From an uncultured SAR86 cluster bacterium (GTDB lineage: Bacteria; Pseudomonadota; Gammaproteobacteria; Magnimaribacterales; D2472): a DNA stretch of 64,000 nt. A model generated the notes under the pieces. That model was not told the DNA's origin. It made no database searches and saw nothing but the letters and a program-made list of their open reading frames with translations. The stretch covers positions 334,797 through 398,796 of the forward strand of contig CAXYBK010000003.1 in assembly GCA_964275345.1 (NCBI GenBank). Direction: 5' to 3'. Shown here piece after piece: positions 1 to 64,000 of this stretch. The position numbers and the translations under genes are program-made. Positions within the stretch are counted from its first letter, which is position 1, and the number at the start of each line of letters is the position of its first letter.

Positions 1-131
1 AATGATAGAAGTAGGGATAGGTTTATAAATAGATTTTTCAATTAATGATTTCCTTAAGATATGTATTTTATCTACTTATATTTACTTTATAAACCAATAC
101 TAGACATAAATTACAGTTATTAAATTTTTAT

Positions 132-695
132 CTAAAAATCTATAACTCTTTTATCTGTAATCATTAAATCAAGTTTAGTATCATGAGGCTCACCAAAATT
201 TTTATTGGTATATTGAAAGTCAAAACCAATTCCAATAATTAAAGGCTTATTCTTAAAATTAAAAATAGCCTCTAAACCCCTGTCATAATAACCGCCACCA
301 TGACCCAATCTGAAACCACTTTTATCCGTGCCTACTATTGGAAGGATAATGAGATCTAAACCACTCACCTCAATTAATTCTGTTGAGGGCGACTCCAAGA
401 TATTGAATTTATTTAAAATTAATTTTTGATTAGAATCTAGCCTGTTAAAACAAAGACTATTTCCATCTATGATCTTTGGAATAAAAACACTGTTACCATT
501 TGAAATTAGATTCTCTTCAATGCTATCAATAAGAACTTCATTTTTTGAGGATTTATATATAAGACAATTTTTATTTTTGTATGTATCTGAATATTTAAGA
601 AGTTTTATAGCAATCTTTGCTGATTTCTCAAGAACATCTTTATCAGTCAATGAAGATAATTGTTGCTTGAGATGTTTTCTAATTTTAACTTTCAT
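132..695 (-). CDS. ygfA: 5-formyltetrahydrofolate cyclo-ligase (MTHFS family)
   Basis: ORF 132..716 has the C-terminal GHGGGYYDR motif typical of MTHFS. It lies directly downstream of the 6S RNA, as in E. coli zapA-ssrS-ygfA. I prefer the ATG at 695 (MKVKIRKH) because the TTG at 716 would overlap the 6S RNA 3' end. Confidence 0.85.
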   Translation of the reverse strand: MKVKIRKHLKQQLSSLTDKDVLEKSAKIAIKLLKYSDTYKNKNCLIYKSSKNEVLIDSIEENLISNGNSVFIPKIIDGNSLCFNRLDSNQKLILNKFNILESPSTELIEVSGLDLIILPIVGTDKSGFRLGHGGGYYDRGLEAIFNFKNKPLIIGIGFDFQYTNKNFGEPHDTKLDLMITDKRVIDF

Positions 696-706
696 GAAGA
701 TTCTAA

Positions 707-888
707 GAATCGACAAACCAATTCACCGCTATGTGCTATACCTGAACCGAAAGGACAGGTGGTGAACTTCATATCGAATCAGGCTTCCCTCTAAGGAGGT
801 AATGCTCAACAACGACATTGGATTATCACCAGATAATTTAATATCGGTTCAAAATTAATTAACACATTGGCAAATGAACCAGAATGTC
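707..888 (-). ncRNA. ssrS: 6S RNA
   Basis: The minus-strand sequence carries blocks matching E. coli 6S as I recall it: GAACCGAUAUU (E. coli GAGCCGAUAUUU), GUUGAGCAUUACCUCCUUAGAGGGAAGCCU (E. coli GGUGAGCAUGCUCGG..CCGAGAAGCCU), and GUUCACC..UUCGGUUCAGGUAUAGC (E. coli AUUCACC..GGGUUCAAGGGUUACAGC). Length is about 182 nt. A TATAAT lies just upstream (893-898), and the position between zapA and ygfA is conserved. Ends are +/-10 nt. Confidence 0.8.
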
Positions 889-929
889 CAGCTATTATAA
901 ATTAATTATTTATTATGAAAAGTAGAATA

Positions 930-1202
930 TTACTTTTCTAGAATTTCTTCGATGCTCAGAATCATACTCTGCATGGCACTCTCGTCATCAGCACTTGTCG
1001 AGGATGAATTATTATTTTGAAGAAATTTGTTAGCTAAACTTAACCCTGCAAGAATTAATGCATTGCTTTTATTATCAATGCCATCTAACTCGGAGTTTAA
1101 AAGGTCAGCAGCCTGAAGTAATGCATCCTTTTCCTCTACAGGACAGGAAAGACTAATATCTCTTCCAAAAATCTTTAATGCGACTACTTCCATGTCACTC
1201 AT
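930..1202 (-). CDS. zapA: cell division protein ZapA
   Basis: 90 aa. The N-terminal 'ALKIFGRDISLSCPVEEKDALLQAADLLN' pattern and coiled-coil C-terminus are typical of ZapA. Synteny with ssrS/ygfA supports the call. Confidence 0.85.
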   Translation of the reverse strand: MSDMEVVALKIFGRDISLSCPVEEKDALLQAADLLNSELDGIDNKSNALILAGLSLANKFLQNNNSSSTSADDESAMQSMILSIEEILEK

Positions 1203-1407
1203 CTATATCTACCCCTTTACCTAATTCAGCTATCTGATCATTTAATGAATCAATTTTTTTGGTATATTCAAGCTTAGAGGATTTCCAGTCCCTTTCTCTT
1301 TTAACATAAGAATCAATTATTCCTCTTTGCTCATCAAACCTATCAATGAGTTTATCAAGTTTTAATTTAAGGCTAGTTAGAACCGTTTTTTCTTCAGACT
1401 CATTCAT
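1195..1407 (-). CDS. small coiled-coil protein upstream of zapA (ZapB-like / TIGR02449-like)
   Basis: 70 aa, heptad-rich and acidic. It overlaps the zapA start by 8 nt. Gammaproteobacteria often carry such a gene here. Family assignment is from memory only. Confidence 0.5.
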   Translation of the reverse strand: MNESEEKTVLTSLKLKLDKLIDRFDEQRGIIDSYVKRERDWKSSKLEYTKKIDSLNDQIAELGKGVDIDE

Positions 1408-1471
1408 GTTTTTAGTTTAAATCCACCAACAGTAGTTGGGAAGTTTAATTTAAAAGAGTAAAATTAATGTT

Positions 1472-2764
1472 ATGAGTAAAGTATATCAAAAAAGAAGACA
1501 CATATTAGGCAATCTATTGCCTATGGATTGTGCAATTATTATTCCTGGAGCGGATCTTAAGTATAGAAATGCAGATTCTTCTTATAACTTCAGGCAAGAC
1601 AGTAATTTTTATTATTTATCTGGTTTTTGTGAAGCAGACTCAACTATGCTCATAGTAAATACTAATGGAGTAATTACATCTTCAGTTTTTGTTCCAAGAA
1701 AAGATAAATTAAAGGAAATATGGGATGGATTTAGAGAGGGCCCTGAGGGCGCCAAAGAAAATTATTTATTTGATAATGCCTTTAACAATGATGAAATTGA
1801 TGCTGAACTCCCAAATCTAATTCAAGGCATGAATAAAGTTTTCTACCCTTTTGGTAAAAAAGATGGATTTGATCAATTAGTAATAAATTGGATGAAGTCA
1901 GCTGGAACAAAAGACAGGCATAGCAAAGCAATAGACATTGCTGATGGCTCCTCTTTGATTGGAAACCTTAGATTAATCAAGGATGGTGAAGAAATAGAAA
2001 TTATGAAGCAAGCTGCAGACATTTCGGCTCATGCTCATATGGAGGCCATGAAGGCAGTAAAGCCAGGTATGAATGAACAATCAATTGAAGCTTTGTATTT
2101 ATATGAATTTGCAAAACAAGGCGGTCGATTTGCAGCTTATACATCTATTGTTGCTGGGGGAGATAATGCATGCGTTCTTCACTATGTAGACAACAACCAA
2201 GATCTAAATGAGTCAGATCTTTTACTTGTTGATGCTGGTTGTGAATTTAAGATGTATGCATCAGATATTACAAGAACATTTCCAATCAATGGTAAGTTCT
2301 CAGAAGAACAGCTTGCTGTATACAATGTTGTATTAGAAGCTCTGCATAAAGCTACAGAATGTGTGAAAGTTGGAAATAACATAATGGATCCGCAGATCAC
2401 ATCAGAAAAAATAATTACTAAAGGGCTAGTTGAATTAGGAATTCTTAAAGGCGATGTTGATGATTTGCATCAACAAGGAGCTTTTAAAGATTTCTATATG
2501 CATAAGATTGGTCATTGGCTAGGTCTAGATGTCCATGACGCTGGTGATTATATGGAGAATAATGATCATATGGCCTTTAAGCCTGGAATGGTGACTACAG
2601 TTGAGCCTGGAATTTATATTAGCAAAGATGCTAATGTCGATGACAAGTGGAAAGGTATTGGTATAAGAATCGAGGATGATATTCTTGTAACCGAGTCAGG
2701 TAATCTCAATTTAACTGCTAAGGTTCCATCTGATCCAAAAGAAATCGAAGCCTTAATGGCCTAA
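1472..2764 (+). CDS. pepP: Xaa-Pro aminopeptidase (M24B)
   Basis: 430 aa with M24 metal-ligand motifs (DAGCEF..YASDITRT, HKIGHWLGLDVHD, VEPGIY, IRIEDD). pepP-ubiH synteny matches E. coli. Confidence 0.92.
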   Translation: MSKVYQKRRHILGNLLPMDCAIIIPGADLKYRNADSSYNFRQDSNFYYLSGFCEADSTMLIVNTNGVITSSVFVPRKDKLKEIWDGFREGPEGAKENYLFDNAFNNDEIDAELPNLIQGMNKVFYPFGKKDGFDQLVINWMKSAGTKDRHSKAIDIADGSSLIGNLRLIKDGEEIEIMKQAADISAHAHMEAMKAVKPGMNEQSIEALYLYEFAKQGGRFAAYTSIVAGGDNACVLHYVDNNQDLNESDLLLVDAGCEFKMYASDITRTFPINGKFSEEQLAVYNVVLEALHKATECVKVGNNIMDPQITSEKIITKGLVELGILKGDVDDLHQQGAFKDFYMHKIGHWLGLDVHDAGDYMENNDHMAFKPGMVTTVEPGIYISKDANVDDKWKGIGIRIEDDILVTESGNLNLTAKVPSDPKEIEALMA

Positions 2765-2771
2765 TAATTTT

Positions 2772-3923
2772 ATGGAACATCCTGTCATAATTTCTGGAGG
2801 AGGGATTATTGGTTGTTATGTTCATTTACGCCTAAAACAAGCTGGTATATCTTCACAAATAATTGAGAAAGGACCATCATTAACAAGCTTAAGTTCAAAT
2901 ATTAGGACTATTTCTCTCAATCCTAGCACCTATAAACTTCTCTTAGAAATAGGTATTGAGCTAGAGTCTGCATCAGTTGAAACCATAAAAGTATCAGATG
3001 GAGACGGCTCTGGAAAAATTCAATTTACAGCTAATGAAGTTGATGAAGAAGCCCTATCGCATGTAGCTATGTTCAATGAGCTCTTAGAAAAAATACAAGA
3101 CAAGGCTTCAAATGCTATCCAGTTTGAATCTGAAATAATCTCTGTTTCTAAATTAGATAAATTAACAAAAATAACCCTGAGTAATAATTGTGAACTTCAA
3201 ACTTCACTTCTTATTGGCTCTGATGGAAGAAATTCACCTGTCGCACAACTATCAAATTTCATTTCCAAAACGAATGATTACAAGCAGACGGCCTTTACTT
3301 TTTTAGCAAAAGAAGCATCAGATGACAATAATTCTACAGCCATCCAGATATTCTCTGATAAAGGAATTTTTGCATTAATGCCAATAAAACATTTAGATGA
3401 AAACATGTTTTCAGTTGTATGGTCTGTTCCCAATGAGCTTTTAAAAGATACTAATAAAGATAATTTTGTTAGTGAAAATATTAATGCAATGACATCTAAG
3501 ATTAATTCAAAAATTACATTAGAATCTGACATTATAAGTTTTCCTCTATCAAACCATCACCTTGACTCTTACATGAAGGAGGGCGTGGTTGTTGTTGGAG
3601 ATGCTGCTCACTCTATCCATCCTTTAGCTGGACAAGGAATAAACCTTGGCTTTGCTGATGCAGATATTTTATGTGAAGAAATAATAGAGGCTTACAAGAA
3701 AGGTTATTCGATTGGATCTCATAGAGTCTTAAAGAAATATGAAATAAGAAGAAAATCAATTAATGAAATTATGCTCAAAGCTATGGATGGCTTTATAGGA
3801 TTATTTGGCTCAAGTAACATATATATTAAAGTTTTAAGAAACCTTGGATTAAATATTTTTAACAAGATTTCATTTATGAAAGTATTTTTTATTAATCATG
3901 CCTCAGGATCTCACAAGCTATGA
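2772..3923 (+). CDS. ubiH: FAD-dependent ubiquinone-biosynthesis hydroxylase (UbiH/UbiF/VisC/COQ6 family)
   Basis: N-terminal GGGIIG dinucleotide fold, GSDGRNS motif, and the 'VVVGDAAHSIHPLAGQGINLG' signature of this monooxygenase family. It follows pepP as in E. coli. Confidence 0.8.
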   Translation: MEHPVIISGGGIIGCYVHLRLKQAGISSQIIEKGPSLTSLSSNIRTISLNPSTYKLLLEIGIELESASVETIKVSDGDGSGKIQFTANEVDEEALSHVAMFNELLEKIQDKASNAIQFESEIISVSKLDKLTKITLSNNCELQTSLLIGSDGRNSPVAQLSNFISKTNDYKQTAFTFLAKEASDDNNSTAIQIFSDKGIFALMPIKHLDENMFSVVWSVPNELLKDTNKDNFVSENINAMTSKINSKITLESDIISFPLSNHHLDSYMKEGVVVVGDAAHSIHPLAGQGINLGFADADILCEEIIEAYKKGYSIGSHRVLKKYEIRRKSINEIMLKAMDGFIGLFGSSNIYIKVLRNLGLNIFNKISFMKVFFINHASGSHKL

Positions 3924-3943
3924 TTGATCAGTTGCTTTTTAAA

Positions 3944-3958
3944 TGAGAATGATTATCA
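3944..3958. promoter_or_regulatory. Fur-box-like 7-1-7 palindrome TGAGAAT-G-ATTATCA
   Basis: 13/14 match to the TGATAAT-N-ATTATCA Fur core. It lies 32-46 nt upstream of the ATG of the Fe(3+)-binding protein gene. Confidence 0.6.
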
Positions 3959-3989
3959 TCTGAGTATTAATTTACTAGATTTTTTTAAA

Positions 3990-4987
3990 ATGAGATTTAC
4001 AAAACTTTTATGTCTTTCGGTTTTACTGGTTTCATGTAGCCAAGAAAAACCCACAGAACAGCTTACAATCTATACATCTAGACAACCTCAACTTATAGAG
4101 CCTTTATTAGAGCAATATAAGGAAAAAACTGGTGTAGAGGTAAGATTACTTTCAGGCAAAGCGCCACAGCTCATGGAAAGAATCGCAGTAGAAGGCACTG
4201 CAACAGAGGCTGATATATTCATGACAGTTGATGCTGGAGTATTATGGCAAGCTGGTAAAAAGGAAATTTTTGAAGAAATAGATTCAAATATTTTAAATAA
4301 AAATATACCAGAACACTTAAGAGATGCTGATGGCAAGTGGTTTGGCTTATCAAAAAGGGCTAGAACTATTGTATATAACTCTGACTTAGTTTCTGCTGAT
4401 GATCTTTCTTCATATAAAGACTTAGCCTATCCAAAATGGGCAAATAAGCTTTGCTTAAGAACTTCAACTAAGGTTTACAACAGATCACTTATAGCAAGCA
4501 TGATTGATGCAGATGGCTATGCGGTACAAAAAATGTAGTTCAAGGCTGGGTAAATAATCTTGCTACCGAAGTTTTTTCAAGTGACACACAGGTCCTAAAA
4601 GCAGTTTCAGCAGGACAATGTGGAGTAACAATAGTAAATACATATTATTTAGCAAGACTTGCTGATGATCCAACATACTCTAATTTAAAATTACATTGGG
4701 CAAATCAGGAGGGCAGAGGAACTCATGTCAACATTTCAGGTGCTGGAGTTGTTAAATATTCTAAAAATAAAGCTGAAGCAATAAAATTATTAGAATGGTT
4801 ATCTTCGAATGAAGCTCAGGAGACTTATGCTGGAGCAAATAAAGAATTTCCAGTTATGGATGGAGTTCCAGTGGGCTCAATTCTTAAAAATTGGGGCTCT
4901 TTTAAAGAAGATCTTATCTTAGTAGAAAAATTAGGATCACTTCAAAAAGAGGCAGTCCTTTTAGCTCAAGAAGCTGAATATAAATAA
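3990..4987 (+). CDS. Fe(3+) ABC-transporter periplasmic binding protein (FbpA/FutA-like), frame broken at an A6 run
   Basis: Lipoprotein-type signal MRFTKLLCLSVLLVSC. ORF 3924..4538 stops at 4536. The +1 frame continues as VQGWVNNLATEVF...GAGVVKYSKNKAEAIKLLEWLSS..EAEYK to 4987. Adding one A to the run at 4528-4533 restores a 332-aa protein. Confidence 0.8.
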
Positions 4988-5023
4988 GACTTAATGGAAT
5001 AAGAAGACTTTGGATTAAAGGTA

Positions 5024-5260
5024 TTAAACCTTTTCGCCGCGTGAGCGCATCTCTTTGAGAACTTCGCTAATACCTTTTTTATCAATAATACGCATTCCCT
5101 TTGCAGAGACTTTAAGGTTTACAAACCTATTTTCAGATTCAACCCAAAACTTATGTGTATGCAAGTTAGGAAAAAACTTTCTTTTAGTCCTATTGTTAGC
5201 ATGAGAAACATTGTTTCCTGATTGTGGAATCTTACCGGTTACTTGACAAATTTTACTCAT
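5024..5260 (-). CDS. rpmB: 50S ribosomal protein L28
   Basis: 78 aa. The [27 protein letters not shown] pattern is diagnostic. Confidence 0.95.
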
Positions 5261-5436
5261 AGAAACGCGATTTTATATATAACAGCCACACTTAGCAATA
5301 CTATTAGCAATTAATATCAATTTTTATAAATTTTTTGCTATCACTAATACCTAGCTTGCAAATGGATTTAGAATGGGAGAAAGTAGCAACTTATAAAAAA
5401 AATTAAATTTTCTTAAAAGCTAAAGGATTTTACCTC

Positions 5437-5892
5437 TTGTTAAATATAAAAATAAAAATCATCAACTCTAAAATTGGAACCGAAATACCTTTACCTGAAT
5501 ACAAGACTTCTGGATCAGCCGGTATGGACGTTAGAGCATGTCTTGAAAACTCAATTACTTTAAAGCCTGGTAAGACAGAAATGATACCTTTAGGTTTTGC
5601 AATGCATATTCATGATGCAAATGTAGCTGCACTAATTATTCCGAGATCAGGACTTGGCTCTAAGCATGGAATAGTATTAGGAAACCTAGTTGGGCTTATA
5701 GATTCAGACTATCAGGGTGAATTAATGGTTCCAGCCTGGAATAGATCTAATGAAGATTTTCAAATTTTATCTGGAGATAGAATTGCACAAATGGTAATAG
5801 CACCGGTAATCCAGGCAAACTTTCAAGTTGTAGGTGATTTCGAGGAAACTGAAAGAGGAGAGAAGGGCTTTGGAAGTTCTGGAGTAAAATGA
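5437..5892 (+). CDS. dut: dUTP diphosphatase
   Basis: 151 aa with motifs [26 protein letters not shown] and [10 protein letters not shown]. Confidence 0.95.
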
Positions 5893-5897
5893 ATTTA

Positions 5898-6146
5898 CTA
5901 TTTCTTTTTACCAAATCTCTCTTCGAAACGCTGAACTCTTCCGCCAGTATCAATAATTTTCTGTTTTCCAGTATAAAAAGGATGAGATTCAGAAGAGATT
6001 TCAACAGGATAATATGGATAAGTTTTTCCATCTTCCCACTCTTTTGTCTTAGTTGGGTTTAACGTAGAACGAATGAGAAAGTGCTTATCAACACTGATAT
6101 CATGGAATAGCACTTGACGGGTTTCAGGATGTATTTCTTTTTTCAT
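5898..6146 (-). CDS. rpmE: 50S ribosomal protein L31, type B (no zinc ribbon)
   Basis: [26 protein letters not shown]. No Cys residues at all. Divergent from priA as in E. coli. Start taken at the MKKEIHP methionine. Confidence 0.9.
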
Positions 6147-6205
6147 AATAAAATTCAAATTTGGGTGAGAACTATAACAAAAAAGTCGATCTTTTCAATT
6201 AAAAC

Positions 6206-8182
6206 ATGAATATTTTTTATTACGACATTGCTATCCCTATTCCCATAAGAGAAACATTTACCTATCAATCAAAAGAAATTTTAAAAAGTGGATCAAGGGT
6301 TGCAGTTAAATTTAGAAATAAAGATATAGTAGGTTACGTGGTGAAGCAGCTTGATAACAAGCCAGATTTTTCAACAACTGAAATATCTGAAATGTTAGAT
6401 AGTGAACCAATCTTTAAGTCTTCAGATATGCAAATTATTTTATGGTTAGCAGACTACTACCATCACCCGATAGGAGAAGTATTTGATACTTTTTGCCCGC
6501 CAGCATTACGAAAAATAACAAAAACTAATACCTTATTGGCAATCGAAGAGCCAATATATATAGCTTCATCAGAAGATAAAGTATTTGAGCTAAATAAAGA
6601 ACAACTGAATTGTATAAAAGAAATTAAAAACCTTAAAGGGTTTGACCCCTGTCTTTTATACGGAGTGACCGGCTCAGGTAAGACAGAAATTTATTTGCAG
6701 ATTGCGGACTTCTATTTATCTCAAGGCCATTCAATATTAATTCTTGTTCCAGAAATTTCTTTAACTCCTCAGTTGCAAGAAAGGTTTATTAATAGATTTG
6801 GAGATAACATCGGTATATATCATTCAAGGCAAACACCAAAGCAAAGATATGATGTTTGGCAAAAAGCGAGGAATGGTGAGATAAAAATAGTAATTGGAAC
6901 CAGATCTGCTGTTTTGTGCCCATTAAATAATTTAGGCTTGATCATAGTAGATGAAGAGCATGACCAGTCATACAAACAACATGAAGGTTTTAGATTTTCT
7001 GCAAGAGATGTAAGTATTAAAAGAGCGCAAGTTGAAAATATCCCAATAATTCTTGGAACAGCCACACCTTCATTACAAACGCTAAAACTAGTTAAAGATA
7101 AAAAGTACAAACAAATAAATATGTTAAAGAGAGCAAATGGCTCTGAGCCGCCAGGCTTTATAACATTAGATATTAATGACTCAAAGCTTGAATCTGGGAT
7201 TGCGAAAGAGTCACTCGATGCAATAGAAAATACATTAAATAGAAACAAACAAGTACTTATTTTTATTAATAGAAGAGGATTCTCACCTCTGTATGAGTGC
7301 AATAGTTGTAGATGGGTAGCAGAATGTAAATCATGTGATGCGCGCTTAGTTTTTCACCATGGCTTAGATAGATTGATATGTCACAGGTGTGAGTCTGCAT
7401 TCGGAGTGCCAAAAACATGTCCAGAGTGCTCTAGTTCTAATTTAAGCCTTCAAGGATCAGGCACAGAAAGAATAGAATTATTTTTAGAAAAGTATTTTAC
7501 AGATACAAGTATTATTAGACTTGATCATGACACCACTAAAAAGAAAGGCTCTCTGGATGAAATTATACAAAAAGTACATAAATCAGATTCAGCAATTTTA
7601 GTAGGAACTCAAATGCTTGCCAAAGGGCATGATTTTCCAAAAGTTGAATTGGGTGTGATACTTAATTGTGATGCGGGTATTACAAGCCCAGACATCAATA
7701 GTCTTGAAAAAATTTCACAGTTGCTCATTCAAGTTTCTGGGCGTGTCGGAAGAAAGGATGGAAATGGTAAAGTTTTAATTCAGACTAGATATCCTGAAGA
7801 TGAAAATTTATTAGAATTAAGATCTGGTGATTATCTTCACTTTGCACTAAAAAATCTAAAGCAAAAAAAAGACCTTCATCATCCACCTTATTCGGCAGTT
7901 TGTTTAATGAGGACGAGCTCGCCTCTGGCTGAACATAATATTAACTTCTTAGAAAAAGTAGCTAATACTTTGAATACTAGATCTGAAATATCAGCAATAG
8001 GACCAATACCATCAATCATCTCAAAGAACAGAGGAAATTTTAGACATCATCTAATTATTCAAACTCAATCAAAAACTTTATTAAATAAATATGTAAAGGA
8101 TATTATTGTTTCAGTTGCCACTTGGAAGGAAACTAAAAAAGTTAAGTGGTTCTTTGATATAGATCCAATTGATTATAGCTAG
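6206..8182 (+). CDS. priA: primosomal replication protein N' (PriA helicase)
   Basis: 658 aa with Walker A GVTGSGKT, DEEH box, Cys-rich zinc-binding insert (CNSCRW..CKSCD..CHRC..CPEC) and C-terminal helicase motifs. Confidence 0.93.
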   Translation: MNIFYYDIAIPIPIRETFTYQSKEILKSGSRVAVKFRNKDIVGYVVKQLDNKPDFSTTEISEMLDSEPIFKSSDMQIILWLADYYHHPIGEVFDTFCPPALRKITKTNTLLAIEEPIYIASSEDKVFELNKEQLNCIKEIKNLKGFDPCLLYGVTGSGKTEIYLQIADFYLSQGHSILILVPEISLTPQLQERFINRFGDNIGIYHSRQTPKQRYDVWQKARNGEIKIVIGTRSAVLCPLNNLGLIIVDEEHDQSYKQHEGFRFSARDVSIKRAQVENIPIILGTATPSLQTLKLVKDKKYKQINMLKRANGSEPPGFITLDINDSKLESGIAKESLDAIENTLNRNKQVLIFINRRGFSPLYECNSCRWVAECKSCDARLVFHHGLDRLICHRCESAFGVPKTCPECSSSNLSLQGSGTERIELFLEKYFTDTSIIRLDHDTTKKKGSLDEIIQKVHKSDSAILVGTQMLAKGHDFPKVELGVILNCDAGITSPDINSLEKISQLLIQVSGRVGRKDGNGKVLIQTRYPEDENLLELRSGDYLHFALKNLKQKKDLHHPPYSAVCLMRTSSPLAEHNINFLEKVANTLNTRSEISAIGPIPSIISKNRGNFRHHLIIQTQSKTLLNKYVKDIIVSVATWKETKKVKWFFDIDPIDYS

Positions 8183-9450
8183 ATAGCTATCTTAATTTTT
8201 TGTCCCGGATAGATAGCTTTGCCACCAAGATTATTTAGATCCAGTATTTCATCGACCGTAACCCCAAATCTTATTGCAATCTCTGATATGACATCACCCT
8301 TTTGAATAGTGTATTCAACGCTAGCCTGCACAGGGTCCATGAAGGTATTAGGCTTAGGTTTTTCTTTAAAATAATTATGGATTCCTAAAAAGATTGATCT
8401 AGCTATCATTCTTCTTCCAGGCTTTCCTTTTAATCTGGCAGCATCTTCAGGATTTGATAAAAAACCAGACTCTACCAAAACAGAAGGTATATCTATAGAT
8501 TTTAAGACTCTAAAATCTGCAAATTCAACATTCTTTTTATGCAATTTTGTATAAGGATCTAATCTTAATTTATCCAAAATTTTGTTACCTAAGAGAATAC
8601 TATTTTCTATTTTTGCCTCATAAACTAATTGATATAGAGTTCTAGCAGCATCTTCATCAAAATCATTTACATCTAATTTACCTATTTTTGCTTTTACCTC
8701 AGGATTATTTGCAAGTTCTTTCTTTGAAAGATTCTCAGCTGTAATACTTGATGCTTCCTCTGACCAAACAAAGACCGAAGCACCTTTAACAGATGCTAAT
8801 CTAAATGCATCAGCATGGATAGAAACGAAGATATCTGCACCAACCTTTCTTGCATTTTGATATCTATCATTAAGATCAACAAAAGAATCATCTCTTCTTA
8901 TCATTACCGGTTTATAGCCCTTTGTATCCCTAAGAGTTCTTTCAAGCTCTTTTGCAATTAGCAGAGTAATATCCTTTTCTAAGATATTTAACTTTCCAAC
9001 AGCACCTGGATCCTTTCCACCATGACCTGCATCAATAGCAACAATAATATCTCTTATATTCTTTTCAAGGTTTTTATCTTTCTTGATTTCAAAGATCAAT
9101 AAAACATGATCTTTTTTTTCTATTTGCCAAGGCTTTTTCCAATAAACTGATTCATATAGATCTAGCACTATTCTAGAAGTAGAGCCATCTTGAGAAGCTC
9201 GTATTTTTTTAATAGGGTAATTTTGACGGCTATCTAGCTCTTCATTAAGTTTAGAATCTTTAATATCGATCACAATTCGAGATGGGTCATCCAAAGCATA
9301 AGATTTAACCAGAGCAACTTTGCTTAATTTAAAAGTAATTCTTATTTCACCAGTCGGCATTTCCTTGATTGACGAAAACTCTGCTAAATTGGAAGCATTG
9401 CCATCCAAACTAATAAAAAATAAGCAGCTTAGAATAATTAATTGTTTCAT
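8179..9450 (-). CDS. amiB: N-acetylmuramoyl-L-alanine amidase with N-terminal AMIN and C-terminal LysM domains
   Basis: Signal peptide, AIDAGHGGKDPGA and SIHADA amidase_3 motifs, C-terminal LysM (YTIQKGDVISEIAIRFGV). Synteny nnr-tsaE-amiB. Confidence 0.88.
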   Translation of the reverse strand: MKQLIILSCLFFISLDGNASNLAEFSSIKEMPTGEIRITFKLSKVALVKSYALDDPSRIVIDIKDSKLNEELDSRQNYPIKKIRASQDGSTSRIVLDLYESVYWKKPWQIEKKDHVLLIFEIKKDKNLEKNIRDIIVAIDAGHGGKDPGAVGKLNILEKDITLLIAKELERTLRDTKGYKPVMIRRDDSFVDLNDRYQNARKVGADIFVSIHADAFRLASVKGASVFVWSEEASSITAENLSKKELANNPEVKAKIGKLDVNDFDEDAARTLYQLVYEAKIENSILLGNKILDKLRLDPYTKLHKKNVEFADFRVLKSIDIPSVLVESGFLSNPEDAARLKGKPGRRMIARSIFLGIHNYFKEKPKPNTFMDPVQASVEYTIQKGDVISEIAIRFGVTVDEILDLNNLGGKAIYPGQKIKIAI

Positions 9451-9452
9451 TT

Positions 9453-9917
9453 TTACTTATATTTTTTTATTAATTTTTCAAGAAGAATTGTATCTCCAAT
9501 TATTCTTATTTTCCTACTATTTTCAAAATGTAGCATATTAATCTTTAGATTAAATAGCCTCTTGCCTTCAACTTTTTCTGGCCACTCTATAAATATTATT
9601 TTTTTACCATCAAAACTTCTATTCAGTTCAAGCATTTCAACATCTTCTTCGATTTCAGTTCTATAAAGATCAATATGTAAAACTAGAAATTGTTCAAAGT
9701 CATATTCTTCGCAGATAGTATAGGTCGGACTTTTAACAGATCCACTCCACCCAAGAGCTCTAAGAACGCCTCTTACTAAAGTAGTTTTGCCTGCACCAAG
9801 ATCACCTTGAAGATGAAACTCAAATATAGATTCATCAGAGTCTTTAATAAGCATAGCAATGCTTCTTCCAAAATCTAAAGTTTCGCTTTCATCTTGAAGA
9901 ATATAATTTTCTATCAT
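9453..9917 (-). CDS. tsaE: tRNA t6A37 biosynthesis ATPase TsaE
   Basis: 154 aa with GDLGAGKTTLVRG P-loop and SPTY motif. Position between nnr and amiB. Confidence 0.9.
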   Translation of the reverse strand: MIENYILQDESETLDFGRSIAMLIKDSDESIFEFHLQGDLGAGKTTLVRGVLRALGWSGSVKSPTYTICEEYDFEQFLVLHIDLYRTEIEEDVEMLELNRSFDGKKIIFIEWPEKVEGKRLFNLKINMLHFENSRKIRIIGDTILLEKLIKKYK

Positions 9918-11389
9918 TTGTTATTTATTTTTTTTCTAATTAAAGGGATCAACTCTGAGGCCGCTAGTCCTTTTTCACCATGTAATTTTACAAATTCACT
10001 GCCAGCTAGTCCATGAGCAGCTACAGCTAGTAGAGAGGCATTCTGAGCAGACAATCCTTGAGCTATAAAACTACCAATTATCCCAGCTAAAATGTCTCCT
10101 GTGCCTCCTGTAGCGAGCTCAGGACCTCCTTCTTCACATACATAGATTTTCTCATCAACAATAACTGTTCCAGCGCCCTTGAGAATAATAGTTGCATTAT
10201 ATTGAGCCGCTAAATCTTTTGCTGCCTTGATTCTGTCTTGTTGTATTTCTTTTACTGATACCCCTAAAAGATCAGCCGCCTCGCCAGGGTGAGGAGTAAG
10301 AATAATAGAACCCCTAATAGCTCTTAAGGAAACATTATTTTTTGCTATATAACGCAGTGCACCTGCATCAAAAATTACTGAACCATCATTCCTTTCTAAA
10401 TGCTTAATAAGCATATTAACTATTTGCTCAGACCAAGTGCTCAGAGACAATCCCGGGCCACAAACAAAAACATTCTTATTGACTAAATTTAAAGCAGCCT
10501 CCTCAGGCAGATCACATCCTATTGCCATAATCTCTGGATTTCGAACTAGTGAGGCTTTTAAGTGGGTTTGATGACTAATTAGTGAAACTAAACCAGAGCC
10601 TGATTTCAGGGCTGCTTCAGCAGCCATGATTGCAGCACCACCCATATTCTTATCGCCACCTAATACAAGAGTGCTTCCAAAGTCGCCTTTGTGGCTGTTT
10701 GAAGATCTTTTTGGTAGCAAGCTTTTTACATCGTTAAACTTAAATGCAGTAGCAGCTGCCTGGCTCTCTTTTTCCATATCTAAATTAAGGTTATTAAAAT
10801 ATTTTTTCCCTGTAGCAATTTTACCCTCATTAAGACTTAACCCTAATTTTCTTCCTACAAAACTAATAGTTTTATTAGCATTAATATTGGCCTCAAAAGC
10901 TACCCCAGTATCTGGATTAATACCTGAGGGTATATCTATTGAAAAAATATGCTCATAAGAATTCATAGTTTGTATTAAATTAATTATGTTCTTATCAAAA
11001 GACCCCCTAAGACTTGTTCCAAAAATCGCATCAATAACAACAACATCATTATCAAACTCATTTAATATTGATGGTTCATGCATCAAACCCATATCACGCG
11101 CAGTGTTAAAAGCTTCAAAACATAAATGACTTTTAGTTTTATTTTTTAATGCATCTATTATCTTGATGTCAAAACCTGCATTGAATAAATAAATTCCAAC
11201 ATAGTAGCCGTCTCCACCATTATTTCCTGGGCCACAGACACAAATACATTTCTTATTTTTATAATTTTTTTTAACATATTCTGCAGTAACTTTTGCAGCT
11301 TGAAGCATTAGCTCTTTATCTGAATTGCCTTCGCTAAAATATACTCTTTCATATTCTTGAACTTGCGAGCTAAGAAATAATTTTTTCAA
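9914..11389 (-). CDS. nnr: bifunctional NAD(P)H-hydrate epimerase/dehydratase
   Basis: 491 aa. N-terminal YjeF_N (GPGNNGGDG) and C-terminal carbohydrate-kinase-like domain (GGTGDILAG). Confidence 0.9.
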   Translation of the reverse strand: MKKLFLSSQVQEYERVYFSEGNSDKELMLQAAKVTAEYVKKNYKNKKCICVCGPGNNGGDGYYVGIYLFNAGFDIKIIDALKNKTKSHLCFEAFNTARDMGLMHEPSILNEFDNDVVVIDAIFGTSLRGSFDKNIINLIQTMNSYEHIFSIDIPSGINPDTGVAFEANINANKTISFVGRKLGLSLNEGKIATGKKYFNNLNLDMEKESQAAATAFKFNDVKSLLPKRSSNSHKGDFGSTLVLGGDKNMGGAAIMAAEAALKSGSGLVSLISHQTHLKASLVRNPEIMAIGCDLPEEAALNLVNKNVFVCGPGLSLSTWSEQIVNMLIKHLERNDGSVIFDAGALRYIAKNNVSLRAIRGSIILTPHPGEAADLLGVSVKEIQQDRIKAAKDLAAQYNATIILKGAGTVIVDEKIYVCEEGGPELATGGTGDILAGIIGSFIAQGLSAQNASLLAVAAHGLAGSEFVKLHGEKGLAASELIPLIRKKINNK

Positions 11390-11392
11390 AAA

Positions 11393-12769
11393 CTAATTAG
11401 TTTGAAAGAAAGCCATTCTGTCCGAATGAAAAGATCCAATATAAATTTTATTATTTAAAGGATAGGCTGTAGTTGGAAATCCAAATACAGTTTCTTGAAA
11501 TGAATATATATTTTTCTTGTTAAGAGATACAACATCAATCTCATGAATAGAAAACGGTAATGAACAAGTAACACTAATTTCTATATCACAGTTCATCATT
11601 ACATCGATCGTCTCATGGTCTAGTGAAGTAAGCCAAATCGAGCCATCTAGAATTATCATATTATCTGGTGAATTTATTTTATATCTGCCAATAGAATCAC
11701 CATTTAGTAAATTTATAACCCGCAATTCATCACCAAGATTGTAATTAACATACAAAAGCTCACTATCTTCATCCAACCCTATGCCATTAGGCTGACCTCC
11801 ATCTGATCCAGAGACTTTGCTAAAGTTGCCTTTATCCCACTTTAAAACATATCCAGTAGAGTATTTAAATAGAGCCGCACTCAACCACTCATTTACCGTT
11901 ATATCTCTTTCATACATATGAGTAACATAAAAAGATCCATCTCTTTTTAAGCTAAGATCATTAAAATAATTCTCTTCAGGAGCAGTTACACAACCCCTCC
12001 AAGTCATTAACCAATTATCAGCATCTTGAGTTAATTCAAAAAATTCAATAGATTCAAAAGGGAAGTGATTTACAACACCAAACTGTATTAAACCATCCTC
12101 TCTTTGTATTAAATCAACTCCATGAGGACCAAAAGCATCAGACGGATTTCTTTTACAACTTGCATCTCCCCAAATATTCTCTCCAAATTTAATCTTAGGT
12201 AATATTCTTGTTCCATCACTTATTCTGAGAAGTGCAAAAGATCCTTCACCATCTTTTTCTTCATAAGGTCTTATACCCCCAAATTCCGACATGATAAAAA
12301 ATTTATTATCTGGAAGCAGGGCCATATCTTCTGGATTTTTAAATCCACAATATAAAGATATTGATTCATCTGACTGGCATTCATCTATATTTTTTATTGG
12401 CCCTATATAATCTCGAGAAACCATGAGTAAGGCTAAACTAAAAAAAAGTAAACTCAGCGGGATACTAAATTTGTAATAATTGTTAAAGAAAATATCAGCA
12501 AATTTATAAACTATATTCTCAAAAAAAATAACTATAAAACCTCTTAATATTGAGGCTATTCCAAGGACAAAAAGGGTATTTTTCCAAATTCTATCTGACC
12601 AAGAAAAATCAACTATATAGAGAAATAATAAGCCTATTATTATAGCTATGAAGCCCAATGCTCTTAGATTAGATGAATCTAATATAGGCTGCATGACTGA
12701 TAGCATTATTTTTCTAAATAAAATTAATAAACCAAAACATAAAAAAATAATTGCTAATATTTCATTCAT
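11393..12769 (-). CDS. membrane-anchored six-bladed beta-propeller protein, paraoxonase/arylesterase (PON)-like
   Basis: About four N-terminal TM helices, then a domain collinear with mammalian PON1 as I recall it (FGPHGVDL / VVNH / FYVTH / PNGIGL / LYV / KIYIGSFHS at the C-terminus). No database search was possible. Confidence 0.55.
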   Translation of the reverse strand: MNEILAIIFLCFGLLILFRKIMLSVMQPILDSSNLRALGFIAIIIGLLFLYIVDFSWSDRIWKNTLFVLGIASILRGFIVIFFENIVYKFADIFFNNYYKFSIPLSLLFFSLALLMVSRDYIGPIKNIDECQSDESISLYCGFKNPEDMALLPDNKFFIMSEFGGIRPYEEKDGEGSFALLRISDGTRILPKIKFGENIWGDASCKRNPSDAFGPHGVDLIQREDGLIQFGVVNHFPFESIEFFELTQDADNWLMTWRGCVTAPEENYFNDLSLKRDGSFYVTHMYERDITVNEWLSAALFKYSTGYVLKWDKGNFSKVSGSDGGQPNGIGLDEDSELLYVNYNLGDELRVINLLNGDSIGRYKINSPDNMIILDGSIWLTSLDHETIDVMMNCDIEISVTCSLPFSIHEIDVVSLNKKNIYSFQETVFGFPTTAYPLNNKIYIGSFHSDRMAFFQTN

Positions 12770-13677
12770 TCCTCAACTCTCCCCACTTAGACATAGTTGA
12801 TTTAATTATAGCAACTATCTCAAGAGGCTTGTCCAAGGGAACATGGTGAGCAGCTCCAGGAACTTCTACAAAGTCCATCACTTCCTCAAACTCTTTTTCC
12901 ATAAAATTTAAAATTTTTGAACCAAGGAGCATGCTATTGCCGCCATAAATATATAAAGCTTTACACTGAATATTAAATTTATATTCTGAGAGACGGCCTA
13001 GTTTCCAAAATAAAGTATCATCAAACTTCCATCTCCAGCCTTCCTCTGTCTCATAGATTGAGTGCTCACCTATATATCTTAAATACCAATCATTTTCACA
13101 TTCCTGAGCTGGCATTAACCTGAATCTATTAACAATAGAAATCTTATCTTCATAATATTTAATCATTCTTAAAGGGCCAGTACTTCTGTGCTTCGCATAG
13201 TCATAATCTGGTGGCCTTATAGGAGTATCAATCATTACTAGATAATCAACGATATTTGGATGCTCGGTTGCAACAAAGCCAGCCACATGACCTCCAAGAG
13301 AATGACCCACTAGAATAATATTTTTTTCATTATCAATCAGCTGTTCATAATCTAATATATCAATCATTGCTTTAGAAAAACATTCAAAGCTATAGTCTTC
13401 TCTATGGGCAGAATCACCCATTCCAGGAAGATCTATCGCAACAACATATGCTGTATCTGAAAACTGTGGGAGCAATAGGATCCCACCATTTCATATGCGC
13501 ACCAGTTCCATGTACTAAAAAAATTACATTGTTATGGTCTTTATTGCCCCAAGTTTTATAGGCAACTTTATGATCTTCGGAAACGATGGTTTTGTATTCA
13601 GATTTGTGTGCAATGGAATCATGAAACCAATCGGGCGCATGAGAAATATCATTTTGTAGATTGTCAGTAACTTTCAT
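12762..13677 (-). CDS. alpha/beta-fold hydrolase, frame broken at a C3 (plus-strand G3) run
   Basis: ORFs 13414..13677 (..VIFLVHGTGAHMKWWDPIAP) and 12762..13475 (..QFSDTAYVVAIDLPGMGDS, nucleophile elbow GHSLGG, C-terminal AAHHVPLD). Removing one G at 13469-13471 joins them into about 304 aa. The gene overlaps the PON-like gene by 8 nt. Confidence 0.8.
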
Positions 13678-13717
13678 TGCACGTATTCTAAGCTATAAAA
13701 TACAAATAATTAACTAA

Positions 13718-14512
13718 ATGAATACTCAAATAATAACTCCTGCAGCAACTGTTTTAATTATAAGAGATGGAGAGAATGGCATTGAGGTATTCATGGTTAA
13801 AAGATCAAATAGACCTCCATTTGGCAATTTATTTGTTTTTCCAGGGGGCAAGATAGATCAAAGTGACAATGACCCCAGAGCACAATCATTATGTAGGAGT
13901 ATCTCAGATAAAGAAGCCTCATCATTATTGGGGATTGAAAACAATGGATTGGGTTACTGGGTAGCTTGTGTTAGAGAGTGTTTTGAAGAAGTAGGGATAT
14001 TATTAGCAGAAAAAAAAGATGGCTCTAAATTAAATCTTAATGGTTTAGAAAAAGAGAAGTATCAAAAATATAGACAAGATCTACTAGACAACACAATAAG
14101 TTTTTATGATATTTGTATTCAAGAAGGATTAGAGCTGTTAACAGAAAACATAGCGCCTTTTTCTCACTGGATAACTCCAGATATTGAAGTTAAAAGATTT
14201 GATACAAGATTTTTTATTGCATGCTTGCCTGAAAATCAGACAGGTATTCATGATGGAAATGAATTAGTGAATAGTCTCTGGGTCTCTGTAGATGAAGCTA
14301 TCAAAAAAGCTTATGCAGGTGAAATGAATATGATTATGCCAACAATTAAAAATCTTGAGCAATGTGTTGGCTTTCGAACCATTCAAGACTTATTAGATCA
14401 TCAACAAAAACTCACAAACAAAGATATTCCGCCGATTTTACCAAAATTTTTTAAAAAAGACGGTAACTGGGTAGGCCTCCTGCCTGGAGATGCGGGGTAT
14501 GATGATAACTAA
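13718..14512 (+). CDS. NUDIX-family hydrolase
   Basis: 264 aa with Nudix box GGKID..x..RECFEEVGI. Confidence 0.75.
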   Translation: MNTQIITPAATVLIIRDGENGIEVFMVKRSNRPPFGNLFVFPGGKIDQSDNDPRAQSLCRSISDKEASSLLGIENNGLGYWVACVRECFEEVGILLAEKKDGSKLNLNGLEKEKYQKYRQDLLDNTISFYDICIQEGLELLTENIAPFSHWITPDIEVKRFDTRFFIACLPENQTGIHDGNELVNSLWVSVDEAIKKAYAGEMNMIMPTIKNLEQCVGFRTIQDLLDHQQKLTNKDIPPILPKFFKKDGNWVGLLPGDAGYDDN

Positions 14513-15318
14513 TGAGTAGCCTAATAAAAAAAATAACAGCACCAAATGGAGGAGTTTTTACTGGAGGAGGGACTAATACTTACCTAGTAGGTAAGGAGGA
14601 TATTACGGTTGTGGATCCAGGCCCATATATTCAAAGTCATCTAGATAAGATTATTGAAGCTGGTAATAATAATATCAAACGAATTATTGTTACCCATACT
14701 CATAAAGATCATTCACCAGGCGCAAAACCCTTAGCAGAAATTTTAAATGTTCCAGTTATAGGGTCTTTTGCCAAGTTTGATATGTCTATACAAGATGAAA
14801 CATTTAAGCCTGATCAAATTCTTCATGATAAAGATATTATAAATACCAGCGAATATACAATTGAAGTTATCCATACTCCAGGTCATGCCTCTAATCACTT
14901 TTGCTTTTTAATTCAAGAAGAAGAATGTTTACTAACCGGAGACCATATTATGAATGGCTCAACTGTTGTAATAGCCCCACCTGATGGAAATATGACTGAA
15001 TATCTGGAGTCACTTAAAAAACTTGATAATTTTAATATTAAATTGCTTGCACCTGGACATGGTGACTACCTTCATGATCCCAAATTAGTGACTGACTGGA
15101 TTTTTAATCACAGATTAACAAGAGAAAAAAAAGTCTTAATATCAATGCAAAAATTAAAAGAGACCACAATAGAAGACCTTCTTCTAGATGTTTATGATGA
15201 TGTTGATCCGCATCTGCATCCAATTGCGCTTTGGAGCCTAGAGGCTCATTTAATTAGGCTAGAAGAGAATAATTTAGTAACGAAAATAGAGAACACTCTA
15301 TGGAGAATAGGTAGTTAA
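14512..15318 (+). CDS. metallo-beta-lactamase-fold hydrolase
   Basis: 268 aa with THTHKDHSPG (HxHxDH), HTPGH and APGHG motifs. Start overlaps the NUDIX stop (TAATG). Confidence 0.8.
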   Translation: MSSLIKKITAPNGGVFTGGGTNTYLVGKEDITVVDPGPYIQSHLDKIIEAGNNNIKRIIVTHTHKDHSPGAKPLAEILNVPVIGSFAKFDMSIQDETFKPDQILHDKDIINTSEYTIEVIHTPGHASNHFCFLIQEEECLLTGDHIMNGSTVVIAPPDGNMTEYLESLKKLDNFNIKLLAPGHGDYLHDPKLVTDWIFNHRLTREKKVLISMQKLKETTIEDLLLDVYDDVDPHLHPIALWSLEAHLIRLEENNLVTKIENTLWRIGS

Positions 15319-15747
15319 TTATTTTTTAATTTCTTGAGCGCAATTGTAATACTTAGAATTAGGTTCATTTTTAGGACTAACACCAGTTAAATTTAATTCA
15401 CAATTAAGTTTTTTTGATTCATCATCTAGGTCCAATTCAACAGTTTCAACAAATTCTTTATTATCAATAATGCGAATTTTCTTACTAGTGTTTATTTCTT
15501 CAACCGCATTGTCATAATTTTCTGAGTCTAAGCAATCAAAATAGTCATAATGCTCGACAATTGGGCTCATCTCATCCCCTCTAATACGTGGCTTATTAGC
15601 ACCAAGAGTTTCTTGAACACACCTTGTGGATCTTGCATCATATGCCTTATTCACTATTGATATATCAGAATCTAATGGAGAATAAGGATTATTTGATGCA
15701 CAACTAGAGGTAGCAATCAGCACTAAAAATATAATTCTATTTTGCAT
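15319..15747 (-). CDS. hypothetical lipoprotein
   Basis: 142 aa with lipobox LIATSSC. No family recognised. Its start overlaps the acs stop by 1 nt. Confidence 0.5.
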   Translation of the reverse strand: MQNRIIFLVLIATSSCASNNPYSPLDSDISIVNKAYDARSTRCVQETLGANKPRIRGDEMSPIVEHYDYFDCLDSENYDNAVEEINTSKKIRIIDNKEFVETVELDLDDESKKLNCELNLTGVSPKNEPNSKYYNCAQEIKK

Positions 15748-17669
15748 TATTCTTTTGACTTAATTAAATCTTCTACAACACCTGGATCTGCTAATGTTGA
15801 GGTATCACCAAGACTATCAAATTCACCCTCAGCAATTTTTCTTAATATTCTTCGCATAATTTTACCTGATCTTGTCTTCGGCAGTCCTGGAGCCCAATGA
15901 ATTAGATCTGGCTTGGCAATAGGACTAATTTCATTTGAAACAAATGATCTTAATGTATTTTTTAATTCATTTTCATAAGCTTCACCTGACATTAAGGTCA
16001 CATAGGCATATATACCTTGACCTTTAATAGGATGATCAAATCCAACTACTGCAGCTTCTGCAACCTTTGGATGGAGAACTAAGGCACTTTCAATTTCTGC
16101 AGTTCCAAGCCTATGTCCAGACACATTGAGAACATCATCGACTCTTCCAGTTATCCATAGATATCCATCTGAGTCTCTTTTAGCGCCATCACCAGTAAAA
16201 TAGATTCCGTTATATTGTGAGAAATATGTATCAAGCATTCTTTGATGATCGCCATAAATACTTCTGATCTGACTAGGCCATGATTGAGTTATTACAAGAT
16301 TACCTGAGCTCTCACCCTTAAGCATTTCTCCATCAGGATCAATTAGTTCAGGCTTTACTCCAAAAAAGGGAAAAGTTGCTGAACCAGGTTTTACTGGAGT
16401 TACTCCAGCAATTGGAGAAATAAGAACAGAGCCGGTTTCTGTTTGCCACCAGGTATCAACAATGTGACATTTACTATTTCCGACTACTGAGTAGTACCAC
16501 TCCCAGGCCTCTGGATTAATTGGCTCTCCAACAGTTCCAAGTATTCTTAATGATGTTCTATTTGTTTTAAGAACTGGCTCATCACCTTGTGCCATTAATG
16601 CTCTTATAGCAGTAGGAGCAGTATAAAAGATATTAATTTTATGCTTGTCACATACCTCCCAACATCTTGAAGCATCTGGATAGGTTGGCACACCCTCAAA
16701 CATTAAGCTTGTAGCTCCATTTGAAAGAGGACCATACACAATATAAGTATGACCAGTAATCCAACCAACATCTGCTGTACACCAATAATTATCATCTGGG
16801 TTGTAACCAAAGAGGTATTTAAAAGATATATGAGCACCTAAAATATATCCAGCAGTTGTATGCATTACTCCTTTAGGCTTTCCTGTAGAGCCTGATGTAT
16901 ACAAAATAAATAATGGATCTTCTGCATTCATAGACTCTGGAGCACATTCTGCAATTTGCTTGTTTACGATGTTGTGATACCAAGTATCAACTTTATCATT
17001 CCAATCAATATCACCGCCTGTTCTCTTAATAACTAGATTTGTTTTTACACCAGGACATTTTTTAAGAGCTATATCTACATTTTTTTTAAGAGGAACTATT
17101 TTCCCGCCTCTATAACCTTCATCGGCAGTAATAACTAAAGAACAATCTGCATCTAAAATTCTATCTTTTAAAGCTTCTGGAGAAAAACCACCAAAAACAA
17201 CAGAATGAATTGCTCCTATTCGAGCACAAGCAAGCATTGCATATGAGGCTTCAAGTATCATAGGCATATAAATACATACTCTTGAGCCTTTAGTAATGCC
17301 TAGTTCTTTTAATGCATTTGATAGCCTGCATACTTCATCATGGAGTTCTTGGTAGGACACAGATGTAGTTTCACTGGGATTATCTCCTTCCCATATCAAA
17401 GCAGTTTTATTCGCATTTTTTTCTAAATGCCTATCAATACAATTTGCAGATATATTTAGCTTTCCATCTTCAAACCATGTTGCATCTGCAAAATTACCAT
17501 TAGTTATCTGAGTAAAGGGCTCAATCCAATCTAAATTTTCTCTTGCCATTGCACCAAAAAATTTTTTAGGATCATTAATAGAATCTGCATACATTGATTT
17601 ATATTCATCAAAATCTTTAATATATGGATTGGTAATATTCTTTTGAGGATTATAAATTTTATCTTTCAT
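15747..17669 (-). CDS. acs: acetyl-CoA synthetase
   Basis: 640 aa with AMP-binding motif [11 protein letters not shown] and the C-terminal '[17 protein letters not shown]' signature. Confidence 0.95.
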
Positions 17670-17705
17670 GATAATTTTTTTATCTAAAAAGTAGATGCAA
17701 GCTTA

Positions 17706-18371
17706 TTAAATAATTGAAGGTTGCGGATTGATGAATTTCTTACCTTTAGGATCTGACATTATTTGACCTACTAACATATCAAAATCATCATCATTTGATT
17801 CAAGATTTATATCAGCCGCATTTACAATTAATAGTGGAGATGATTCGTAGTAAAGGAAGAAACTTTTATAGGCATCATTTAGTCTTTCTAAATAATCTGG
17901 AGTCAAAAACTGCTCATTAGGATTACCTCTTTTACCTATTCTGTCCATCAAAACATCAACAGGAGCTTGTAAGTAGATTACTAAGTCAGGAGTAGGGGCA
18001 TCAATAATCAAATGTTCATAAATTTTGTCATATAAATCCATTTCTTCATTAGACAAAGTTACTTCTGCAAAGAGTCGATCTTTTTGAATTAAAAAATCTG
18101 CCACTCTAACTGTTTCAAATAAACTTCTTTGTTTAAGTTCTTCAATCTGCTGCATTCTTTGAAACAAGAAAAATAATTGTGTTGCCAAGGCAGACTGACT
18201 TGGATTTTTATAAAAATTCTTTAAAAAAGGGTTTTCTGAAGGACGTTCTAAAAAAGCATCATAATTAAAATTAGTAGCTAGTTTATTTGCAAGTGTTGTT
18301 TTACCGACACCTATTGGGCCTTCGATTGCAATGTACTTTGGAAGCGGGTTTTCCTTAATAGCAAGTTTCAT
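17706..18371 (-). CDS. deoxynucleoside kinase family protein
   Basis: 221 aa with P-loop GPIGVGKTT and the dNK-like layout (ERP..NPFL, DR..FA). Confidence 0.75.
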   Translation of the reverse strand: MKLAIKENPLPKYIAIEGPIGVGKTTLANKLATNFNYDAFLERPSENPFLKNFYKNPSQSALATQLFFLFQRMQQIEELKQRSLFETVRVADFLIQKDRLFAEVTLSNEEMDLYDKIYEHLIIDAPTPDLVIYLQAPVDVLMDRIGKRGNPNEQFLTPDYLERLNDAYKSFFLYYESSPLLIVNAADINLESNDDDFDMLVGQIMSDPKGKKFINPQPSII

Positions 18372-18398
18372 TAATAAAACAATATTTTTTTATTAAGA

Positions 18399-19625
18399 TT
18401 ATATTAACTCACTCCAGAAACCAAATTTTTTGTCAGATTCATTTTCTCTTTCAACTCTTAATTTATTGATTACTGAATCTCTTTCGTCCTCATTCTGTTT
18501 TTGAAACTTAGTCCACCAATCTCCAAGACCTAAATCTTCTTTGGCCGCCGCCTCTCTTATTAATAAAAAGTCATATGCCGCTCTAAATCTAGGATGCTTA
18601 ACAAGCTTATGCGGGTAATTACCAATACGGCTTTCAAGTTTTAATTGTAAAACCCAAATATCTTTAATATAGGTTTGAAATTTTCTTGGTATTGCCGTTA
18701 ACTGATGTTGATCACGCAGAACTTCGTCCATTGACCTAAAAAATTTTCTAATATTTATTTCTTTATTTTTTGAACATTTTTTAATGAGAGAGGGCCATAG
18801 CAAAGCAGCCATCAAAAATCCTGGAGTAATAGATTGATTATTAGCTATTCTTCTATCTGTATTAATCAATGCCTCTAACATTACATTCATTGTAAATTCT
18901 GAGAAGTTTGGGTCTGTTGAAATTAAATATTTAGCTATCCCAAATGAGTCTAGTTTTTTAAAGTTTTTTTCTGCATGACCATGTAAAAATATTTTACAGA
19001 ATTCATCAAAAAGTCTTGCATTAGAGACTCCAGATAACAGGTGACTTTTATCATAAATTGCATCTTTTACTCGATTATCAATTTTGAAGTCTAACTTAGT
19101 ACTAAATCTTACTGCTCTTAATGCTCTTACAGGATCTTCCTCAAATCTCCCTTGAGGATCACCAATAGAAACTAATATCTTTTTATTAATATGTTTTAAA
19201 CCAGCATGAAAATCTTGAATCTCATCTTTTATAGGACAGTAGTAAAGAGCATTTACTGTGAAATCTCTTCTGTGACAATCTTGCTGAATAGTTCCCCAGG
19301 TATTGTCTCTAAGAATCTTTCCACTATCGTCTTTAACAAGAGTATCTGAATTTTGTTTTCCAGCTCTAAATGTTGCAACTTCTATTAGCTCCGATCTGCT
19401 AAATACGTGAACAAGCCTAAATCGCTTTCCAATAATTCTTGAAGCCTTAAATATCTTTCTTACTTCCTCAGGAGTAGCATTGGTTGCTATATCAAAGTCT
19501 TTAGGAGAAATTCCATTTAAAGCATCGCGTATACAGCCACCTACTAGATAAGCTTCAAAATCATTATCTTGAAGGGTTTGGATTATTGAAATAGCAAAAA
19601 CGCTAAATTTACTAGAGTCTAACAA
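18399..19625 (-). CDS. pcnB: poly(A) polymerase I
   Basis: 408 aa with the nucleotidyltransferase head GGCIRD..KDFDI and RDFTVNALYY. Lies near dksA as in E. coli. Confidence 0.9.
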   Translation of the reverse strand: MLDSSKFSVFAISIIQTLQDNDFEAYLVGGCIRDALNGISPKDFDIATNATPEEVRKIFKASRIIGKRFRLVHVFSRSELIEVATFRAGKQNSDTLVKDDSGKILRDNTWGTIQQDCHRRDFTVNALYYCPIKDEIQDFHAGLKHINKKILVSIGDPQGRFEEDPVRALRAVRFSTKLDFKIDNRVKDAIYDKSHLLSGVSNARLFDEFCKIFLHGHAEKNFKKLDSFGIAKYLISTDPNFSEFTMNVMLEALINTDRRIANNQSITPGFLMAALLWPSLIKKCSKNKEINIRKFFRSMDEVLRDQHQLTAIPRKFQTYIKDIWVLQLKLESRIGNYPHKLVKHPRFRAAYDFLLIREAAAKEDLGLGDWWTKFQKQNEDERDSVINKLRVERENESDKKFGFWSELI

Positions 19626-19653
19626 TTGTATGAGATTAATTTATTCAAAGATT

Positions 19654-19878
19654 TTATTTTTTTATGAATTTTAATTCTGTTTCCCAATTTTTTTTGTTTG
19701 TTTTGTAATATTCGGTTCCTTGTTGAGCAAAGATAATTCTCCCACCGTCCATGTCAACTCTTATACTATCTGTAGTTATGACTCCGCCATATCTATCGTG
19801 AAATACCCCGATAATATCACCAGCCTTATCTTCAGTATGAATATTTTGTATCAATTCTATTAATTCTTCTTTTTTCAT
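19654..19878 (-). CDS. hypothetical small protein
   Basis: 74-aa ORF in the slot between dksA and pcnB. No recognisable motif. Confidence 0.4.
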   Translation of the reverse strand: MKKEELIELIQNIHTEDKAGDIIGVFHDRYGGVITTDSIRVDMDGGRIIFAQQGTEYYKTNKKNWETELKFIKK

Positions 19879-19893
19879 TAAAAACAGTAAGAA

Positions 19894-20558
19894 TTAACCA
19901 CTATGTTGCTTCTCTTTGATTTCATCAAGAGTTTTACAGTCTATGCAATGAGTTGCAGTTGGCCTAGCTTCTAATCTTTTAATACCTATATTGACACCAC
20001 AAGACTCACAATAGCCATAATCATCTTGTTTTAATAGCTCAATAGACGAAGCGATTTTGTTGATCAGTTTTCTTTCTCTATCTCTAGTTCTTAATTCAAA
20101 TGCAAACTCTTCTTCTTGTGAGGCTCTATCTAAATCATCAGCAGGTTTTTCTCCCTTATCCTTTAAATGCTCAAAAGTTTTTTGCATTTCATCTCTAAGG
20201 TCTTCCCGCCAATTAACTAGGATTTCTCTAAAGTGCTTTTTCATAGCAGCACTCATATATTTTTCTTTTTTCTTTGGTTTGTATGCAGATGGTTTTTTCT
20301 TAGCCACAACCTTCTTAGCTACAGGCTTCTTAGCCACAACTTTTTTAGCACACTTTTGCCACAGGCTTCTTAGCCACAACTTTTTGCTACAGGCTTCTTA
20401 GCCACAACCTTTTTGGCCACAGGCTTCTTAGCCACAACCTTTTTAGCCACAGGCTTTTTCTTAACTACAGCTTTTTTAGCTACAGGCTTCTTGGTAGTAG
20501 TTTTTTTTGCTTGTTTTGTGGTCAATTTTGATTTCTTATCAGAATTTGCTTTAGTCAT
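19894..20558 (-). CDS. dksA: RNA polymerase-binding transcription factor DksA with lysine-rich AKKPVAKKVV-repeat N-terminal extension (frame disrupted inside the repeat)
   Basis: The core aligns with E. coli DksA (YMSAAMKKHFREIL.., DDLDRASQEEEF, RDRERKLI, zinc finger CESCG..CIDC). Upstream, the Lys/Ala/Pro/Val-rich frame runs on to the ATG at 20558 but passes through all three frames between about 20345 and 20390. ORFs 20370..20558 and 19894..20379. Confidence 0.8.
20299..20492. repeat. about 30-bp tandem repeat (consensus TAGCCACAACCTTTTTAGCCACAGGCTTCT), about 6 units
   Basis: TAGCCACAAC recurs at 20301, 20331, 20371, 20399 and 20429. Unit lengths are 30/40/28/30, and the irregular units coincide with the frame breaks. 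Confidence 0.85.
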
Positions 20559-20612
20559 TAAAAAAAATATAATTTTTTAGGGCTGCAAAGTAGCAGAATC
20601 CCATGAAATTTA

Positions 20613-21614
20613 CTAGTATTTTTGTATATTATTTTTAACTGCTAAATAACCATCCATAGATAATCTTGGTCCAAATGTTTCAACTACCTTTGATGCTGCA
20701 TAATTTGAAAACTTTGCACAAGAGGCTAAAGGCATATTTTGTAGATAAGCATACATAAAGGAACCAGCAAACATATCACCAGCACCATTAGTATCTACCG
20801 GTTGTATCTGTTCCCCTGAAACATGCTCAGCATTACCTTCAGCAATGACAACGCTACCCTCGGCACCTGTAGTGATTACAGAAGTAAAAGATTTCTCTTT
20901 TAAGGCTGTGATCGCATCATCTAAATTATCTTTTCCTGTAAAAGCTTTAGCTTCATCATCATTTCCAAAAACCATATCTATTCCATATGATTCAATAGTT
21001 TCAAACTTATCTCTGAATCCCATAACAATTCCTGGATCAGAAAGCGAAAGAGCCTTTAAGATATCTTTATCTTTTAAAAATTCAAGAACAGTAAGAACCG
21101 CATTGAAGTTCTCATCACTAGTTACCATGTAGCCCTCAATATAAAATATTTTTGAATTAGCAATAGCTTCTAGATCTAGATCGATTGAACTCATACAAGC
21201 ACTTACCCCAAGCATGCTAACCATGGTTCTTTTAGCATCTGGAGTAACTAAAATGAGACATTTTCCTGTTGGAAGATCTAATTCTTCTTCGCTATAACCT
21301 TTGTGATATACACCAGCACTTTTCAAGCTATCTAAATATCGCAAACCATCATCATCTTTTGAAACTCTGCAAACATGATGACATTCAGCGCCATAACTTG
21401 ATGAAGCGACTAAAGAATTTGTAGCAGATCCACCACAATCAGAAATTGATTCTGTTCCGAGGTCTTCAAGTTTTTTAGTAATCTCATTTTGCTCTTCTGC
21501 TGATACTAAAGTCATTTGATCTGCCTCTAAACCTACAGATTCTAAAAACTCATATGAGACCATATATTGAGTATCAACAAGAGCATTTCCTAAAGCGCAA
21601 ATATCGTATTTCAT
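20613..21614 (-). CDS. PfkB-family carbohydrate/nucleoside kinase (adenosine kinase-like)
   Basis: 333 aa with N-terminal GNALVD and the C-terminal DTNGAGDMFAG PfkB signature. Confidence 0.75.
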   Translation of the reverse strand: MKYDICALGNALVDTQYMVSYEFLESVGLEADQMTLVSAEEQNEITKKLEDLGTESISDCGGSATNSLVASSSYGAECHHVCRVSKDDDGLRYLDSLKSAGVYHKGYSEEELDLPTGKCLILVTPDAKRTMVSMLGVSACMSSIDLDLEAIANSKIFYIEGYMVTSDENFNAVLTVLEFLKDKDILKALSLSDPGIVMGFRDKFETIESYGIDMVFGNDDEAKAFTGKDNLDDAITALKEKSFTSVITTGAEGSVVIAEGNAEHVSGEQIQPVDTNGAGDMFAGSFMYAYLQNMPLASCAKFSNYAASKVVETFGPRLSMDGYLAVKNNIQKY

Positions 21615-21615
21615 T

Positions 21616-22905
21616 TTATAAACCTTCCTTTATTATTAATTCTATTTTTTCTAAAACCATATTTAAAATATTTTCGTCATGTTGAGTTGATATAAAGCCA
21701 GCCTCATATTTTGAAGGGGCAAAATAAACCCCATTAGCAATACACGCATTTAAAAAATTAATAAATATACTATCATTTGTTGCCACAACATCTTCAAAAT
21801 TATTTGGCATTTCACTCGTAAAAAAGAAACCAAACATGCCACCCATTTGATTCTTAACAAAATCAATATTATTAGATTTCATAATTTTTGCCATGCCATC
21901 TAAAAGATATGAAGCTTTCATTTCCAAACTCTTGTAAGGATCAGTTTTAATGAGTTCAGTTAGAAGAGCTTCTCCAGCTGCCATTGCTAGTGGATTTCCT
22001 GATAAAGTTCCAGCTTGATATATAGGACCTTCAGGTGCTAATTGATCCATAAGATCAGCTCTTCCTCCAAATGCACCTACAGGCAGACCTGCTCCAATAA
22101 CTTTTCCTAAAGCAGTAAGATCTGGTTTGATACCATATAGCTCTTGCGCTCCACCCAATGAAACTCTAAAACCACTCATAACTTCATCAAATATAAGTAT
22201 GGAGTTATTTTGTAAAGAAACTTCTCTAACTAACTCAAGAAATGATTTATCAGCTGGAACAAAACCCATATTCCCAGCTACTGGCTCAATAATTATTGCA
22301 GCTAAATCATTCTTTATTTCATCAAATACTCTTAAAAAATGTTCTTTGTCATTATAGGGACAGCTAATTGTTAAAGATGCTAATTCTGCAGGAACACCTG
22401 GAGAGTCTGGCAATCCAAAGGTTGAAACTCCAGAGCCAGCTTTGACTAGTAAAGAGTCAGCATGCCCGTGATAACAGCCTGTAAATTTAATAATTTTATT
22501 TTTACCAGTACAACCTCTTGCAAGCCTAATACAGCTCATTGTTGCCTCTGTTCCAGAATTAACCATTCTAATTTTTTCTATAGATGGAACACATTGCTTA
22601 ATCAACTTTGCAACACTTGATTCTAGTTTAGTTGGAGCTCCAAAGCTTGTTCCCGCTTCAATTTGTTTATTAACTGCAGCAACTACTTTTGGATGCGTAT
22701 GACCCAGTATCATAGGACCCCAGGATCCTATAAAATCTACATATTCATTGTGATCCTCATCATACAAAAAAGCTCCCTTTGCACTTTTAAAGAAAATTGG
22801 CGAACCACCAATATTTTTAAAGGCCCGAACAGGGGAGTTAACACCACCTGGCATCAAGCTTTGCGCTTCTTTAAATAGTTCTTTTGATGTATTTATTTCT
22901 TTCAA
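21616..22905 (-). CDS. hemL: glutamate-1-semialdehyde 2,1-aminomutase
   Basis: 429 aa with MPGGVNSPVRAF, the FDEVMSGFR PLP region, and full-length collinearity with HemL. Confidence 0.95.
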   Translation of the reverse strand: MKEINTSKELFKEAQSLMPGGVNSPVRAFKNIGGSPIFFKSAKGAFLYDEDHNEYVDFIGSWGPMILGHTHPKVVAAVNKQIEAGTSFGAPTKLESSVAKLIKQCVPSIEKIRMVNSGTEATMSCIRLARGCTGKNKIIKFTGCYHGHADSLLVKAGSGVSTFGLPDSPGVPAELASLTISCPYNDKEHFLRVFDEIKNDLAAIIIEPVAGNMGFVPADKSFLELVREVSLQNNSILIFDEVMSGFRVSLGGAQELYGIKPDLTALGKVIGAGLPVGAFGGRADLMDQLAPEGPIYQAGTLSGNPLAMAAGEALLTELIKTDPYKSLEMKASYLLDGMAKIMKSNNIDFVKNQMGGMFGFFFTSEMPNNFEDVVATNDSIFINFLNACIANGVYFAPSKYEAGFISTQHDENILNMVLEKIELIIKEGL

Positions 22906-22985
22906 TATATTTTTTCCAAGAAAAATGTTCTAGCTTTAAAATTTATATTCTGATTTGAAAGCAATGATATCAAACTTTTGATGGG

Positions 22986-23513
22986 TTACTTCAATATCAC
23001 TATCTGATTTGCAAATTCTTCAACCTTATCCCAATTTGTAAATTCATGAGCCTCTGACATATCTGTCGGACCCTTTGTCATCCACATAATCAACCGAATC
23101 ATATACTTATCTACAAAATTATATTTTTGGTAATCTATTTTTCCTCCAAAGACCTCTAACAATGCAGGCTTCCATGATGATAATGATAGAAATTTTTCCA
23201 TATATGGATTTGTATTAGGAGTATTCTTTTCAGGCTTTCTAGCAACAGCATTTACAGAAAAGAATATATTATTATTAGCCTCTAAAATAGAAATATTACT
23301 TTCAATAAATTGGTAAAGATTAGGGCTATGTTTGCCATACCTTATGCTGGCACCTATAACTATTTGATCATATTTAGAAAGATCTAGTTCACCAGCATCA
23401 TCTATCGATACAACCTCTGTTGAATTAGTTTGATTAATTACAGAACTTATTCTTTTACAGATAGCTTTGGTCTGACCGTCAGTGGTCGAGTATATAATTA
23501 GAGTTAATGGCAT
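22986..23513 (-). CDS. hemG: menaquinone-dependent protoporphyrinogen IX oxidase (flavodoxin-like)
   Basis: 175 aa. The start IIYSTTDGQTK and overall length/layout match HemG. Confidence 0.8.
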   Translation of the reverse strand: MPLTLIIYSTTDGQTKAICKRISSVINQTNSTEVVSIDDAGELDLSKYDQIVIGASIRYGKHSPNLYQFIESNISILEANNNIFFSVNAVARKPEKNTPNTNPYMEKFLSLSSWKPALLEVFGGKIDYQKYNFVDKYMIRLIMWMTKGPTDMSEAHEFTNWDKVEEFANQIVILK

Positions 23514-23621
23514 TTGGTTATTTATATTTTAGGCTATTTTAGCCTTTCCTTAATAATTATTCAGATCAATTTTCTAATTAAAATAATTTTTATTTGGAAT
23601 CTGATAAAATTGTGAAATATT

Positions 23622-23963
23622 ATGACTTCAGAAAATTTAATACAATCTCTCGCCTTAACTGATTCAGCAGTACAAAGGATTGCTTTAGTTATTAATGTAG
23701 AAAAAAAATCTAGGTTCAGAGTTTATGTAACTGGAGGAGGCTGTTCAGGCTTCCAGTATGGTTTTAAATTTGATGATGACGTTGCTTTTGATGATGAAGT
23801 TTTAGATTACGAAGGTTTCTCTGTTTTATTAGATTCTCTTTCTTATCCATATCTGTATGGCTCAACGTTAGATTATGTAGAAGACTTGTCGGGCGCAAAA
23901 TTTGTGATAAATAATCCAAATGCAAAAACTACCTGTGGCTGTGGAGAGTCTTTCGCTATATAG
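23622..23963 (+). CDS. erpA: iron-sulfur cluster insertion protein ErpA
   Basis: 113 aa with GGGCSGFQY and C-terminal CGCGESF. Confidence 0.92.
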   Translation: MTSENLIQSLALTDSAVQRIALVINVEKKSRFRVYVTGGGCSGFQYGFKFDDDVAFDDEVLDYEGFSVLLDSLSYPYLYGSTLDYVEDLSGAKFVINNPNAKTTCGCGESFAI

Positions 23964-23965
23964 AC

Positions 23966-25060
23966 TTAGTAATAGATCCCTAGCAATGCAGGCACTTCTC
24001 TAGTATTTTTTAATCGTACAGCCGAAGAAATATTATTGACCCTTCTATAAGCTAACCAACCAAAAGCCATTGATTCAATTGCTTGAGGATCAAGCCCTAG
24101 ATCTGACGTTAGCTTAACCGGCATATTTAAATGAAATGAAATTCTTTTTAAAAGTGTCTTATTTTTGCTTCCGCCTCCACATACATAAATATTCTTAAAA
24201 TCATGTTTCTCTTTTCTAATTGCATTAGAAATAGATAATGCTGAAAATTCTGTAAGAGTTGCGAGAATATCTTTTTTGTCATGTTTCAAAAGATTTTTTG
24301 ATATATAGCCGAAGTTAAATAATTCTTTGCCAGTAGATTTAGGCATTTTCTTTTTAAAAAAACTATTAGATAGTAATTTTTTAAGTTCTTTTAAATTCAC
24401 TTTACCCTTTTCAGCAATAGCGCCATTTCTATCAAATTCTAAACCCAGAACCTTTGAGCAATAAGCATCCATTAATGCATTTCCAGGACCAGTATCTGTC
24501 CCAAAATAAGATCCATCAGCTTGAACATATGTATAGTTTGAAATTCCACCAATATTTAAAATAATTCTAGATTCTTTTTTAGATTTAAAAAGTTCAGCAT
24601 GAAACTCTGGAACAAGTGGCGCTCCTTCACCCCCTTTTGCAATATGCATATTCCTAAAATCACTAACAACTGTGGTTCCAGTTATAGCTGATACTATATT
24701 TGGATCACCAATCTGAGTTGAAAAATTATTCTTTATATCTGGTTCATGTCTTATAGTTTGACCTGAAATACCAACAGCAATATTTTGGGGATTCTTAATA
24801 ACATTTTTATCTATTATTCTTGAGACTGCTTTTGCAAAAATTAAACCTACTTTTTTATTTAATACTCCAAGATCAGATAAAGAAATTAAATTATTGGTTA
24901 TCGTATTACTTATATCATCACTTAAATTCTTAGGAATCTTGATTGAATCAAAAGCTTCTAACTTTATATTTTTCTTTGTTACTGAAATTAAAGACACATC
25001 GACTGCATCATGGCTAGTGCCACTCATTGCACCTATATATAACTTTGAATTAGTTGGCAT
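23966..25060 (-). CDS. anmK: anhydro-N-acetylmuramic acid kinase
   Basis: 364 aa with N-terminal YIGAMSGTSHDAVDV and GGG..N motifs typical of AnmK. Confidence 0.9.
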   Translation of the reverse strand: MPTNSKLYIGAMSGTSHDAVDVSLISVTKKNIKLEAFDSIKIPKNLSDDISNTITNNLISLSDLGVLNKKVGLIFAKAVSRIIDKNVIKNPQNIAVGISGQTIRHEPDIKNNFSTQIGDPNIVSAITGTTVVSDFRNMHIAKGGEGAPLVPEFHAELFKSKKESRIILNIGGISNYTYVQADGSYFGTDTGPGNALMDAYCSKVLGLEFDRNGAIAEKGKVNLKELKKLLSNSFFKKKMPKSTGKELFNFGYISKNLLKHDKKDILATLTEFSALSISNAIRKEKHDFKNIYVCGGGSKNKTLLKRISFHLNMPVKLTSDLGLDPQAIESMAFGWLAYRRVNNISSAVRLKNTREVPALLGIYY

Positions 25061-26300
25061 TTGGGTCTAAATTGTTAAATCTATCTAATAGCTTATTGTT
25101 TTCAGCCAATAATGCAAAGAAGTCATCCTTTTGTTCAATTGGCACTGGTTGAGCAGAAGGGAGTTTTACTCTGACTGGATCTGTTCTTTTTGAACCAACC
25201 TTGAATTCATAATGCAGGTGGGTTCCTGTAGCAGCACCTGAATCACCAACGTAACCAATTGTCTGACCTTGAGAAACTTTTGATCCAACTTTTAGTTTTC
25301 TATTAAAGGCTTCCATATGAGCATATAAAGTAGAAATATTACCACCGTGTTTAATCTGGATTGTTCTTCCATAACCAGATTTAGTGCCTATAAACTTAAT
25401 GACCCCATCACCAGATGCTCTTATAGGAGTATTTCTGACCGCAGCATAATCGACACCATTATGAGCTTTTATTCTGTGCAGAATAGGGTGCATTCTATTC
25501 GGATTAAAATGTGAGCTTATGTAGGCAAAATCTAAAGGAGCTCTTAAAAAAGCCTTTTTTATATTATTACCAGAACTATCGTAATATTCTTTACCTGTTT
25601 CTTGATTTATAAATCTATAAGCATTGTAGACTTGGCCTTGATTGATAAATTCAGCAAAAACAATATCACCATTTTTAGCAATTTCGCCTTCTGCATATAC
25701 AGTTTCATAAATAAGCTTAAAGGTATCACCTTTTCGAATATCAAACACAAAATCAATATCCCACCCAAATAAATATGCTAAATCCATAATAACGCTATCG
25801 GGAATATCGGCTTTGAGACCAGCTTCATAAAAAGAAGAATTTATAATGCCACTTTTAAAGCTGGTAACTATTTCAGGGTTCTTTACTATTTTAGTTATAG
25901 TAATTTCATCCTCGATATTGATTACAAGTGAATTAATATTATCTTTGATAATTTCTATTTTAATTATTTCATCATCAAGATAAGTAAACTGCATTTTATT
26001 GCCTGGCCTAATGTCTCTTAGTGACCCAGCACTATCCTTTCTGAAGACTTTATATGCTGTATTTAATGGCACTTTAAATTCCTCAAATATTATAGAAAGA
26101 TTTTCTCCATCTTTAACAGTATAAAAATCATAAGATTTAGTAAGAGGTGAAGTTGAAATTATTTCCTCTGATTCAAAAATATCTTCTACAGGCAATTCAG
26201 GATTATTTTTTAGATCAATATTAACAAGCAGGATAAACCCTACAAATATAAGGAATATGATCATCACATACTTAAAAGAAACTCTTTTAAATCCAATCAT
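25050..26300 (-). CDS. M23-family murein endopeptidase (MepM/YebA-like)
   Basis: 416 aa with an N-terminal TM, an OapA/LysM-like segment, and catalytic motifs HNGVDYAA and GDSGAATGTHLHYEF. Confidence 0.85.
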   Translation of the reverse strand: MIGFKRVSFKYVMIIFLIFVGFILLVNIDLKNNPELPVEDIFESEEIISTSPLTKSYDFYTVKDGENLSIIFEEFKVPLNTAYKVFRKDSAGSLRDIRPGNKMQFTYLDDEIIKIEIIKDNINSLVINIEDEITITKIVKNPEIVTSFKSGIINSSFYEAGLKADIPDSVIMDLAYLFGWDIDFVFDIRKGDTFKLIYETVYAEGEIAKNGDIVFAEFINQGQVYNAYRFINQETGKEYYDSSGNNIKKAFLRAPLDFAYISSHFNPNRMHPILHRIKAHNGVDYAAVRNTPIRASGDGVIKFIGTKSGYGRTIQIKHGGNISTLYAHMEAFNRKLKVGSKVSQGQTIGYVGDSGAATGTHLHYEFKVGSKRTDPVRVKLPSAQPVPIEQKDDFFALLAENNKLLDRFNNLDPNAN

Positions 26301-26302
26301 AT

Positions 26303-29300
26303 TTATTCTTTATCTAAATTAAGTAGCTCTGTATTTCCACCAAAAGCCACTGTATTTTTAGAAACTACTCTTTCATTCACAAATTGTAATAAATAGTTTG
26401 GACCTCCTGCCTTGAGACCACATCCTGAAAGCCCTTCACCACCAAATGGCTGAACACCTACTACTGCTCCAACCATGTCTCTATTAACATAAGCATTTCC
26501 GGCCGATAGTAACCCTGATATTTCAGCGTGCTTGGACTCAATTCGAGAATGGATTCCAAGGGTTAAACCATAATTTTTATCATTAATTTCAATTAAGTTT
26601 TCTTTTAAGGTAGATGCTTTATATTTATATATGTGCAAGATTGGCCCGAATTGCTCTTCGTTAATTTCATCTAATGCATTTAGTTCTATTAAGCATGGCG
26701 AAATAATATTTTTTTCAGTAAGGTGCTCGTGTGATTGAAACTTTTTATTAGAGCTAGTGAATGAATTGATATAGGTTTCTAATTTTTTAAAAGCATCTAC
26801 ATTAATAATTGGGCCAACATCAGTTTCAAAATTATTGGGAGCGTCTAAAGTTAATTCCTTCATTGCTCCGGTGAGTATTTCCCACATATCTTCATATATT
26901 TCTTCTTGAACAAGAATAAGTCTGAGGGCAGAACATCTTTGACCAGCTGAATTAAACGCTGACCTGATAACATCATCAGTTACTTGTTCTAAGAGGGCGC
27001 TTGAATCAACCACCATTACATTTAGTCCACCTGTTTCAGCAATTATTGGTGTTATAGCTCCTTCTTTTGAAGCCAAATTTTTATTTATATATTTTGCAGT
27101 CTTATGTGAGCCTGTAAAACTAACTCCTTGGATATTATCAATAAGACTTAGCGCATCTCCTTGTTCTGCTCCACCTAGAATTAATTGCAATGCTTCTTTG
27201 GGGACACCTGCTTTATGAAAGAGTTCTATTATTTTAAAGCCTATTATTGATGCATGCTCTGATGGTTTTGCTATTACATTATTTCCTGTAACTAATGCTG
27301 CACTGATTTGTCCTACCAGAATGGCAGCAGGAAAGTTCCAGGGGCTTATGCATAAAAATGTTCCTTTGGGATGATAAGAGATTTCATTTAGTTCACCTGT
27401 TGGTCCCTTTAATTCAATAGATTGAGATTGAATATTATTAGCTTCATTACAATAAAATCGTAAAAAGTCCTCAGCTTCTCTTAATTCATCCCAGGCATCA
27501 TGAATTGTTTTGCCCGTTTCATGTAATAGAAGATGCAAGAGTTCATCTGAATTAGCCTGAATGAGATCAGCCATTTTTTTTAAGATGCTAGTCCTATGAG
27601 TAATATTTGTTTTACCCCAGTCATAATTTGTAGATTTTGTGCTAAAGCTATTTATTATTATTTCAGGATCATCAAATTTTACTGACCCTATACAGCCTCC
27701 ATCACATAGTGACTTAATTTCATGCGCAGGACTTGAGGATTGAAATGATGATTGCACATCATAATTAGTATCTTTAAATTTTTGCAGATTTAACTTTATG
27801 TTATCTATATTTTCTCTCTCAGTTAGATCTAAGCCAGGAGAGTTAATTCTGTTATTAAACATATCTTTAGGTAATTGTATTTTTAATAAATCATTTTTTT
27901 CTAATTTTGATTCTAATACTTTTGCAGGATTTTCTGCTAATTTTTTAGGATCAACTTCTGAATCAAGAAGCCTGTTTATAAATGAACTATTTGCTCCATT
28001 CTCTAATAACCTTCTTACTAGGTAGGGCAATAAATCTTTATAGGCTCCAATAGGTGCATAAATACTAGCCTTTGGAATATGCTCGCACACTTTATTAGCT
28101 GAATCATATAACAATTCACCCATTCCAAATAATCTTTGAAATTCATAGGTCTTGTTGTATCCCATATGGTAAATAGCAGCAATAGTATGAGCATTATGAG
28201 TTGCAAACTTAGGATAAATTTTCTCTATATCAAAAATTTTCTTTGCAGTATGGAGGTAACTCAAATCAGTTAGATTTTTATTTGTAAAAACTGAATATCC
28301 TGGATGAGATTTAATCTGTGATTGCTTGATTTCATAATCCCAATAAGCACCTTTAACCAGCCTTACATGAATAGGCGCTCTTTCTTTTAATATATCTTCT
28401 GCCCAATCAATAATTTCTAATGATCTTTTTCCATAGGCCTGAACTGCCATGCCTATGTTGCTCCAATCTTTGTATTTTTTATTTAATAAAATTTTCTCTA
28501 TTATCTCGAGTGAAACTGAAAGCCTATCTTGCTCCTCAGCATCAATTGTTACCTCAACATCTTTTTTAAATGCCAAGTCCACCAATGCTTCTAATTTTGG
28601 GATTAAGTTGTTTTTAATATGAGTTTGATTAAGCATTTCATACTTAGGACTTAAAGCAGAAATTTTAATAGATATTCCATTATTAGCTCCATGCTTATCA
28701 TTAATAGCACTTACATTATTAATGGCATCTTCGTAAGCTTTAAAATAGTTATTAGCTTGAGTTTCAGTTCTGGCTGCTTCGCCCAACATATCAAAAGAGT
28801 AGGAATTGTTCTCAATACCTTTAATCTTATTAATATCCTCAAAGTCTCTACCCATAACAAATTCACCACTTAGAATTTTCATTGCCATCATAATGGCTTC
28901 TCTTACAGGTATTTCACCCGACTTTTTAGTCAACTTATTAAGCCATTTAAGAGGATTATTTGAGAGTTCATCTGAAGGCTTTATAACCTTGCCAGCTAGC
29001 AAAAGACCCCAAGTAGATGCATTTACAAGCAGACTATCAGCCTTATTTAAATGTGCTTCCCAAGAACCTGCTGAAAGCTTTTCAGAGATTAAAATGTTTC
29101 TTGTTCTGCTATCAGGAATTCTAAGCAATGATTCTGCTAAACACATCAGAGCAACGCCCTCATTATTTGAGAGCCCGTATTCGCTTAGAAATGCATCAAG
29201 TTGAGTCCGCTCACTCTTTCTATCTCTGCAAAGCTTAATAATATTTACAGCATCTTCTTCTATAGATGTGTTATTAAGAAACTGACTATCAGCTATAAAA

Positions 29301-29350
29301 TTTTTAGCTAAAATTTCTTCGGAATAAAATTTTTTTTCCATAACTGACAT
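26303..29350 (-). CDS. putA: bifunctional proline dehydrogenase / 1-pyrroline-5-carboxylate dehydrogenase
   Basis: 1015 aa. A PRODH barrel is followed by an aldehyde dehydrogenase domain (ETGGLN, GQRCSALR). No N-terminal ribbon-helix-helix domain, so this is the short PutA form. Confidence 0.92.
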   Translation of the reverse strand: MSVMEKKFYSEEILAKNFIADSQFLNNTSIEEDAVNIIKLCRDRKSERTQLDAFLSEYGLSNNEGVALMCLAESLLRIPDSRTRNILISEKLSAGSWEAHLNKADSLLVNASTWGLLLAGKVIKPSDELSNNPLKWLNKLTKKSGEIPVREAIMMAMKILSGEFVMGRDFEDINKIKGIENNSYSFDMLGEAARTETQANNYFKAYEDAINNVSAINDKHGANNGISIKISALSPKYEMLNQTHIKNNLIPKLEALVDLAFKKDVEVTIDAEEQDRLSVSLEIIEKILLNKKYKDWSNIGMAVQAYGKRSLEIIDWAEDILKERAPIHVRLVKGAYWDYEIKQSQIKSHPGYSVFTNKNLTDLSYLHTAKKIFDIEKIYPKFATHNAHTIAAIYHMGYNKTYEFQRLFGMGELLYDSANKVCEHIPKASIYAPIGAYKDLLPYLVRRLLENGANSSFINRLLDSEVDPKKLAENPAKVLESKLEKNDLLKIQLPKDMFNNRINSPGLDLTERENIDNIKLNLQKFKDTNYDVQSSFQSSSPAHEIKSLCDGGCIGSVKFDDPEIIINSFSTKSTNYDWGKTNITHRTSILKKMADLIQANSDELLHLLLHETGKTIHDAWDELREAEDFLRFYCNEANNIQSQSIELKGPTGELNEISYHPKGTFLCISPWNFPAAILVGQISAALVTGNNVIAKPSEHASIIGFKIIELFHKAGVPKEALQLILGGAEQGDALSLIDNIQGVSFTGSHKTAKYINKNLASKEGAITPIIAETGGLNVMVVDSSALLEQVTDDVIRSAFNSAGQRCSALRLILVQEEIYEDMWEILTGAMKELTLDAPNNFETDVGPIINVDAFKKLETYINSFTSSNKKFQSHEHLTEKNIISPCLIELNALDEINEEQFGPILHIYKYKASTLKENLIEINDKNYGLTLGIHSRIESKHAEISGLLSAGNAYVNRDMVGAVVGVQPFGGEGLSGCGLKAGGPNYLLQFVNERVVSKNTVAFGGNTELLNLDKE

Positions 29351-29471
29351 TTGTAGTATTTTAATCTTATGTTCATAACTATCAATGCTTGCTCATGCTT
29401 AAATGAGTTTTGATATAGTTATGAAAACCTAGGAATTTTCTAAATCTATTAATAATATTATGGTAGTCTAG

Positions 29472-30666
<1,195 letters not shown>

Positions 30667-30668
30667 AT

Positions 30669-31154
30669 ATGAAAAAAGTATTTCAGTTATTTGTTTTATT
30701 TATGTTGGTTGGTTGTGGCCAAGAAGAAAGTATTAGCCTCGCTGTTCCTCAAAGTGTAATGGATAAAAATATGCAAGATGGAGAGCTATTTCTTCAATCC
30801 AATCTTTCCCAAAATGGAGTCATCGAAGTTGAACCAGGATTACAATATCTTGTTATTAATAATGGTGACGAGGGAGCAAGGCAGCCCCGTCCATCCGATA
30901 AAGTAACTGCCCATTTTCATGGAACTCTTCTAGATGGAAGTGTGTTTTGGAGCTCGGTTGACATGAATGACCCATTGGTTATAAAACCATCTCAATTAAT
31001 TCCAGGTTGTCAGAAAATTTTACCTCTTATGAAATTAGGTGATAAATGGAAAGTATTTATTCATCCTGACATGGCATACGGAGTAGAAGGGCGACCAACC
31101 ATTCCATCAAATTCAGTTTTAACTTTTGAGATTGAGCTTTTAGCAATCAACTAA
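30669..31154 (+). CDS. FKBP-type peptidyl-prolyl cis-trans isomerase, lipoprotein
   Basis: 161 aa with lipobox LVGC and FKBP domain signature (V.AHFHGTLLDGSVF.SS, PGCQKILPLM, YG..G, LTFEIELL). Confidence 0.85.
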   Translation: MKKVFQLFVLFMLVGCGQEESISLAVPQSVMDKNMQDGELFLQSNLSQNGVIEVEPGLQYLVINNGDEGARQPRPSDKVTAHFHGTLLDGSVFWSSVDMNDPLVIKPSQLIPGCQKILPLMKLGDKWKVFIHPDMAYGVEGRPTIPSNSVLTFEIELLAIN

Positions 31155-31164
31155 TCACTAGAAC

Positions 31165-31590
31165 TTACTGCTCTTGATTTTCCTCAGCAGCAGCCTCTTT
31201 TCTTAATTTAATTTTTGATAAACTAATCTTATCTTTCATGGTCATAATATAGGCTGATACAGCTAATAGTAATATGCCTGAAGCTTCATAGATAATATTA
31301 ATACCATCAAAACCCTTGCTTTGAATTACTATCATTCGAGTTAAGGCGGTAATGGCAATAATAATTGGAAGTGTTACCGGAATACGTTTATCTCTATAAA
31401 AGATACCGACCATTCCCAAGACTTCTGCATAGATAAATAGTAAGAAAAGATCACTTAGGTCGACAACCTGGACCATAATAATTCTTTCTAATTCCATGAA
31501 TGCTGCAAAAAGAGTTGCCAAAGCGATTGCCGCTAAAATAACTCCTTCACTAAACCATATAAATTGCTGTAACCATTTATTTTCTTTCAT
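31165..31590 (-). CDS. PsiE-like (phosphate-starvation-inducible) inner-membrane protein
   Basis: 141 aa with 4 TM helices. Its central segment (FIYAEVLGMVGIFYRDKRIPVTLPIIIAITALTRMIVIQ) is collinear with E. coli PsiE as recalled. Confidence 0.55.
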   Translation of the reverse strand: MKENKWLQQFIWFSEGVILAAIALATLFAAFMELERIIMVQVVDLSDLFLLFIYAEVLGMVGIFYRDKRIPVTLPIIIAITALTRMIVIQSKGFDGINIIYEASGILLLAVSAYIMTMKDKISLSKIKLRKEAAAEENQEQ

Positions 31591-31779
31591 TCATCTATTA
31601 AAAACAAAAAAGTTCTATTTAACAAGATTTAAAAGAATCATTTTTTATATATATGCATATTAATAATGATATTTAAAACTATTTTCAATAATAACTAAAT
31701 TAACCCTATCAATTTTTAACTCGACATTATTTCCAGCCTATATGTTTGTTAAAAAATATTACATTAGTTAGGATTAGAT

Positions 31780-32286
31780 ATGAATTACAACAATATTAAT
31801 CTTAAATATTTCCTAATCTATGCCACTCATCATTGGCATAGCAGCCATCTTATGAGGTATGAATTTTTTGATGTAGATGATCGCATCATTTCATTTCCTG
31901 CTGCTATGCTATGTGTTGCTCTTTTTCGCTTTCAGCGTTGGCGCTCAGAGAATAAGAGAGTTACTGATTTAGAAAGATATTCAAAAAATGAAAATTATGA
32001 TTTTCTTAAAGAGCCCTCTGGTTTACAGCTAGATGATTTTCGGAGCTTTAAAACATTACCTTTTATAATGGACATAGACAAAGGAGATGATGCTTTCATG
32101 AATCTTCTTATTCAAAAATCTGAACAAGAGCTCAATTACATTAAAGAGCAAAAAATTGTAACAGTAATGCAAACTAATGATAGTCGTAATAGGATGAGGC
32201 TTTTTATACTCAGGTATTTTTATTTAAAACAACTAAAGAATTCCCATCATTTTATCTTACAGATAGGCCTTATTTTCGAATCTTAG
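31780..32286 (+). CDS. hypothetical protein (probably the N-terminal part of a frameshifted ~271-aa ORF)
   Basis: 168-aa ORF with no family recognised. Its last ~30 aa look out of frame, and the other frame is open from 32193. Confidence 0.4.
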   Translation: MNYNNINLKYFLIYATHHWHSSHLMRYEFFDVDDRIISFPAAMLCVALFRFQRWRSENKRVTDLERYSKNENYDFLKEPSGLQLDDFRSFKTLPFIMDIDKGDDAFMNLLIQKSEQELNYIKEQKIVTVMQTNDSRNRMRLFILRYFYLKQLKNSHHFILQIGLIFES

Positions 32287-32594
32287 AAAAATTTTTTGGT
32301 ACCAATTTAGCCGATATGAATATATATGAAGAAATAAATATTGAGAAATATAACTTTCCTAAAACTAAATATAGCTTATATGGTCCCGATCAAAGTATAA
32401 AAGAATTTTTTACTAGAGAATTTATCGATCTGCTAAATGAGGGCGTCAAAGGTAAAAAGAGGATTAAAGTTGAATCCAATGGCAAGGACATAATCTTTTA
32501 TGTAATACATAAGAGGCATTCAGAGGAAGGAATGAAATTTTATACAAATTTATTTCAAGTCCTCTCTAAAGCGCTCTTAGATAAAGCTTTCTAA
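32193..32594 (+). CDS. hypothetical protein (probably the C-terminal part of the same ORF; listed ORF starts at 32316)
   Basis: This frame is open from 32193 and reads protein-like (DEAFYTQVFLFKTTKEFPSFYLTDRPYFRILEKFFGTNLADMNIYEE..) into ORF 32316..32594. Confidence 0.4.
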   Translation, partial: DEAFYTQVFLFKTTKEFPSFYLTDRPYFRILEKFFGTNLADMNIYEEINIEKYNFPKTKYSLYGPDQSIKEFFTREFIDLLNEGVKGKKRIKVESNGKDIIFYVIHKRHSEEGMKFYTNLFQVLSKALLDKAF

Positions 32595-32635
32595 ATGGTA
32601 AGACCCTCTGAGAGTATTGATTTTAAAGGGTTAAA

Positions 32636-32713
<78 letters not shown>

Positions 32714-32793
32714 ATTATTGAATGCATCAGCATATAACGGAAGGAGGATTATAAATACTTTTAGGGTTGATGTCTTCTCATGCTGACTATTTT

Positions 32794-33528
32794 TTATACC
32801 ATGCTGGACATCTTTGATTTACGAAAACCATTTATTGAAAAAGGTATGCTCAATAAATAAGCAATAGCCAATATGGACATAACAATCCATAAAAAATTTA
32901 TTAATAATAAGACCAGAGTAAAAAAAACAACAAGAATTCTAAAAGAATGAGATCTCTTTAATTGAAATGAAGAATTTTTAAGAGAATATGTTGGAATATT
33001 GCTTATCAATAGAAAAGCAATTGTAAGGGTATAAAAAGCTAGCAAGTTCTGATGGTTCGTCCACCAATCAAAACCAATAAAGGAATGAGTAACTGGTATT
33101 AAAATTAAAATTGCTCCAGCTGGAGTGGGGACCCCTTTAAAAAAATTATTCTGCTTAGACATTAAATCCGAATTATTAATATTGAAAAGCGCTAATCTTA
33201 AACAGCAAAAAATAATAAAGAGTAAAAGAGATAGCCAGCTTATAAGACTCATATTACTCATCAAGCTCATATATATTAATAAACTTGGCGCTATGCCAAA
33301 ATTTACAAAATCTGCCAAAGAGTCTAGTTGCGCACCTAATTCAGAATGAGCTTGCAATAGAGATGCCATCATTCCATCAAGCAGATCACAAACTGCAGCA
33401 ATCAGAATGCATATTAGGCTAGCTTGATATTGACCCTCAAGCGCAAAGCGCATGGAAGTGATTCCAAAACAGAGTCCTGAAAGTGTTACTAAATTTGGAA
33501 TTAAATTTCGTATAGCTGGTTTTTTCAT
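32794..33528 (-). CDS. pssA: CDP-diacylglycerol--serine O-phosphatidyltransferase (CDP-alcohol phosphatidyltransferase type)
   Basis: 244 aa, polytopic, with motif DLLDG..A..........G..LDSLAD. It is followed by psd. Confidence 0.85.
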   Translation of the reverse strand: MKKPAIRNLIPNLVTLSGLCFGITSMRFALEGQYQASLICILIAAVCDLLDGMMASLLQAHSELGAQLDSLADFVNFGIAPSLLIYMSLMSNMSLISWLSLLLFIIFCCLRLALFNINNSDLMSKQNNFFKGVPTPAGAILILIPVTHSFIGFDWWTNHQNLLAFYTLTIAFLLISNIPTYSLKNSSFQLKRSHSFRILVVFFTLVLLLINFLWIVMSILAIAYLLSIPFSINGFRKSKMSSMV

Positions 33529-33531
33529 AGG

Positions 33532-34191
33532 CTAACTTAAAGATGCAAGTATTGATTCTCCTGCAACAACCTTTTGATTTAAACCACAATCAATCTTAGT
33601 GTTGATGGGTAGGTAAACATCAACTCTTGATCCAAACCTAATTAACCCAAATCTTTCACCTGCTTTAAGCCTATGTCCATCATTAATAAAGCTTAAAATC
33701 CTTCTAGCAATCAAACCTGCAATTTGAACAACAACTATTTCAATATTTTCCTTAGTTTGAATAACCAAAGCATTTCTTTCATTTTTTTCACTAGCCTTAT
33801 CCAAACTAGCATTTAAAAAACTTCCTTTAGTATAGGCAATTTTTTTGACTTTACCTTCAATAGGACTCCTATTCACATGAACATTAAAAACATTCATGAA
33901 AACACAGACTCTTTTCATCATTACAGGCTCTAATCCAGATTCTAATGGCGGCAAAGATTCATCAATCAAACAAATAACTCCGTCTGCAGGGCTATATACA
34001 GCACCTGATATAGAGGGCGTAACTCTTTCAGGATCTCTAAAAAACCAAATTATAAATACAGTTATAAAACAACCAAGAATTGCAATCGGAAGCCAAATAA
34101 AAAAGAATAAAGTTGATATAAATAAGGATATTAAAGCGAATTTCCAGCCTTCAGGATGAATAAATGAAAGAACTTTTTTTAATGAAAACAT
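33532..34191 (-). CDS. psd: phosphatidylserine decarboxylase proenzyme (short form)
   Basis: 219 aa with N-terminal TM helices and a FGSR self-cleavage motif near the C-terminus (LIRFGSRVDVYLP). Confidence 0.85.
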   Translation of the reverse strand: MFSLKKVLSFIHPEGWKFALISLFISTLFFFIWLPIAILGCFITVFIIWFFRDPERVTPSISGAVYSPADGVICLIDESLPPLESGLEPVMMKRVCVFMNVFNVHVNRSPIEGKVKKIAYTKGSFLNASLDKASEKNERNALVIQTKENIEIVVVQIAGLIARRILSFINDGHRLKAGERFGLIRFGSRVDVYLPINTKIDCGLNQKVVAGESILASLS

Positions 34192-34199
34192 ATCTTTTT

Positions 34200-34589
34200 T
34201 TAGATTTTGCCTTTATCTCTCATATCTTTTCTGATCTTTGTGGCGCTAATATCTGTAATTGCTTCTTCAAAACTCTCTTCTTCAAACACATAACCCACAC
34301 CGCGACCATAGGTAATATTTACAATATTAGGCACAAGCATGATTTCGTATTCTTTACCTCTTTCAAATCCATCCACTTGAAGACCATCCTCTATGTTCTT
34401 ACAAACAGTGTCCCAATCAAAGGGATTATCATCCTGACCATCTCCGCCTGAAGCGCCCTGGACATCTCTGACTTGAATAGCCACCTGCCCAGTTTTTGCA
34501 ACACATCTTTTAAATAGTGCTTGATGGCCATCATGCCAAGGCTGCCATCTCCCTAACATTTGAACAGTTGGCTTTTTCCAATCAAACAT
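34200..34589 (-). CDS. small HxGH-class nucleotidyltransferase (NMN adenylyltransferase / cytidylyltransferase-like)
   Basis: 129 aa. GRWQPWHDGH resembles archaeal NMNAT GR.QPFH.GH, and the C-terminus has the ISATKIR (ISxTxIR) motif. Its start overlaps the upstream kinase stop (ATGTTTGA). Confidence 0.65.
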   Translation of the reverse strand: MFDWKKPTVQMLGRWQPWHDGHQALFKRCVAKTGQVAIQVRDVQGASGGDGQDDNPFDWDTVCKNIEDGLQVDGFERGKEYEIMLVPNIVNITYGRGVGYVFEEESFEEAITDISATKIRKDMRDKGKI

Positions 34590-34992
34590 TTTTTAATATT
34601 TCCTTAGCCACATCATCGTGATTATGATCATTCCATTCAGTAATATGAAAACTTACATTCTCAGGATTTTGAAATAACTTATTAGTATCTTCGTATCTTC
34701 CTTCCTTAATAGTATCCATCCATACAACAATATCAGCATCAAAGTTTTCTCTGGTTTCTTGAGTAGGGCAAACAAAATCACATACTACATATCTACCATG
34801 TGATTTTTCAAAATCTGCAAAGCTGCGCATTCGAAGTGACTGTCTTCTTCTGCCTTCGTCAGAAAAGTCCCAATCATTTGCCATTTCTCGAACCTTATCT
34901 GCGTTATACCAAGCCGCACTCAATAAAGGCACTAACCTTTCTGTGAGATAGGTTTTACCACTTCCTGGCAAACCCATTACTAAAACTTTCAT
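34582..34992 (-). CDS. small P-loop kinase-like protein
   Basis: 136 aa with Walker A GLPGSGKTY at the extreme N-terminus and a size/layout like small nucleoside/nucleotide/APS-type kinases. Substrate unknown. Confidence 0.55.
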   Translation of the reverse strand: MKVLVMGLPGSGKTYLTERLVPLLSAAWYNADKVREMANDWDFSDEGRRRQSLRMRSFADFEKSHGRYVVCDFVCPTQETRENFDADIVVWMDTIKEGRYEDTNKLFQNPENVSFHITEWNDHNHDDVAKEILKNV

Positions 34993-35030
34993 AAATTAGT
35001 CCCTATCATTAATTTATTTAATTGCATTTA

Positions 35031-35732
35031 CTAAGAGTTCTTTAGAGATTTATACAAGCTGAAGTATATATAAGCCCATGGAAATACAAAGGTATATTCG
35101 ATCAGGCCTGCAAAAACTAATTGAAGAAGAGAACTTCCTCCGCCTGCTGCCATTGGTAAAATTGAAAAAGGCAGCATCGCCAAAGCAGCACTTAAAGCAA
35201 TAAAACTAAAAGTTAAGAAGAATAAAATAGTTCCATGCTCATCTGTTACTTCCCATGATTTAGCAATAGATTCTCTAACACCTTTATTTTCAAACATTAT
35301 ATAAGCAGGAGTTAGTCCCAATCTGCCAAATAAATAGAACCCAGGCAAAATAAGCATTAGCAATCCAAGGGTAAAGACAATATAGCAAAGTACTAAAGCG
35401 CCTAAGAGCGGAAAGAATTTTTTAAACCCAATAAATAAAGCATCAAATGGTTTGATATTTTTGCCTTCAGTTAGAGCATTAAATGCCACAAAAGTTCCAC
35501 CGGTAAAAGAAATACTTAAAATTATTGAAATAAATGAAAGAAGTGTGATTGGCAAAGAGTTAGTTTCAAAATACATTGTAATATCATCAATATTTCCCGC
35601 TTCCATTAACAGCGTTGCATCTGTTAAATAATAAGCAGTAATTATCTCTACTAAAAAGACAGGTAATGCCAAGACTGCAAGAAACTGCCAATGAATATAT
35701 GCAAATTGCCAAGCTGATTTAAATTGGTTCAT
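35031..35732 (-). CDS. polytopic membrane protein (YciC/UPF0259-like architecture)
   Basis: 233 aa with about 6 TM helices. The family guess rests on topology only. Confidence 0.35.
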   Translation of the reverse strand: MNQFKSAWQFAYIHWQFLAVLALPVFLVEIITAYYLTDATLLMEAGNIDDITMYFETNSLPITLLSFISIILSISFTGGTFVAFNALTEGKNIKPFDALFIGFKKFFPLLGALVLCYIVFTLGLLMLILPGFYLFGRLGLTPAYIMFENKGVRESIAKSWEVTDEHGTILFFLTFSFIALSAALAMLPFSILPMAAGGGSSLLQLVFAGLIEYTFVFPWAYIYFSLYKSLKNS

Positions 35733-35759
35733 AATAGTAAAAAATTTATATTAAAAATT

Positions 35760-37871
35760 ATGAGAAATATTATAGTCTACGCTTTTTTCTTTGTCCTCTT
35801 CGGTTGCTCAACTGAAACAGTAACTGACACTGATTCAATTACTTATCCCACATCAAGAACGGTTCCTTTTATCGAAACCCTGCATGGAACTGAGATATCA
35901 GATCCTTATAGGTGGCTAGAAGATTTTACCGGCGATGAAGCAAATGCTTGGGTTGAGAAGCAGAATGCCTTCACACAAACTTTTATTAAAGAGACTCCAA
36001 TCAAAACTGCTATAAAAGCAGACCTATCTAAAATATGGGTGAGTGATTCTATAAGCACACCCTTTATAAGAGAAGGTAAGACTTTTTATTATTTTAATAA
36101 TGGAAATTGGCAACAAAGTAAACTCATGATGAAAGCTTGCGATTCTTGTGAAGAAGAGATTTTACTTGACCCAAATCTTTTTTCAGATGATGGAACAGTC
36201 TCTCTTGGAAGTATTAGCATTAGTCCGAATGCAGAGTACATGGCTTACTCTATTTCAGATGGCGGTTCTGACTGGAAAAGCTGGAAGATTATGAAGATAG
36301 CAGATAAATCTTTGCTTGCAGATAGCCTTTTATGGACAAAATTTTCTAGTGCTGTTTGGGAGAATGATAATTCTGGATTCTATTATCTAAAATATGATGA
36401 ACCAGATGGTGAGGCTCTTCTTGAAGTGAATGAAGCACCTCAACTCCTATTTCATGCTCTTAATACAGATCAATCAAAGGATAGATTAATTTATAAAAAT
36501 TCGGAGAAGCCTAGATGGAGCTTTGGAATAAATGTTATTAAGGACACTTCTTACAAGATTCTATCAATAGGAGAGGGAACCGATGAAAGAAATAGAGTTT
36601 ATATCCAGCTAGAAACAAATGGCGAATTCATTCCTTTAATTGATGAACTTATTGGTGCATACAACTTAATATCTTCCAAGGACAATATCTTATGGTTTTA
36701 TACAACTGAAAATGCTCCAAATGGAAAAGTTGTTAAATTAGAAGTTAAAGAAGATCAAAGTACTGAATGGTCAGAAGTTATCTCTGAAACAAAAAATTCA
36801 ATCTCTAACGTTAACGTAGTTAATAATTCTTTTGTTGTTATATATCTTGAAGATACACTTTCTTTAGTTAATTTTTATAACCTAGACGGCTCCTTTAGCC
36901 ACAAACTTAAGGGAGACTTTAAAGGTAGTATCGGGGGTTTTGGTGGAAATATTGATGATACTGAAACTTATTTTAGTTTTACAAATTTCACAACACCATC
37001 TCAAATACATAAAATAGACCTTTCCAAAAATTCTAGTAAATTATTTTGGGCTGAAGAGTTAATGGACTTTACTGCTTCAGATTATGCTTCTGAACTAAGA
37101 TTCTATAAATCCAAGGATGGAACAAAAATACCACTTCACATAAGCTATAAAAAAACGACAAAGCTCAATTCCTCATCACCAGTTTTACTTTATGGCTACG
37201 GTGGATTTAATATTTCAATCCTGCCCAGATTTTCAAAAAGCTACTTAGCTTGGATGAATCAAGGGGGCGTTGTAGCTGTTGCAAATCTTAGAGGCGGCGG
37301 TGAATATGGCGGAGCTTGGCATAATGATGGAAAGCTTTTTAATAAACAAAATGTTTTTGATGATTTTGCCTATGCAGCAAAGTATCTTCACAAATCTAGA
37401 ATTGGATCAAGCTCTACTACTGCCATCCAAGGTGGTTCTAATGGAGGCTTGTTGGTTGCAGCTACTATGCTACAAAATCCAAAGTTATTTGCAGCCGCTA
37501 TTCCTCAAGTAGGGGTTTTGGATATGCTGAGATTTAATAAATTTACTATTGGCTGGGCATGGGAAAGTGACTATGGATCTCCTGAAAAAACCAATGAGTT
37601 TTATAATCTTTTATCTTATTCTCCATATCATAATATTGAGAATGGTGAATGTTATCCTCCTACACTTGTAACAACATCAAAAAGAGACGATAGAGTTGTC
37701 CCATCTCATTCATTTAAATTTGCTGCCAGACTTCAAGCTTCTCAAGGATGCGATAACCCAATACTTATTAGAATAGAAGACAGGGCTGGTCATGGTGCAG
37801 GTACTCCAAAAGATAAAAGGATTGAACAGATTTCAGACGTGTATGGATTTGCTTTATCTTCAATGAATTAA
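35760..37871 (+). CDS. prolyl oligopeptidase (S9A), lipoprotein
   Basis: DPYRWLED at the N-terminus, a beta-propeller, and a catalytic domain with GGSNGGLL, RDDRV and GHG. Start chosen at MRNIIVYAFFFVLFGC (lipobox). The maximal ORF starts at 35724. Confidence 0.9.
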   Translation: MRNIIVYAFFFVLFGCSTETVTDTDSITYPTSRTVPFIETLHGTEISDPYRWLEDFTGDEANAWVEKQNAFTQTFIKETPIKTAIKADLSKIWVSDSISTPFIREGKTFYYFNNGNWQQSKLMMKACDSCEEEILLDPNLFSDDGTVSLGSISISPNAEYMAYSISDGGSDWKSWKIMKIADKSLLADSLLWTKFSSAVWENDNSGFYYLKYDEPDGEALLEVNEAPQLLFHALNTDQSKDRLIYKNSEKPRWSFGINVIKDTSYKILSIGEGTDERNRVYIQLETNGEFIPLIDELIGAYNLISSKDNILWFYTTENAPNGKVVKLEVKEDQSTEWSEVISETKNSISNVNVVNNSFVVIYLEDTLSLVNFYNLDGSFSHKLKGDFKGSIGGFGGNIDDTETYFSFTNFTTPSQIHKIDLSKNSSKLFWAEELMDFTASDYASELRFYKSKDGTKIPLHISYKKTTKLNSSSPVLLYGYGGFNISILPRFSKSYLAWMNQGGVVAVANLRGGGEYGGAWHNDGKLFNKQNVFDDFAYAAKYLHKSRIGSSSTTAIQGGSNGGLLVAATMLQNPKLFAAAIPQVGVLDMLRFNKFTIGWAWESDYGSPEKTNEFYNLLSYSPYHNIENGECYPPTLVTTSKRDDRVVPSHSFKFAARLQASQGCDNPILIRIEDRAGHGAGTPKDKRIEQISDVYGFALSSMN

Positions 37872-37878
37872 TTTAAGT

Positions 37879-39201
37879 ATGAGCAACCAAGTCCAATCAA
37901 ATATGCAGAAGGTTGCATATACAGCTTTAGCTGGAACTAGTATTGAGTGGTATGACTTTTTCTTATATGGCGCAGCAGCAGCACTTATTTTTCCTACAGT
38001 TTTTTTTGGTGAAGCATCTCCTTCAACTGCATTAATATTATCTTTTTTAACCTTTGCAGCAGGTTTTATAGCAAGGCCTATAGGCGGTATTATATTTGGC
38101 CACTTTGGCGATAGGATAGGAAGAAAAAAAACACTAGTCACTGCTTTAATTTTAATGGGAGTTTCATCAACATTGATTGGCTTACTGCCAACTTATGCCA
38201 TGATTGGAGTAACTGCTCCTATCTTATTAACGCTCTTAAGGTTTGCTCAAGGAATTGCCATAGGCGGTCAATGGGGAGGTGCTATGCTCCTTGTAACAGA
38301 GAGTGCGCCATCTAATGAAAGGGGATACTATGGAGCTTTTGCGCAAGCGGGGGCACCTGTTGGGGTCATTTTAGCTAATCTAGCATTTATTATTACAAGC
38401 GCATCAGTATCAGATGAATCCTTTCTTGCATGGGGTTGGCGTATTCCTTTTTTAGCAAGCGCATTATTAATTGCTATTAGTATGTATATACAACTTAATT
38501 TAGAAGATACAAAAGCATTTAAAGAACTTCAGGCCTATAAAGAAGGACTTCAAAAAGACATAAATACAGCTGAAGTCCTAGTTGAAAAATCACCAATTAT
38601 TGAAGCAATTAGAAAATATCCTAAAAGGATTATTCTTGCTGCTGGAGCCTTTTTATCTGTGCAAGTAACTTTTTATATCTTGATTGCTTTTATGCTTGTA
38701 TACGGAGTTTCAAATACTAATTTATCTAGGGATGACATATTGGCAGCTATTCTTATAGCTTCAGCTATCCAAGTTCCCGTTCAATTTGCCTTTGCTTCAT
38801 ATTCAGATAAGCACGGCCGAAAAGGCATTTTTATGCTTGGAGCCATTCTTACCGCTTTATGGGCATTTGCTATATTCCCGCTTATAGATACAGGAAATTT
38901 CTGGTATACGGTACTAGCAATTTCTGGAGGATTAATATTCCTAGCAATGATGTATGGACCTCAGGCAGCTTTTTTTACAGAACTATTTACAACTGAAGTT
39001 CGATATTCTGGAGCAACACTAGGCTATCAGTTTGGAGCAATTGCCGGAGGTGCTTTTGCACCTACAATCGCTACATACCTTTGGACAGAATATGATGTAT
39101 TTTGGGTATCCGTCTATATAGCTTTTGCGTCATTACTAACATTATTATCAGTAATGGCATTAACTGAGACATATCAAACTGATCTAAATAAAACAGATTG
39201 A
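37879..39201 (+). CDS. MFS transporter, metabolite:H+ symporter (MHS) family
   Basis: 440 aa with 12 TM helices and the MHS signature region ..RPIGGIIFGHFGDRIGRKKTL. Confidence 0.8.
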   Translation: MSNQVQSNMQKVAYTALAGTSIEWYDFFLYGAAAALIFPTVFFGEASPSTALILSFLTFAAGFIARPIGGIIFGHFGDRIGRKKTLVTALILMGVSSTLIGLLPTYAMIGVTAPILLTLLRFAQGIAIGGQWGGAMLLVTESAPSNERGYYGAFAQAGAPVGVILANLAFIITSASVSDESFLAWGWRIPFLASALLIAISMYIQLNLEDTKAFKELQAYKEGLQKDINTAEVLVEKSPIIEAIRKYPKRIILAAGAFLSVQVTFYILIAFMLVYGVSNTNLSRDDILAAILIASAIQVPVQFAFASYSDKHGRKGIFMLGAILTALWAFAIFPLIDTGNFWYTVLAISGGLIFLAMMYGPQAAFFTELFTTEVRYSGATLGYQFGAIAGGAFAPTIATYLWTEYDVFWVSVYIAFASLLTLLSVMALTETYQTDLNKTD

Positions 39202-39206
39202 AAGAT

Positions 39207-39749
39207 TTAACGTCTCGAAGATAAAGCTATTTGTTCAAAATTTAAATTTTTATATGTGAAGACTGATTTTTCCATCAGAGGTCCAAATAACTTGTTCCAA
39301 TCGTAATGGATACCTAATTCATCTTTTATAGGTGGAGATATAGTAAAGGTAACATCATATAACTCGTCTATTTTCCCAGGCAATTTAATATTTTGAGCAT
39401 AATGTAAGCTATCCGACATATTTAAATGGGGTGTAAGCTGAACTTGCACTTCAGTTCCACTCTCAGCTTTAATTTTTACGAATACATTAAGATAGGCTAC
39501 AAAACCTCCAACCGGAGATCCATTTGGAGAATCTTCTGACCAATTAGCAAGCATTTCTATATGAATATCAGTATTAGATTCAGCACGAAAATATTCTTTA
39601 GGATGCACAATGTCCTTAGGAGCTGCTTCAAAAACAAGATCAATGCCTGGTTCCATTTTCTCCTCACCCACAATCATCTCAGCCGAATGAATTGAATAAG
39701 AAGTCATTAATATTATTAAAAACAAAGATTTGGTCATATTTAGCTCCAA
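39207..39749 (-). CDS. periplasmic iron-binding protein of the P19/FetP/Tp34 family
   Basis: Signal peptide. The 'DIHIEMLANW..SPNGSPVGGFVAYLNVFVKIK' segment resembles the HLEADIHA...G.W.PYL core of this family (from memory). No FTR1/FetM-type permease is adjacent. Confidence 0.55.
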   Translation of the reverse strand: MELNMTKSLFLIILMTSYSIHSAEMIVGEEKMEPGIDLVFEAAPKDIVHPKEYFRAESNTDIHIEMLANWSEDSPNGSPVGGFVAYLNVFVKIKAESGTEVQVQLTPHLNMSDSLHYAQNIKLPGKIDELYDVTFTISPPIKDELGIHYDWNKLFGPLMEKSVFTYKNLNFEQIALSSRR

Positions 39750-39817
39750 TTAGCAGTATCCGGTATAAATTTTAGTCTATTTAACACAATAAGATAATTT
39801 AATTTTTTAGCTTGTAT

Positions 39818-39844
39818 TCATGATAATTATTGAATTATGATCAT
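39818..39844. promoter_or_regulatory. Fur-box-like AT-rich imperfect inverted repeat (TCATGATAATTATTGAATTATGATCAT)
   Basis: Contains TGATAAT-T-ATTGAAT (7/7 + 4/7 to the Fur core) plus an ATTATGATCA arm. It lies in the divergent region between the P19/FetP-like gene and fdh. Confidence 0.35.
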
Positions 39845-39873
39845 GGGAGTAATTTTTTTTATGGGAGAGAAAT

Positions 39874-41070
39874 ATGAAAATTTTATGCGTATTATATGAT
39901 GATCCAAAAACAGGTATGCCTGAAAGATATGCCAGAGATGACCTGCCTAAATTAGACAAGTACCCAGATGGAATGAGTCTTCCGTCACCCAAAGCTATCG
40001 ATTTCACTCCAGGCGAATTGCTTGGTTGTGTATCTGGAGAGCTTGGACTTAGAAAATTTTTAGAAGATGCTGGACACACCTTAGTTGTGACCTCTGATAA
40101 AGATGGCGAGGGATGTGAGGCTGACAAAGAATTAGTTGATGCGGATATTGTTATATCTCAACCATTTTTTCCATATTATTTAACTAGAGATAAAATGGAA
40201 ACAGCGCCAAATTTAAAAATGGCAATTACTGCTGGGATTGGATCAGACCATGTTGACCTTCAAGCTGCCATGGACAATAACGTTGATGTTGTTGAGGTTA
40301 CTTATTGTAACTCTCGTTCGGTTGCTGAACACATTGTTATGATGATCTTATCTATGGTTCGTGATTATCATACTCAACATAGAATTGTAAAAGAGGGTGG
40401 ATGGAATATAGCTGATGCTGTCCAAAGATCATATGACGTAGAAGGTATGCATGTTGGAACTGTGGCTGCAGGAAGAATCGGTATTGACGTGTTAAGAAAA
40501 ATGAAACCCTTTGATGTGCATCTTCACTACTTTGATATTCATAAACTTTCTGATGAAATAGAAGCAGAATTAAATCTTACTTATCATGATTCTGTAGAGT
40601 CACTAGTTGCTGTTTGTGATGTAGTTAATATTAGCTGTCCATTGCATCCTAAAACCGAACATTTATTTGATGATGCAATGATCAGCAAGATGAAACGAGG
40701 TGCATATGTTATTAATACTGCTCGTGGAAAGATTTGTGATAAAGACGCAATTGCACGAGGCTTAGAATCTGGTCAATTAAGTGGATATGCTGGAGATGTT
40801 TGGTTCCCGCAACCAGCTCCAAATGATCATGTATGGAGAACTATGCCCAATCATGGCATGACTCCTCATACTTCAGGTACTTCGTTATCTGCTCAAACAA
40901 GATATGCTGCCGGGGTTAGAGAAATTCTAGAATGTTACTTTGCTGGTGAGCCAATTAGAGATCCATATTTAATTGTTCAAAATGGTGACTTGGCTGGAAT
41001 GGGAGCACATTCTTATACAAAAGGTACAGCCACTGATGGTTCCGAAGAGGCTGCCAAATATCAGAAATAA
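39874..41070 (+). CDS. fdh: NAD+-dependent formate dehydrogenase (metal-independent, D-2-hydroxyacid dehydrogenase family)
   Basis: The N-terminus MKILCVLYDDPKTGMPERYARDDLPKLDKYPDG..PSPKAIDFTPGELLG.VSGELGLRKFLE..GHTLVVTSDKDG is almost identical in pattern to Pseudomonas sp. 101 FDH as recalled. GAGRIG NAD fold. 398 aa. Confidence 0.93.
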   Translation: MKILCVLYDDPKTGMPERYARDDLPKLDKYPDGMSLPSPKAIDFTPGELLGCVSGELGLRKFLEDAGHTLVVTSDKDGEGCEADKELVDADIVISQPFFPYYLTRDKMETAPNLKMAITAGIGSDHVDLQAAMDNNVDVVEVTYCNSRSVAEHIVMMILSMVRDYHTQHRIVKEGGWNIADAVQRSYDVEGMHVGTVAAGRIGIDVLRKMKPFDVHLHYFDIHKLSDEIEAELNLTYHDSVESLVAVCDVVNISCPLHPKTEHLFDDAMISKMKRGAYVINTARGKICDKDAIARGLESGQLSGYAGDVWFPQPAPNDHVWRTMPNHGMTPHTSGTSLSAQTRYAAGVREILECYFAGEPIRDPYLIVQNGDLAGMGAHSYTKGTATDGSEEAAKYQK

Positions 41071-41090
41071 CATTTAATTAGCAATTATTA

Positions 41091-41119
41091 AAAAAGCCTT
41101 TTCAAAAGGCTTTTTTTTT
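41091..41119 (+). terminator. rho-independent terminator after fdh
   Basis: AAAAGCCTTTT-C-AAAAGGCTTTT hairpin followed by a T9 run. Confidence 0.8.
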
Positions 41120-41150
41120 CGAATAAAAAAGAATAATATAAAAATATAAC

Positions 41151-41233
41151 TGCAAAGGGGTGGTCATTCTGATCTGAGATCTACACAGAAACCCTTTGAA
41201 CCTGATCCATTTAATAATGGCGGAGGAATTGCA
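41151..41233 (+). promoter_or_regulatory. TPP (THI-box) riboswitch
   Basis: TGCAA-AGGGGUGG..CUGAGA..ACCCUUUGAACCUGAUCCAUUUAAUAAUGGCGGAGGAA-UUGCA contains every conserved THI-element block. The P1 3' strand and the GGAGG Shine-Dalgarno overlap the ATG at 41233, which implies translational control. Confidence 0.88.
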
Positions 41234-43341
41234 TGAATACCATTAGAACTAGTCTATTTATTTCTTTATTTATTTCTTTCTTTAGTTCTCAGATAGCATC
41301 TGAAACTATAGAGGAGATTATTATTAAAGGCGATTGGCGCCAAACCTCAGCAGATCAAGAAGATTCAAGTGTTCTTGTACTTGACGAGGAGATAATAAAA
41401 TCTCAACCACTTAAACACTTTGAACAACTTTCCTACTTGGTCCCAAATTTAAATTTTGCTGCTAGTGATTCAAGAGCGCGTTATTTCCAAATCAGAGGCA
41501 TCGGCGAAAGATCTGGATATCAAGGAACTCCTAATTCTTCAGTAGGATTTTTGATAGATGATATTGATTATTCAGGACAGGGGGGAATTGCTACAACTTT
41601 TGATCTCGATCAAATAGAGATTTACAGAGGTCCCCAGGGATCCAGGATTGGAGCAAATGCTTTAGCTGGGTTAATTTATATAAAAACTAAAGATCCAACT
41701 GATAAGTTTGAAGGCACAAGCGAGTTAACAATAGGCTCATATGGAACTAAGAGTACTGGCGTTGCTTTTGGCGGACCACTTAAAGTAAATAATGATCTTT
41801 CTTATAGGCTTGTTTTGAGAAAAGATAAATCTAATGGTTATAGAAAAAATTTATACCTCAATAAATCTGATACATCCAGAAAAGACGAGACAACCGCTCG
41901 TTTAAAAATTAAATGGAAATTTGATGATAAAACATCAGTTGATTTTTTGGTTATGCAGGTCGACATGGATGATCCTGCTGATATTTGGACTATAGATGGA
42001 AGTTTAAATACTCTATCTGATAGACCGGGGATGGACTCACAAAAGACTAATGCTTATGGATTAAAAGTATTTCGTGCATTAAATGGTTTTGAAATTCAAA
42101 GTCTTACAAGTTCAACAGATACTGATGTTGTGTTTAGTTATGATGCTGACTGGGGCAATCCAGATTCTCATTCACCCTATATTTATGACTATTTTTCTGA
42201 GACATTAAGAGACAGAAGCTCATTTAGTCAAGAATTTAGGCTAATTTCGGATAAATCAGACTTTTTATCAAATAATCTTATGGAATGGGTAGTTGGAATG
42301 AACTATTTAGAGCTTAAAGAGACAAATTTAAAATATGATGATGGTATTTATGGTGACCCTGCAGACCCATATGGTCCTTATGCTAGCGAATCTTCTTCTT
42401 CAAGTTCATATAAATCAGAAAACTTATCATTTTTTGGGAATATAGATTATCTTCTTTCAGAATCAACAAGGATATCTTTAGGTTTAAGAATGGAGGATTG
42501 GAAATCAAAATACTCAGATTCTTTTGGAGAATCATTTAATCCTTCGAATGATATGTCTGGAGGTAAAATATCTTTGATAAAAAATATAGAAAGTGGATCT
42601 AATATTTTTATTAGTATTGCTAAAGGATATAAGCAAGGTGGATTTAATCTTGGTTTAGGCTTAGGTGGAGATGTCTCAAATAAAGATCTTACCTATGATC
42701 CAGAATTTCTCACTAATTATGAAATAGGCATCAACTCTAAACTTAAGGATTCTAAATTAAATATTGAAACTGTAATATTTTATTCTGATCGAGAAGATCA
42801 ACAAGTTTTGATTTCTACTCAAGTGGATCCAACAGATCCAAATACTTTTTCATTTCTAACCCAAAATGCTGCAGAGGGAGTTAACTATGGCCTAGAAATA
42901 AATCTTGATATGCAGCTAACAAATGATTTTAATATATTTGCAAATCTAGGAATTCTCAAAACTGAAATTAAAAATTGGGAGTCTCGTCTAGATCTTGAAG
43001 GCCGATCGCAAGCTCATGCTCCAGAGAGAAGTTATGCTTTTGGTTTTAATTGGGCATTGAAATCAAATACTTATTTATCAGCAGATGTGACTGGTAAAAG
43101 TGAATTTTATTATTCAGATTCTCATAATAATAAATCAAAGTCATATAACCTAATGAATATAAATTATGGCTATGAAAAGAATAATTGGACTTATACATTA
43201 TGGGCGAGAAATATCTTTGATACTTACTACTCAGTCAGAGGTTTTTACTTTGGGAATGAAGCTCCAAATTTTGAAGAAACATTATACGAAAGACATGGAG
43301 ATCCAAGACATGTAGGAATATCAGTGAGATATGACTTTTAA
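41233..43341 (+). CDS. TonB-dependent outer-membrane receptor (predicted thiamine/thiamine-precursor uptake)
   Basis: 702 aa with signal peptide, plug domain (IEIYRGPQGSRIGANALAG), a beta-barrel and a terminal aromatic residue (..ISVRYDF). Sits directly behind the TPP riboswitch. Confidence 0.88.
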   Translation: MNTIRTSLFISLFISFFSSQIASETIEEIIIKGDWRQTSADQEDSSVLVLDEEIIKSQPLKHFEQLSYLVPNLNFAASDSRARYFQIRGIGERSGYQGTPNSSVGFLIDDIDYSGQGGIATTFDLDQIEIYRGPQGSRIGANALAGLIYIKTKDPTDKFEGTSELTIGSYGTKSTGVAFGGPLKVNNDLSYRLVLRKDKSNGYRKNLYLNKSDTSRKDETTARLKIKWKFDDKTSVDFLVMQVDMDDPADIWTIDGSLNTLSDRPGMDSQKTNAYGLKVFRALNGFEIQSLTSSTDTDVVFSYDADWGNPDSHSPYIYDYFSETLRDRSSFSQEFRLISDKSDFLSNNLMEWVVGMNYLELKETNLKYDDGIYGDPADPYGPYASESSSSSSYKSENLSFFGNIDYLLSESTRISLGLRMEDWKSKYSDSFGESFNPSNDMSGGKISLIKNIESGSNIFISIAKGYKQGGFNLGLGLGGDVSNKDLTYDPEFLTNYEIGINSKLKDSKLNIETVIFYSDREDQQVLISTQVDPTDPNTFSFLTQNAAEGVNYGLEINLDMQLTNDFNIFANLGILKTEIKNWESRLDLEGRSQAHAPERSYAFGFNWALKSNTYLSADVTGKSEFYYSDSHNNKSKSYNLMNINYGYEKNNWTYTLWARNIFDTYYSVRGFYFGNEAPNFEETLYERHGDPRHVGISVRYDF

Positions 43342-43918
43342 CCTTATTAATCCAATCTTAATGGAGATAACTGCAGTAGTATTTGCAATTATTTATCTAT
43401 TATTAGCTGTAAAACAAGATGTAAGATGCTGGTATGCGGCAATTTTTAGTTCATTCCTATATTTTTTTATAATGATGTCAGCAAATTTATATATGGAAGC
43501 ATATTTACAGATTTTCTATATCATTATGGCAATATATGGATGGTTCCAGTGGAATAAAATTAGTGAAAATAAATCTAAATTTATTGTTAGAACATGGAGT
43601 ATTAAACAACATCTAATTGTTATTTCTTCAGTAATTTCTTTAGCTTATATTTCAGGCAGTTTACTAAATATTTATACCGAAGCAGCTTTACCATTTATAG
43701 ATGCGCTTACAACGTGGGGAGCAATCATTGCTACTTACATGGTTGCAAAAAAATTACTAGAGAATTGGATATATTGGTTTGTAATAGATTCAATATCAGT
43801 ATTATTATTTATGTCACGTGGATTATATTTAACTTCAGTATTATTTTTTGTATACCTGATAATTATTTATTTTGGTTATAAGTCATGGACAAAAATAAAA
43901 CATGAAATGAATGATTAA
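43331..43918 (+). CDS. PnuC-family transporter (PnuT-like, predicted thiamine permease)
   Basis: 195 aa with about 7 TM helices and the PnuC hallmark W..Y..I.......Y...Q..Y..M..YGW..W region. Overlaps the receptor gene by 11 nt. Confidence 0.75.
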   Translation: MTFNLINPILMEITAVVFAIIYLLLAVKQDVRCWYAAIFSSFLYFFIMMSANLYMEAYLQIFYIIMAIYGWFQWNKISENKSKFIVRTWSIKQHLIVISSVISLAYISGSLLNIYTEAALPFIDALTTWGAIIATYMVAKKLLENWIYWFVIDSISVLLFMSRGLYLTSVLFFVYLIIIYFGYKSWTKIKHEMND

Positions 43919-44732
43919 TTTACAAAATAAAATTAATAAAATTTCTGGTAATTTTAAATTAGAAAATGAAATAAAGTCAGGACCAATATCAAAAATATTT
44001 TCTTGTGAGTTTAATAATATTAAATCAATTGTTAGATTTGATTTACCTCTTGCCTCTAAATTAAAGTTAAATCGTATGAAAGAAATTATGATTCTCAATG
44101 AGATAAGTTTCTTAAATCAATCTCCAAAAATATTGTTTGATAATATTAGTGAAGGTATTTTAATTTGGGAATATATTTCAGGAGCACAGTTAAATATTTC
44201 TAAAAACGACGAACCATTATTAACAGACTTAAGTAGATCATTAAAAAAAATACATCAAATAAAATTATCAAAAAGCTTAGTTACAAATTTTAATAAATCG
44301 ATTATTTCTTATAAAGCATTACTAATCGATTCACCAAATCAAAAATTAATTAATAAAGGTCTTAAGCTATTTGAAGAAATTTATGATGAAGATGCGCCTC
44401 GTGTTTTCAGTCACAATGACTTAAACAAAACTAACTTATTGCTTGGTAGTAAAATTTATTTCCTAGATTGGGAATATGCAAGTATGAATAGTCCTTATTT
44501 TGATATTGCTTCACTTGCAGCTACTTTTAACTTGGATAACGTAGGAATTAATATTTTATTAGAAGGTTACTCAGATAACTTTATTGCTATTAATCAAGAA
44601 AAACTTAAAAAATGGATCAGTTTTACTTATTATTTAGATTACCTGTGGAGAATGTCTATTGTGAAATTAGATGATTCATACAACAAAACCATGAAATTAG
44701 ATGAATTTGAAAGTTTTTTGCTAAATTTATAG
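43911..44732 (+). CDS. choline/aminoglycoside-kinase-fold phosphotransferase (ThiK-like, predicted thiamine kinase)
   Basis: 273 aa with the catalytic loop SHNDLNKTNLL and the metal-binding FLDWEYA motif of the APH/ChoK fold. Overlaps the pnuC-like gene by 8 nt. Confidence 0.7.
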   Translation: MINLQNKINKISGNFKLENEIKSGPISKIFSCEFNNIKSIVRFDLPLASKLKLNRMKEIMILNEISFLNQSPKILFDNISEGILIWEYISGAQLNISKNDEPLLTDLSRSLKKIHQIKLSKSLVTNFNKSIISYKALLIDSPNQKLINKGLKLFEEIYDEDAPRVFSHNDLNKTNLLLGSKIYFLDWEYASMNSPYFDIASLAATFNLDNVGINILLEGYSDNFIAINQEKLKKWISFTYYLDYLWRMSIVKLDDSYNKTMKLDEFESFLLNL

Positions 44733-44739
44733 GCTTTAA

Positions 44740-45204
44740 CTAGTTCAATAAGAAAAATACAATCATTACACCTATTACAAGCAATATAAGCAAATTATTG
44801 TCAAAAGCATCAATTAAGCTATCTTTTGTAGGTAACCTTAAAGACTTTATATAGTCCATATCTAAGTATTCTTCTAAAAATCCATCTTTTCTTGTCTTTT
44901 TAATACTATTTTCGGCATTCTCATTATTTACACCTGATATTGACTCATTTGACATTATATTATCCTCTAAATTATTGTTTTCTTCATAACCATTATTTGT
45001 ACTCATAGCTTCAATTGAGACTAATTCTGCTAAGATTTTATCTCTTTTTTCTCTGGCGACTATAATATCAGAAGTTTCTAGAGATTTCTTTATAAATTCT
45101 TTACCAATTATTTCTGAAACTTTTTTAGAAACTCTCTTTTGAATAAAATATATATCTCTATTTTTTCCCCGTAAAACCAGGTATTTATCATGATTTGTAC
45201 TCAT
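44740..45204 (-). CDS. hypothetical tail-anchored protein with integrase-arm-like (DUF6538-like) N-terminal module
   Basis: 154 aa. The N-terminus 'YLVLRGKNRDIYFIQKRVSKKVSEIIGKEFIKKSLETSD' resembles the G.YYFR.RVP..L....GK.EI..SL.T.D N-terminal module of some tyrosine recombinases. An Asn/Glu-rich linker and a single C-terminal TM follow. There is no recombinase catalytic domain. Confidence 0.45.
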   Translation of the reverse strand: MSTNHDKYLVLRGKNRDIYFIQKRVSKKVSEIIGKEFIKKSLETSDIIVAREKRDKILAELVSIEAMSTNNGYEENNNLEDNIMSNESISGVNNENAENSIKKTRKDGFLEEYLDMDYIKSLRLPTKDSLIDAFDNNLLILLVIGVMIVFFLLN

Positions 45205-45300
45205 AATGTACTCAAATAATATTTAATTGTACTCATAATATGCCATATTATTTTTATCTAATCAACTATATGTACTCATATTGTATTATTTGTACCCATA
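45196..45300. repeat. five direct copies of TGTAC(T/C)CA(T/A)A in the divergent intergenic region
   Basis: Copies start at 45196, 45207, 45228, 45271 and 45291, giving spacings of 11/21/43/20 bp. The first copy contains the ORF start codon (ATGAGTACA on the minus strand). A sixth copy lies inside the ORF at 44998-45007. Confidence 0.85.
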
Positions 45301-45369
45301 TTATCTTTAATTTTTTATTTTACTGCCTATATTTTCTTCTATGAGTTGTGTAATAATAATATTTAGATC

Positions 45370-45588
45370 ATGAATACAATTATTACATCACTTATAAATC
45401 ATATAAAAGCTTGGAATATGGTCTGGTTTGGGCTTATTTTCTGGGGTAGTGTCTTAAATGCATTTGCAGGAGAGCTTGGCTTGCTTACTAACAATCCTGA
45501 TTTATCTTATCTTTTCTTTTTATTAGGTCTTATTCTTGGTCTTACAGCTAAGTTTAGAGGAACATGGTTATGGATCCCAGCCAAGTAG
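45370..45588 (+). CDS. small hydrophobic protein (2 predicted TM)
   Basis: 72-aa ORF overlapping the desaturase-family gene by 25 nt. No family recognised. Confidence 0.35.
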   Translation: MNTIITSLINHIKAWNMVWFGLIFWGSVLNAFAGELGLLTNNPDLSYLFFLLGLILGLTAKFRGTWLWIPAK

Positions 45589-46454
45589 ACATCTATTCCT
45601 TTGCAAATGAAAAAGAAATTGCTAGATCTTTTTCAAAAAGATTCCAATGGGAAATGGTTTTAATTGGTTTAGGTCAAGCCACTGTCTTTTTATCTTTATG
45701 GCCACTTGTTATCTTAAATATTATTCCTTTATGGATAGCTGCTCCTATTTCTTGTCTTTGCGCCTTGTTTGCCTACTTACCTTCTCACGAAGCTCAACAT
45801 GGTAACTACTCAAGAGGTAACGCAGATAAAAGATGGATTGACTCTCTTGTAAGTCATATTACTTTAATTCCATTAATGTTCCCTCATCACATTATGAGAG
45901 CTACTCACATGAAACATCATGCATATACTAACGATCCTCATAAAGATGTTGATTATGATACTGCCTCATCAAATTCGCTTTTAGAAGTTTTTTTGCGTTC
46001 GAATGAATCTACTGCTAAATACGATAAATATCTCGAAGTATTTAAGGATGATAAAAACTTTGTAAAATCTTTTGAAAAAGGAGGATTAGTTGGTTTAGCT
46101 TACAGAGCAACTTTGATGACCTTAGTTATATTTTTTCCTCTTGAGGCTCTTTTCCTATGGTGGCTCCCAAGCAAAGTTGGAGTAATGTATTTGTCTACTT
46201 TCTTCTCTTGGTATCCTCATTATCAAATGGAAACAGGTCGCTATAAAGATACTAGATTTTGGCATCATTTATTACCACGGTATATAAATCACTCAATGCA
46301 ATTACATTTTGTACATCATCTTCATCCTGGTATAGGTCATTTTGATGAGCCTAAAGCAATTGAAGCCTTAAAGCCTTTTTTAATAGAAAAGGGAGTTCCA
46401 GGAGCTGATCAGATCCCTGATCGAGTATCATATAATCCATTAATTAAATTTTAA
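45564..46454 (+). CDS. membrane fatty-acid-desaturase-family di-iron enzyme
   Basis: 296 aa with three His boxes in the canonical order: HEAQHG, HMKHH, HFVHHLH. TM pairs flank box 1. Confidence 0.75.
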   Translation: MVMDPSQVDIYSFANEKEIARSFSKRFQWEMVLIGLGQATVFLSLWPLVILNIIPLWIAAPISCLCALFAYLPSHEAQHGNYSRGNADKRWIDSLVSHITLIPLMFPHHIMRATHMKHHAYTNDPHKDVDYDTASSNSLLEVFLRSNESTAKYDKYLEVFKDDKNFVKSFEKGGLVGLAYRATLMTLVIFFPLEALFLWWLPSKVGVMYLSTFFSWYPHYQMETGRYKDTRFWHHLLPRYINHSMQLHFVHHLHPGIGHFDEPKAIEALKPFLIEKGVPGADQIPDRVSYNPLIKF

Positions 46455-46458
46455 AAGT

Positions 46459-47112
46459 ATGAAAGTATCTGAAGCAGTAGAATCAAGACAGTCTATTAGA
46501 GAGTATTTAGAAAAGCCTGTCGACAATCAACTTATAAGGGAGATCTTAGAAAAATCTGCAAGAGCAGCCAATGGGGGCAATCTTCAGCCTTGGAAAATTT
46601 TTGTTATAAATAAAGAGAGTATGGCAGATTTTTTAAAACAACAATCTGAATGGGCCGAACCTGAAACCCCAGCATATGATATTTACCCACCTAAACTAAA
46701 GGAACCCTATAGATCATCTAGATATGAACTAGGAGAGCAGATGTATTCCTTGCTTGGCATAGATCGTGATGATAAAGAAGGACGTTTTATGCAGGTCCTT
46801 AAAAACTTTGAATTCTTTGGTGCTCCTGCTGCAATCTTTTGCTTTGTTGATAAACAAATGGGGCCGCCACAATGGTCAGACTTAGGCATGTTCTTACAAA
46901 CATTTATGTTGTTAGCTCAAGAGTCAGGACTTGATACATGCGCTCAGGAAGCATGGTCGATGAAACAAGAAAGTGTAAGTGACTTTTTTAAAGTAGATAA
47001 TGAGACTATGGTTTTTTGTGGCATGGCTATAGGTTACAAAGATCCAGAAGCAACAATCAATAAACTCAGAAGTGAGCGGCGCCCTATAGATGAATGGGCT
47101 ATTTTTGTATAA
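46459..47112 (+). CDS. nitroreductase-family flavoprotein
   Basis: 217 aa. The start 'RQSIREY..PV', the 'AANGGNLQPW' motif and the C-terminal 'GMAIGY' are typical of the NfsA/NfnB-like fold. Confidence 0.8.
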   Translation: MKVSEAVESRQSIREYLEKPVDNQLIREILEKSARAANGGNLQPWKIFVINKESMADFLKQQSEWAEPETPAYDIYPPKLKEPYRSSRYELGEQMYSLLGIDRDDKEGRFMQVLKNFEFFGAPAAIFCFVDKQMGPPQWSDLGMFLQTFMLLAQESGLDTCAQEAWSMKQESVSDFFKVDNETMVFCGMAIGYKDPEATINKLRSERRPIDEWAIFV

Positions 47113-47142
47113 ATCAATTTTTAATCCATATTAATTTTGAGC

Positions 47143-47174
47143 AAAAAAAACCCGGTATAAAACCGGGTTTTAAT
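47143..47174. terminator. bidirectional intrinsic terminator between the nitroreductase and proteorhodopsin genes
   Basis: A8-CCCGGT-ATAAA-ACCGGG-TTTT. The GC stem is flanked by an A run on one side and a T run on the other, and the two genes converge here. Confidence 0.8.
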
Positions 47175-47189
47175 TTTAGCTTTTGCTAA

Positions 47190-47942
47190 TTATGCTGATG
47201 CAGATTCTTTAACTGCAACATTCCAGATAACTAAACCAAATAGAATCTTGTTAACAAAGTCAGCAAGATTATAAACAATGTTTAAGTTAGCAGCATATAC
47301 GCCTTCGCCACCCATTAGGTAACCAGCAGCATATCCAGCAGGATATATAGCCCAACCTACGATAATGATCCACATCATAGTGTTGTAAGCAGACATAACA
47401 GCAGGACTTGCTTGATTAACAGCATTTTTTCCTTCTCCAGCCCATAGCTCATAAATCATGTACAACCATGCAGCTACACCAACGATAAACGCAGGTAATA
47501 CAGCCATGATTCCAGCTTCACCCATGTATCCAAATAAAAGCATTACTAGCGAACCGCCAAGTAATTTTTTGAATAATGAAGCAGCAACATTTGTACATGC
47601 AGCAAGGATTAAGTAGAACTCAACCATTAGTAATGGAACAGTTAGCAACCAATCAATATATCTAAATACTGTTGGCGTTTCACCAGTTTCAATCCATACA
47701 CCTCTCATGTATAAGTAGTGCCAAAAAGCAATACCAGTAACAAGACCAGATACAGTTAACGATGTTTTCCACTTTGAGCTTACGTTATCTCTTTCAACAA
47801 AGAAGAAGACAGTTGCTGCTAATAAAGCCGCAGTAACTAGCCAAAATGAAACACCAGTAAGGTCACTAGCTTGAAGATCACCGCCGCTAGCAGCGAATGA
47901 TGGAAGTGCAATAGCACTAGTCAATAATAATAACAATTTCAT
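47190..47942 (-). CDS. proteorhodopsin (green-absorbing type, Leu at the position-105 tuning site)
   Basis: 250 aa with signal peptide and 7 TM helices. Helix C RYIDWLLTVPLLMVEFYL carries the D97 acceptor, L105 and the E108 donor. The retinal Lys is in NLADFVNKILFGL. Near-collinear with the SAR86 EBAC31A08 sequence as I recall it. Confidence 0.97.
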   Translation of the reverse strand: MKLLLLLTSAIALPSFAASGGDLQASDLTGVSFWLVTAALLAATVFFFVERDNVSSKWKTSLTVSGLVTGIAFWHYLYMRGVWIETGETPTVFRYIDWLLTVPLLMVEFYLILAACTNVAASLFKKLLGGSLVMLLFGYMGEAGIMAVLPAFIVGVAAWLYMIYELWAGEGKNAVNQASPAVMSAYNTMMWIIIVGWAIYPAGYAAGYLMGGEGVYAANLNIVYNLADFVNKILFGLVIWNVAVKESASA

Positions 47943-47994
47943 ATACTACCCCCAGTAGTTCAATAAGAAATAACATAATTTCTTAAATATTAGA

Positions 47995-48009
47995 TGAGAA
48001 TGATTCTCA
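47995..48009. promoter_or_regulatory. perfect Fur-box-like 7-1-7 palindrome TGAGAAT-G-ATTCTCA in the proteorhodopsin upstream region
   Basis: 12/14 match to TGATAAT-N-ATTATCA and fully self-complementary. It lies 53-67 nt upstream of the PR ATG, just upstream of a TAATAT -10 candidate. It differs from the site at 3944-3958 by one base. Confidence 0.45.
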
Positions 48010-48169
48010 CCGTAGCTAAGTATAGTAAATCTAATCAATAAACTAAAGTTTTAATGAGATAAAGTATATTTAGCTTATATATAAATTTTATATATATATG
48101 ATATTTACTAGATGCTCTCTGAAATTGTTTTTGTTATATTGTCATGAAACTCATTTGATTAAATAGGAA

Positions 48170-48439
48170 ATGCAATCTAAAAAAGATTCTTACTGGAATG
48201 AAAATATAAGGATATTAATCTTCTTGTTATCAATATGGTTCTTAGTTTCATTTGGATTTGGAATATTGTTATCTGACTGGCTTGATCAATTTCAAATCGG
48301 CGGTTTTAAGCTTGGATTTTGGTTTGCTCAACAAGGCAGTATTTATGTCTTCATAATTTTAATCTTCATTTATATTCATTTGATGAATAAATTAGATAAA
48401 AAATATTTTGGAGAAGAAAACTCTGAGGATAATCAATAG
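48170..48439 (+). CDS. DUF4212-type small membrane subunit of a sodium:solute symporter
   Basis: 89 aa with 2 TM helices. Its stop overlaps the GTG start of the large SSS gene, which is the typical VC_2705-type pair. Confidence 0.7.
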   Translation: MQSKKDSYWNENIRILIFLLSIWFLVSFGFGILLSDWLDQFQIGGFKLGFWFAQQGSIYVFIILIFIYIHLMNKLDKKYFGEENSEDNQ

Positions 48440-50187
48440 TGGATGTTACTCAACTAACCTATCTATTTGTTGGCCTATCATTTGCTTTGTATATTGGAAT
48501 AGCTATTTGGTCTCGAGCAAAATCTACTAATGACTTTTATGTTGCTGGCAAGGGTGTTCACCCTGTTGCTAATGGAATGGCAACAGCAGCAGATTGGATG
48601 TCAGCAGCTTCGTTTATTTCTATGGCTGGACTTATCGCTTTTCTTGGAAAAGATGGTTCTGTTTATTTGATGGGATGGACAGGGGGATATGTTGTTCTTG
48701 CATTATTGTTGGCTCCATACCTTAGAAAATTTGGACAATACACTGTTCCAGATTTTATAGGCGAAAGATATTACTCAAAAACAGCTCGCTTGGTAGCAGT
48801 GGTATGTCTTATTTTTGTATCTTTTACATATGTAGCTGGTCAGATGCGTGGAGTTGGAATTGTTTTCTCTAGATTTTTAGAGGTAGACATTAATATTGGT
48901 GTGATTATTGGAATGGTTATTGTTTTCTTCTATGCAGTACTGGGAGGGATGAAAGGCATAACCTATACTCAGGTTGCTCAATACTGTGTTTTAATTTTTG
49001 CCTATTTAGTTCCAGCTATTTTCATTTCTATTCTTATAACCGGCAATCCTGTTCCTCAATTAGGTTTTGGAGATACTTTAGTAGGTACAGATATATATCT
49101 TCTTGATAAATTAGATCAAGTGACACAAGATTTAGGTTTTAATGCATACACAGAAAATATTAAAAGTAATATAGATATTTTTTGTATTACAGCAGCCTTA
49201 ATGTTCGGCACCGCTGGGTTGCCTCATGTTATTGTTCGATTCTTCACAGTTCCCAGAGTAAGAGATGCAAGAAAATCAGCAGGCTATGCTTTAATTTTTA
49301 TTGCTATTCTTTATACAACTGCTCCCGCTGTAGCAGCGTTCTCAAGAGTAAATTTTATAGACTCAATTCAAGATACAAGTTATGAATCATCGCCTGAATG
49401 GTTTAAAAATTGGGAGAGTGTTGGACTCATAGCGTGGCAAGATAAAAATGCAGATGGAGTTATTCAGTATTCTGCAGGAGAGGCCTTGAAAGGAGGTCGT
49501 CCAAAATATACTTCTGAACGTGGAGAATATGGAGAAAGAAAATTACAAAATGAATCCAATAACTCAAATGTTAATGAAGTTTATATAGACAGAGACATTA
49601 TGGTTCTAGCTAATCCTGAAATTGCAAAATTGCCTGCATGGGTTATAGCTTTAGTTGCAGCTGGCGGACTTGCTGCTGCCCTATCAACTGCTGCTGGTTT
49701 ATTGCTAGTAATATCATCGTCAATCTCACATGATCTTCTTAAAAAAACTTTCAGGCCAGACATTACAGAAAAACAAGAATTATTTTATGCAAGATGTGCA
49801 GCTGCAGTAGCTATTTTTATAGCAGGATTATTTGGGATATATCCACCAGCCTTTGTAGCTCAGGTTGTTGCATTTGCTTTCGGTTTAGCAGCTTCAACTT
49901 TTTTCCCAGTTCTTTTTATGGGCATATTCTCAAAAAGACTTAATAAAGAAGGAGCAATTGCTGGAATGATTTCTGGTTTATTGTTTACACTTACCTATAT
50001 TATTTATTTTAAATTTCTTTATACCAATTTAAACAATGCAGATTATTGGTTTTTATCTATTTCTCCTGAAGGCATAGGTTTTGTAGGAATGATTATTAAT
50101 TTTGCGGTTGCTATTGTTGTTTCTGCTTATACGAAACCTCCTCCAAAAGAGGTCATAGAAATGATAGAAATAATTAGACAGCCTTAA
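48439..50187 (+). CDS. sodium:solute symporter family transporter (VC_2705/ActP-like)
   Basis: 582 aa with about 13-14 TM helices and an SSS signature region (..GGMKGITYTQVAQY..). Confidence 0.85.
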   Translation: MDVTQLTYLFVGLSFALYIGIAIWSRAKSTNDFYVAGKGVHPVANGMATAADWMSAASFISMAGLIAFLGKDGSVYLMGWTGGYVVLALLLAPYLRKFGQYTVPDFIGERYYSKTARLVAVVCLIFVSFTYVAGQMRGVGIVFSRFLEVDINIGVIIGMVIVFFYAVLGGMKGITYTQVAQYCVLIFAYLVPAIFISILITGNPVPQLGFGDTLVGTDIYLLDKLDQVTQDLGFNAYTENIKSNIDIFCITAALMFGTAGLPHVIVRFFTVPRVRDARKSAGYALIFIAILYTTAPAVAAFSRVNFIDSIQDTSYESSPEWFKNWESVGLIAWQDKNADGVIQYSAGEALKGGRPKYTSERGEYGERKLQNESNNSNVNEVYIDRDIMVLANPEIAKLPAWVIALVAAGGLAAALSTAAGLLLVISSSISHDLLKKTFRPDITEKQELFYARCAAAVAIFIAGLFGIYPPAFVAQVVAFAFGLAASTFFPVLFMGIFSKRLNKEGAIAGMISGLLFTLTYIIYFKFLYTNLNNADYWFLSISPEGIGFVGMIINFAVAIVVSAYTKPPPKEVIEMIEIIRQP

Positions 50188-50199
50188 ACAGGAACAAAT

Positions 50200-50991
50200 A
50201 TGAAATATTTAGTAACATTTATCTTATCTTTTAGCTTTTCTCAGGTTCAATCCGAACCATTAGATTTCTTAGAAGCCGAAGTATTATCATTAAAAGACTC
50301 AAATCCTGAAAGAATTCTTTTTGTAGGAAATAGTTACCTTTACTATAACGATAGTCTGCACAACCATGTCAGAAGGATGGCAGAAGAAATGAATCCTGAA
50401 AGAAAAGATTCCTTTGGCTATAAATCTGCCACTATAGGCGGCTCGCGTCTATCCCATCACAATTTAGAGCATTTATTAGAATCAAAGAATATTGGCATTG
50501 ATGAAAGTTTTCAATTAGTAATTTTGCAAGGTGGAAGTGGGGAAGTTTTGGATGAAGAATCAAGAAAGTCTTTTAACCTTAATGCAAAAAAGATGATTGA
50601 ACAGATAGAGAATAGCGGCGCTGAAGCATTGCTTTATATGATCCATGCCTATGTACCTCCTCATGAATTGTATGATCCTAAGATGATAGAGAAAATTAGG
50701 TACACCTACTTAAAAGCAGCAAATGATTACGATGCAATGGTTGCGCCAATTGGAATAGCTTACATGAATGCTTACAAGGCAAACCCTGACATTAAACTTC
50801 ACAAATTTTTTGACGGCACTCACCCCAATATTCTCGGCACATATTTATCAGCATGTGTTCTGTATGCGACCATATTTAAAAAACCATCATCAGAAGTTCA
50901 ATATAATTATTTTGGCGCTATTAGCAATGAAGATCAAAAATTCCTTCAAAAGATTGCTGATGAGACTGTGAAAGAATTCTTTAAGAGATAA
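50200..50991 (+). CDS. secreted SGNH/GDSL-like hydrolase-fold protein
   Basis: Signal peptide, block I-like FVGNSY, and block V-like DGTHP. Confidence 0.5.
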   Translation: MKYLVTFILSFSFSQVQSEPLDFLEAEVLSLKDSNPERILFVGNSYLYYNDSLHNHVRRMAEEMNPERKDSFGYKSATIGGSRLSHHNLEHLLESKNIGIDESFQLVILQGGSGEVLDEESRKSFNLNAKKMIEQIENSGAEALLYMIHAYVPPHELYDPKMIEKIRYTYLKAANDYDAMVAPIGIAYMNAYKANPDIKLHKFFDGTHPNILGTYLSACVLYATIFKKPSSEVQYNYFGAISNEDQKFLQKIADETVKEFFKR

Positions 50992-51052
50992 TATTAAAAA
51001 AACGAGTGTATAAAAATTTTGCTATATAAATAATGTTTAGTATGATCAACAT

Positions 51053-51535
51053 ATGAAAGTTGCTATATATCCAGGTTCGTTTGATCCAATTACCTTTGGT
51101 CATATGGATATTATTGAAAGAGCTTGTGGTATCTTTGATAAGGTTATACTTGCTGTCGCTCAAAGTGAATCTAAAAAACCTCTTTTTACACTTGAAGAAA
51201 GACTTGGGCTAACTAAGTCTATTTATTCTGATCACCCAAAAATAGAAACAGTAAGTTTTTCAAGAAAATTAACTGTTGAATTAGCAAGAGAATATCAAGC
51301 TTGTGCGATTATAAGGGGTCTGAGAGCGGTAGCAGATTTTGAGTATGAATTTCAACTTGCTACTATGAATAGATCTTTAGCTCCTGACATTGAAAGCATC
51401 TTCTTAACACCTAAAGACACATTAATTTATGTTTCTTCAAGTCTCGTAAAAGAAATTGCTGAATTGAAAGGAGATGTATCTAGATTTGTTCACCCAAATA
51501 TTGATCAAGCCCTTAAAGCAAAACTTCTTGTCTAA
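51053..51535 (+). CDS. coaD: phosphopantetheine adenylyltransferase
   Basis: 160 aa with YPGSFDPITFGH (HxGH class) and an ISSS.VKE motif. Confidence 0.95.
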   Translation: MKVAIYPGSFDPITFGHMDIIERACGIFDKVILAVAQSESKKPLFTLEERLGLTKSIYSDHPKIETVSFSRKLTVELAREYQACAIIRGLRAVADFEYEFQLATMNRSLAPDIESIFLTPKDTLIYVSSSLVKEIAELKGDVSRFVHPNIDQALKAKLLV

Positions 51536-52341
51536 TTCTGACAATTATTACAAAAATAGGATGCTCTTTGATTTTGGATAATCCGGATTATTAAATTTTT
51601 ACATTTAACACATTCTTTATTTTCTCTGTCATAAACATTAAGCTGAATTTTAAAATAGCCAGCCGACCCCTCAGCTGAAAAAAAATCTTTTAGAGTTGTT
51701 CCACCAACTTTTATAGCCTCCTTTAAGACAATTTCAGCGTTTTTAGTAATTTGGCCACACTCATTTTTAGTAACCGTATTGCTAATTCTTCTTGGATCTA
51801 GAGCAGATCTAAATAATATTTCTGAAGCATAAATATTTCCAATACCCACTACATTTTTTTGATTCATAATGAAGTTTTTTATATTGGTCTTTGAGACTTG
51901 AACAGCTTCATACAAATAATCAGCTGAGAATTCTTTTGATAAAGGTTCAGGCCCAAGATTTTTTATTAAGAAATGTTCTTTATAGTTTTTAGTAATATGA
52001 ATAGAGCCAAATCTTCGCGGGTCGTTATAAATTAATTTATTTTTGCTAAATGTTAATTCAGCATGATCATGCTTTTTAAAAAAATTATCTTTTTTATTCA
52101 TTATCCTTAAAGTACCTGACATACCTAAATGAACTATTAACTGATAATCATTGAAATCAAATATTAAATACTTAGCTCTTCTTAGTATTTGTCTTATTTT
52201 TTTCCCTGCTATTTTTTTATTGATATTATTATCAACTAACCATCTAAGATTTGGGTTGTGAATGCTTATAGAATTTAAAACCTTTTTCTCAAAAGATTTA
52301 ATTGCTTTTAGTGTTGTTTCTACCTCAGGTAGCTCAGGCAT
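51532..52341 (-). CDS. mutM: formamidopyrimidine-DNA glycosylase
   Basis: N-terminal MPELPEVE, H2TH region, and C-terminal zinc finger C..C....R.SYFC..CQ. Confidence 0.93.
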   Translation of the reverse strand: MPELPEVETTLKAIKSFEKKVLNSISIHNPNLRWLVDNNINKKIAGKKIRQILRRAKYLIFDFNDYQLIVHLGMSGTLRIMNKKDNFFKKHDHAELTFSKNKLIYNDPRRFGSIHITKNYKEHFLIKNLGPEPLSKEFSADYLYEAVQVSKTNIKNFIMNQKNVVGIGNIYASEILFRSALDPRRISNTVTKNECGQITKNAEIVLKEAIKVGGTTLKDFFSAEGSAGYFKIQLNVYDRENKECVKCKNLIIRIIQNQRASYFCNNCQN

Positions 52342-53666
52342 TAATTAAGAAAATTATTTATATCAGCAATATTTTCAGGTTCTAAGTTTCCAGCAGAAAG
52401 GCCTAATCTTAAGTTAGCAAGAATATAATCATATTTAGCATTAGCTAGATTTCTTTCAGCACTATATAGATTCTTTTCTGATTGAAGTAAATCTACTATA
52501 TTTCTGGTACCAACTTCATAGCCTACTTTTGTTGCTTCCAGTGCACTTGTTGCAGAAACAACAGCTTGTTCTTGTGCATTAACATTTGCAACTAAAGTTA
52601 TTACATTTGAATATTGTGATCTAACTTCCTGAATAACAGATCTTTCAATAAAAAGAGTATCTTCAATAGTTTTATCATAATCTGCATATGCTCTTTTTCT
52701 TCTTGAATTAACAGCGCCACCCTGAAAGATTGGCATACTCAATTGGATTCCATAAGATCGTCTTTCGGTTTCACTAGGAACAGTAAGTATTAGTCCACCT
52801 GTATCTATATCATCATACCTGTACTGATTTGTTTCTGATTTAGATATATTTCCAACAATATCTAATTTTGGCAGATGATCAGATGCCGCACTTCTTGCAG
52901 AATTTTTTGACGCATCTCTTCTTAGTCTTGCAGCTTTTAATCGATAATTATTTTCAATAGCTAGATTAACCCAATCTTGTTTTGATGCTGGGAAAGGATT
53001 TACAACAGGCAAATCATTACCTAAAGCGTCGATACTATAAACCTCTCTTCCTATAAGAGCATTTAAAGCTTCTCTTGCTGAGAAAACTGCGCCCTCAGTC
53101 CTTATCCTTGAAGCCAAACTTAAATCATATGCTAATTGAGCTTCTTGCACTCCTGTAATAGCAGATAGACCAACTTCAAACCTTTGTTGAGCTTGATCAA
53201 GTTGTTTTTTAATAGCTTTTTCTTCTGATTTAGCAGCATTAAGATTATCAACAGCTCGTAATACCCCAAAGTATAATTCTGCAGTTCTAACAACTAAGTT
53301 TTGCTGCTCATAACCAAAATCAGCTTCAGCTGCATTGGTTAGGGATTGAGATCTTTTATATTGAAACCATGTATCTAGTCTTATTAATGGTTGGCTTAAT
53401 CGTGCAGAAGAAGAAAAACTATTATATTCGTTACTTAAAATTCCGCCTTGGTAGGATTCATTCCAGTTGGTGCTTCCACTGATTGTAACACTTGGCATCA
53501 AACCAGCTCTGCCTTGGACAACTATCTCTTTGCCAGATAAAAGAGAATATTCTGCAGCTCGATACTGAGGATCATTTTCTAAAGCTTCATTATAAATATC
53601 AATTATATTTTCAGATGTAACGATTCCTGAAACTACAAGAAGGGATGTAAGAATTAAGTTTTTCAT
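52341..53666 (-). CDS. tolC: TolC-family outer-membrane channel
   Basis: 441 aa with signal peptide and two OEP repeats (YNEAL..DPQY.., long coiled-coil segments). Confidence 0.88.
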   Translation of the reverse strand: MKNLILTSLLVVSGIVTSENIIDIYNEALENDPQYRAAEYSLLSGKEIVVQGRAGLMPSVTISGSTNWNESYQGGILSNEYNSFSSSARLSQPLIRLDTWFQYKRSQSLTNAAEADFGYEQQNLVVRTAELYFGVLRAVDNLNAAKSEEKAIKKQLDQAQQRFEVGLSAITGVQEAQLAYDLSLASRIRTEGAVFSAREALNALIGREVYSIDALGNDLPVVNPFPASKQDWVNLAIENNYRLKAARLRRDASKNSARSAASDHLPKLDIVGNISKSETNQYRYDDIDTGGLILTVPSETERRSYGIQLSMPIFQGGAVNSRRKRAYADYDKTIEDTLFIERSVIQEVRSQYSNVITLVANVNAQEQAVVSATSALEATKVGYEVGTRNIVDLLQSEKNLYSAERNLANAKYDYILANLRLGLSAGNLEPENIADINNFLN

Positions 53667-53924
53667 ATTTGTACTATTTTAATATATGTAAAGTAAACTT
53701 GTCATTATTTTATTTGATGTTTACAGTGTTAACATTTAACACCTTTTGACTATAGATTGTCAATAAAGGCTTTTTTCAAGATATCTTTTACTAAAAAGGT
53801 AAGAATTAATACTAATTATTAAAAGTTATTTACTGATCTTAGAGTAGAATATCATCAATAAGTTCAATCAATTAAATTATGATTCAAACAGAACAAGTTT
53901 CACTAACATACAAGGTAAAGTAAG

Positions 53925-55817
53925 TTGAGTAAAAGTTCATATGATTCTAAAGCCATCGAAGTTTTATCAGGCTTAGATCCAGTAAGAAAAAGACCTGGAA
54001 TGTACACGGATACAAGTTGTCCAAACCACCTCATTCAAGAAGTCTTGGATAATTCAGTAGATGAAGCTTTATCTGGCCATTGCTCCAAGATAAAAATAAC
54101 TTTATGTAAAGATGGTTTTATTCAAATTACTGATGACGGAAGAGGGATGCCAGTAGATATTCATCCTGAGCATAAGGTTTCCGGAGTGGAGCTTATTATG
54201 TGCAAGCTTCATGCTGGCGCTAAATTTTCAGGCAAGGAATATAATTTCTCAGGTGGCTTGCATGGAGTAGGAGTATCTGTGGTAAATGCATTATCAGCTG
54301 AACTTGAAGTTAAAATAAGAAGAGATTCAAAAGAATTTCAAATTGATTTTGCAGATGGAGAAAAAACTAAAGAACTTCATCAAATTGGTGAAGTGGGAGT
54401 CCAAAATTCTGGAACAACTATAAGGTTTCTTCCAAATAGTAGTTATTTTGAATCAGATAAAATACAGAAAAAACATCTCAAACACTTATTAAAAGCTAAA
54501 GCTGTTTTGTGTCCAGGACTTCAGATAGACTTTTTAGACGAAAAAAAATCAGAAAAAATTAGATGGCTATATGAAGATGGTTTAAGCAGCTATTTATCTG
54601 AATCATCTTTAGATGTGGATTTATTAATAGATGAATCTATTATTTGTTCGAAATCTTCAGATGCCCAAGAGGTAGAATTTGCAATAAATTGGTCAAAAAA
54701 TCCTAGAAAAGAGTTATTGAATGAGACATACGTTAATTTAATTCCAACCCTACAAGGAGGATCTCACTTTAACGGTTTTAAGTCTGGTTTATTGGAAGCT
54801 TTAAAAGAATTTTGTGAGTATAGAAACTTATTACCTAAAGGATTAAAAATAGTTGCAGATGATGTCATCAGCAATTCAATTTTTGTAATTTCTTCAAAAC
54901 TTCAGAATCCTCAATTTGCTGGGCAGACTAAAGAAAGATTAGATTCAAAAGATCATATGTCCTTTGTAAGTTCAGTTACCAAGGATGTATTGAGTATTTG
55001 GTTTAACAAGCATACTGAGGAAGGTGAAAAAATAGCTGAATTAGCTATTAACTCTGCTCAACTAAGAGCAAAAGCCTCAAAAACTGTTGAAAGAAAAAAA
55101 TCATTTAAAGGCCCAGCTCTCCCAGGAAAATTATCAGATTGCAATAGCGAAGATCTTAATAAAACTGAATTATTTTTAGTAGAAGGCGATTCAGCTGGAG
55201 GATCAGCAAAGCAAGCCAGAGAAAGATCTTTTCAAGCAATCATGCCTTTAAGAGGAAAGATCTTAAACACCTGGGAATTAGAAAGTGCAGAAATAATTAA
55301 ATCTCAAGAGATTAAGAATCTTTCTACAGCTATAGGAGTACTTCCTGGAAACCCAGATATTAGCGCTCTTAGGTATGGAAAAATTTGTATATTAGCTGAT
55401 GCTGATTCTGATGGTTTACATATAGCAACATTATTATGTGCACTATTTTTACAGCACTACAAGCCTCTTGTTCAAGAGGGAAGAATATATGTTTCGATGC
55501 CGCCTTTATACAGAATTGATTGCGCTAAAGAGGTTTTTTATGCCCTTGATGACTCTCAAAGAGATACTATAGTAAAAGACTTAAAATCTAGAAAAGGGAA
55601 ACCTAAAATTAATATTCAAAGATTTAAAGGGCTTGGAGAAATGAACCCATCACAATTGCGAGAAACTGTAATGGATCCTGCAACAAGACAATTAGTCAGT
55701 CTAACCATTTCACCAAATGATAATGCAAATTCAGTTATGGATTTACTATTAGCAAAGAAAAGAGCTCCTGATAGAAAAGAGTGGCTTGAAAAAAAAGGAA
55801 GCCTAGCAAAAGTTTAA
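53925..55817 (+). CDS. parE: DNA topoisomerase IV subunit B
   Basis: 630 aa (TTG start) with a GHKL ATPase ([17 protein letters not shown]), a Toprim domain ([17 protein letters not shown]) and length typical of ParE. It is followed by parC. Confidence 0.92.
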
Positions 55818-55821
55818 AACT

Positions 55822-58083
55822 ATGAAAGCAGAAGACAAGAATCAATCAATAAGCTTAAAAAAGTATGCAGAAGAGTCGTACCTTAATTATGCTATGTACG
55901 TCATCTTGGATAGAGCTCTTCCTAATATAGGTGATGGACTCAAGCCGGTACAAAGAAGAATACTTTATGCCATGTCAGAGCTTGGTCTTAATTCGGGAGC
56001 AAAATATAAAAAATCGGCTAGAACAGTTGGTGATGTAATTGGAAAATTTCATCCTCATGGAGACAGCGCAGCTTATGAGGCTATGGTATTGATGGCACAA
56101 AATTTTTCATTTAGATATCCATTGGTAGATGGTCAAGGCAATTGGGGCTCTCAAGATGATCCTAAATCTTTTGCTGCAATGAGATATACAGAATCAAAAC
56201 TTACTAAGTTTGCTAGTTTATTGCTCGAAGAACTAAAATTTGGAACAGTTGATTGGCAACCTAATTTTGACGGCTCGCTTTTAGAACCAATAATTTTTCC
56301 AGCAAAAGTACCCTCAATTCTTTTAAATGGGACTTCTGGTATTGCTGTCGGCATGGCAACAGACATCCCTTCTCACAATCTAAACGAAGTCATAGATGCA
56401 ACTGTTCATATGCTAGAGAATCCCTCTGCAGATTTAACAGCAATCTTAAAGCATATTAAAGGACCAGACTTTTCTAACGGAGCCAAATTAATCGTTAGCG
56501 ACGAAGAGTTAAATGAAATTTATACGACTGGAAAAGGTGGTTATAAAATTCAAGCCAAATGGACTAAAGAAGATAATCAAATCATTATCAATGCTCTTCC
56601 TTATCAAGCTTCAGGTGCAAAAATATTAGAACAAATTGCAGACCAAATGCAAAATAAAAAAATTCCAATGGTTGTTGATCTAACTGACGAAGGTGATCAC
56701 GAGGAACCAATAAGACTTGCTATCACCATGAAATCAAATAGAGTAAATCCTGATGATCTAATGAATCATCTTTTTGCATCTACAGACCTCCAAAAAAGTT
56801 ATAGAGCCAATATGAACCTTATTTCACTCAAAGGTGGCCCAAAAGTTTTTTCACTTGTTGAGCTAATAAAAGAGTGGCTTGTTTTTAGAAAGAATACTGT
56901 TACAAGAAAATTAGAGCACAGGCTTGATCAAGTAAATGACAGACTTCATATAGTTGAAGGTCTTCTTATCGTTTACCTTGATTTAGATATGGTAATAAAG
57001 ATTATTCGCGAGTCTGATGAACCAAAACCAGAAATTATTAAATACTTTAAGATTTCTGAGATTCAAGCTAATGCAATTTTAGAAATTAAACTAAGACAAC
57101 TAGCTAAATTAGAGCAAATTAAATTAGAAGAAGAAAAGTCTATGTTAGTAGATGAGCAGAAAGAAATTGAAAAGATCCTTGGCTCATCAAGCAGATTAAA
57201 AACTTTAATTAAAAAAGAGCTTTTAGAAATTAAAGCTGAGTATGGCGATGATAGAAACTCTCCTATTGAAGCATCATCTAGTGCAAAAGTTTTTTCTGAG
57301 GAAGAGACTCTTGTAACTGAGCCTATTACAGTTATTTTATCTTCAGCTGGCTGGATAAGAAGTGCCAAAGGCCATGAAATTGATCCTACATCATTGAATT
57401 ATCGTGGCGATGATTCTTTACAAGACTTCTGCAGAGGTCGAAATAATCAAAATGCAGTTTTTTTAGATTCTCAAGGAAAAGCATATTCTATAGCGGGGCA
57501 TACGCTTCCATCTGCTCGAGGTCTTGGAGATCCAATCACTGGAAGAGTTTCTGCAGATTCTGGTGTAGAGTTCATGTCAACACTAATTGGAAATGAAGAA
57601 GAGAAATTTATGATAACTAATTCAGCCGGCTATGGTTATGTATCTGAATTTAAAAATATGGTCTCCTCAAAAAAATCAGGCAAAGCATTTATGAAACTTC
57701 CACAAGGAGCCAAGATGCTTAAGGCATTAAAGGTAGAAGATGATCATAGGTTTATAGTTGCAGCTTCAAATATAGGAAGGCTTCTCATTTTCCCTTTATC
57801 AGAATTACCAATACTACCGAAGGGCAAAGGTAATAAAGTTGTAAATATTCCTAAAGTAAAGTTTGAATCTGGTGAGGAGTTTATGAGTCACATAGCTCTT
57901 CTAGCTGACACAAGCAGCTTAAGAATAGAGAGTGGAAAAAGATTTTTAACTTTAAAGATAAAGGATCTTGAAAACTACATTTCTTCTCGAGCAAAAAGAG
58001 GAAATATGCTCCCTCAAGGCTATAGAAAAGTTGATTCTATGTCAGAAGAAATAGATTCTAAGCTTTCTGAAGTTGAGCAATAG
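55822..58083 (+). CDS. parC: DNA topoisomerase IV subunit A
   Basis: 753 aa with the active-site region AAMRYTE and [12 protein letters not shown]. Confidence 0.92.
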
Positions 58084-59260
58084 ACTTTTCTAAAATATCT
58101 AACCCAGAATTAATTAATTTATCTTCAATGATTAGGCTTGGAGCAATTCTAATAGTATTGTTATTTGCTTTAAGAACCATTAAACCATTCTTATAACACT
58201 GTTGAAGAACTGTATCTAAATTAACTGAATCAGTAACATTTAATTTACATCCAATCCAAAGACCAGCAGTATTAATTCTTTCAAAACATTTTAGATTTGC
58301 ATTTATCATATTTAATTTTTTTATAAATATTTTTTCTTTTTTCTTAACATTTGCTAGCAGTCTTTTTTTAGAAATAGTATTTATTACTTCAAGAGCAATA
58401 GAGCATGCTAACGGGTTTCCACCATAGGTGGTTCCATGAGTTCCAACTTGCATAGATTCTGCGATATGATTTTTTGTAAGAATAGCGCCAATAGGAAATC
58501 CATTTCCTAAACCTTTTGCAGAGGTTACGATATCTGGCTTTATATTAAATTGTTCATAAGCAAATAAAGTACCAGTTCTTCCTACTCCTGACTGAACTTC
58601 GTCAATAATAATAAGGGCATTATTTTCTTTGCAAAGTTTTTTTATTCTAGCTATAAAAGGTTTCTTAGCTTTAATTATCCCTGCCTCACCTTGAACTAGT
58701 TCAATTACAACTGCTGCAGTTTTTTTATTAATTATTTTTTCTAGGCCTTCAATTTCATTGTAAGGATGATGATTTATACCTGCTGGCATAGGTCCAAAAC
58801 CATTAATCATTCTGTCTGAACCATTTAATGCAATTGTCATCATAGTTCTTCCATGAAATGCATCAGCAAAGGCTACTATTTCATTTTTACTCTTTCCATA
58901 TTTTAAGTTTGCATATTTTCTTGCTGTCTTCACAGCAGCTTCCATTGCTTCAGCACCTGAATTTGCAAAAAAAACCTTATCAGCAAAGGTATGTTTGCAA
59001 AGTGTTTTAGCTAAATTTAGAGCTGGAGCATTAGTCATAGCATTTGATAAGTGCCAAACCTTTTTTGATTGTTCATTTAGTACTTTCACTAGAGGAGGGT
59101 AGCAATGACCAAGATTTGTAACAGCTATTCCTGATGCAAAGTCTATGTATTTTTTATTTTTACTATCCCAAACAATTGATCCTTTCCCCTTAACTGGAAT
59201 AAAATGAGCCGGATTATATACAGGCATCATATAATCATTGAATTGTTTTCTTGTAACCAT
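58058..59260 (-). CDS. argD: acetylornithine/succinyldiaminopimelate aminotransferase (class III)
   Basis: 400 aa, collinear with E. coli ArgD ([47 protein letters not shown]). Confidence 0.88.
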
Positions 59261-59273
59261 ATCTAAATTATAC

Positions 59274-59765
59274 GTGATTTCAGTAAAAAAAATTAACGAA
59301 AAAAACTTTGAAATATTAATTAAACCTAATAGTTCTCTAAATGGATGGCAAAGAGTATTTTTTCTTCTAAGTATCTTTATATTATGTGGAGGTATAGCTG
59401 TAATATTTTACTTTGTGGGTGCAACCATGATCTTACCTTTTGCAGGTATTGAGCTAGCAGCGGTTTTCTTGGCCTTTTATTTAAACTTTAAGTGGAGTGA
59501 ACAAAAAGAACTAGTAACTTTATCTTTAGATCATGTTGTTGTAGAAAAGGGGCGTAATCAAAAAGAATATACATGGAAAGAATTTAGAACATTCACGGCT
59601 TTTGAGATAAATAAAAATAAAAAAGATGAAATTAATCTTGGTTTTAAATCAAAAGGCCAAGCGGTATTAATTGGTGACTTTCTTAATAATGATGATAAAG
59701 AAGAACTTCAATATCAAATATCACAAATTATTAATCACTTAAATACATTAAATCCAACGCTTTAA
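59274..59765 (+). CDS. DUF2244-like two-TM membrane protein
   Basis: Two TM helices followed by a soluble beta-rich domain. I chose the GTG at 59274 because the listed ATG (59238) overlaps the argD start. Family assignment is from memory. Confidence 0.45.
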   Translation: MISVKKINEKNFEILIKPNSSLNGWQRVFFLLSIFILCGGIAVIFYFVGATMILPFAGIELAAVFLAFYLNFKWSEQKELVTLSLDHVVVEKGRNQKEYTWKEFRTFTAFEINKNKKDEINLGFKSKGQAVLIGDFLNNDDKEELQYQISQIINHLNTLNPTL

Positions 59766-61001
59766 TTTTTTAGTTACTTCAAGCAACTTAAGACTTCCAA
59801 TCTTAGGCAAACCTTCTTTGTATGTAATTTCAGCTTCACCTTTAATTAAGGGCTTTAGATATTCCATAGCTTTCTTTGTTATGCCATAGCCATCTTTAGT
59901 AATAAAACTTTTCGGTAATTTTTTTTCGATGTTAGCTATCTTGGATAATGGTGCAGCTTCTATCTTCCATGAATAATTTTTTGTTTTACCCCTTACTATA
60001 ATCGGCATAACACTATTCATTCCTCTAACGGCATATTCAATTGCCTTTGCTCCGACAGCTTGAGCCTGCAATAAATCAGTTTTAGAGGAAAGATGACGAG
60101 CACTTCTTTGTAAATAGTCAGGAACAGCCCAATGAGTTTTTAATTTTAGATTACTCGTTACTAAATTTGATAGATAGGGTGCTACACCTCCAAGTTGAGC
60201 ATGCCCAAAAGAATCAGTGGTGCTTGATTCAGTTAAAAACTTCCCTTTAGAATTCCTTATACCTTCAGAAGCTACTACTACACAATACCCATCTAGAGCT
60301 ACAGATTTTTTAACTTTGGCCAGAAAATTCTTTTGGTTAAAGTTAATTTCAGGAAATAAGATAATATGAGGAGCATTGGTGTTTTCATTTTTTGCCAAAC
60401 CTCCAGCAGCTGCTATCCAGCCTGCATGCCGCCCCATAACTTCAAGAATAAATACTTTTGTGGAGGATTCTGACATTGATTTAAGATCCAAAGAAGCCTC
60501 TAAGGTTGAAGTTGCGATATATTTAGCAACCGAACCAAACCCAGGACAGCAGTCTGTTAGAGCAAGGTCATTATCGACTGTCTTCGGGATAGCAATGCAC
60601 TTAATATCATAACCAACTTTTGCGCCTAGTTTTGATATTTTAAAGGCGGTATCAGCTGAATCATTTCCACCATTATAAAAAAAATATCCAATATCATGGG
60701 CTTTAAATACCTCTATAAGTCTTTCATACTCACTAGCATCTTCATCGTAATTTTTTAATTTATACCTACATGATCCAAAGGCGCCGCCTGGAACTTCCAT
60801 CAGATTTTTTATAGATGACAATGATTCCTTAGAAGTATCTATAAGCTCTTCTCTTAAAGCTCCAATAATTCCATTCTTTCCAGCATAAACTTTTCCAATA
60901 TGATTAGGATATTTTTTAGCTGTAAGAATCAAAGATGCAGCAGTTGCATTAATGACGGAGGTGACTCCACCTGATTGGGCATAAAAAGCATTTCTTTTCA
61001 T
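59748..61001 (-). CDS. 6-phosphofructokinase family enzyme, probably pyrophosphate-dependent
   Basis: 417 aa with N-terminal AQSGG.TSVIN, GGNDS, and PKTVDND (Lys where ATP-PFKs have Gly in PGTIDND). Confidence 0.8.
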   Translation of the reverse strand: MKRNAFYAQSGGVTSVINATAASLILTAKKYPNHIGKVYAGKNGIIGALREELIDTSKESLSSIKNLMEVPGGAFGSCRYKLKNYDEDASEYERLIEVFKAHDIGYFFYNGGNDSADTAFKISKLGAKVGYDIKCIAIPKTVDNDLALTDCCPGFGSVAKYIATSTLEASLDLKSMSESSTKVFILEVMGRHAGWIAAAGGLAKNENTNAPHIILFPEINFNQKNFLAKVKKSVALDGYCVVVASEGIRNSKGKFLTESSTTDSFGHAQLGGVAPYLSNLVTSNLKLKTHWAVPDYLQRSARHLSSKTDLLQAQAVGAKAIEYAVRGMNSVMPIIVRGKTKNYSWKIEAAPLSKIANIEKKLPKSFITKDGYGITKKAMEYLKPLIKGEAEITYKEGLPKIGSLKLLEVTKKLKRWI

Positions 61002-61064
61002 TTATTTATTTAAAATGTAATTTAGGCTATCGTATCAAAAAGTTCTTAATTAGATAAGTTTTAT

Positions 61065-62369
61065 ATGAAAATACACATACTTGGAATTTGCGGGACCTTC
61101 ATGGGGGGGTTGGCTCAAATTTTAAAGGAATCAGGACATGATATTACTGGGGCTGATAAACAGTTTTATCCACCCATGTCTGAACATCTAGAACAATTAA
61201 ATATTAATACCATAGAAGGTTATTCGGTTGAAACTATGCCTGATGCTGATCTATATATTATTGGCAATGCTCTCTCTAGGGGTAATGCTTGTGTAGAATT
61301 TATTTTAGATAAAAAATTATCATTCAAATCGGGCCCAGAAATGCTGGGAGAAATTTTAAAAGATAGAGACGTTATTGCTATATCTGGAACTCATGGAAAA
61401 ACATCAACAGCCTATATGACATGCCATATATTGCTATCACAAGGTTTAGATATTGGATTTTTAGTTGGCGGCATTAGCGACATGATTGATGGCTCAGCTA
61501 GGCTTGGTAAAGATAAATTATTTGTAATAGAAGCAGATGAATATGATTCTGCTTTCTTTGATAAGCGATCTAAATTTATCCACTATTCCCCAAATACTTT
61601 AGTTATCAACAATATAGAATTTGATCATGCCGACATTTTTAATGATTTAAATGATATTAAAAGACAGTTTCATCATTTAATAAAAATAATTCCAGAAAAT
61701 GGCAACATCATTTACTTTGATGAAGATAAAAATACAATCGATCTATTGAATCAAGGGAGTTGGTCGAATTTGGTTCCTATAGGGCCTAAAAATTTATACC
61801 GGATTGATGCAAATAATAATATTCATGCACTTGGCACTGATTATTCGTTAGATGGATTTGAAATGTTTGGTGCTCATAATACAAAAAATATACTAGCAGC
61901 AATCACAGCAGCTAATGTAAATGGAATCTCCATACAAGATTCCGTTAATGCATTAAAAGATTTTAAAGGTATAAAGAGAAGACTCGAACTTAAGTATGAA
62001 GATTCCTCAATGATGATAATAGATGATTTTGCTCATCATCCAACTGCAATACAATATTCAATTGACGCTGTAAAAAATAAATTTAATAACAGTAATGTTC
62101 TAGGTTTAATCGAATTAGGTTCGAATACTATGTCTGATGGAATTCATGGAGATGAAGTCATGATGGCGGCCTCTGCGCTTGATATGTCAGTTTGGCTAGA
62201 CTCAAAAGAGGTACTTCCAGATAAATGCTCGAATACATATATTACCGAAGCCCAATGCATAGAATTTATAATAAAAAATATAAATGATTTTGATATTCTT
62301 TTAATCATGACAAACAAAAATAGCGCAAGGCTATGGGGCCCAATAATTGAACACATTAAAAACAAATAA
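61065..62369 (+). CDS. mpl: UDP-N-acetylmuramate:L-alanyl-gamma-D-glutamyl-meso-DAP ligase
   Basis: The N-terminus MKIHILGICGTFMGGLA is diagnostic of Mpl. Mur ligase P-loop GTHGKTST. Confidence 0.9.
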   Translation: MKIHILGICGTFMGGLAQILKESGHDITGADKQFYPPMSEHLEQLNINTIEGYSVETMPDADLYIIGNALSRGNACVEFILDKKLSFKSGPEMLGEILKDRDVIAISGTHGKTSTAYMTCHILLSQGLDIGFLVGGISDMIDGSARLGKDKLFVIEADEYDSAFFDKRSKFIHYSPNTLVINNIEFDHADIFNDLNDIKRQFHHLIKIIPENGNIIYFDEDKNTIDLLNQGSWSNLVPIGPKNLYRIDANNNIHALGTDYSLDGFEMFGAHNTKNILAAITAANVNGISIQDSVNALKDFKGIKRRLELKYEDSSMMIIDDFAHHPTAIQYSIDAVKNKFNNSNVLGLIELGSNTMSDGIHGDEVMMAASALDMSVWLDSKEVLPDKCSNTYITEAQCIEFIIKNINDFDILLIMTNKNSARLWGPIIEHIKNK

Positions 62370-62946
62370 ACTTCCTGTATTTCCTTTAGGTCTTGTTGTT
62401 CTCCCAGGGACAATTCAATCACTTCAAATCTTTGAACCAAGATACATTGACATGGTTAAAAAATGTATGCGAGATTCTTCTGGTTTTGTTATTACACTGC
62501 AAAGTAAGTCCGATGGAGATATTGAATTCGGAATTGTAAAACAGGGAACATATGTAGAAATAATAGATTTTAATAATAATCCAAATGGTTTATTAGGCAT
62601 CACAGTTAAAGCTGTTAACAAGGTTGCTATAAAAGATATAGTTCAACAAGAAGATGCATTACATATTGCTGAAATTAAACCTCTTACAGATCCACTTGTT
62701 GATGATCAAGCGCTAATTGCTAAACATCCAGAACTTATAAATATTCTTATTCAATTAAAAGACCATCCTAAAATTAAAGTACTTCCTTTAGAAATAGATT
62801 TAACATCTGCAGATTCTGTTGCATACCACTTGGGCGGGTTAATACCTTTAACTTCTCAAGAAAAACAAAGTATTCTCGAGGCATTTGATGCATCGCAACG
62901 AATGAATATTTTATCTAGGTTGATTAATAAATTATCTGAGAAATAA
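62347..62946 (+). CDS. LON N-terminal (substrate-binding) domain protein
   Basis: 199 aa. LPVFPLGLVVLPG....LQIFEPRY matches the Lon N-domain start. Confidence 0.75.
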   Translation: MNTLKTNKLPVFPLGLVVLPGTIQSLQIFEPRYIDMVKKCMRDSSGFVITLQSKSDGDIEFGIVKQGTYVEIIDFNNNPNGLLGITVKAVNKVAIKDIVQQEDALHIAEIKPLTDPLVDDQALIAKHPELINILIQLKDHPKIKVLPLEIDLTSADSVAYHLGGLIPLTSQEKQSILEAFDASQRMNILSRLINKLSEK

Positions 62947-62957
62947 ATTACGTAAAT

Positions 62958-63389
62958 CTATATTTTTAGTGGGGCTTTATTAGATTTACTGCGAATCCAA
63001 TTTAAACTATTTAAAATTGCCGGATAAGAAACCATTTTTCTTTCTAGTTTAAATTTTCCTGGGTAGTCTACAAACAAGAAGCCTGTAACTATTGTCAATA
63101 ATCCCTGACCAGGTAGAACAAGCATCATTAACCCACCAATTATTAAAAAAGCTCCCAAAACATTTTTAATTACCAATATCATTAGTCTTAAAATAGGAGT
63201 TTTAACTTTCCAGAGCGAAGGATGTCTCGTTTCATGTAAGAAATAATTTTCTGGTATTTGAGCTACAAGCCAACTTATGCCAAGTAGGCTAAAAGTAAAT
63301 ATTAAAAGTGATGACCCGCCAAGCCACACCAATACTTGAGGATGTTCGCTAAACCAATTAAAAATACTATCTATGAGACCTAATTCCAC
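62958..63389 (-). CDS. small membrane protein (PGPGW-like)
   Basis: 143 aa with 3-4 TM helices and a LVLPGQGLLTI motif. Confidence 0.4.
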   Translation of the reverse strand: MELGLIDSIFNWFSEHPQVLVWLGGSSLLIFTFSLLGISWLVAQIPENYFLHETRHPSLWKVKTPILRLMILVIKNVLGAFLIIGGLMMLVLPGQGLLTIVTGFLFVDYPGKFKLERKMVSYPAILNSLNWIRSKSNKAPLKI

Positions 63390-63484
63390 TATTAATTTAT
63401 CTTTTTAACATATAATGTTTTAGTATATCTTATGACCCTTACTTGTAACTTAATTATCATTCCATCATAAAACTTTAAAAAATC

Positions 63485-63829
63485 TTGGCTAAATCAAAAT
63501 TAAAAGAAATCTGTCTCAATGCACTTGAGGATAATAAAGCAGAAGATATTCTAGCGCTTGATGTTAGAAAAATATCAACGTTTGCTGACTCTATAATTAT
63601 TGCATCTGCAAACTCAAATCGACATGCTAAATCTATCTCAGAAAAAGTAGTTGCTAGTGTAAAAGCCAGTAAAGAGTCTTTTTTAGGTGTTGAGGGTCAA
63701 AGTGAGTCAGGATGGATCCTAATAGACTGTGGCGAAGTTGTTATCAATATTATGAAAAATGAAATTAGAGAGTTTTATGACCTTGAAGGCCTTTGGGGAG
63801 AGACTACTCTTACTCAAACGCCTGAGTAA
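63485..63829 (+). CDS. rsfS: ribosomal silencing factor RsfS
   Basis: 114 aa (TTG start) with ..L.D.KA.DI..LDV......D..II.S..S.RH and LE.LW motifs. rlmH follows it. Confidence 0.88.
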   Translation: MAKSKLKEICLNALEDNKAEDILALDVRKISTFADSIIIASANSNRHAKSISEKVVASVKASKESFLGVEGQSESGWILIDCGEVVINIMKNEIREFYDLEGLWGETTLTQTPE

Positions 63830-64000
63830 TGAAATGTAATATTATTAGTGTTGGTCATAAACCTTCTAAATGGGAATCAGAAGGAATAAATTTTTATACC
63901 AAACAATTACCTAAGAATTTTGTAATTAACTATATTGATTTAAAGGGTAAACAACATCCTAAGATGTCAAAAGATGAAGTGCTTAAATTAGAAGAACATC
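63829..64000 (+). CDS. rlmH: 23S rRNA (pseudouridine1915-N3)-methyltransferase RlmH, 5' fragment (runs off the window)
   Basis: The ATG overlaps the rsfS stop (TAATG). MKCNIISVGHKPSKWESEGINFYTKQL.. matches the RlmH N-terminus, and rsfS-rlmH synteny is conserved. Confidence 0.8.
   Translation, partial: MKCNIISVGHKPSKWESEGINFYTKQLPKNFVINYIDLKGKQHPKMSKDEVLKLEEH

Follow-up and report, generated by a model that had tools for sequence, protein, structure and literature searches.

Introduction

The Bacteroides thiamine uptake system of OMthi (BT2390) and pnuT-tnr3 (BT2396-97) brings together a TonB receptor, PnuT, a TPP riboswitch and an enzyme for phosphorylation. These parts frequently share a single operon, and thiamine uptake is impaired in OMthi and PnuT mutants (PMC5613172). 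The phosphorylating enzyme, Tnr3, is a pyrophosphokinase that converts thiamine to TPP (PMC5613172). At the inner membrane, the PnuT of Shewanella woodyi follows the logic of a kinase trap, and PnuT binds neither TMP nor TPP (PMC5749112). The passages of Bittner et al. 2024 considered here (PMC10881298; omr also in PMC2211319) describe omr1, a receptor of the OMthi class, near a TPP riboswitch in SAR86 and Flavobacteriales; pnuT, the kinase and an either/or pattern with the synthesis genes are not mentioned in them. SAR86 is usually treated as auxotrophic in papers, with a need for a precursor stated in one (PMC12998435), and in the first SAR86 genome paper the B1 transporter could not be pinned down (PMC3358033). 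Here we describe a riboswitch-controlled operon in a stretch of 64,000 nucleotides of SAR86 DNA (the window). We consider, with a probability of roughly 0.8, that the cell obtains its vitamin B1 through this operon, by which intact thiamine is imported and trapped as TMP, and that it stands in for synthesis in SAR86.

Results

The operon comprises a riboswitch and three overlapping genes, preceded by a hairpin. The features, all on the forward strand, are as follows.

41090 to 41119, forward: hairpin with a run of 9 T behind it; likely intrinsic terminator (fold -11.3 kcal/mol, z -3.35)
41151 to 41233, forward: TPP (THI-box) riboswitch aptamer, P1 to P1 (RF00059; P1 is 41151-41155 paired with 41229-41233)
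41222 to 41226, forward: Shine-Dalgarno-like GGAGG within the aptamer, with GAGG forming the 3' strand of P4; it stands 6 nt before the ATG at 41233
41233 to 43341, forward: TonB-dependent outer-membrane receptor, omr1/OMthi-type, 702 aa (signal-like N-terminus, C-terminal Phe; PF07715 and PF00593 over cut-off)
43331 to 43918, forward: PnuC-family permease, PnuT-type, 195 aa (PF04973, 157 bits; TIGR01528 over cut-off)
43911 to 44732, forward: choline-kinase/APH-fold kinase, 273 aa, predicted thiamine kinase (PF01633, 54.7 bits)

The Pfam search identified the TonB plug and barrel, NMN_transporter/PnuC and Choline_kinase/APH in the three reading frames, all over cut-off. The receptor length given in the preliminary description, and its overlaps of 11 nt between receptor and permease and 8 nt between permease and kinase, agree with the ORF coordinates. 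The kinase gene is flanked by pnuT and a DUF6538 gene. None of 200 shuffled sequences was as stable as the hairpin, which was not listed by the pattern scan; it is likely an intrinsic terminator for the formate dehydrogenase gene upstream, and a terminator there would leave the operon with a transcript of its own. The promoter scan found 21 sites, against 27 in shuffled sequences, and none of them lies upstream of the riboswitch.

The covariance-model scan proposed in the preliminary description confirmed a complete THI-box riboswitch: RF00059 matched positions 41146-41245 of the forward strand with 67 bits (gathering score 54.3, E 5e-11). It was the one TPP riboswitch found by the Rfam search of the assembly. 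Among 23 SAR86 copies, the Rfam structure was 97.5% paired (30-55% for slid controls) with 16 compensatory cells (at most 4 for slid controls); five pairs changed on both sides, and in three copies a C-G pair of P1 was replaced by U-A. Minimum free energy folding of the leader alone was uninformative (z -0.75 and 0.17), and the support for the riboswitch therefore rests on the Rfam match and the covariation. The GGAGG was invariant in the 23 copies. In each of 36 SAR86 copies inspected, a start codon stood 0-8 nt past this motif, with the spacing found here in 30. The 3' strand of P1 reaches the A of the ATG as had been described, but the GGAGG, for which an overlap with the ATG had also been claimed, ends short of it. 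This arrangement, with the ribosome-binding site inside the aptamer and the start codon right behind, is that of TPP riboswitches with direct translation attenuation, in which the aptamer's own purine-rich 3' portion is the ribosome-binding site (Barrick and Breaker 2007, PMC2258182). From this observed geometry, P4 and P1 closed by TPP binding would occlude the ribosome-binding site together with the A of the AUG, and halt translation directly, without a separate expression platform. The gene overlaps may relay this repression to the downstream genes.

The genome was searched for the thiamine synthesis genes. At the thiC, thiE and thiSG sites the flanking genes are intact and the synthesis genes are gone; two of these sites lie in the window.

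22906 to 22985, no strand: 80-bp gap, thiE site in relatives, between hemG-like and hemL-like genes
53667 to 53924, no strand: 258-bp gap, thiC site in relatives, between tolC-like and parE-like genes

The names of these flanking genes are a reading of the sequence. In the assembly, which is 81% complete, none of thiC, thiE, thiG, ThiN, YjbQ and TenA was found, and the ThiD family gave a sub-cut-off match only. Thus the check for synthesis genes, which the preliminary description had also suggested, found thiL kept and no de novo pathway. The genes for the TPP enzymes SucA and Dxs are present, as are exbB and exbD.

Across 154 SAR86 genomes, the importer was found in 90 and thiG in 55, and no genome had both; in ten of ten independent contrasts importer and thiG were opposite (p=0.002). 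The receptor was single-copy in 89 of the 154, and thiG was in none of those 89. Outside the close relatives, the TPP riboswitch accompanied 15 of 17 distant operon copies tested, and a YkoF/thiamine-binding gene stands between receptor and pnuT in distant copies. Of 61 relatives, 60 have thiL and none has ThiN (PF04263); a step from thiamine to TMP is therefore needed. Six relatives of family f2 keep the riboswitch, the receptor and pnuT, without the adjacent kinase and without ThiN, so that the phosphorylation trap is not universal. Profile matches in five of these kinase-less genomes were considered as the missing kinase and rejected, as they reached at most 60 bits and stood in unrelated neighbourhoods.

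The kinase has the fold and the catalytic residues of its class. H168, D170, N175 and D186 were invariant in 32 homologues, and the structure model (pLDDT 94.8) matched the LicA choline kinase best (TM 0.77). E. coli ThiK (YcfN, TIGR02721) shares with it the choline-kinase/APH fold, which the preliminary description had noted, the HxDxxxxN and DWEYA motifs and the proposed reaction. Orthology was not supported: the operon kinase scored 58 bits on TIGR02721 (cut-off 299), the best of the 32 homologues reached E 2e-31, where GntI scores better, and identity to ThiK was 22% over 130 residues. In the reverse direction, ThiK scored 51 bits on the operon-kinase profile, whose members have a median of 235. 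E. coli thiK is located between lpoB and nagZ, unlike the operon kinase, which is equally close to LicA, GntI and ThiK. The guanitoxin kinase GntI was the top NCBIfam match (65 vs 357 bits) and was rejected as a fold-level likeness without such a gene context. Matches in the ESM Atlas carried automatic 'choline kinase' names only.

Because the kinase fails the ThiK family model, its predicted role rests on gene context and not on orthology to ThiK. Read in that context, the enzyme probably makes TMP from thiamine. It is possible, but unlikely, that the receptor and PnuT import thiamine while the product of the third gene acts as a kinase on choline, ethanolamine or some other small alcohol, and thiamine is activated by an unrecognised enzyme. 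The failed ThiK model would fit this, as would the choline kinases that are the best structural and PDB sequence matches, and the f2 relatives that keep the importer without a kinase. However, the gene overlaps pnuT under the TPP switch, and the profile, which was partly built from these same loci, detects the kinase next to pnuT at 68 of 80 gammaproteobacterial loci. Strong homologues were confined to genomes without thiE among those searched. Choline transport or cytidylyltransferase genes, which would mark a LicA system, are absent beside the kinase.

The last step to TPP is assigned to ThiL, encoded elsewhere in the genome. In this assembly an extra base within an A-run interrupts thiL. 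The dxs and metX-like genes are likewise split, and from these two observations the frameshift is probably an assembly error. If it were real, the operon kinase or another enzyme would have to make TPP without ThiL, as the pyrophosphokinase Tnr3 does in the Bacteroides system. We regard this as very improbable, since thiL was over cut-off in 57 of the 61 genomes, close kin included. Enzymes of the APH/choline-kinase type transfer one phosphate.

The cargo is probably intact thiamine and not HMP, judging from the gene content. With thiE gone and no YjbQ, ThiD or TenA found, the cell lacks any known means of joining the halves of the molecule, and intact thiamine is strongly favoured. There is little chance that the cargo is instead a precursor or breakdown product (HMP, AmMP or thiazole), although precursor transporters such as thiV in SAR11 are also under a TPP riboswitch (PMC10881298) and the specificity of omr1 was still marked as unclear in 2025 (PMC12442306). 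Against a precursor, thiE was in none of 37 genomes with the importer, and the SAR86 genomes that resemble HMP auxotrophs (thiE and thiG, no thiC) are without this operon. The receptor itself scored below the cut-offs of the BtuB model and every siderophore-receptor model, and the PDB sequence search with it gave generic siderophore receptors only.

The permease carries motifs like those of PnuT. W146-x-x-W149-x3-D153 is spaced as W159, W162 and D166 of Shewanella woodyi PnuT, and Y63/W74 and Y175/W186 as its Y77/W88 and Y188/W199, so that the seven residues named for binding and gating all occur at matching spacing, the comparison being one of spacing alone (PMC5749112). That the leader misleads and the operon takes up nicotinamide riboside or riboflavin (PnuC or PnuX) is the least probable reading. 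In its favour, the permease scores over the cut-off of the TIGR01528 PnuC model, and PnuC is the only relative of it with a solved structure. Against it, conservation of the TPP aptamer is accompanied by covariation, all 35 of 35 permease copies have Asp at the end of the motif where the solved PnuC has Asn, a tblastn search with E. coli NadR as the single query gave no match in the 81% complete assembly, and the presence of the operon tracks the loss of thiamine synthesis.

Discussion

The covariance score and the lack of a de novo pathway support the complete route, from outer membrane to inner membrane to phosphorylation trap, that the preliminary description had proposed. In the route that we favour, the TonB receptor, whose class is evident, would take intact thiamine from seawater with the power of the Ton system. 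PnuT, by its family and motifs and by the mechanism of the Shewanella protein, would let thiamine diffuse through the inner membrane. The choline-kinase-fold enzyme would turn it into TMP, which would be trapped because PnuT does not carry TMP, and ThiL would make TPP.

The operon matches the known OMthi/omr1-PnuT system in its TonB receptor under a TPP riboswitch and its linked PnuC-family permease with the Pnu motifs, and omr1 with the riboswitch in SAR86 has already been reported. In place of the Tnr3/ThiN partner, SAR86 has a different kinase, the choline-kinase-fold enzyme, together with ThiL. B. thetaiotaomicron keeps synthesis alongside uptake, whereas SAR86 genomes were never found with both. 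The empty synthesis sites, the kinase outside ThiK, the mutual exclusion of importer and thiG, and the kinase-less relatives are added here.

Beyond this operon, we lean slightly towards a wider reading, in which the third gene represents a separate thiamine kinase family, widespread in marine Gammaproteobacteria and missed by the ThiK models, and the operon is a mobile replacement for B1 synthesis. SAR86 lineages would then have moved some ten times between B1 synthesis, full or partial, and scavenging, never doing both, and SAR86 would fall into three B1 types instead of being auxotrophic throughout. A kinase-less sub-lineage, if true, would need another way to trap thiamine.

The design of the operon is ordinary, and its value is a practical one. 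It supplies the probable identity of the B1 transporter missing from the first SAR86 genome paper, and the predicted form of the vitamin for culturing these lineages is intact B1, not HMP. With the kinase, a candidate thiamine kinase family distinct from ThiK can be put to the test. As a marker, the operon may separate three groups within SAR86: those that make B1, those that make part of it and depend on HMP, and those that scavenge it.

Organization of the operon and its neighbours

The preliminary description had proposed a complete THI-box riboswitch ahead of a three-gene unit with overlapping ORFs, the third encoding a ChoK/APH-fold kinase, and all of this was borne out. The Rfam scan gave an RF00059 match of 67 bits (cut-off 54.3) spanning 41146-41245, and this leader copy is the sole TPP riboswitch of the whole assembly (0.98 Mb in 3 contigs, completeness 81%, GC 34-35%). 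The ORFs 3' of it, on the same strand, encode 702, 195 and 273 aa with overlaps of 11 and 8 nt, and were assigned by Pfam to a TonB receptor (plug and barrel), a PnuC-family permease and a choline-kinase/APH enzyme, respectively. At 41090-41119, a hairpin followed by nine T residues sits between the operon and the formate dehydrogenase gene 5' of it. The surrounding features are as follows.

711-888 (-), 6S RNA
32639-32713 (-), tRNA
37879-39201 (+), MFS-like transporter
39207-39749 (-), Fe2+ transport protein, P19/Tpd-like (PF10634), alone between the MFS and formate dehydrogenase genes
39874-41070 (+), NAD-dependent formate dehydrogenase (NF005750, 664 bits)
44740-45204 (-), 154-aa gene, convergent with the kinase gene and ending 7 nt past it
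45564-46454 (+), fatty-acid-desaturase-family gene
47190-47942 (+), proteorhodopsin-like gene (our reading of the ORF)

The formate dehydrogenase and/or MFS-like gene adjoin the thiamine operon in many relatives, on either side. The 154-aa product has a DUF6538-like N-terminal segment (26 bits, slightly under the cut-off) and a hydrophobic C-terminus, and its gene occupies the same position beside the kinase gene in genera g1 and g5. At 34200-34992 (-), two overlapping genes encode a 136-aa P-loop protein resembling APS kinase and a protein of 129 aa that has an HxGH-like motif and matched no Pfam family; the pair looks like a split kinase/nucleotidyltransferase unit.

The riboswitch overlaps the receptor start codon

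By the Rfam alignment, P1 is formed by 41151-41155 and 41229-41233, and its last base is the A of the AUG, as had been claimed for its 3' strand, while the GAGG within GGAGG forms the 3' strand of P4. The helices were 97.5% paired across 23 SAR86 copies (slid controls, 30-55%), with 16 compensatory cells, and a C-G of P1 is replaced by U-A in 3 of the 23. The start codon lies 0-8 nt downstream in all 36 SAR86 copies, 30 of which have the spacing seen here, and the leader leaves no space in which a distinct expression platform could fit. From this architecture, the riboswitch belongs to the already known 'direct translation attenuation' class of TPP switches (PMC2258182), by which its switching is predicted. 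Under stricter filters, no TPP riboswitch was found in 24 thiE-bearing SAR86 relatives, not even 5' of thiC, and B1 synthesis in these may be unregulated or regulated by other means.

Receptor and permease

The receptor fell under the cut-off for BtuB and every siderophore model in the family-model search; exbB and exbD were found in the genome. The permease residues W146, W149, D153, Y63, W74, Y175 and W186 match in spacing those that serve for binding and gating in Shewanella PnuT (PMC5749112), and the terminal residue of the motif is Asp in 35/35 copies, whereas solved PnuC carries Asn there. The same gene order was found again in other Gammaproteobacteria, with a TPP riboswitch in 15 of 17 loci tested. 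Many of those loci have a small gene between the receptor gene and pnuT (a YkoF/thiamine-binding protein in 3 of 4 tested), which the SAR86 operons lack. Two loci (L067:2298-3830 and L088:3904-5399) have a riboswitch-like motif immediately 5' of pnuT-kinase and no receptor gene.

The operon would share its working scheme with the Bacteroides OMthi-PnuT-Tnr3 system, whose part in thiamine uptake was demonstrated with mutants (PMC5613172), but it has another kinase in place of the pyrophosphokinase Tnr3. Two reports place omr1, of the same receptor class, near a TPP riboswitch in SAR86 (PMC10881298) and in ocean metagenomes (PMC2211319).

The kinase

H168, D170, N175 and D186 of the kinase are unchanged across 32 homologues. 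The structure model (pLDDT 94.8) is nearest to pneumococcal choline kinase LicA (TM 0.77, identity 20%). The protein scored 58 bits on the ThiK model (TIGR02721; cut-off 299) and shares 22% identity with E. coli ThiK in a 130-residue stretch; conversely, E. coli ThiK scored 51 bits on the operon-kinase profile (members' median, 235). Orthology to ThiK is thus not supported, and the designation as a predicted thiamine kinase rests on context. The kinase gene adjoins pnuT in 68 of 80 loci by a profile partly built from these loci, and strong homologues are confined to genomes without thiE. Since ThiL is kept (60/61 SAR86 relatives) and ThiN is absent (0/61), imported thiamine would need a TMP-making kinase. 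The chief evidence against the kinase being essential is six genomes of family f2 (G040, G043, G046, G049, G052 and G055; completeness 90-96%; loci L152-L154, L156, L158 and L159), which keep the riboswitch, receptor and pnuT with neither a kinase gene adjoining the operon nor ThiN. Five of the six were profile-searched, yielding weak kinase matches only, at other loci. Our literature search, which did not extend to Paerl et al. 2018, found no test of this kinase family.

Thiamine synthesis genes and the imported cargo

Vitamin B1 auxotrophy had been inferred earlier, and the genome check agreed: thiC, thiE, thiG, ThiN, YjbQ and TenA were not found in the 81% complete assembly, and the ThiD family gave a single sub-cut-off match. 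Incompleteness is an unlikely cause, because the sites that hold these genes in relatives are assembled here and empty (neighbour names are our reading).

53667-53924, empty thiC site, tolC-parE gap
22906-22985, empty thiE site, hemG-hemL gap
C3:188404-188430 (contig coordinates), empty thiSG site, rpoH-trmB gap

The TPP enzymes sucA and dxs were found. Without ThiE, known routes cannot join the two halves of the molecule, and the cargo is therefore likely to be intact thiamine. The check also found thiL (G000:C3:15540-16407), with one extra base in an A-run compared with an intact copy 88% identical. We read this frameshift as a probable assembly error, because dxs (G000:C3:13490-15092) and a metX-like gene (184428-185464) are likewise split by frameshifts, all three genes lying outside the window; indel errors are probable in this assembly, and its broken genes call for caution.

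Importer and synthesis genes were not found together in SAR86

thiE was over the cut-off in 24 of 61 relatives; the riboswitch, pnuT and the kinase are each absent from all 24, and the riboswitch is present in 36 of the 37 without thiE. Among 154 genomes of the order at least 80% complete, 88 carry pnuT, 89 the receptor (90 with one or both) and 55 thiG; importer and thiG never occurred together (about 32 expected by chance) and 9 had neither, these counts coming from draft genomes, where genes can go unseen. Three genera are mixed in state. Mapped onto a tree of 50 genomes built from four linked genes, the state switches at least 10 times, and all 10 independent pairs were opposite in direction (sign test p=0.002), ten genomes having been added to gain contrasts and neither-trait genomes omitted. 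Dupont et al. reported thiamine synthesis in one SAR86 genome and not in others, with the transporter not found (PMC3358033), and the strict either/or pattern was not found stated in our literature search, which did not extend to Paerl et al. 2018.

thiC is also present in 16 of the 24 thiE genomes, and the rest indicate a third, HMP-dependent type. Genus g7, genome G015 and part of genus g13 have thiE and thiG without thiC or the operon, which resembles the HMP dependence of SAR11, with no riboswitch-marked transporter identified. A second PF02581 gene accompanies thiE, both copies being absent together from importer-bearing genomes; it may belong to B1 synthesis (TenI-like).

The receptor tree conflicts with taxonomy: family f4 falls inside f1 (AU p=0.047, borderline) and monophyly of genus g1 was rejected (p=5e-5), the groups having been picked after a tree had been seen. 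Operon neighbours differ among genomes, whereas the synthesis genes keep conserved sites. Together, this conflict and the variable sites suggest that SAR86 may have gained the importer repeatedly, with synthesis lost alongside.

What the first reader, a model, noticed from the sequence alone, without database searches (positions are those of the whole stretch)
44740..45350. Helically phased array of TGTACTCATA repeats in front of a tail-anchored protein with an integrase-arm-like N-terminus
Seen directly: five same-orientation copies of TGTAC(T/C)CA(T/A)A start at 45196, 45207, 45228, 45271 and 45291. The spacings of 11, 21, 43 and 20 bp are all near integer multiples of a 10.5-bp helical turn, so the sites would lie on one face of the DNA. 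They fill the 165-bp divergent region between ORF 44740..45204 (-) and the small-membrane-protein/desaturase-family/nitroreductase genes (+) that lead to the proteorhodopsin gene. The first copy contains the ORF's own start codon (ATGAGTACA = M-S-T). A sixth copy, with 16/17-nt extended identity (CAT[G/T]ATTTGTACTCATA, 44991-45007 versus 45189-45205), lies inside the ORF and again encodes M-S-T-N at Met67. That could be an internal start or a duplicated 5' end. A degenerate inverted copy (TATGAGTTGTG) sits at 45340-45350. Inference: the ORF product has an N-terminal segment resembling the arm-type DNA-binding module found at the N-terminus of some tyrosine recombinases, but it has no catalytic domain and ends in a single TM helix. 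A membrane-tethered DNA-binding protein recognising an iterated, phased operator array would be an unusual regulatory device. I know of no described family with this layout.
Basis: partly seen in the sequence, partly recalled or inferred. Interest (0 to 1): 0.7.

Follow-up and report, generated by a model that had tools for sequence, protein, structure and literature searches.

The report
Membrane-tethered orphan integrase arm-binding protein
A small gene kept by all sampled SAR86 marine bacteria encodes only the "arm"-DNA-binding head of a mobile-element integrase joined to a membrane anchor, and it sits behind a conserved, helically phased row of the same repeats that related integrases use as arm sites, so the host appears to have kept a mobile-element part as a membrane-bound DNA-binding protein.

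Summary
TGTAC(T/C)CA(T/A)A occurs six times in 64 kb, all at this locus (0.42 expected). In gene orientation the motif is TATG(A/G/C)GTACA. It precedes the orthologue in all 52 other SAR86 genomes retrieved, in the same orientation and at conserved offsets (0, -11, -32, -54, -75, -95). Density is about 24 per kb against 0.011 per kb in the flanks.

The 154-aa protein is under purifying selection. Its N-domain passes the Pfam DUF6538 threshold and is 44-53% identical to the N-termini of full-length tyrosine integrases. Those integrases belong to tRNA-Glu-targeting islands. Each island carries the same kind of direct repeat (ATGnnnACA) on both arms of its att site. The last copy overlaps the int start codon, as here, and the central triplet varies with the N-domain.

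So the array is a set of arm-type sites. The gene is a catalytic-domain-less integrase derivative with a hydrophobic tail, fixed in SAR86. Extra copies lie inside its own variable-linker coding region, in either orientation and in different frames.

The most likely mechanism is cooperative binding and autorepression. The cellular role is unknown. I found nothing about it in the literature searched. DNA binding, membrane insertion and regulation are inferred, not shown.

The parts
44740..45204 (-). Gene for the 154-aa orphan arm-binding-domain protein (stop codon at 44740-44742).
   Evidence: ORF. 1136 homologues of about 150 aa. Substitutions at codon positions 1/2/3 are 581/259/1200 across 51 of the 52 other loci. 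Covered by metatranscriptome contigs.
45007..45204 (-). Codons 1-66: DUF6538 N-domain, the presumed arm-type DNA-binding domain.
   Evidence: Pfam 28.5 bits against GA 27 when scanned alone. 44-53% identity to the N-termini of integrases P0150, P0173 and P0174. AF2 model with pLDDT 86.7 and topology b-b-a-b-a. Mean column conservation 0.83.
44881..45006 (-). Codons 67-108: variable N/E/S/D-rich linker. Its DNA carries the intragenic motif copy.
   Evidence: Column conservation 0.27 and composition N 17%, E 12.5%, S 10%, D 9%. Intragenic sites in 38 of 53 loci, in both orientations and several frames.
44797..44880 (-). Codons 109-136: conserved segment before the tail (FLEEYLDMDYIKSLRLPTKDSLIDAFDN). 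It aligns weakly with the integrase inter-domain linker (EYPW.GH..G.LP).
44743..44796 (-). Codons 137-154: hydrophobic C-terminal tail, the predicted single transmembrane helix (tail anchor).
   Evidence: Kyte-Doolittle mean of the last 19 residues is 1.64-2.79, median 2.27, in 51 orthologues. The tail is at the extreme C-terminus in all.
45196..45205 (-). Site 0 (TATGAGTACA in gene orientation). It contains the start codon at 45202-45204.
   Evidence: Present at this offset in 51 of 53 loci. Same layout at the start codons of integrases P0150, P0196 and P0237.
45207..45216 (-). Site -11 (TTTGAGTACA). It covers the ribosome-binding region; its GAG/GGG is the only SD-like element.
45228..45237 (-). 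Site -32 (TATGAGTACA), immediately downstream of the predicted -10 hexamer.
45237..45265 (-). Predicted sigma-70-like promoter: TTGATT (45260-45265), 17-nt spacer, CATATT (45237-42). This is a consensus match only.
   Evidence: Read from the sequence and from the alignment of close relatives, for example L002 TTGAAT-17-TATATT. It was not listed by the simple scan.
45271..45280 (-). Site -75 (TATGAGTACA), 5 bp upstream of the predicted -35 hexamer.
45291..45300 (-). Site -95 (TATGGGTACA), the distal end of the array.
44998..45007 (-). Intragenic site at +198 (TATGAGTACA), encoding A-M-S-T at Met67.
   Evidence: The same position reads ATGGGTACA (M-G-T) in L002 and L003, following the motif's own degeneracy.

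Best explanation
The repeats are arm-type binding sites. The ORF encodes the matching arm-binding (DUF6538) domain of a tyrosine integrase that has lost its core-binding and catalytic domains, has gained a C-terminal membrane anchor, and has been fixed as a vertically inherited gene in SAR86.

Proposed mechanism (inferred). The basic N-domain binds the TATG(A/G)GTACA copies. Copies spaced 11 or about 21 bp apart lie on one face of the DNA and are filled cooperatively, helped by confinement of the protein to the membrane plane. The flexible acidic linker lets the anchored domain reach the nucleoid. Sites flank the predicted promoter and cover the transcription start, the ribosome-binding region and the start codon, so occupancy represses the gene's own expression. 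This is negative autoregulation of the kind shown experimentally for integrase genes whose promoter overlaps attL. The intragenic copies 200-430 bp downstream could add looping or a roadblock.

The function of the steady pool of protein beyond autoregulation is not established.
For: Shown by computation:
- The motif is confined to this locus. It occurs 6 times in the window against 0.42 expected. Across 53 loci the density is 24.2 per kb upstream, 2.63 per kb in the gene body and 0.011 per kb in 364 kb of flanks.
- The array is present, in the same orientation and at conserved offsets, in all 52 other SAR86 loci.
- The array travels with this gene and not with the divergent neighbour, which differs among lineages.
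- The N-domain matches DUF6538 and is 44-53% identical to the N-termini of full integrases.
- In the integrase family profile, lambda Int residues 64-339 align from profile position 132 onwards. The DUF6538 region therefore occupies the place of lambda's arm-binding domain.
- Eight integrase loci carry direct repeats of the same form just upstream of int, with the last copy on or abutting the start codon. In L057, L058 and L060 the repeats lie on both sides of the att core, which is a displaced tRNA-Glu 3' end near int and the intact tRNA-Glu at the far end.
- The central triplet of the motif varies with residues of predicted strands b2 and b3. Proteins with GGTACA-type sites share IQ.R and FIK. 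Proteins with GAAACA, GACACA or ACTACA sites differ there.
- Purifying selection is evident. N-domain identity is 67-89%, against 28-45% for the neighbouring kinase in the distant loci, and third-position changes predominate.
- Intragenic copies occur in both orientations and several frames (MST/MGT, xEY, NVPI) within an otherwise unconserved linker. This indicates selection at the DNA level.
- The gene is present in metatranscriptome assemblies. In two runs the array region is uncovered or covered only at low depth while both flanking genes are covered.

From the literature:
- Overlap of attL arm sites with the int promoter gives negative autoregulation in KplE1 IntS and is predicted to be common among tRNA-associated integrases (PMC2951348).
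- Arm-binding domains have three strands plus a helix and bind accessory arm sites (PMC8138268). The AF2 model (pLDDT 86.7) has three strands, a short helix and a long C-terminal helix.
Against: - No experiment or direct assay shows that this domain binds these repeats. No DUF6538 member has been characterised, and no paper in the library mentions the family.
- The promoter is a consensus guess and the transcription start is unknown. Only assembled contigs, not raw reads, were available.
- 15 of 53 loci have no exact intragenic copy.
- The 18-19-bp spacing class is not well phased.
- Autoregulation alone does not explain why the gene has been retained for so long.
Confidence: 0.65

Rival explanations
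1. Trans-acting modulator of mobile islands. The main job of the protein is to occupy the arm sites of resident or incoming tRNA-Glu islands that use the same motif. It would compete with the full integrase, which must bridge arm and core sites, and so block or bias integration or excision, possibly holding the element at the membrane. Its own array would only set its level. This extends the best explanation rather than excluding it.
For: The island integrase P0150 has an N-domain 53% identical to this one, and its arm sites (ATGGGTACA) fall within the SAR86 motif. P0205 and P0200 use T(A/G)GGTACA. The islands carry defence-like cargo (Mrr) and pile up in tandem at tRNA-Glu with different arm specificities. 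This is a setting in which interference between elements, or between host and element, is plausible.
Against: Co-residence in one cell is not shown. The island hosts are only labelled 'Gammaproteobacteria bacterium'. The one shared host gene is 85% identical to the window's, against 90-98% among SAR86. No match in the PADLOC defence models.
Confidence: 0.15
2. Relic or active attachment region. The array is what remains of an attP/attR arm, or is still used as one. It is bound mainly by full-length integrases supplied in trans, which would make this spot a hotspot for gene gain and loss. The short ORF would be a by-product or a dominant-negative remnant.
For: The side of the array away from the gene is a rearrangement breakpoint. 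The neighbour there is a 2-hydroxyacid dehydrogenase, a small membrane protein plus desaturase, a nitroreductase, proteorhodopsin (L038, L040) or unrelated genes in different lineages. Truncated DUF6538 fragments fused to neighbouring genes do arise, for example P0151 fused to the SpoU methylase that flanks tRNA-Glu.
Against: No core-type site, tRNA or tRNA fragment lies next to the array in the window or in the SAR86 loci. The ORF has a conserved length, a conserved tail and a codon-position pattern typical of a functional protein across the order. It is transcribed.
Confidence: 0.08
3. Chromosome-membrane tether or iteron-type element. The protein-array complex physically anchors this chromosomal region to the membrane, for segregation or organisation, or acts like plasmid iterons in replication control.
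For: Phased direct repeats resemble iterons. There are 4-10 sites per locus for a membrane-anchored binder. In another lineage the same N-domain and motif are fused in frame to the membrane-anchored Rieske subunit PetA (P0152).
Against: There is no Rep-like protein. No DnaA box lies in or next to the array; the nearest 1-mismatch match is at 44644, inside the kinase gene. No origin-associated genes lie near the skew minimum. Only one cluster per 8-kb locus, and nothing like a set of dispersed centromere-like sites, was seen in 407 kb. The second PetA fusion (P0159) lacks the anchor.
Confidence: 0.06
4. The repeats are bound by some other regulator, or act at the RNA level, and the resemblance to arm sites is coincidental.
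For: Sites -11 and 0 also form the SD-like element and the start codon of the mRNA. Binding by the encoded protein has not been tested.
Against: Most copies lie upstream of any plausible transcript, and some intragenic ones are inverted, which argues for recognition of duplex DNA. The same repeat layout follows DUF6538 domains through at least eight unrelated loci, with matching changes in motif. No Rfam family matches here.
Confidence: 0.05

Closest known systems
Arm-binding (AB) domains of tyrosine integrases and their arm-type sites (lambda Int P/P' arms; Tn916, SXT and P2-type integrases)
   Same: An N-terminal small domain predicted as a three-stranded sheet plus helix. It has recognisable sequence homology to the N-domain of bona fide integrases. 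There are multiple 9-10-bp direct repeats next to the gene, and in the related islands these flank the att core on both sides.
   Different: No core-binding or catalytic domain, no core site and no tRNA are present. The protein ends in a membrane anchor. The gene is a vertically inherited chromosomal gene of a whole bacterial order rather than part of a mobile element. Extra sites lie inside its own coding region.
Negatively autoregulated integrase genes whose promoter overlaps attL (KplE1 IntS; Panis et al. 2010, PMC2951348)
   Same: Arm-type sites overlap the promoter and 5' end of the gene that encodes their binder. In the related islands a near-consensus TTGAC(T/A)-17-TATAAT/TATAGT promoter (TTGATT in L058) has one site in the spacer and one at the start.
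   Different: In KplE1 the repressor is the complete recombinase together with the RDF TorI, and repression is tied to excision efficiency. Here there is no recombinase activity to regulate.
Membrane-bound one-component regulators (ToxR, CadC, TcpP); from my own knowledge of the family
   Same: A cytoplasmic N-terminal DNA-binding domain joined by a linker to a single membrane helix. They bind direct repeats near promoters.
   Different: Those proteins use an OmpR-type winged helix and have a periplasmic sensor domain. This protein has an integrase-type domain and nothing beyond the helix (tail-anchored), so no obvious sensing module.
Iterons and Rep initiators of plasmids; from my own knowledge
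   Same: Several same-orientation, helically phased repeats lie next to the gene of the presumed binder, with autoregulation.
   Different: No Rep homology, no DnaA boxes or AT-rich unwinding element identified, and a chromosomal syntenic context.
AP2/ERF-type transcription factors proposed to derive from integrase or homing-endonuclease DNA-binding domains; from my own knowledge, not tested here
   Same: A precedent for exaptation of this kind of small sheet-plus-helix DNA-binding domain as a stand-alone regulator. Weak BFVD structural hits include an integrase and homing endonucleases.
   Different: No significant sequence or structural match to AP2 was obtained. The lineage and the domain partners are different.

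Membership tests
Pfam DUF6538 (PF20172), the N-terminal domain of a group of tyrosine integrases | The sequence matches the family profile at or above the curated cut-off (27 bits). | tested here: met
   28.5 bits, E 1.2e-6, for residues 1-70 scanned alone. 26.0 bits for the full protein. The precomputed PF20172 flag is present on nearly all orthologues. All 61 aligned members match.
Tyrosine recombinase / phage integrase (PF00589) | A catalytic domain with the RKHRH pentad and the tyrosine nucleophile, preceded by a core-binding (SAM-like) domain. | tested here: not met
   No Phage_integrase or SAM-like match, and only 154 aa. The relatives P0150, P0173 and P0174 have the catalytic domain, and P0150 and P0174 also match SAM-like models. 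The protein is therefore derived from this family but is not a recombinase.
Integrase arm-binding (AB) domain fold | A three-stranded antiparallel sheet packed against a C-terminal helix, structurally similar to the lambda or Tn916 Int N-domains. | tested here: inconclusive
Integrase arm-binding (AB) domain fold | The domain lies N-terminal to the core-binding domain in full-length family members. | tested here: met
   The family profile aligns to lambda Int residues 64-339 from profile position 132, which leaves the DUF6538 region in the place of lambda's AB domain.
Arm-type sites of an att region | Several copies of a short repeat, distinct from the core, on both sides of the crossover (core) site of an integrative element. 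| tested here: met
   This holds for the related islands. L057 has 3 + 4, L058 has 3 + 5 and L060 has 3 + 4 copies flanking the tRNA-Glu 3'-end core. The window locus has the repeats but no core, so it is arm-like without being an att site.
Arm-type sites of an att region | The sites are bound by the N-domain of the cognate integrase. | not testable with these tools
   There is only indirect support: the motif's central triplet covaries with b2/b3 residues across eight integrases and the orphan.
Tail-anchored membrane protein | A single hydrophobic helix at the extreme C-terminus, no signal peptide, and the bulk of the protein in the cytoplasm. | tested here: met
   The last 19 residues have a KD mean of 1.64-2.79 in 51 orthologues, with no more than about 3 residues after the helix. 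The N-terminus is basic and hydrophilic. Actual insertion was not tested.
ToxR/CadC-type membrane-bound regulators | An OmpR-type winged-helix DNA-binding domain and a periplasmic sensor domain. | tested here: not met
   No Trans_reg_C or other HTH match. Nothing follows the membrane helix.
Iteron/Rep replication module | A Rep initiator gene, DnaA boxes and an AT-rich unwinding element beside the iterons. | tested here: not met
   No Rep-family match. No DnaA-box-like sequence between 44653 and 46844 at up to 1 mismatch. The unwinding element was not specifically tested.

The most novel reading that the evidence does not exclude
SAR86 keeps a membrane-anchored 'decoy' arm-binding domain. Besides repressing itself, it captures the arm sites of tRNA-Glu genomic islands or phages that use the ATG(A/G)GTACA motif. 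This would control or block their integration and excision: a host-encoded, integrase-derived immunity or domestication device acting at the membrane. The recurrence of the same domain and motif fused to the membrane-anchored Rieske protein in another lineage would then reflect selection for tethering as such.
Probability: 0.2. Interest if true: 0.88.

Novelty: new variant of a known kind. Interest (0 to 1): 0.7.

Why it matters
SAR86 is among the most abundant bacterial groups in the surface ocean, has a streamlined genome with few regulators, and has only recently been cultured. This is a conserved gene with no annotation that can now be read as a defined DNA-binding module with a defined 10-bp target, which makes it directly testable.

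It would be a clear bacterial case of a mobile-element arm-binding domain, together with its sites, being retained by the host. It also gives the uncharacterised DUF6538 family a concrete predicted function (arm-site reader) and a recognition code (ATG-nnn-ACA, with the central triplet set by strands b2 and b3).

It further exposes a family of tandemly accumulating tRNA-Glu islands in low-GC marine gammaproteobacteria. If the protein acts on those islands, it would be a new way for hosts to control integrative elements.

Tried and rejected
- **AF2 of the full 154-aa protein with 12 close orthologues.** The model was unusable (pLDDT 44.6). I replaced it with an N-domain model built from a 61-sequence alignment that includes integrases.
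- **PDB sequence profile of the orphan family.** Only noise.
- **PHROGs, NCBIfam and PADLOC.** Nothing informative for the orphan.
- **Naming the island host.** A SecF search and cluster look-ups returned only 'Gammaproteobacteria bacterium'.
- **Scan of viral contigs for two adjacent sites.** This found 4 contigs, none with a DUF6538 homologue. One (L075) has a 6 x 11-bp array upstream of a terminase pair and is probably an unrelated packaging site.
- **Replication-origin idea.** No DnaA boxes at the locus and no origin-type genes near the GC-skew minimum.
- **Pseudogene or fossil idea.** Rejected on codon-position pattern, conserved length and tail, and transcription.
- **Internal start at Met67 or a duplicated 5' end.** Rejected, because intragenic copies occur inverted and in other frames in other lineages.
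- **Regulatory link to proteorhodopsin.** Rejected as unsupported, because the divergent neighbour is not conserved.
- **Mapping the transcription start.** Not possible, because the runs are held only as assembled contigs.
- **Simple promoter scan.** It did not list the promoter I propose.
Full report
**1.

The five copies of TGTAC(T/C)CA(T/A)A start at 45196, 45207, 45228, 45271 and 45291. A sixth is at 44998 inside ORF 44740..45204 (-). The pattern occurs six times in the 64-kb window, all at this locus, against 0.42 expected; the largest count in 100 shuffles was 2. One-mismatch variants elsewhere are scattered singletons. In gene orientation the unit is TATG(A/G/C)GTACA, and the copy at offset 0 supplies the start codon (ATG AGT ACA = M-S-T). 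The 16/17-nt identity between 44991-45007 and 45189-45205 is correct. The proposed inverted copy at 45340-45350 shares only seven bases with the motif and is not part of the conserved array.

**2. The gene is real and conserved**

The 154-aa product has 1136 homologues, and the 120 best listed are all of similar length (136-209 aa). An alignment shows three regions:
- a nearly invariant N-terminal 66 residues;
- a variable Asn/Glu/Ser/Asp-rich linker;
- a conserved segment followed by a hydrophobic tail at the very C-terminus.

A scan of one genome per species returned 52 loci, almost all labelled SAR86. Over a 55-residue core of the N-domain, identity to the window protein is 67-89%. Nucleotide differences fall 581/259/1200 on codon positions 1/2/3, the signature of purifying selection. 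Metatranscriptome assemblies contain the gene. In two runs the flanking genes are covered while the array region is uncovered or covered only at low depth.

**3. The array travels with the gene**

In every one of the 52 loci, copies of the motif lie upstream of the orthologue, on the same strand and at recurring offsets of 0, -11, -32, -54, -75 and -95, sometimes also -115 and -135. This holds even where the proteins are only 36-50% identical overall.

Motif density across 53 loci:

| Region | Copies | Density |
|---|---|---|
| 150 bp upstream | 196 | 24.2 per kb |
| Gene body | 62 | 2.63 per kb |
| Flanks (364 kb) | 4 | 0.011 per kb |

Adjacent spacings cluster near multiples of 10.5 bp (10-11, 18-23, 29-32, 39-44, 51-53, 61-63), although the 18-19-bp class is somewhat off phase.

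Downstream synteny is conserved. A kinase, a PnuC-type transporter and a TonB-dependent receptor converge on the gene. The divergent neighbour varies: in most lineages it is a 2-hydroxyacid dehydrogenase, and in others a small membrane protein plus desaturase, a nitroreductase, proteorhodopsin or unrelated genes. The array therefore belongs to this gene. No link to proteorhodopsin is supported.

**4. Intragenic copies are DNA-level features**

In 38 of 53 loci the linker-coding DNA holds one to four further exact copies. They occur in frame 0 (M-S-T or M-G-T), in frame 1 (x-E-Y) or inverted (N-V-P-I), at different positions in different lineages. The surrounding linker is otherwise unconserved (column conservation 0.27). 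The copy at Met67 in the window is one of these. It is not an internal start or a duplicated 5' end.

**5. What the N-domain is**

Scanned alone, residues 1-70 score 28.5 bits on Pfam DUF6538 against a cut-off of 27. The full protein scores 26.0 bits. An exhaustive search with the N-domain found short SAR86-type proteins and also three proteins of 426-451 aa with 44-53% identity over the domain. These carry DUF6538, a Phage_integrase catalytic domain and, in two of the three, SAM-like domains. BLASTP aligns the orphan with P0150 over 125 residues (39% identity), running into the integrase's inter-domain linker (EY...LP). A profile of this integrase family aligns to lambda Int residues 64-339 from profile position 132, so DUF6538 sits where lambda's arm-binding domain sits.

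**6. The related integrases show what the repeats are**

I read eight integrase loci. Each has direct repeats of the form (A/T)TGnnnACA just upstream of int.

| Integrase | Locus | Repeat |
|---|---|---|
| P0150 | L053 | ATGGGTACA |
| P0205 / P0200 | L058 / L060 | T(A/G)GGTACA |
| P0219 | L057 | ATGGAAACA |
| P0173 | L054 | ATGGCAACA |
| P0174 | L055 | ATGGATACA |
| P0196 | L069 | ATGGACACA |
| P0237 | L067 | ATGACTACA |
| P0262 (distant) | L063 | TTCCTACA |

The two copies nearest int are often 11 bp apart (L053-L055, L058, L060, L067). The last copy overlaps the start codon (M-G-T, M-D-T, M-T-T) in P0150, P0196 and P0237, the layout seen in the window. In L057, L058, L060 and L069 a near-consensus promoter (TTGAC(T/A) or TTGATT, 17-nt spacer, TATAAT or TATAGT) has one repeat in its spacer and one right after the -10 hexamer.

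In L057, L058 and L060 the int-proximal repeats follow a terminator hairpin and a displaced tRNA-Glu 3' end. An intact tRNA-Glu(ttc) lies 4.9-9.4 kb away at the other end of the island. Four or five more copies of the same repeat, in the same orientation, sit just inside that end. This is the classical arrangement of P and P' arm-type sites around an att core. Islands with different repeat types sit in tandem at the same tRNA.

The central triplet of the repeat changes together with residues in predicted strands b2 and b3. The orphan and P0150, which share the GGTACA type, have the most similar strands. The inference that DUF6538 reads these repeats rests on this covariation and on the analogy with characterised integrases. 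It has not been tested biochemically, and no paper in the library mentions DUF6538.

**7. Mechanism**

In the window, a TTGATT-17-CATATT element (45265-45237) lies between site -75 and site -32. Site -32 starts at the last base of the -10 hexamer. Site -11 covers the only SD-like bases, and site 0 covers the start codon. Other lineages show analogous TTGnnn elements after a site, and a -10-like element before site -11. These are consensus matches, and the simple scan did not list them.

By analogy with KplE1 intS, where overlap of attL with the promoter gives negative autoregulation (PMC2951348), the most likely behaviour is cooperative occupancy and autorepression. The hydrophobic tail predicts a cytoplasmic DNA-binding head on a flexible linker anchored in the inner membrane.

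What the protein does beyond controlling itself is unknown. The most interesting possibility is that it also occupies the arm sites of islands that use the same motif. Co-residence could not be shown, because the island hosts are unnamed and their one shared gene is 85% identical to the window's, against 90-98% within SAR86.

**8. Rivals**

- A non-functional fossil is excluded by conservation and expression.
- An active att site lacks any core or tRNA.
- An iteron or origin reading lacks a Rep protein, DnaA boxes and origin genes.
- An RNA-level role does not fit the upstream and inverted copies or the absence of any Rfam match.

**9. Comparison and novelty**

The parts are known: an integrase arm-binding domain, arm-type sites, and an autoregulated int promoter. 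The combination is not, as far as the searched literature shows. The combination is:
- a catalytic-domain-less derivative with a membrane tail;
- fixed as a syntenic chromosomal gene across an entire abundant marine order;
- with an expanded phased array and sites inside its own coding sequence.

I rate it a new variant of a known kind.

In another, unnamed lineage a 50-52% identical N-domain with the same motif upstream is fused in frame to the Rieske subunit PetA. One version has PetA's membrane anchor and one lacks it. This hints that tethering may matter, but it is not conclusive.

Noticed in passing
window 41146-41245 (+), with 41233-44732: A TPP riboswitch (67 bits) precedes the operon of TonB-dependent receptor, PnuC-type transporter and choline/thiamine-kinase-like protein. 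This looks like a thiamine salvage or uptake operon. It converges on the orphan gene with only 7 bp between the two ORF ends, and no terminator is predicted. The convergent pairing is conserved in most SAR86 loci.
   Followed up: partly
L057 9900-10000 and 18300-18502; L058 9950-10000 and 19239-19454; L060 9690-10000 and 14630-14863: A family of 5-9.4-kb islands integrates at tRNA-Glu(ttc) next to SpoU methylase, an inositol phosphatase and SecDF (where the far flank was held: L057, L058) in low-GC marine gammaproteobacteria. The islands carry DUF6538 integrases and cargo such as an Mrr-type nuclease, a trypsin-like protease and DUF723 proteins. Islands with different arm-repeat types (GGTACA, GACTACA) lie in tandem, leaving hybrid junctions.
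   Followed up: partly
L071 50-973; L072 5800-6609: An N-domain 50-52% identical to the orphan's, again preceded by ATG(A/G)GTACA copies, is fused in frame to the Rieske iron-sulfur subunit PetA, downstream of rplM-rpsI in L072. P0152 keeps PetA's TAT/membrane-anchor segment and P0159 lacks it. Whether these are real fusions or decaying genes is unresolved.
   Followed up: partly
L035 5215-5275: About 750 bp downstream of the orphan gene in this SAR86 lineage there is a second mini-array (GAGTACA, ATGCGTACA, ATGAGTACA). It is followed by a copy of the first six codons (MSTNDK) and then a short unrelated reading frame. This is a partial duplication of the 5' end.
   Followed up: partly
window 20297-20492: A 15/30-nt tandem repeat (TTAGCCACA... 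on the + strand) is coding on the - strand. It gives a Lys/Ala-rich AKKPVAKKVV-type repeat in a small basic protein that starts near 20558, which may be a histone-H1-like nucleoid protein.
   Followed up: partly
window 711-888 (-): 6S RNA (SsrS) gene, 54.4 bits.
   Followed up: no
L075 9856-9929: A viral contig has six head-to-tail 11-bp units containing TGAGTACA upstream of an HTH protein and a large-terminase-like gene, with no DUF6538 homologue present. It is probably a packaging (pac/cos) site that shares the motif by chance.
   Followed up: partly
L057 8117-8224 (-): Two tandem glutamine riboswitch aptamers lie upstream of a 54-aa ORF, just outside the island.
   Followed up: no
window 39874-41070 versus loci L008-L052: The highly conserved 2-hydroxyacid dehydrogenase gene (90-98% identity) lies directly beside the array in most SAR86 genomes. 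In the window's clade it lies beyond the TonB receptor, with a small membrane protein, desaturase, nitroreductase and proteorhodopsin in its former place. The outer edge of the array is thus a recurrent rearrangement breakpoint.
   Followed up: partly

Follow-up and report, generated by a model that had tools for sequence, protein, structure and literature searches.

The intergenic region upstream of the proteorhodopsin (PR) gene of this uncultured SAR86 bacterium contains a palindrome that resembles a binding site for the iron regulator Fur, which raises the question whether iron availability controls rhodopsin phototrophy in this organism. SAR86 bacteria are among the most abundant heterotrophs of the surface ocean and PR is among their most expressed genes. 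The palindrome, TGAGAATGATTCTCA, is located at positions 47995-48009 of the window (the whole stretch of 64,000 nucleotides analysed here) and forms a perfect 7-1-7 inverted repeat, 53-67 nt upstream of the PR ATG. On the PR strand it is followed by two nucleotides (TC) and then by the hexamer TAATAT (47992-47987), which reads AAATAT in three members of the genus. Compared with the Fur core TGATAAT-N-ATTATCA, 12 of 14 positions agree; the two deviations (T4 to G and A12 to C) are symmetric and the dyad symmetry is perfect. Re-reading the sequence bore out what the initial annotation had stated about this site, namely the perfect repeat at this distance from the start codon, its position just upstream of TAATAT (the gap is 2 nt) and the 12 agreements, which were the same on recounting. 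The features of the region are:

47995-48009, no strand assigned: putative Fur-type 7-1-7 operator TGAGAAT-G-ATTCTCA (extended 21-nt site 47992-48012)
47987-47992, minus strand: -10-like hexamer TAATAT, 2 nt downstream of the operator on the PR strand
47943-47986, minus strand: PR 5′ leader, 96% conserved in the genus (alignment profile)
47190-47942, minus strand: PR gene, 250 aa, the presumed regulated gene (Pfam PF01036 Bac_rhodopsin, E=4e-44)
48019-48024, minus strand: alternative conserved -10-like hexamer TATACT, 9 nt upstream of the operator, in a conserved alignment block; a role as -10 is inference only
48170-48439, plus strand: DUF4212 small subunit, first gene of the divergent operon (Pfam/NCBIfam)
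48439-50187, plus strand: VC_2705-family sodium/solute symporter in the divergent operon 48170-50187 (Pfam/NCBIfam)

PR orthologues were found in 52 of 61 related genomes. The PR and DUF4212 genes have a divergent intergenic region of 227 nt in common. The same region contains a second perfect 7-1-7 palindrome, ATATAAATTTTATAT, at window positions 48079-48093. It lies inside a TA-rich run (48075-48103), and the TA-repeat block is kept across the genus; this block may be part of the promoter of the symporter operon. The alternative hexamer TATACT reads TATAAT in some genomes. From reading the sequence we infer two hairpins in the PR leader, AAGAAAT-N6-ATTTCTT at 47965-47984 and ACTAC-TGGGG-GTAGT at 47945-47959, the latter over the ribosome-binding G-run.

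The source genome, an 81% complete SAR86 genome of 982 kb with 34% G+C, contains 54 kb of intergenic DNA. The initial annotation had proposed that a Fur position weight matrix (PWM) be compared with the intergenic background. We trained a palindromised PWM of 21 nt on three intergenic sites, those at a TonB-dependent receptor gene (TBDR), at a ferric-iron solute-binding protein gene (Fe SBP) and in the intergenic region next to katG (katG-IG), and left the PR site out. With this matrix the PR site scores 20.7 bits. It is the top non-training position in the 982-kb genome and ranks fourth overall; the runner-up anywhere reaches 16.6 bits and lies in coding sequence, and the next intergenic position reaches 13.3 bits. 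Under intergenic base composition the probability of a score of at least 20.6 is 9e-8 per position, which corresponds to 0.005 such sites expected by chance across all intergenic DNA; for the PR intergenic region alone the figure is 2e-5. The earlier caution that palindromes are frequent in AT-rich DNA holds for symmetry alone, as perfect 7-1-7 palindromes are indeed common (149 genome-wide, 26 of them in intergenic DNA), but it does not extend to the Fur-type score, which is far beyond chance.

The degenerate pattern TGAKAATNATTMTCA gave a similarly short list. It occurs at five places in the genome, one within a gene and four intergenic, the latter being at PR, at the binding-protein gene, at the TonB-dependent receptor gene (C3:70473) and in the gap between a peptidase S46 gene and katG (C3:63663). 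All nine genus genomes contain two to eight matches each, and the reversed pattern, which served as a control, has no match in any of the nine. The matches are syntenic in the genus, with the katG-IG and TBDR sites approximately 7 kb and the Fe SBP and PR sites about 40-44 kb apart. Several further candidates were discarded. The coding hit to TGAKAATNATTMTCA (C3:827343) is a run of DNDYH codons in a TonB-receptor-like ORF and was judged to be due to chance, as were coding hits to the strict pattern (L032, L037 and L211). An apparent fifth conserved site in other genus genomes was in fact the Fe SBP site, whose centre base differs there. A Fur-like half-site at window positions 39818-39844, flanked by a P19-like gene and fdh, reached no more than 2.3 bits when scored with the genus Fur matrix and was therefore left out of the regulon.

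The company of the PR site in this list includes undoubted iron genes. One of them lies in the window, together with its site:

3944-3958, no strand assigned: second putative Fur-type operator, TGAGAAT-G-ATTATCA (TGAGAATGATTATCA), PWM score 27.2 bits
3990-4987, plus strand: periplasmic solute-binding protein gene, ferric-iron type (Pfam SBP_bac_8/1/6)

As already pointed out in the initial annotation, this second site precedes a gene for an Fe(3+)-binding protein and is one base different from the PR site; we locate it 31 nt upstream of the ATG (3990). It is kept in genus genomes upstream of an intact SBP of 332 aa. According to Dupont et al. (PMC3358033), SBP importers number only two in SAR86, and ferric iron is the substrate of one. 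The gene copy in the window carries a one-base frameshift near 4535 (4525-4545), while the orthologues in L040 and L041 are intact with 332 aa; the copy is either a pseudogene or the result of a sequencing error.

The deviations of the PR site from the consensus are shared by iron genes as well. The same G4/C12 deviations are present in half-sites at the Fe SBP, katG-IG, TBDR and FTR1 sites, three of which belong to undoubted iron genes (Fe SBP, the iron-type TonB receptor and the FTR1 permease), and this variant half-site, TGAGAAT, makes up half of all half-sites in the genus. Both the binding-protein gene and the katG-adjacent element are preceded by hybrid sites, in which a TGATAAT arm is paired with a TGAGAAT arm. 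Moreover, the exact 15-mer TGAGAATGATTCTCA was found 23 nt upstream of an FTR1-family iron permease gene in FRAM18_bin297 (G063; L210:1500-1514). It is also the second of two tandem boxes in front of an orthologous siderophore-type TonB receptor gene in FRAM18_bin313 (G061) and ERR599090_bin.2; in FRAM18_bin313 the two boxes are 29 nt apart (L217:1499-1543).

A cognate regulator is encoded in the source genome. Genus genomes contain at most one gene of the Fur family (PF01475), and the protein of the source genome matches the NCBIfam Fur equivalog NF006999 with 171.5 bits (cut-off 146). Its best PDB match is Fur of P. aeruginosa (1MZB, E=6e-51), with which the recognition-helix segment GLATVYRVLTQFE is identical. 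The SAR86 Fur lacks the CxxC cysteines of E. coli Fur, as does P. aeruginosa Fur. The fur gene (L001:1058-1890; C3:490934-491766) is located divergently to a bamE/omlA-like lipoprotein gene and upstream of grpE, the same arrangement as in Pseudomonas.

Conservation of the palindrome was analysed in an alignment of seven genus genomes with PR proteins 81-98% identical; an eighth genome (G007) was retrieved separately. The close relatives of the source genome are AG-313-D02, FRAM18_bin311 and MED-G78, and MAGs designated "SAR86B" are also near. The palindrome is kept at equal distance to the ATG in all eight genus genomes that have the PR locus. In the seven-genome alignment its 14 specified positions are 99% conserved, the centre base varies among C, G and T in the genus genomes, and the least conserved stretch of the region consists of the nine nucleotides directly upstream of the palindrome. 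Since the PR leader is about as conserved as the palindrome (96% versus 99%), conservation by itself is not specific. The pattern of variation is more informative: invariant arms around a free centre base mark a protein-binding site with dyad symmetry, as opposed to an RNA stem. A few imperfect natural variants exist, with two of the eight genus genomes and one metagenome variant departing from the palindrome at one position; the final base is T in G004, G007 and L150, and a metagenome contig with a PR 98% identical (L130) has an A-to-G change in the right arm.

These data also bear on the possibility that the palindrome is something else: it could serve a regulator other than Fur, act as an RNA hairpin or terminator, or be an AT-rich palindrome that arose by chance. 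A simple scan does call it terminator-like on the minus strand, with an 8-bp stem, but in the genus no minus-strand gene reads into it, a centre of one nucleotide is impossible as an RNA loop, the tail is not U-rich and the arms are invariant instead of covarying. The terminator reading was rejected on these grounds. That perfect 7-1-7 palindromes are frequent in the intergenic DNA would allow for coincidence, against which stand the chance expectation given above and the identical 15-mer in front of iron permease and iron receptor genes. As to another regulator, the genome also encodes MntR, a DtxR-family protein; however, the motif is the canonical Fur consensus and not a DtxR/MntR box. Taken together, an identity other than a Fur site has been largely refuted already and is hardly tenable. 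We consider it highly likely that the palindrome is an operator of the Fur regulon, an assignment made from sequence comparison in the absence of binding data.

The site is not a general property of SAR86. In 23 genomes from at least 13 other SAR86 genera no box was found upstream of PR (the maximum within approximately 300 nt is 7.9 bits), showing that the trait is lineage-specific. Two further lineages do have a box. The first comprises FRAM18_bin313, ERR599090_bin.2 and three metagenome contigs with PR proteins 83-92% identical (loci L053, L057 and L132-134); here the box, (T/C)GAGAATCATTCTCA, is located 100 nt upstream of PR, just past a co-directional TonB receptor gene. The second comprises FRAM18_bin297 and four contigs (loci L085 and L192-196) with PR about 75% identical, and the box TGATAAT-N-ATTCTC(A/G) lies approximately 140 nt upstream of PR, with a divergent tRNA or DUF4149 gene beyond it. 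In some sister contigs of this lineage the box is degenerate or deleted. Conservation upstream of PR in relatives, on which the initial annotation had made its proposal depend, is therefore met in eight of eight genus genomes and in two additional SAR86 lineages.

The box in the genus lies within the shared 227-nt divergent region, 161 nt from the ATG of the DUF4212 operon, which makes this operon a possible secondary target, and divergent promoters can be served by Fur boxes. Fur might thus bind here to regulate the DUF4212 and sodium/solute symporter operon, or both transcription units, and not PR specifically. Yet the box abuts the -10-like hexamer on the PR side and itself forms the 5′ edge of the conserved PR leader, and the two other lineages keep it at PR beside a TonB receptor, tRNA or DUF4149 gene. 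In FRAM18_bin313 strict boxes occur only at PR, at the TonB receptor gene and as one coding hit. Control of the symporter operon, or of both units and not PR specifically, is improbable in our estimation: the upstream neighbour changes and the box stays with PR, which makes PR the likeliest target.

How Fur would act on PR depends on the promoter. The TonB-receptor, binding-protein and katG-adjacent promoters have the -10 element TATCAT inside the right half-site, preceded at 16-17 nt by TTGTAA or TTGCTT. The corresponding right half-site at PR, TCTCAT, is a poor -10. On the PR strand the promoter scan gave no sigma-70 match, and neither the scan nor reading of the sequence revealed a good -35 in front of TAATAT. 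TAATAT is nevertheless the likely -10 of the PR promoter, although no transcription-start data are available. With TAATAT as -10, the operator would span approximately -29 to -15 and the mRNA would start at the conserved 7-bp hairpin (47965-47984). If TATACT were the -10, the operator would come to lie at about +1 to +20, a position that would be repressive too.

From this arrangement we propose the following mechanism. When iron is sufficient, Fe(II)-Fur dimers would occupy the 7-1-7 site in the spacer directly upstream of the TAATAT -10, and RNA polymerase would be excluded from the PR promoter. Under iron scarcity the site would be vacated by Fur, and the cell would produce PR at the same time as its iron-uptake proteins. 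As an iron-free pump driven by light, PR would generate a proton-motive force at times when the respiratory chain, rich in iron (Fe-S/haem), is limited, and this proton-motive force is what would drive TonB-dependent uptake. SAR86 leans heavily on TonB-dependent uptake (PMC3358033).

The sign of regulation is inferred, since no good -35 is present and transcription starts are unmapped. Fur could bind without iron repression, as an activator, as an anti-silencing protein or at a weak or largely neutral site, in which case no increase in PR would be expected when iron is limiting. Such a role would be compatible with the expression of PR, which normally ranks with the highest in SAR86. In the two further lineages the best -35 candidates are found about 10-70 nt downstream of the box. 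Activators also use such a position; simple occlusion is less obvious there and the mechanism less clear. In the genus of the window, on the other hand, the box is located between the -35 and -10 positions of the putative TAATAT promoter, the classical position for a repressor, and the same module of half-site and -10 is present at the katG-adjacent Fur promoter: the 20-nt string AATCATTCTCATCTAATATT, which consists of an operator half and the hexamer, recurs on the other strand of that site. Field data are of limited help. Fe addition alters the expression of SAR86 iron TonB-dependent transporters (PMC11069385), and in the portion of the California Current differential-expression tables of that study that was available SAR86 is mentioned 79 times, with no Fe-responsive or other rhodopsin. 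The same portion contains no SAR86B-type genes either and hence does not test the source lineage. Binding without iron repression is in our view unlikely. We favour iron-dependent repression of PR through the palindrome as the probable reading, which agrees with the derepression under iron limitation suggested in the initial annotation and is backed by sequence and comparative genomics, with the reservation that Fur binding, promoter assignment, sign and physiology are all inferred.

By inference, the single Fur serves a very small iron regulon with about four conserved operators per genome, located in front of the genes for the siderophore-type TonB receptor and the ferric-iron binding protein, an RNA-like intergenic element beside katG, and PR; binding to these operators has not been demonstrated. 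The katG-adjacent element is a block of approximately 125 nt between the peptidase S46 gene and katG (L038:1345-1515; C3:63507-63677, outside the window), with about 95% conservation across five genomes of the genus. Read on the minus strand, it begins right after a TTGTAA-N17-TATCAT promoter that is overlapped by the Fur box TGATAATCATTCTCA. It is predicted to fold into a closed Y shape (z=-2.8) with one compensatory pair. An Rfam search of the region around this Fur box returned no match beyond a spurious miRNA (E=0.04). Judged from its sequence and predicted fold alone, the block is a candidate for a Fur-controlled small RNA that might have a role like RyhB or PrrF; its transcription has not been shown.

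Two further observations concern this neighbourhood. In FRAM18_bin311 (G003; L036:1501-1590, C1:75525 onward) a copy of the PR leader, TCTAATATTTAAGAAATTATGTTATTTCTTATTGAACTACTGGGGGTAGTATA, follows the katG-adjacent Fur box, where it replaces the terminator hairpin and runs antisense into the 3′ end of katG. This copy could be the result of a recombination between two Fur-box promoters or an assembly artefact. Next to the element, a metal and oxidative-stress cluster (C3:63740-70997, likewise outside the window) brings together katG, the nickel superoxide dismutase gene sodN and the protease for its maturation, MntR, a DoxX-like membrane protein and the TonB receptor gene with the Fur box. The presence of a nickel SOD in place of an iron SOD fits an iron-sparing lifestyle.

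In its form the PR element is an ordinary Fur box; what is new is the target. The E. coli Fur box is a 19-bp sequence, GATAATGATAATCATTATC, and the 7-1-7 version is TGATAAT-N-ATTATCA (Baichoo & Helmann 2002, cited in PMC3090418). With the classical boxes of Gammaproteobacteria and the Bacillus 7-1-7 model the PR site shares the 7-1-7 architecture, the agreement with the consensus at 12 of 14 positions and, if TAATAT is the -10, the location at the promoter core. The motif likewise occurs at TonB receptor, ferric SBP and FTR1 promoters, and the cognate Fur is an orthodox, Pseudomonas-type protein similar to 1MZB. It differs from the classical box in having G/C at positions 4/12 in both half-sites.

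Iron control of a bacterial PR has been considered before. PR of Vibrio is under stationary-phase control. In Photobacterium angustum S14, PR reportedly followed growth phase and not iron, a result ascribed to Koedooder et al. 2020; this work on the strain under Fe limitation, which is cited in PMC11833320, asks the same question and counts against our reading for SAR86. For SAR11, an oligotroph that carries PR, Steindler et al. 2011 (PMC3090418) put forward an "energy regulon" in which light or energy metabolism is tied to a Fur-family regulator. The SAR11 genome, however, yielded no classical Fur box, and its motifs are non-canonical and not located at PR, whereas the SAR86 box is canonical and sits at the putative PR promoter. 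As late as 2025, what PR contributes to bacterial Fe metabolism was described as unclear (PMC11833320). In our full-text literature searches a Fur box at a bacterial PR gene was nowhere reported; only the SAR11 speculation came up, in line with the remark in the initial annotation that iron control of a bacterial PR through Fur was not known to be established. The closest functional parallel comes from diatoms such as Pseudo-nitzschia, whose proton-pumping rhodopsins have been tied to iron limitation (PMC10523587 and work cited there). The logic is the same, with an iron-free light-driven proton pump that offsets iron-costly energy conversion under scarcity, but the diatom proteins are eukaryotic, localised to the vacuole and regulated in a way unrelated to Fur, whereas the SAR86 link would be a bacterial cis-operator.

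A wider interpretation can be offered only tentatively, and we regard it as possible without being able to call it probable: in SAR86B-type bacteria PR would belong to the core of a minimal Fur regulon with about four operators, together with the siderophore-type TonB receptor, the ferric-iron binding protein and a hitherto undescribed katG-adjacent small RNA, iron scarcity, in addition to light or carbon, would set the level of rhodopsin phototrophy, and this link would have been kept or re-created in at least three lineages. If so, its presence in at least three lineages with differing neighbourhoods would point to selection for a coupling of iron stress and TonB-dependent uptake with the proton-motive force that light provides. 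If the PR promoter does carry a canonical Fur operator, this would be the first connection at the cis-regulatory level between iron and rhodopsin phototrophy in bacteria, and would parallel the use of rhodopsins by diatoms under iron limitation. The box allows an open ecological question to be addressed directly, both by simple assays and in Fe-addition metatranscriptomes that already exist. The predictions are that the PR transcript level of box-bearing lineages could be used as a marker of iron stress, and that these lineages would capture more light-driven energy in iron-poor waters, which would bear on carbon-use efficiency in high-nutrient, low-chlorophyll (HNLC) regions.
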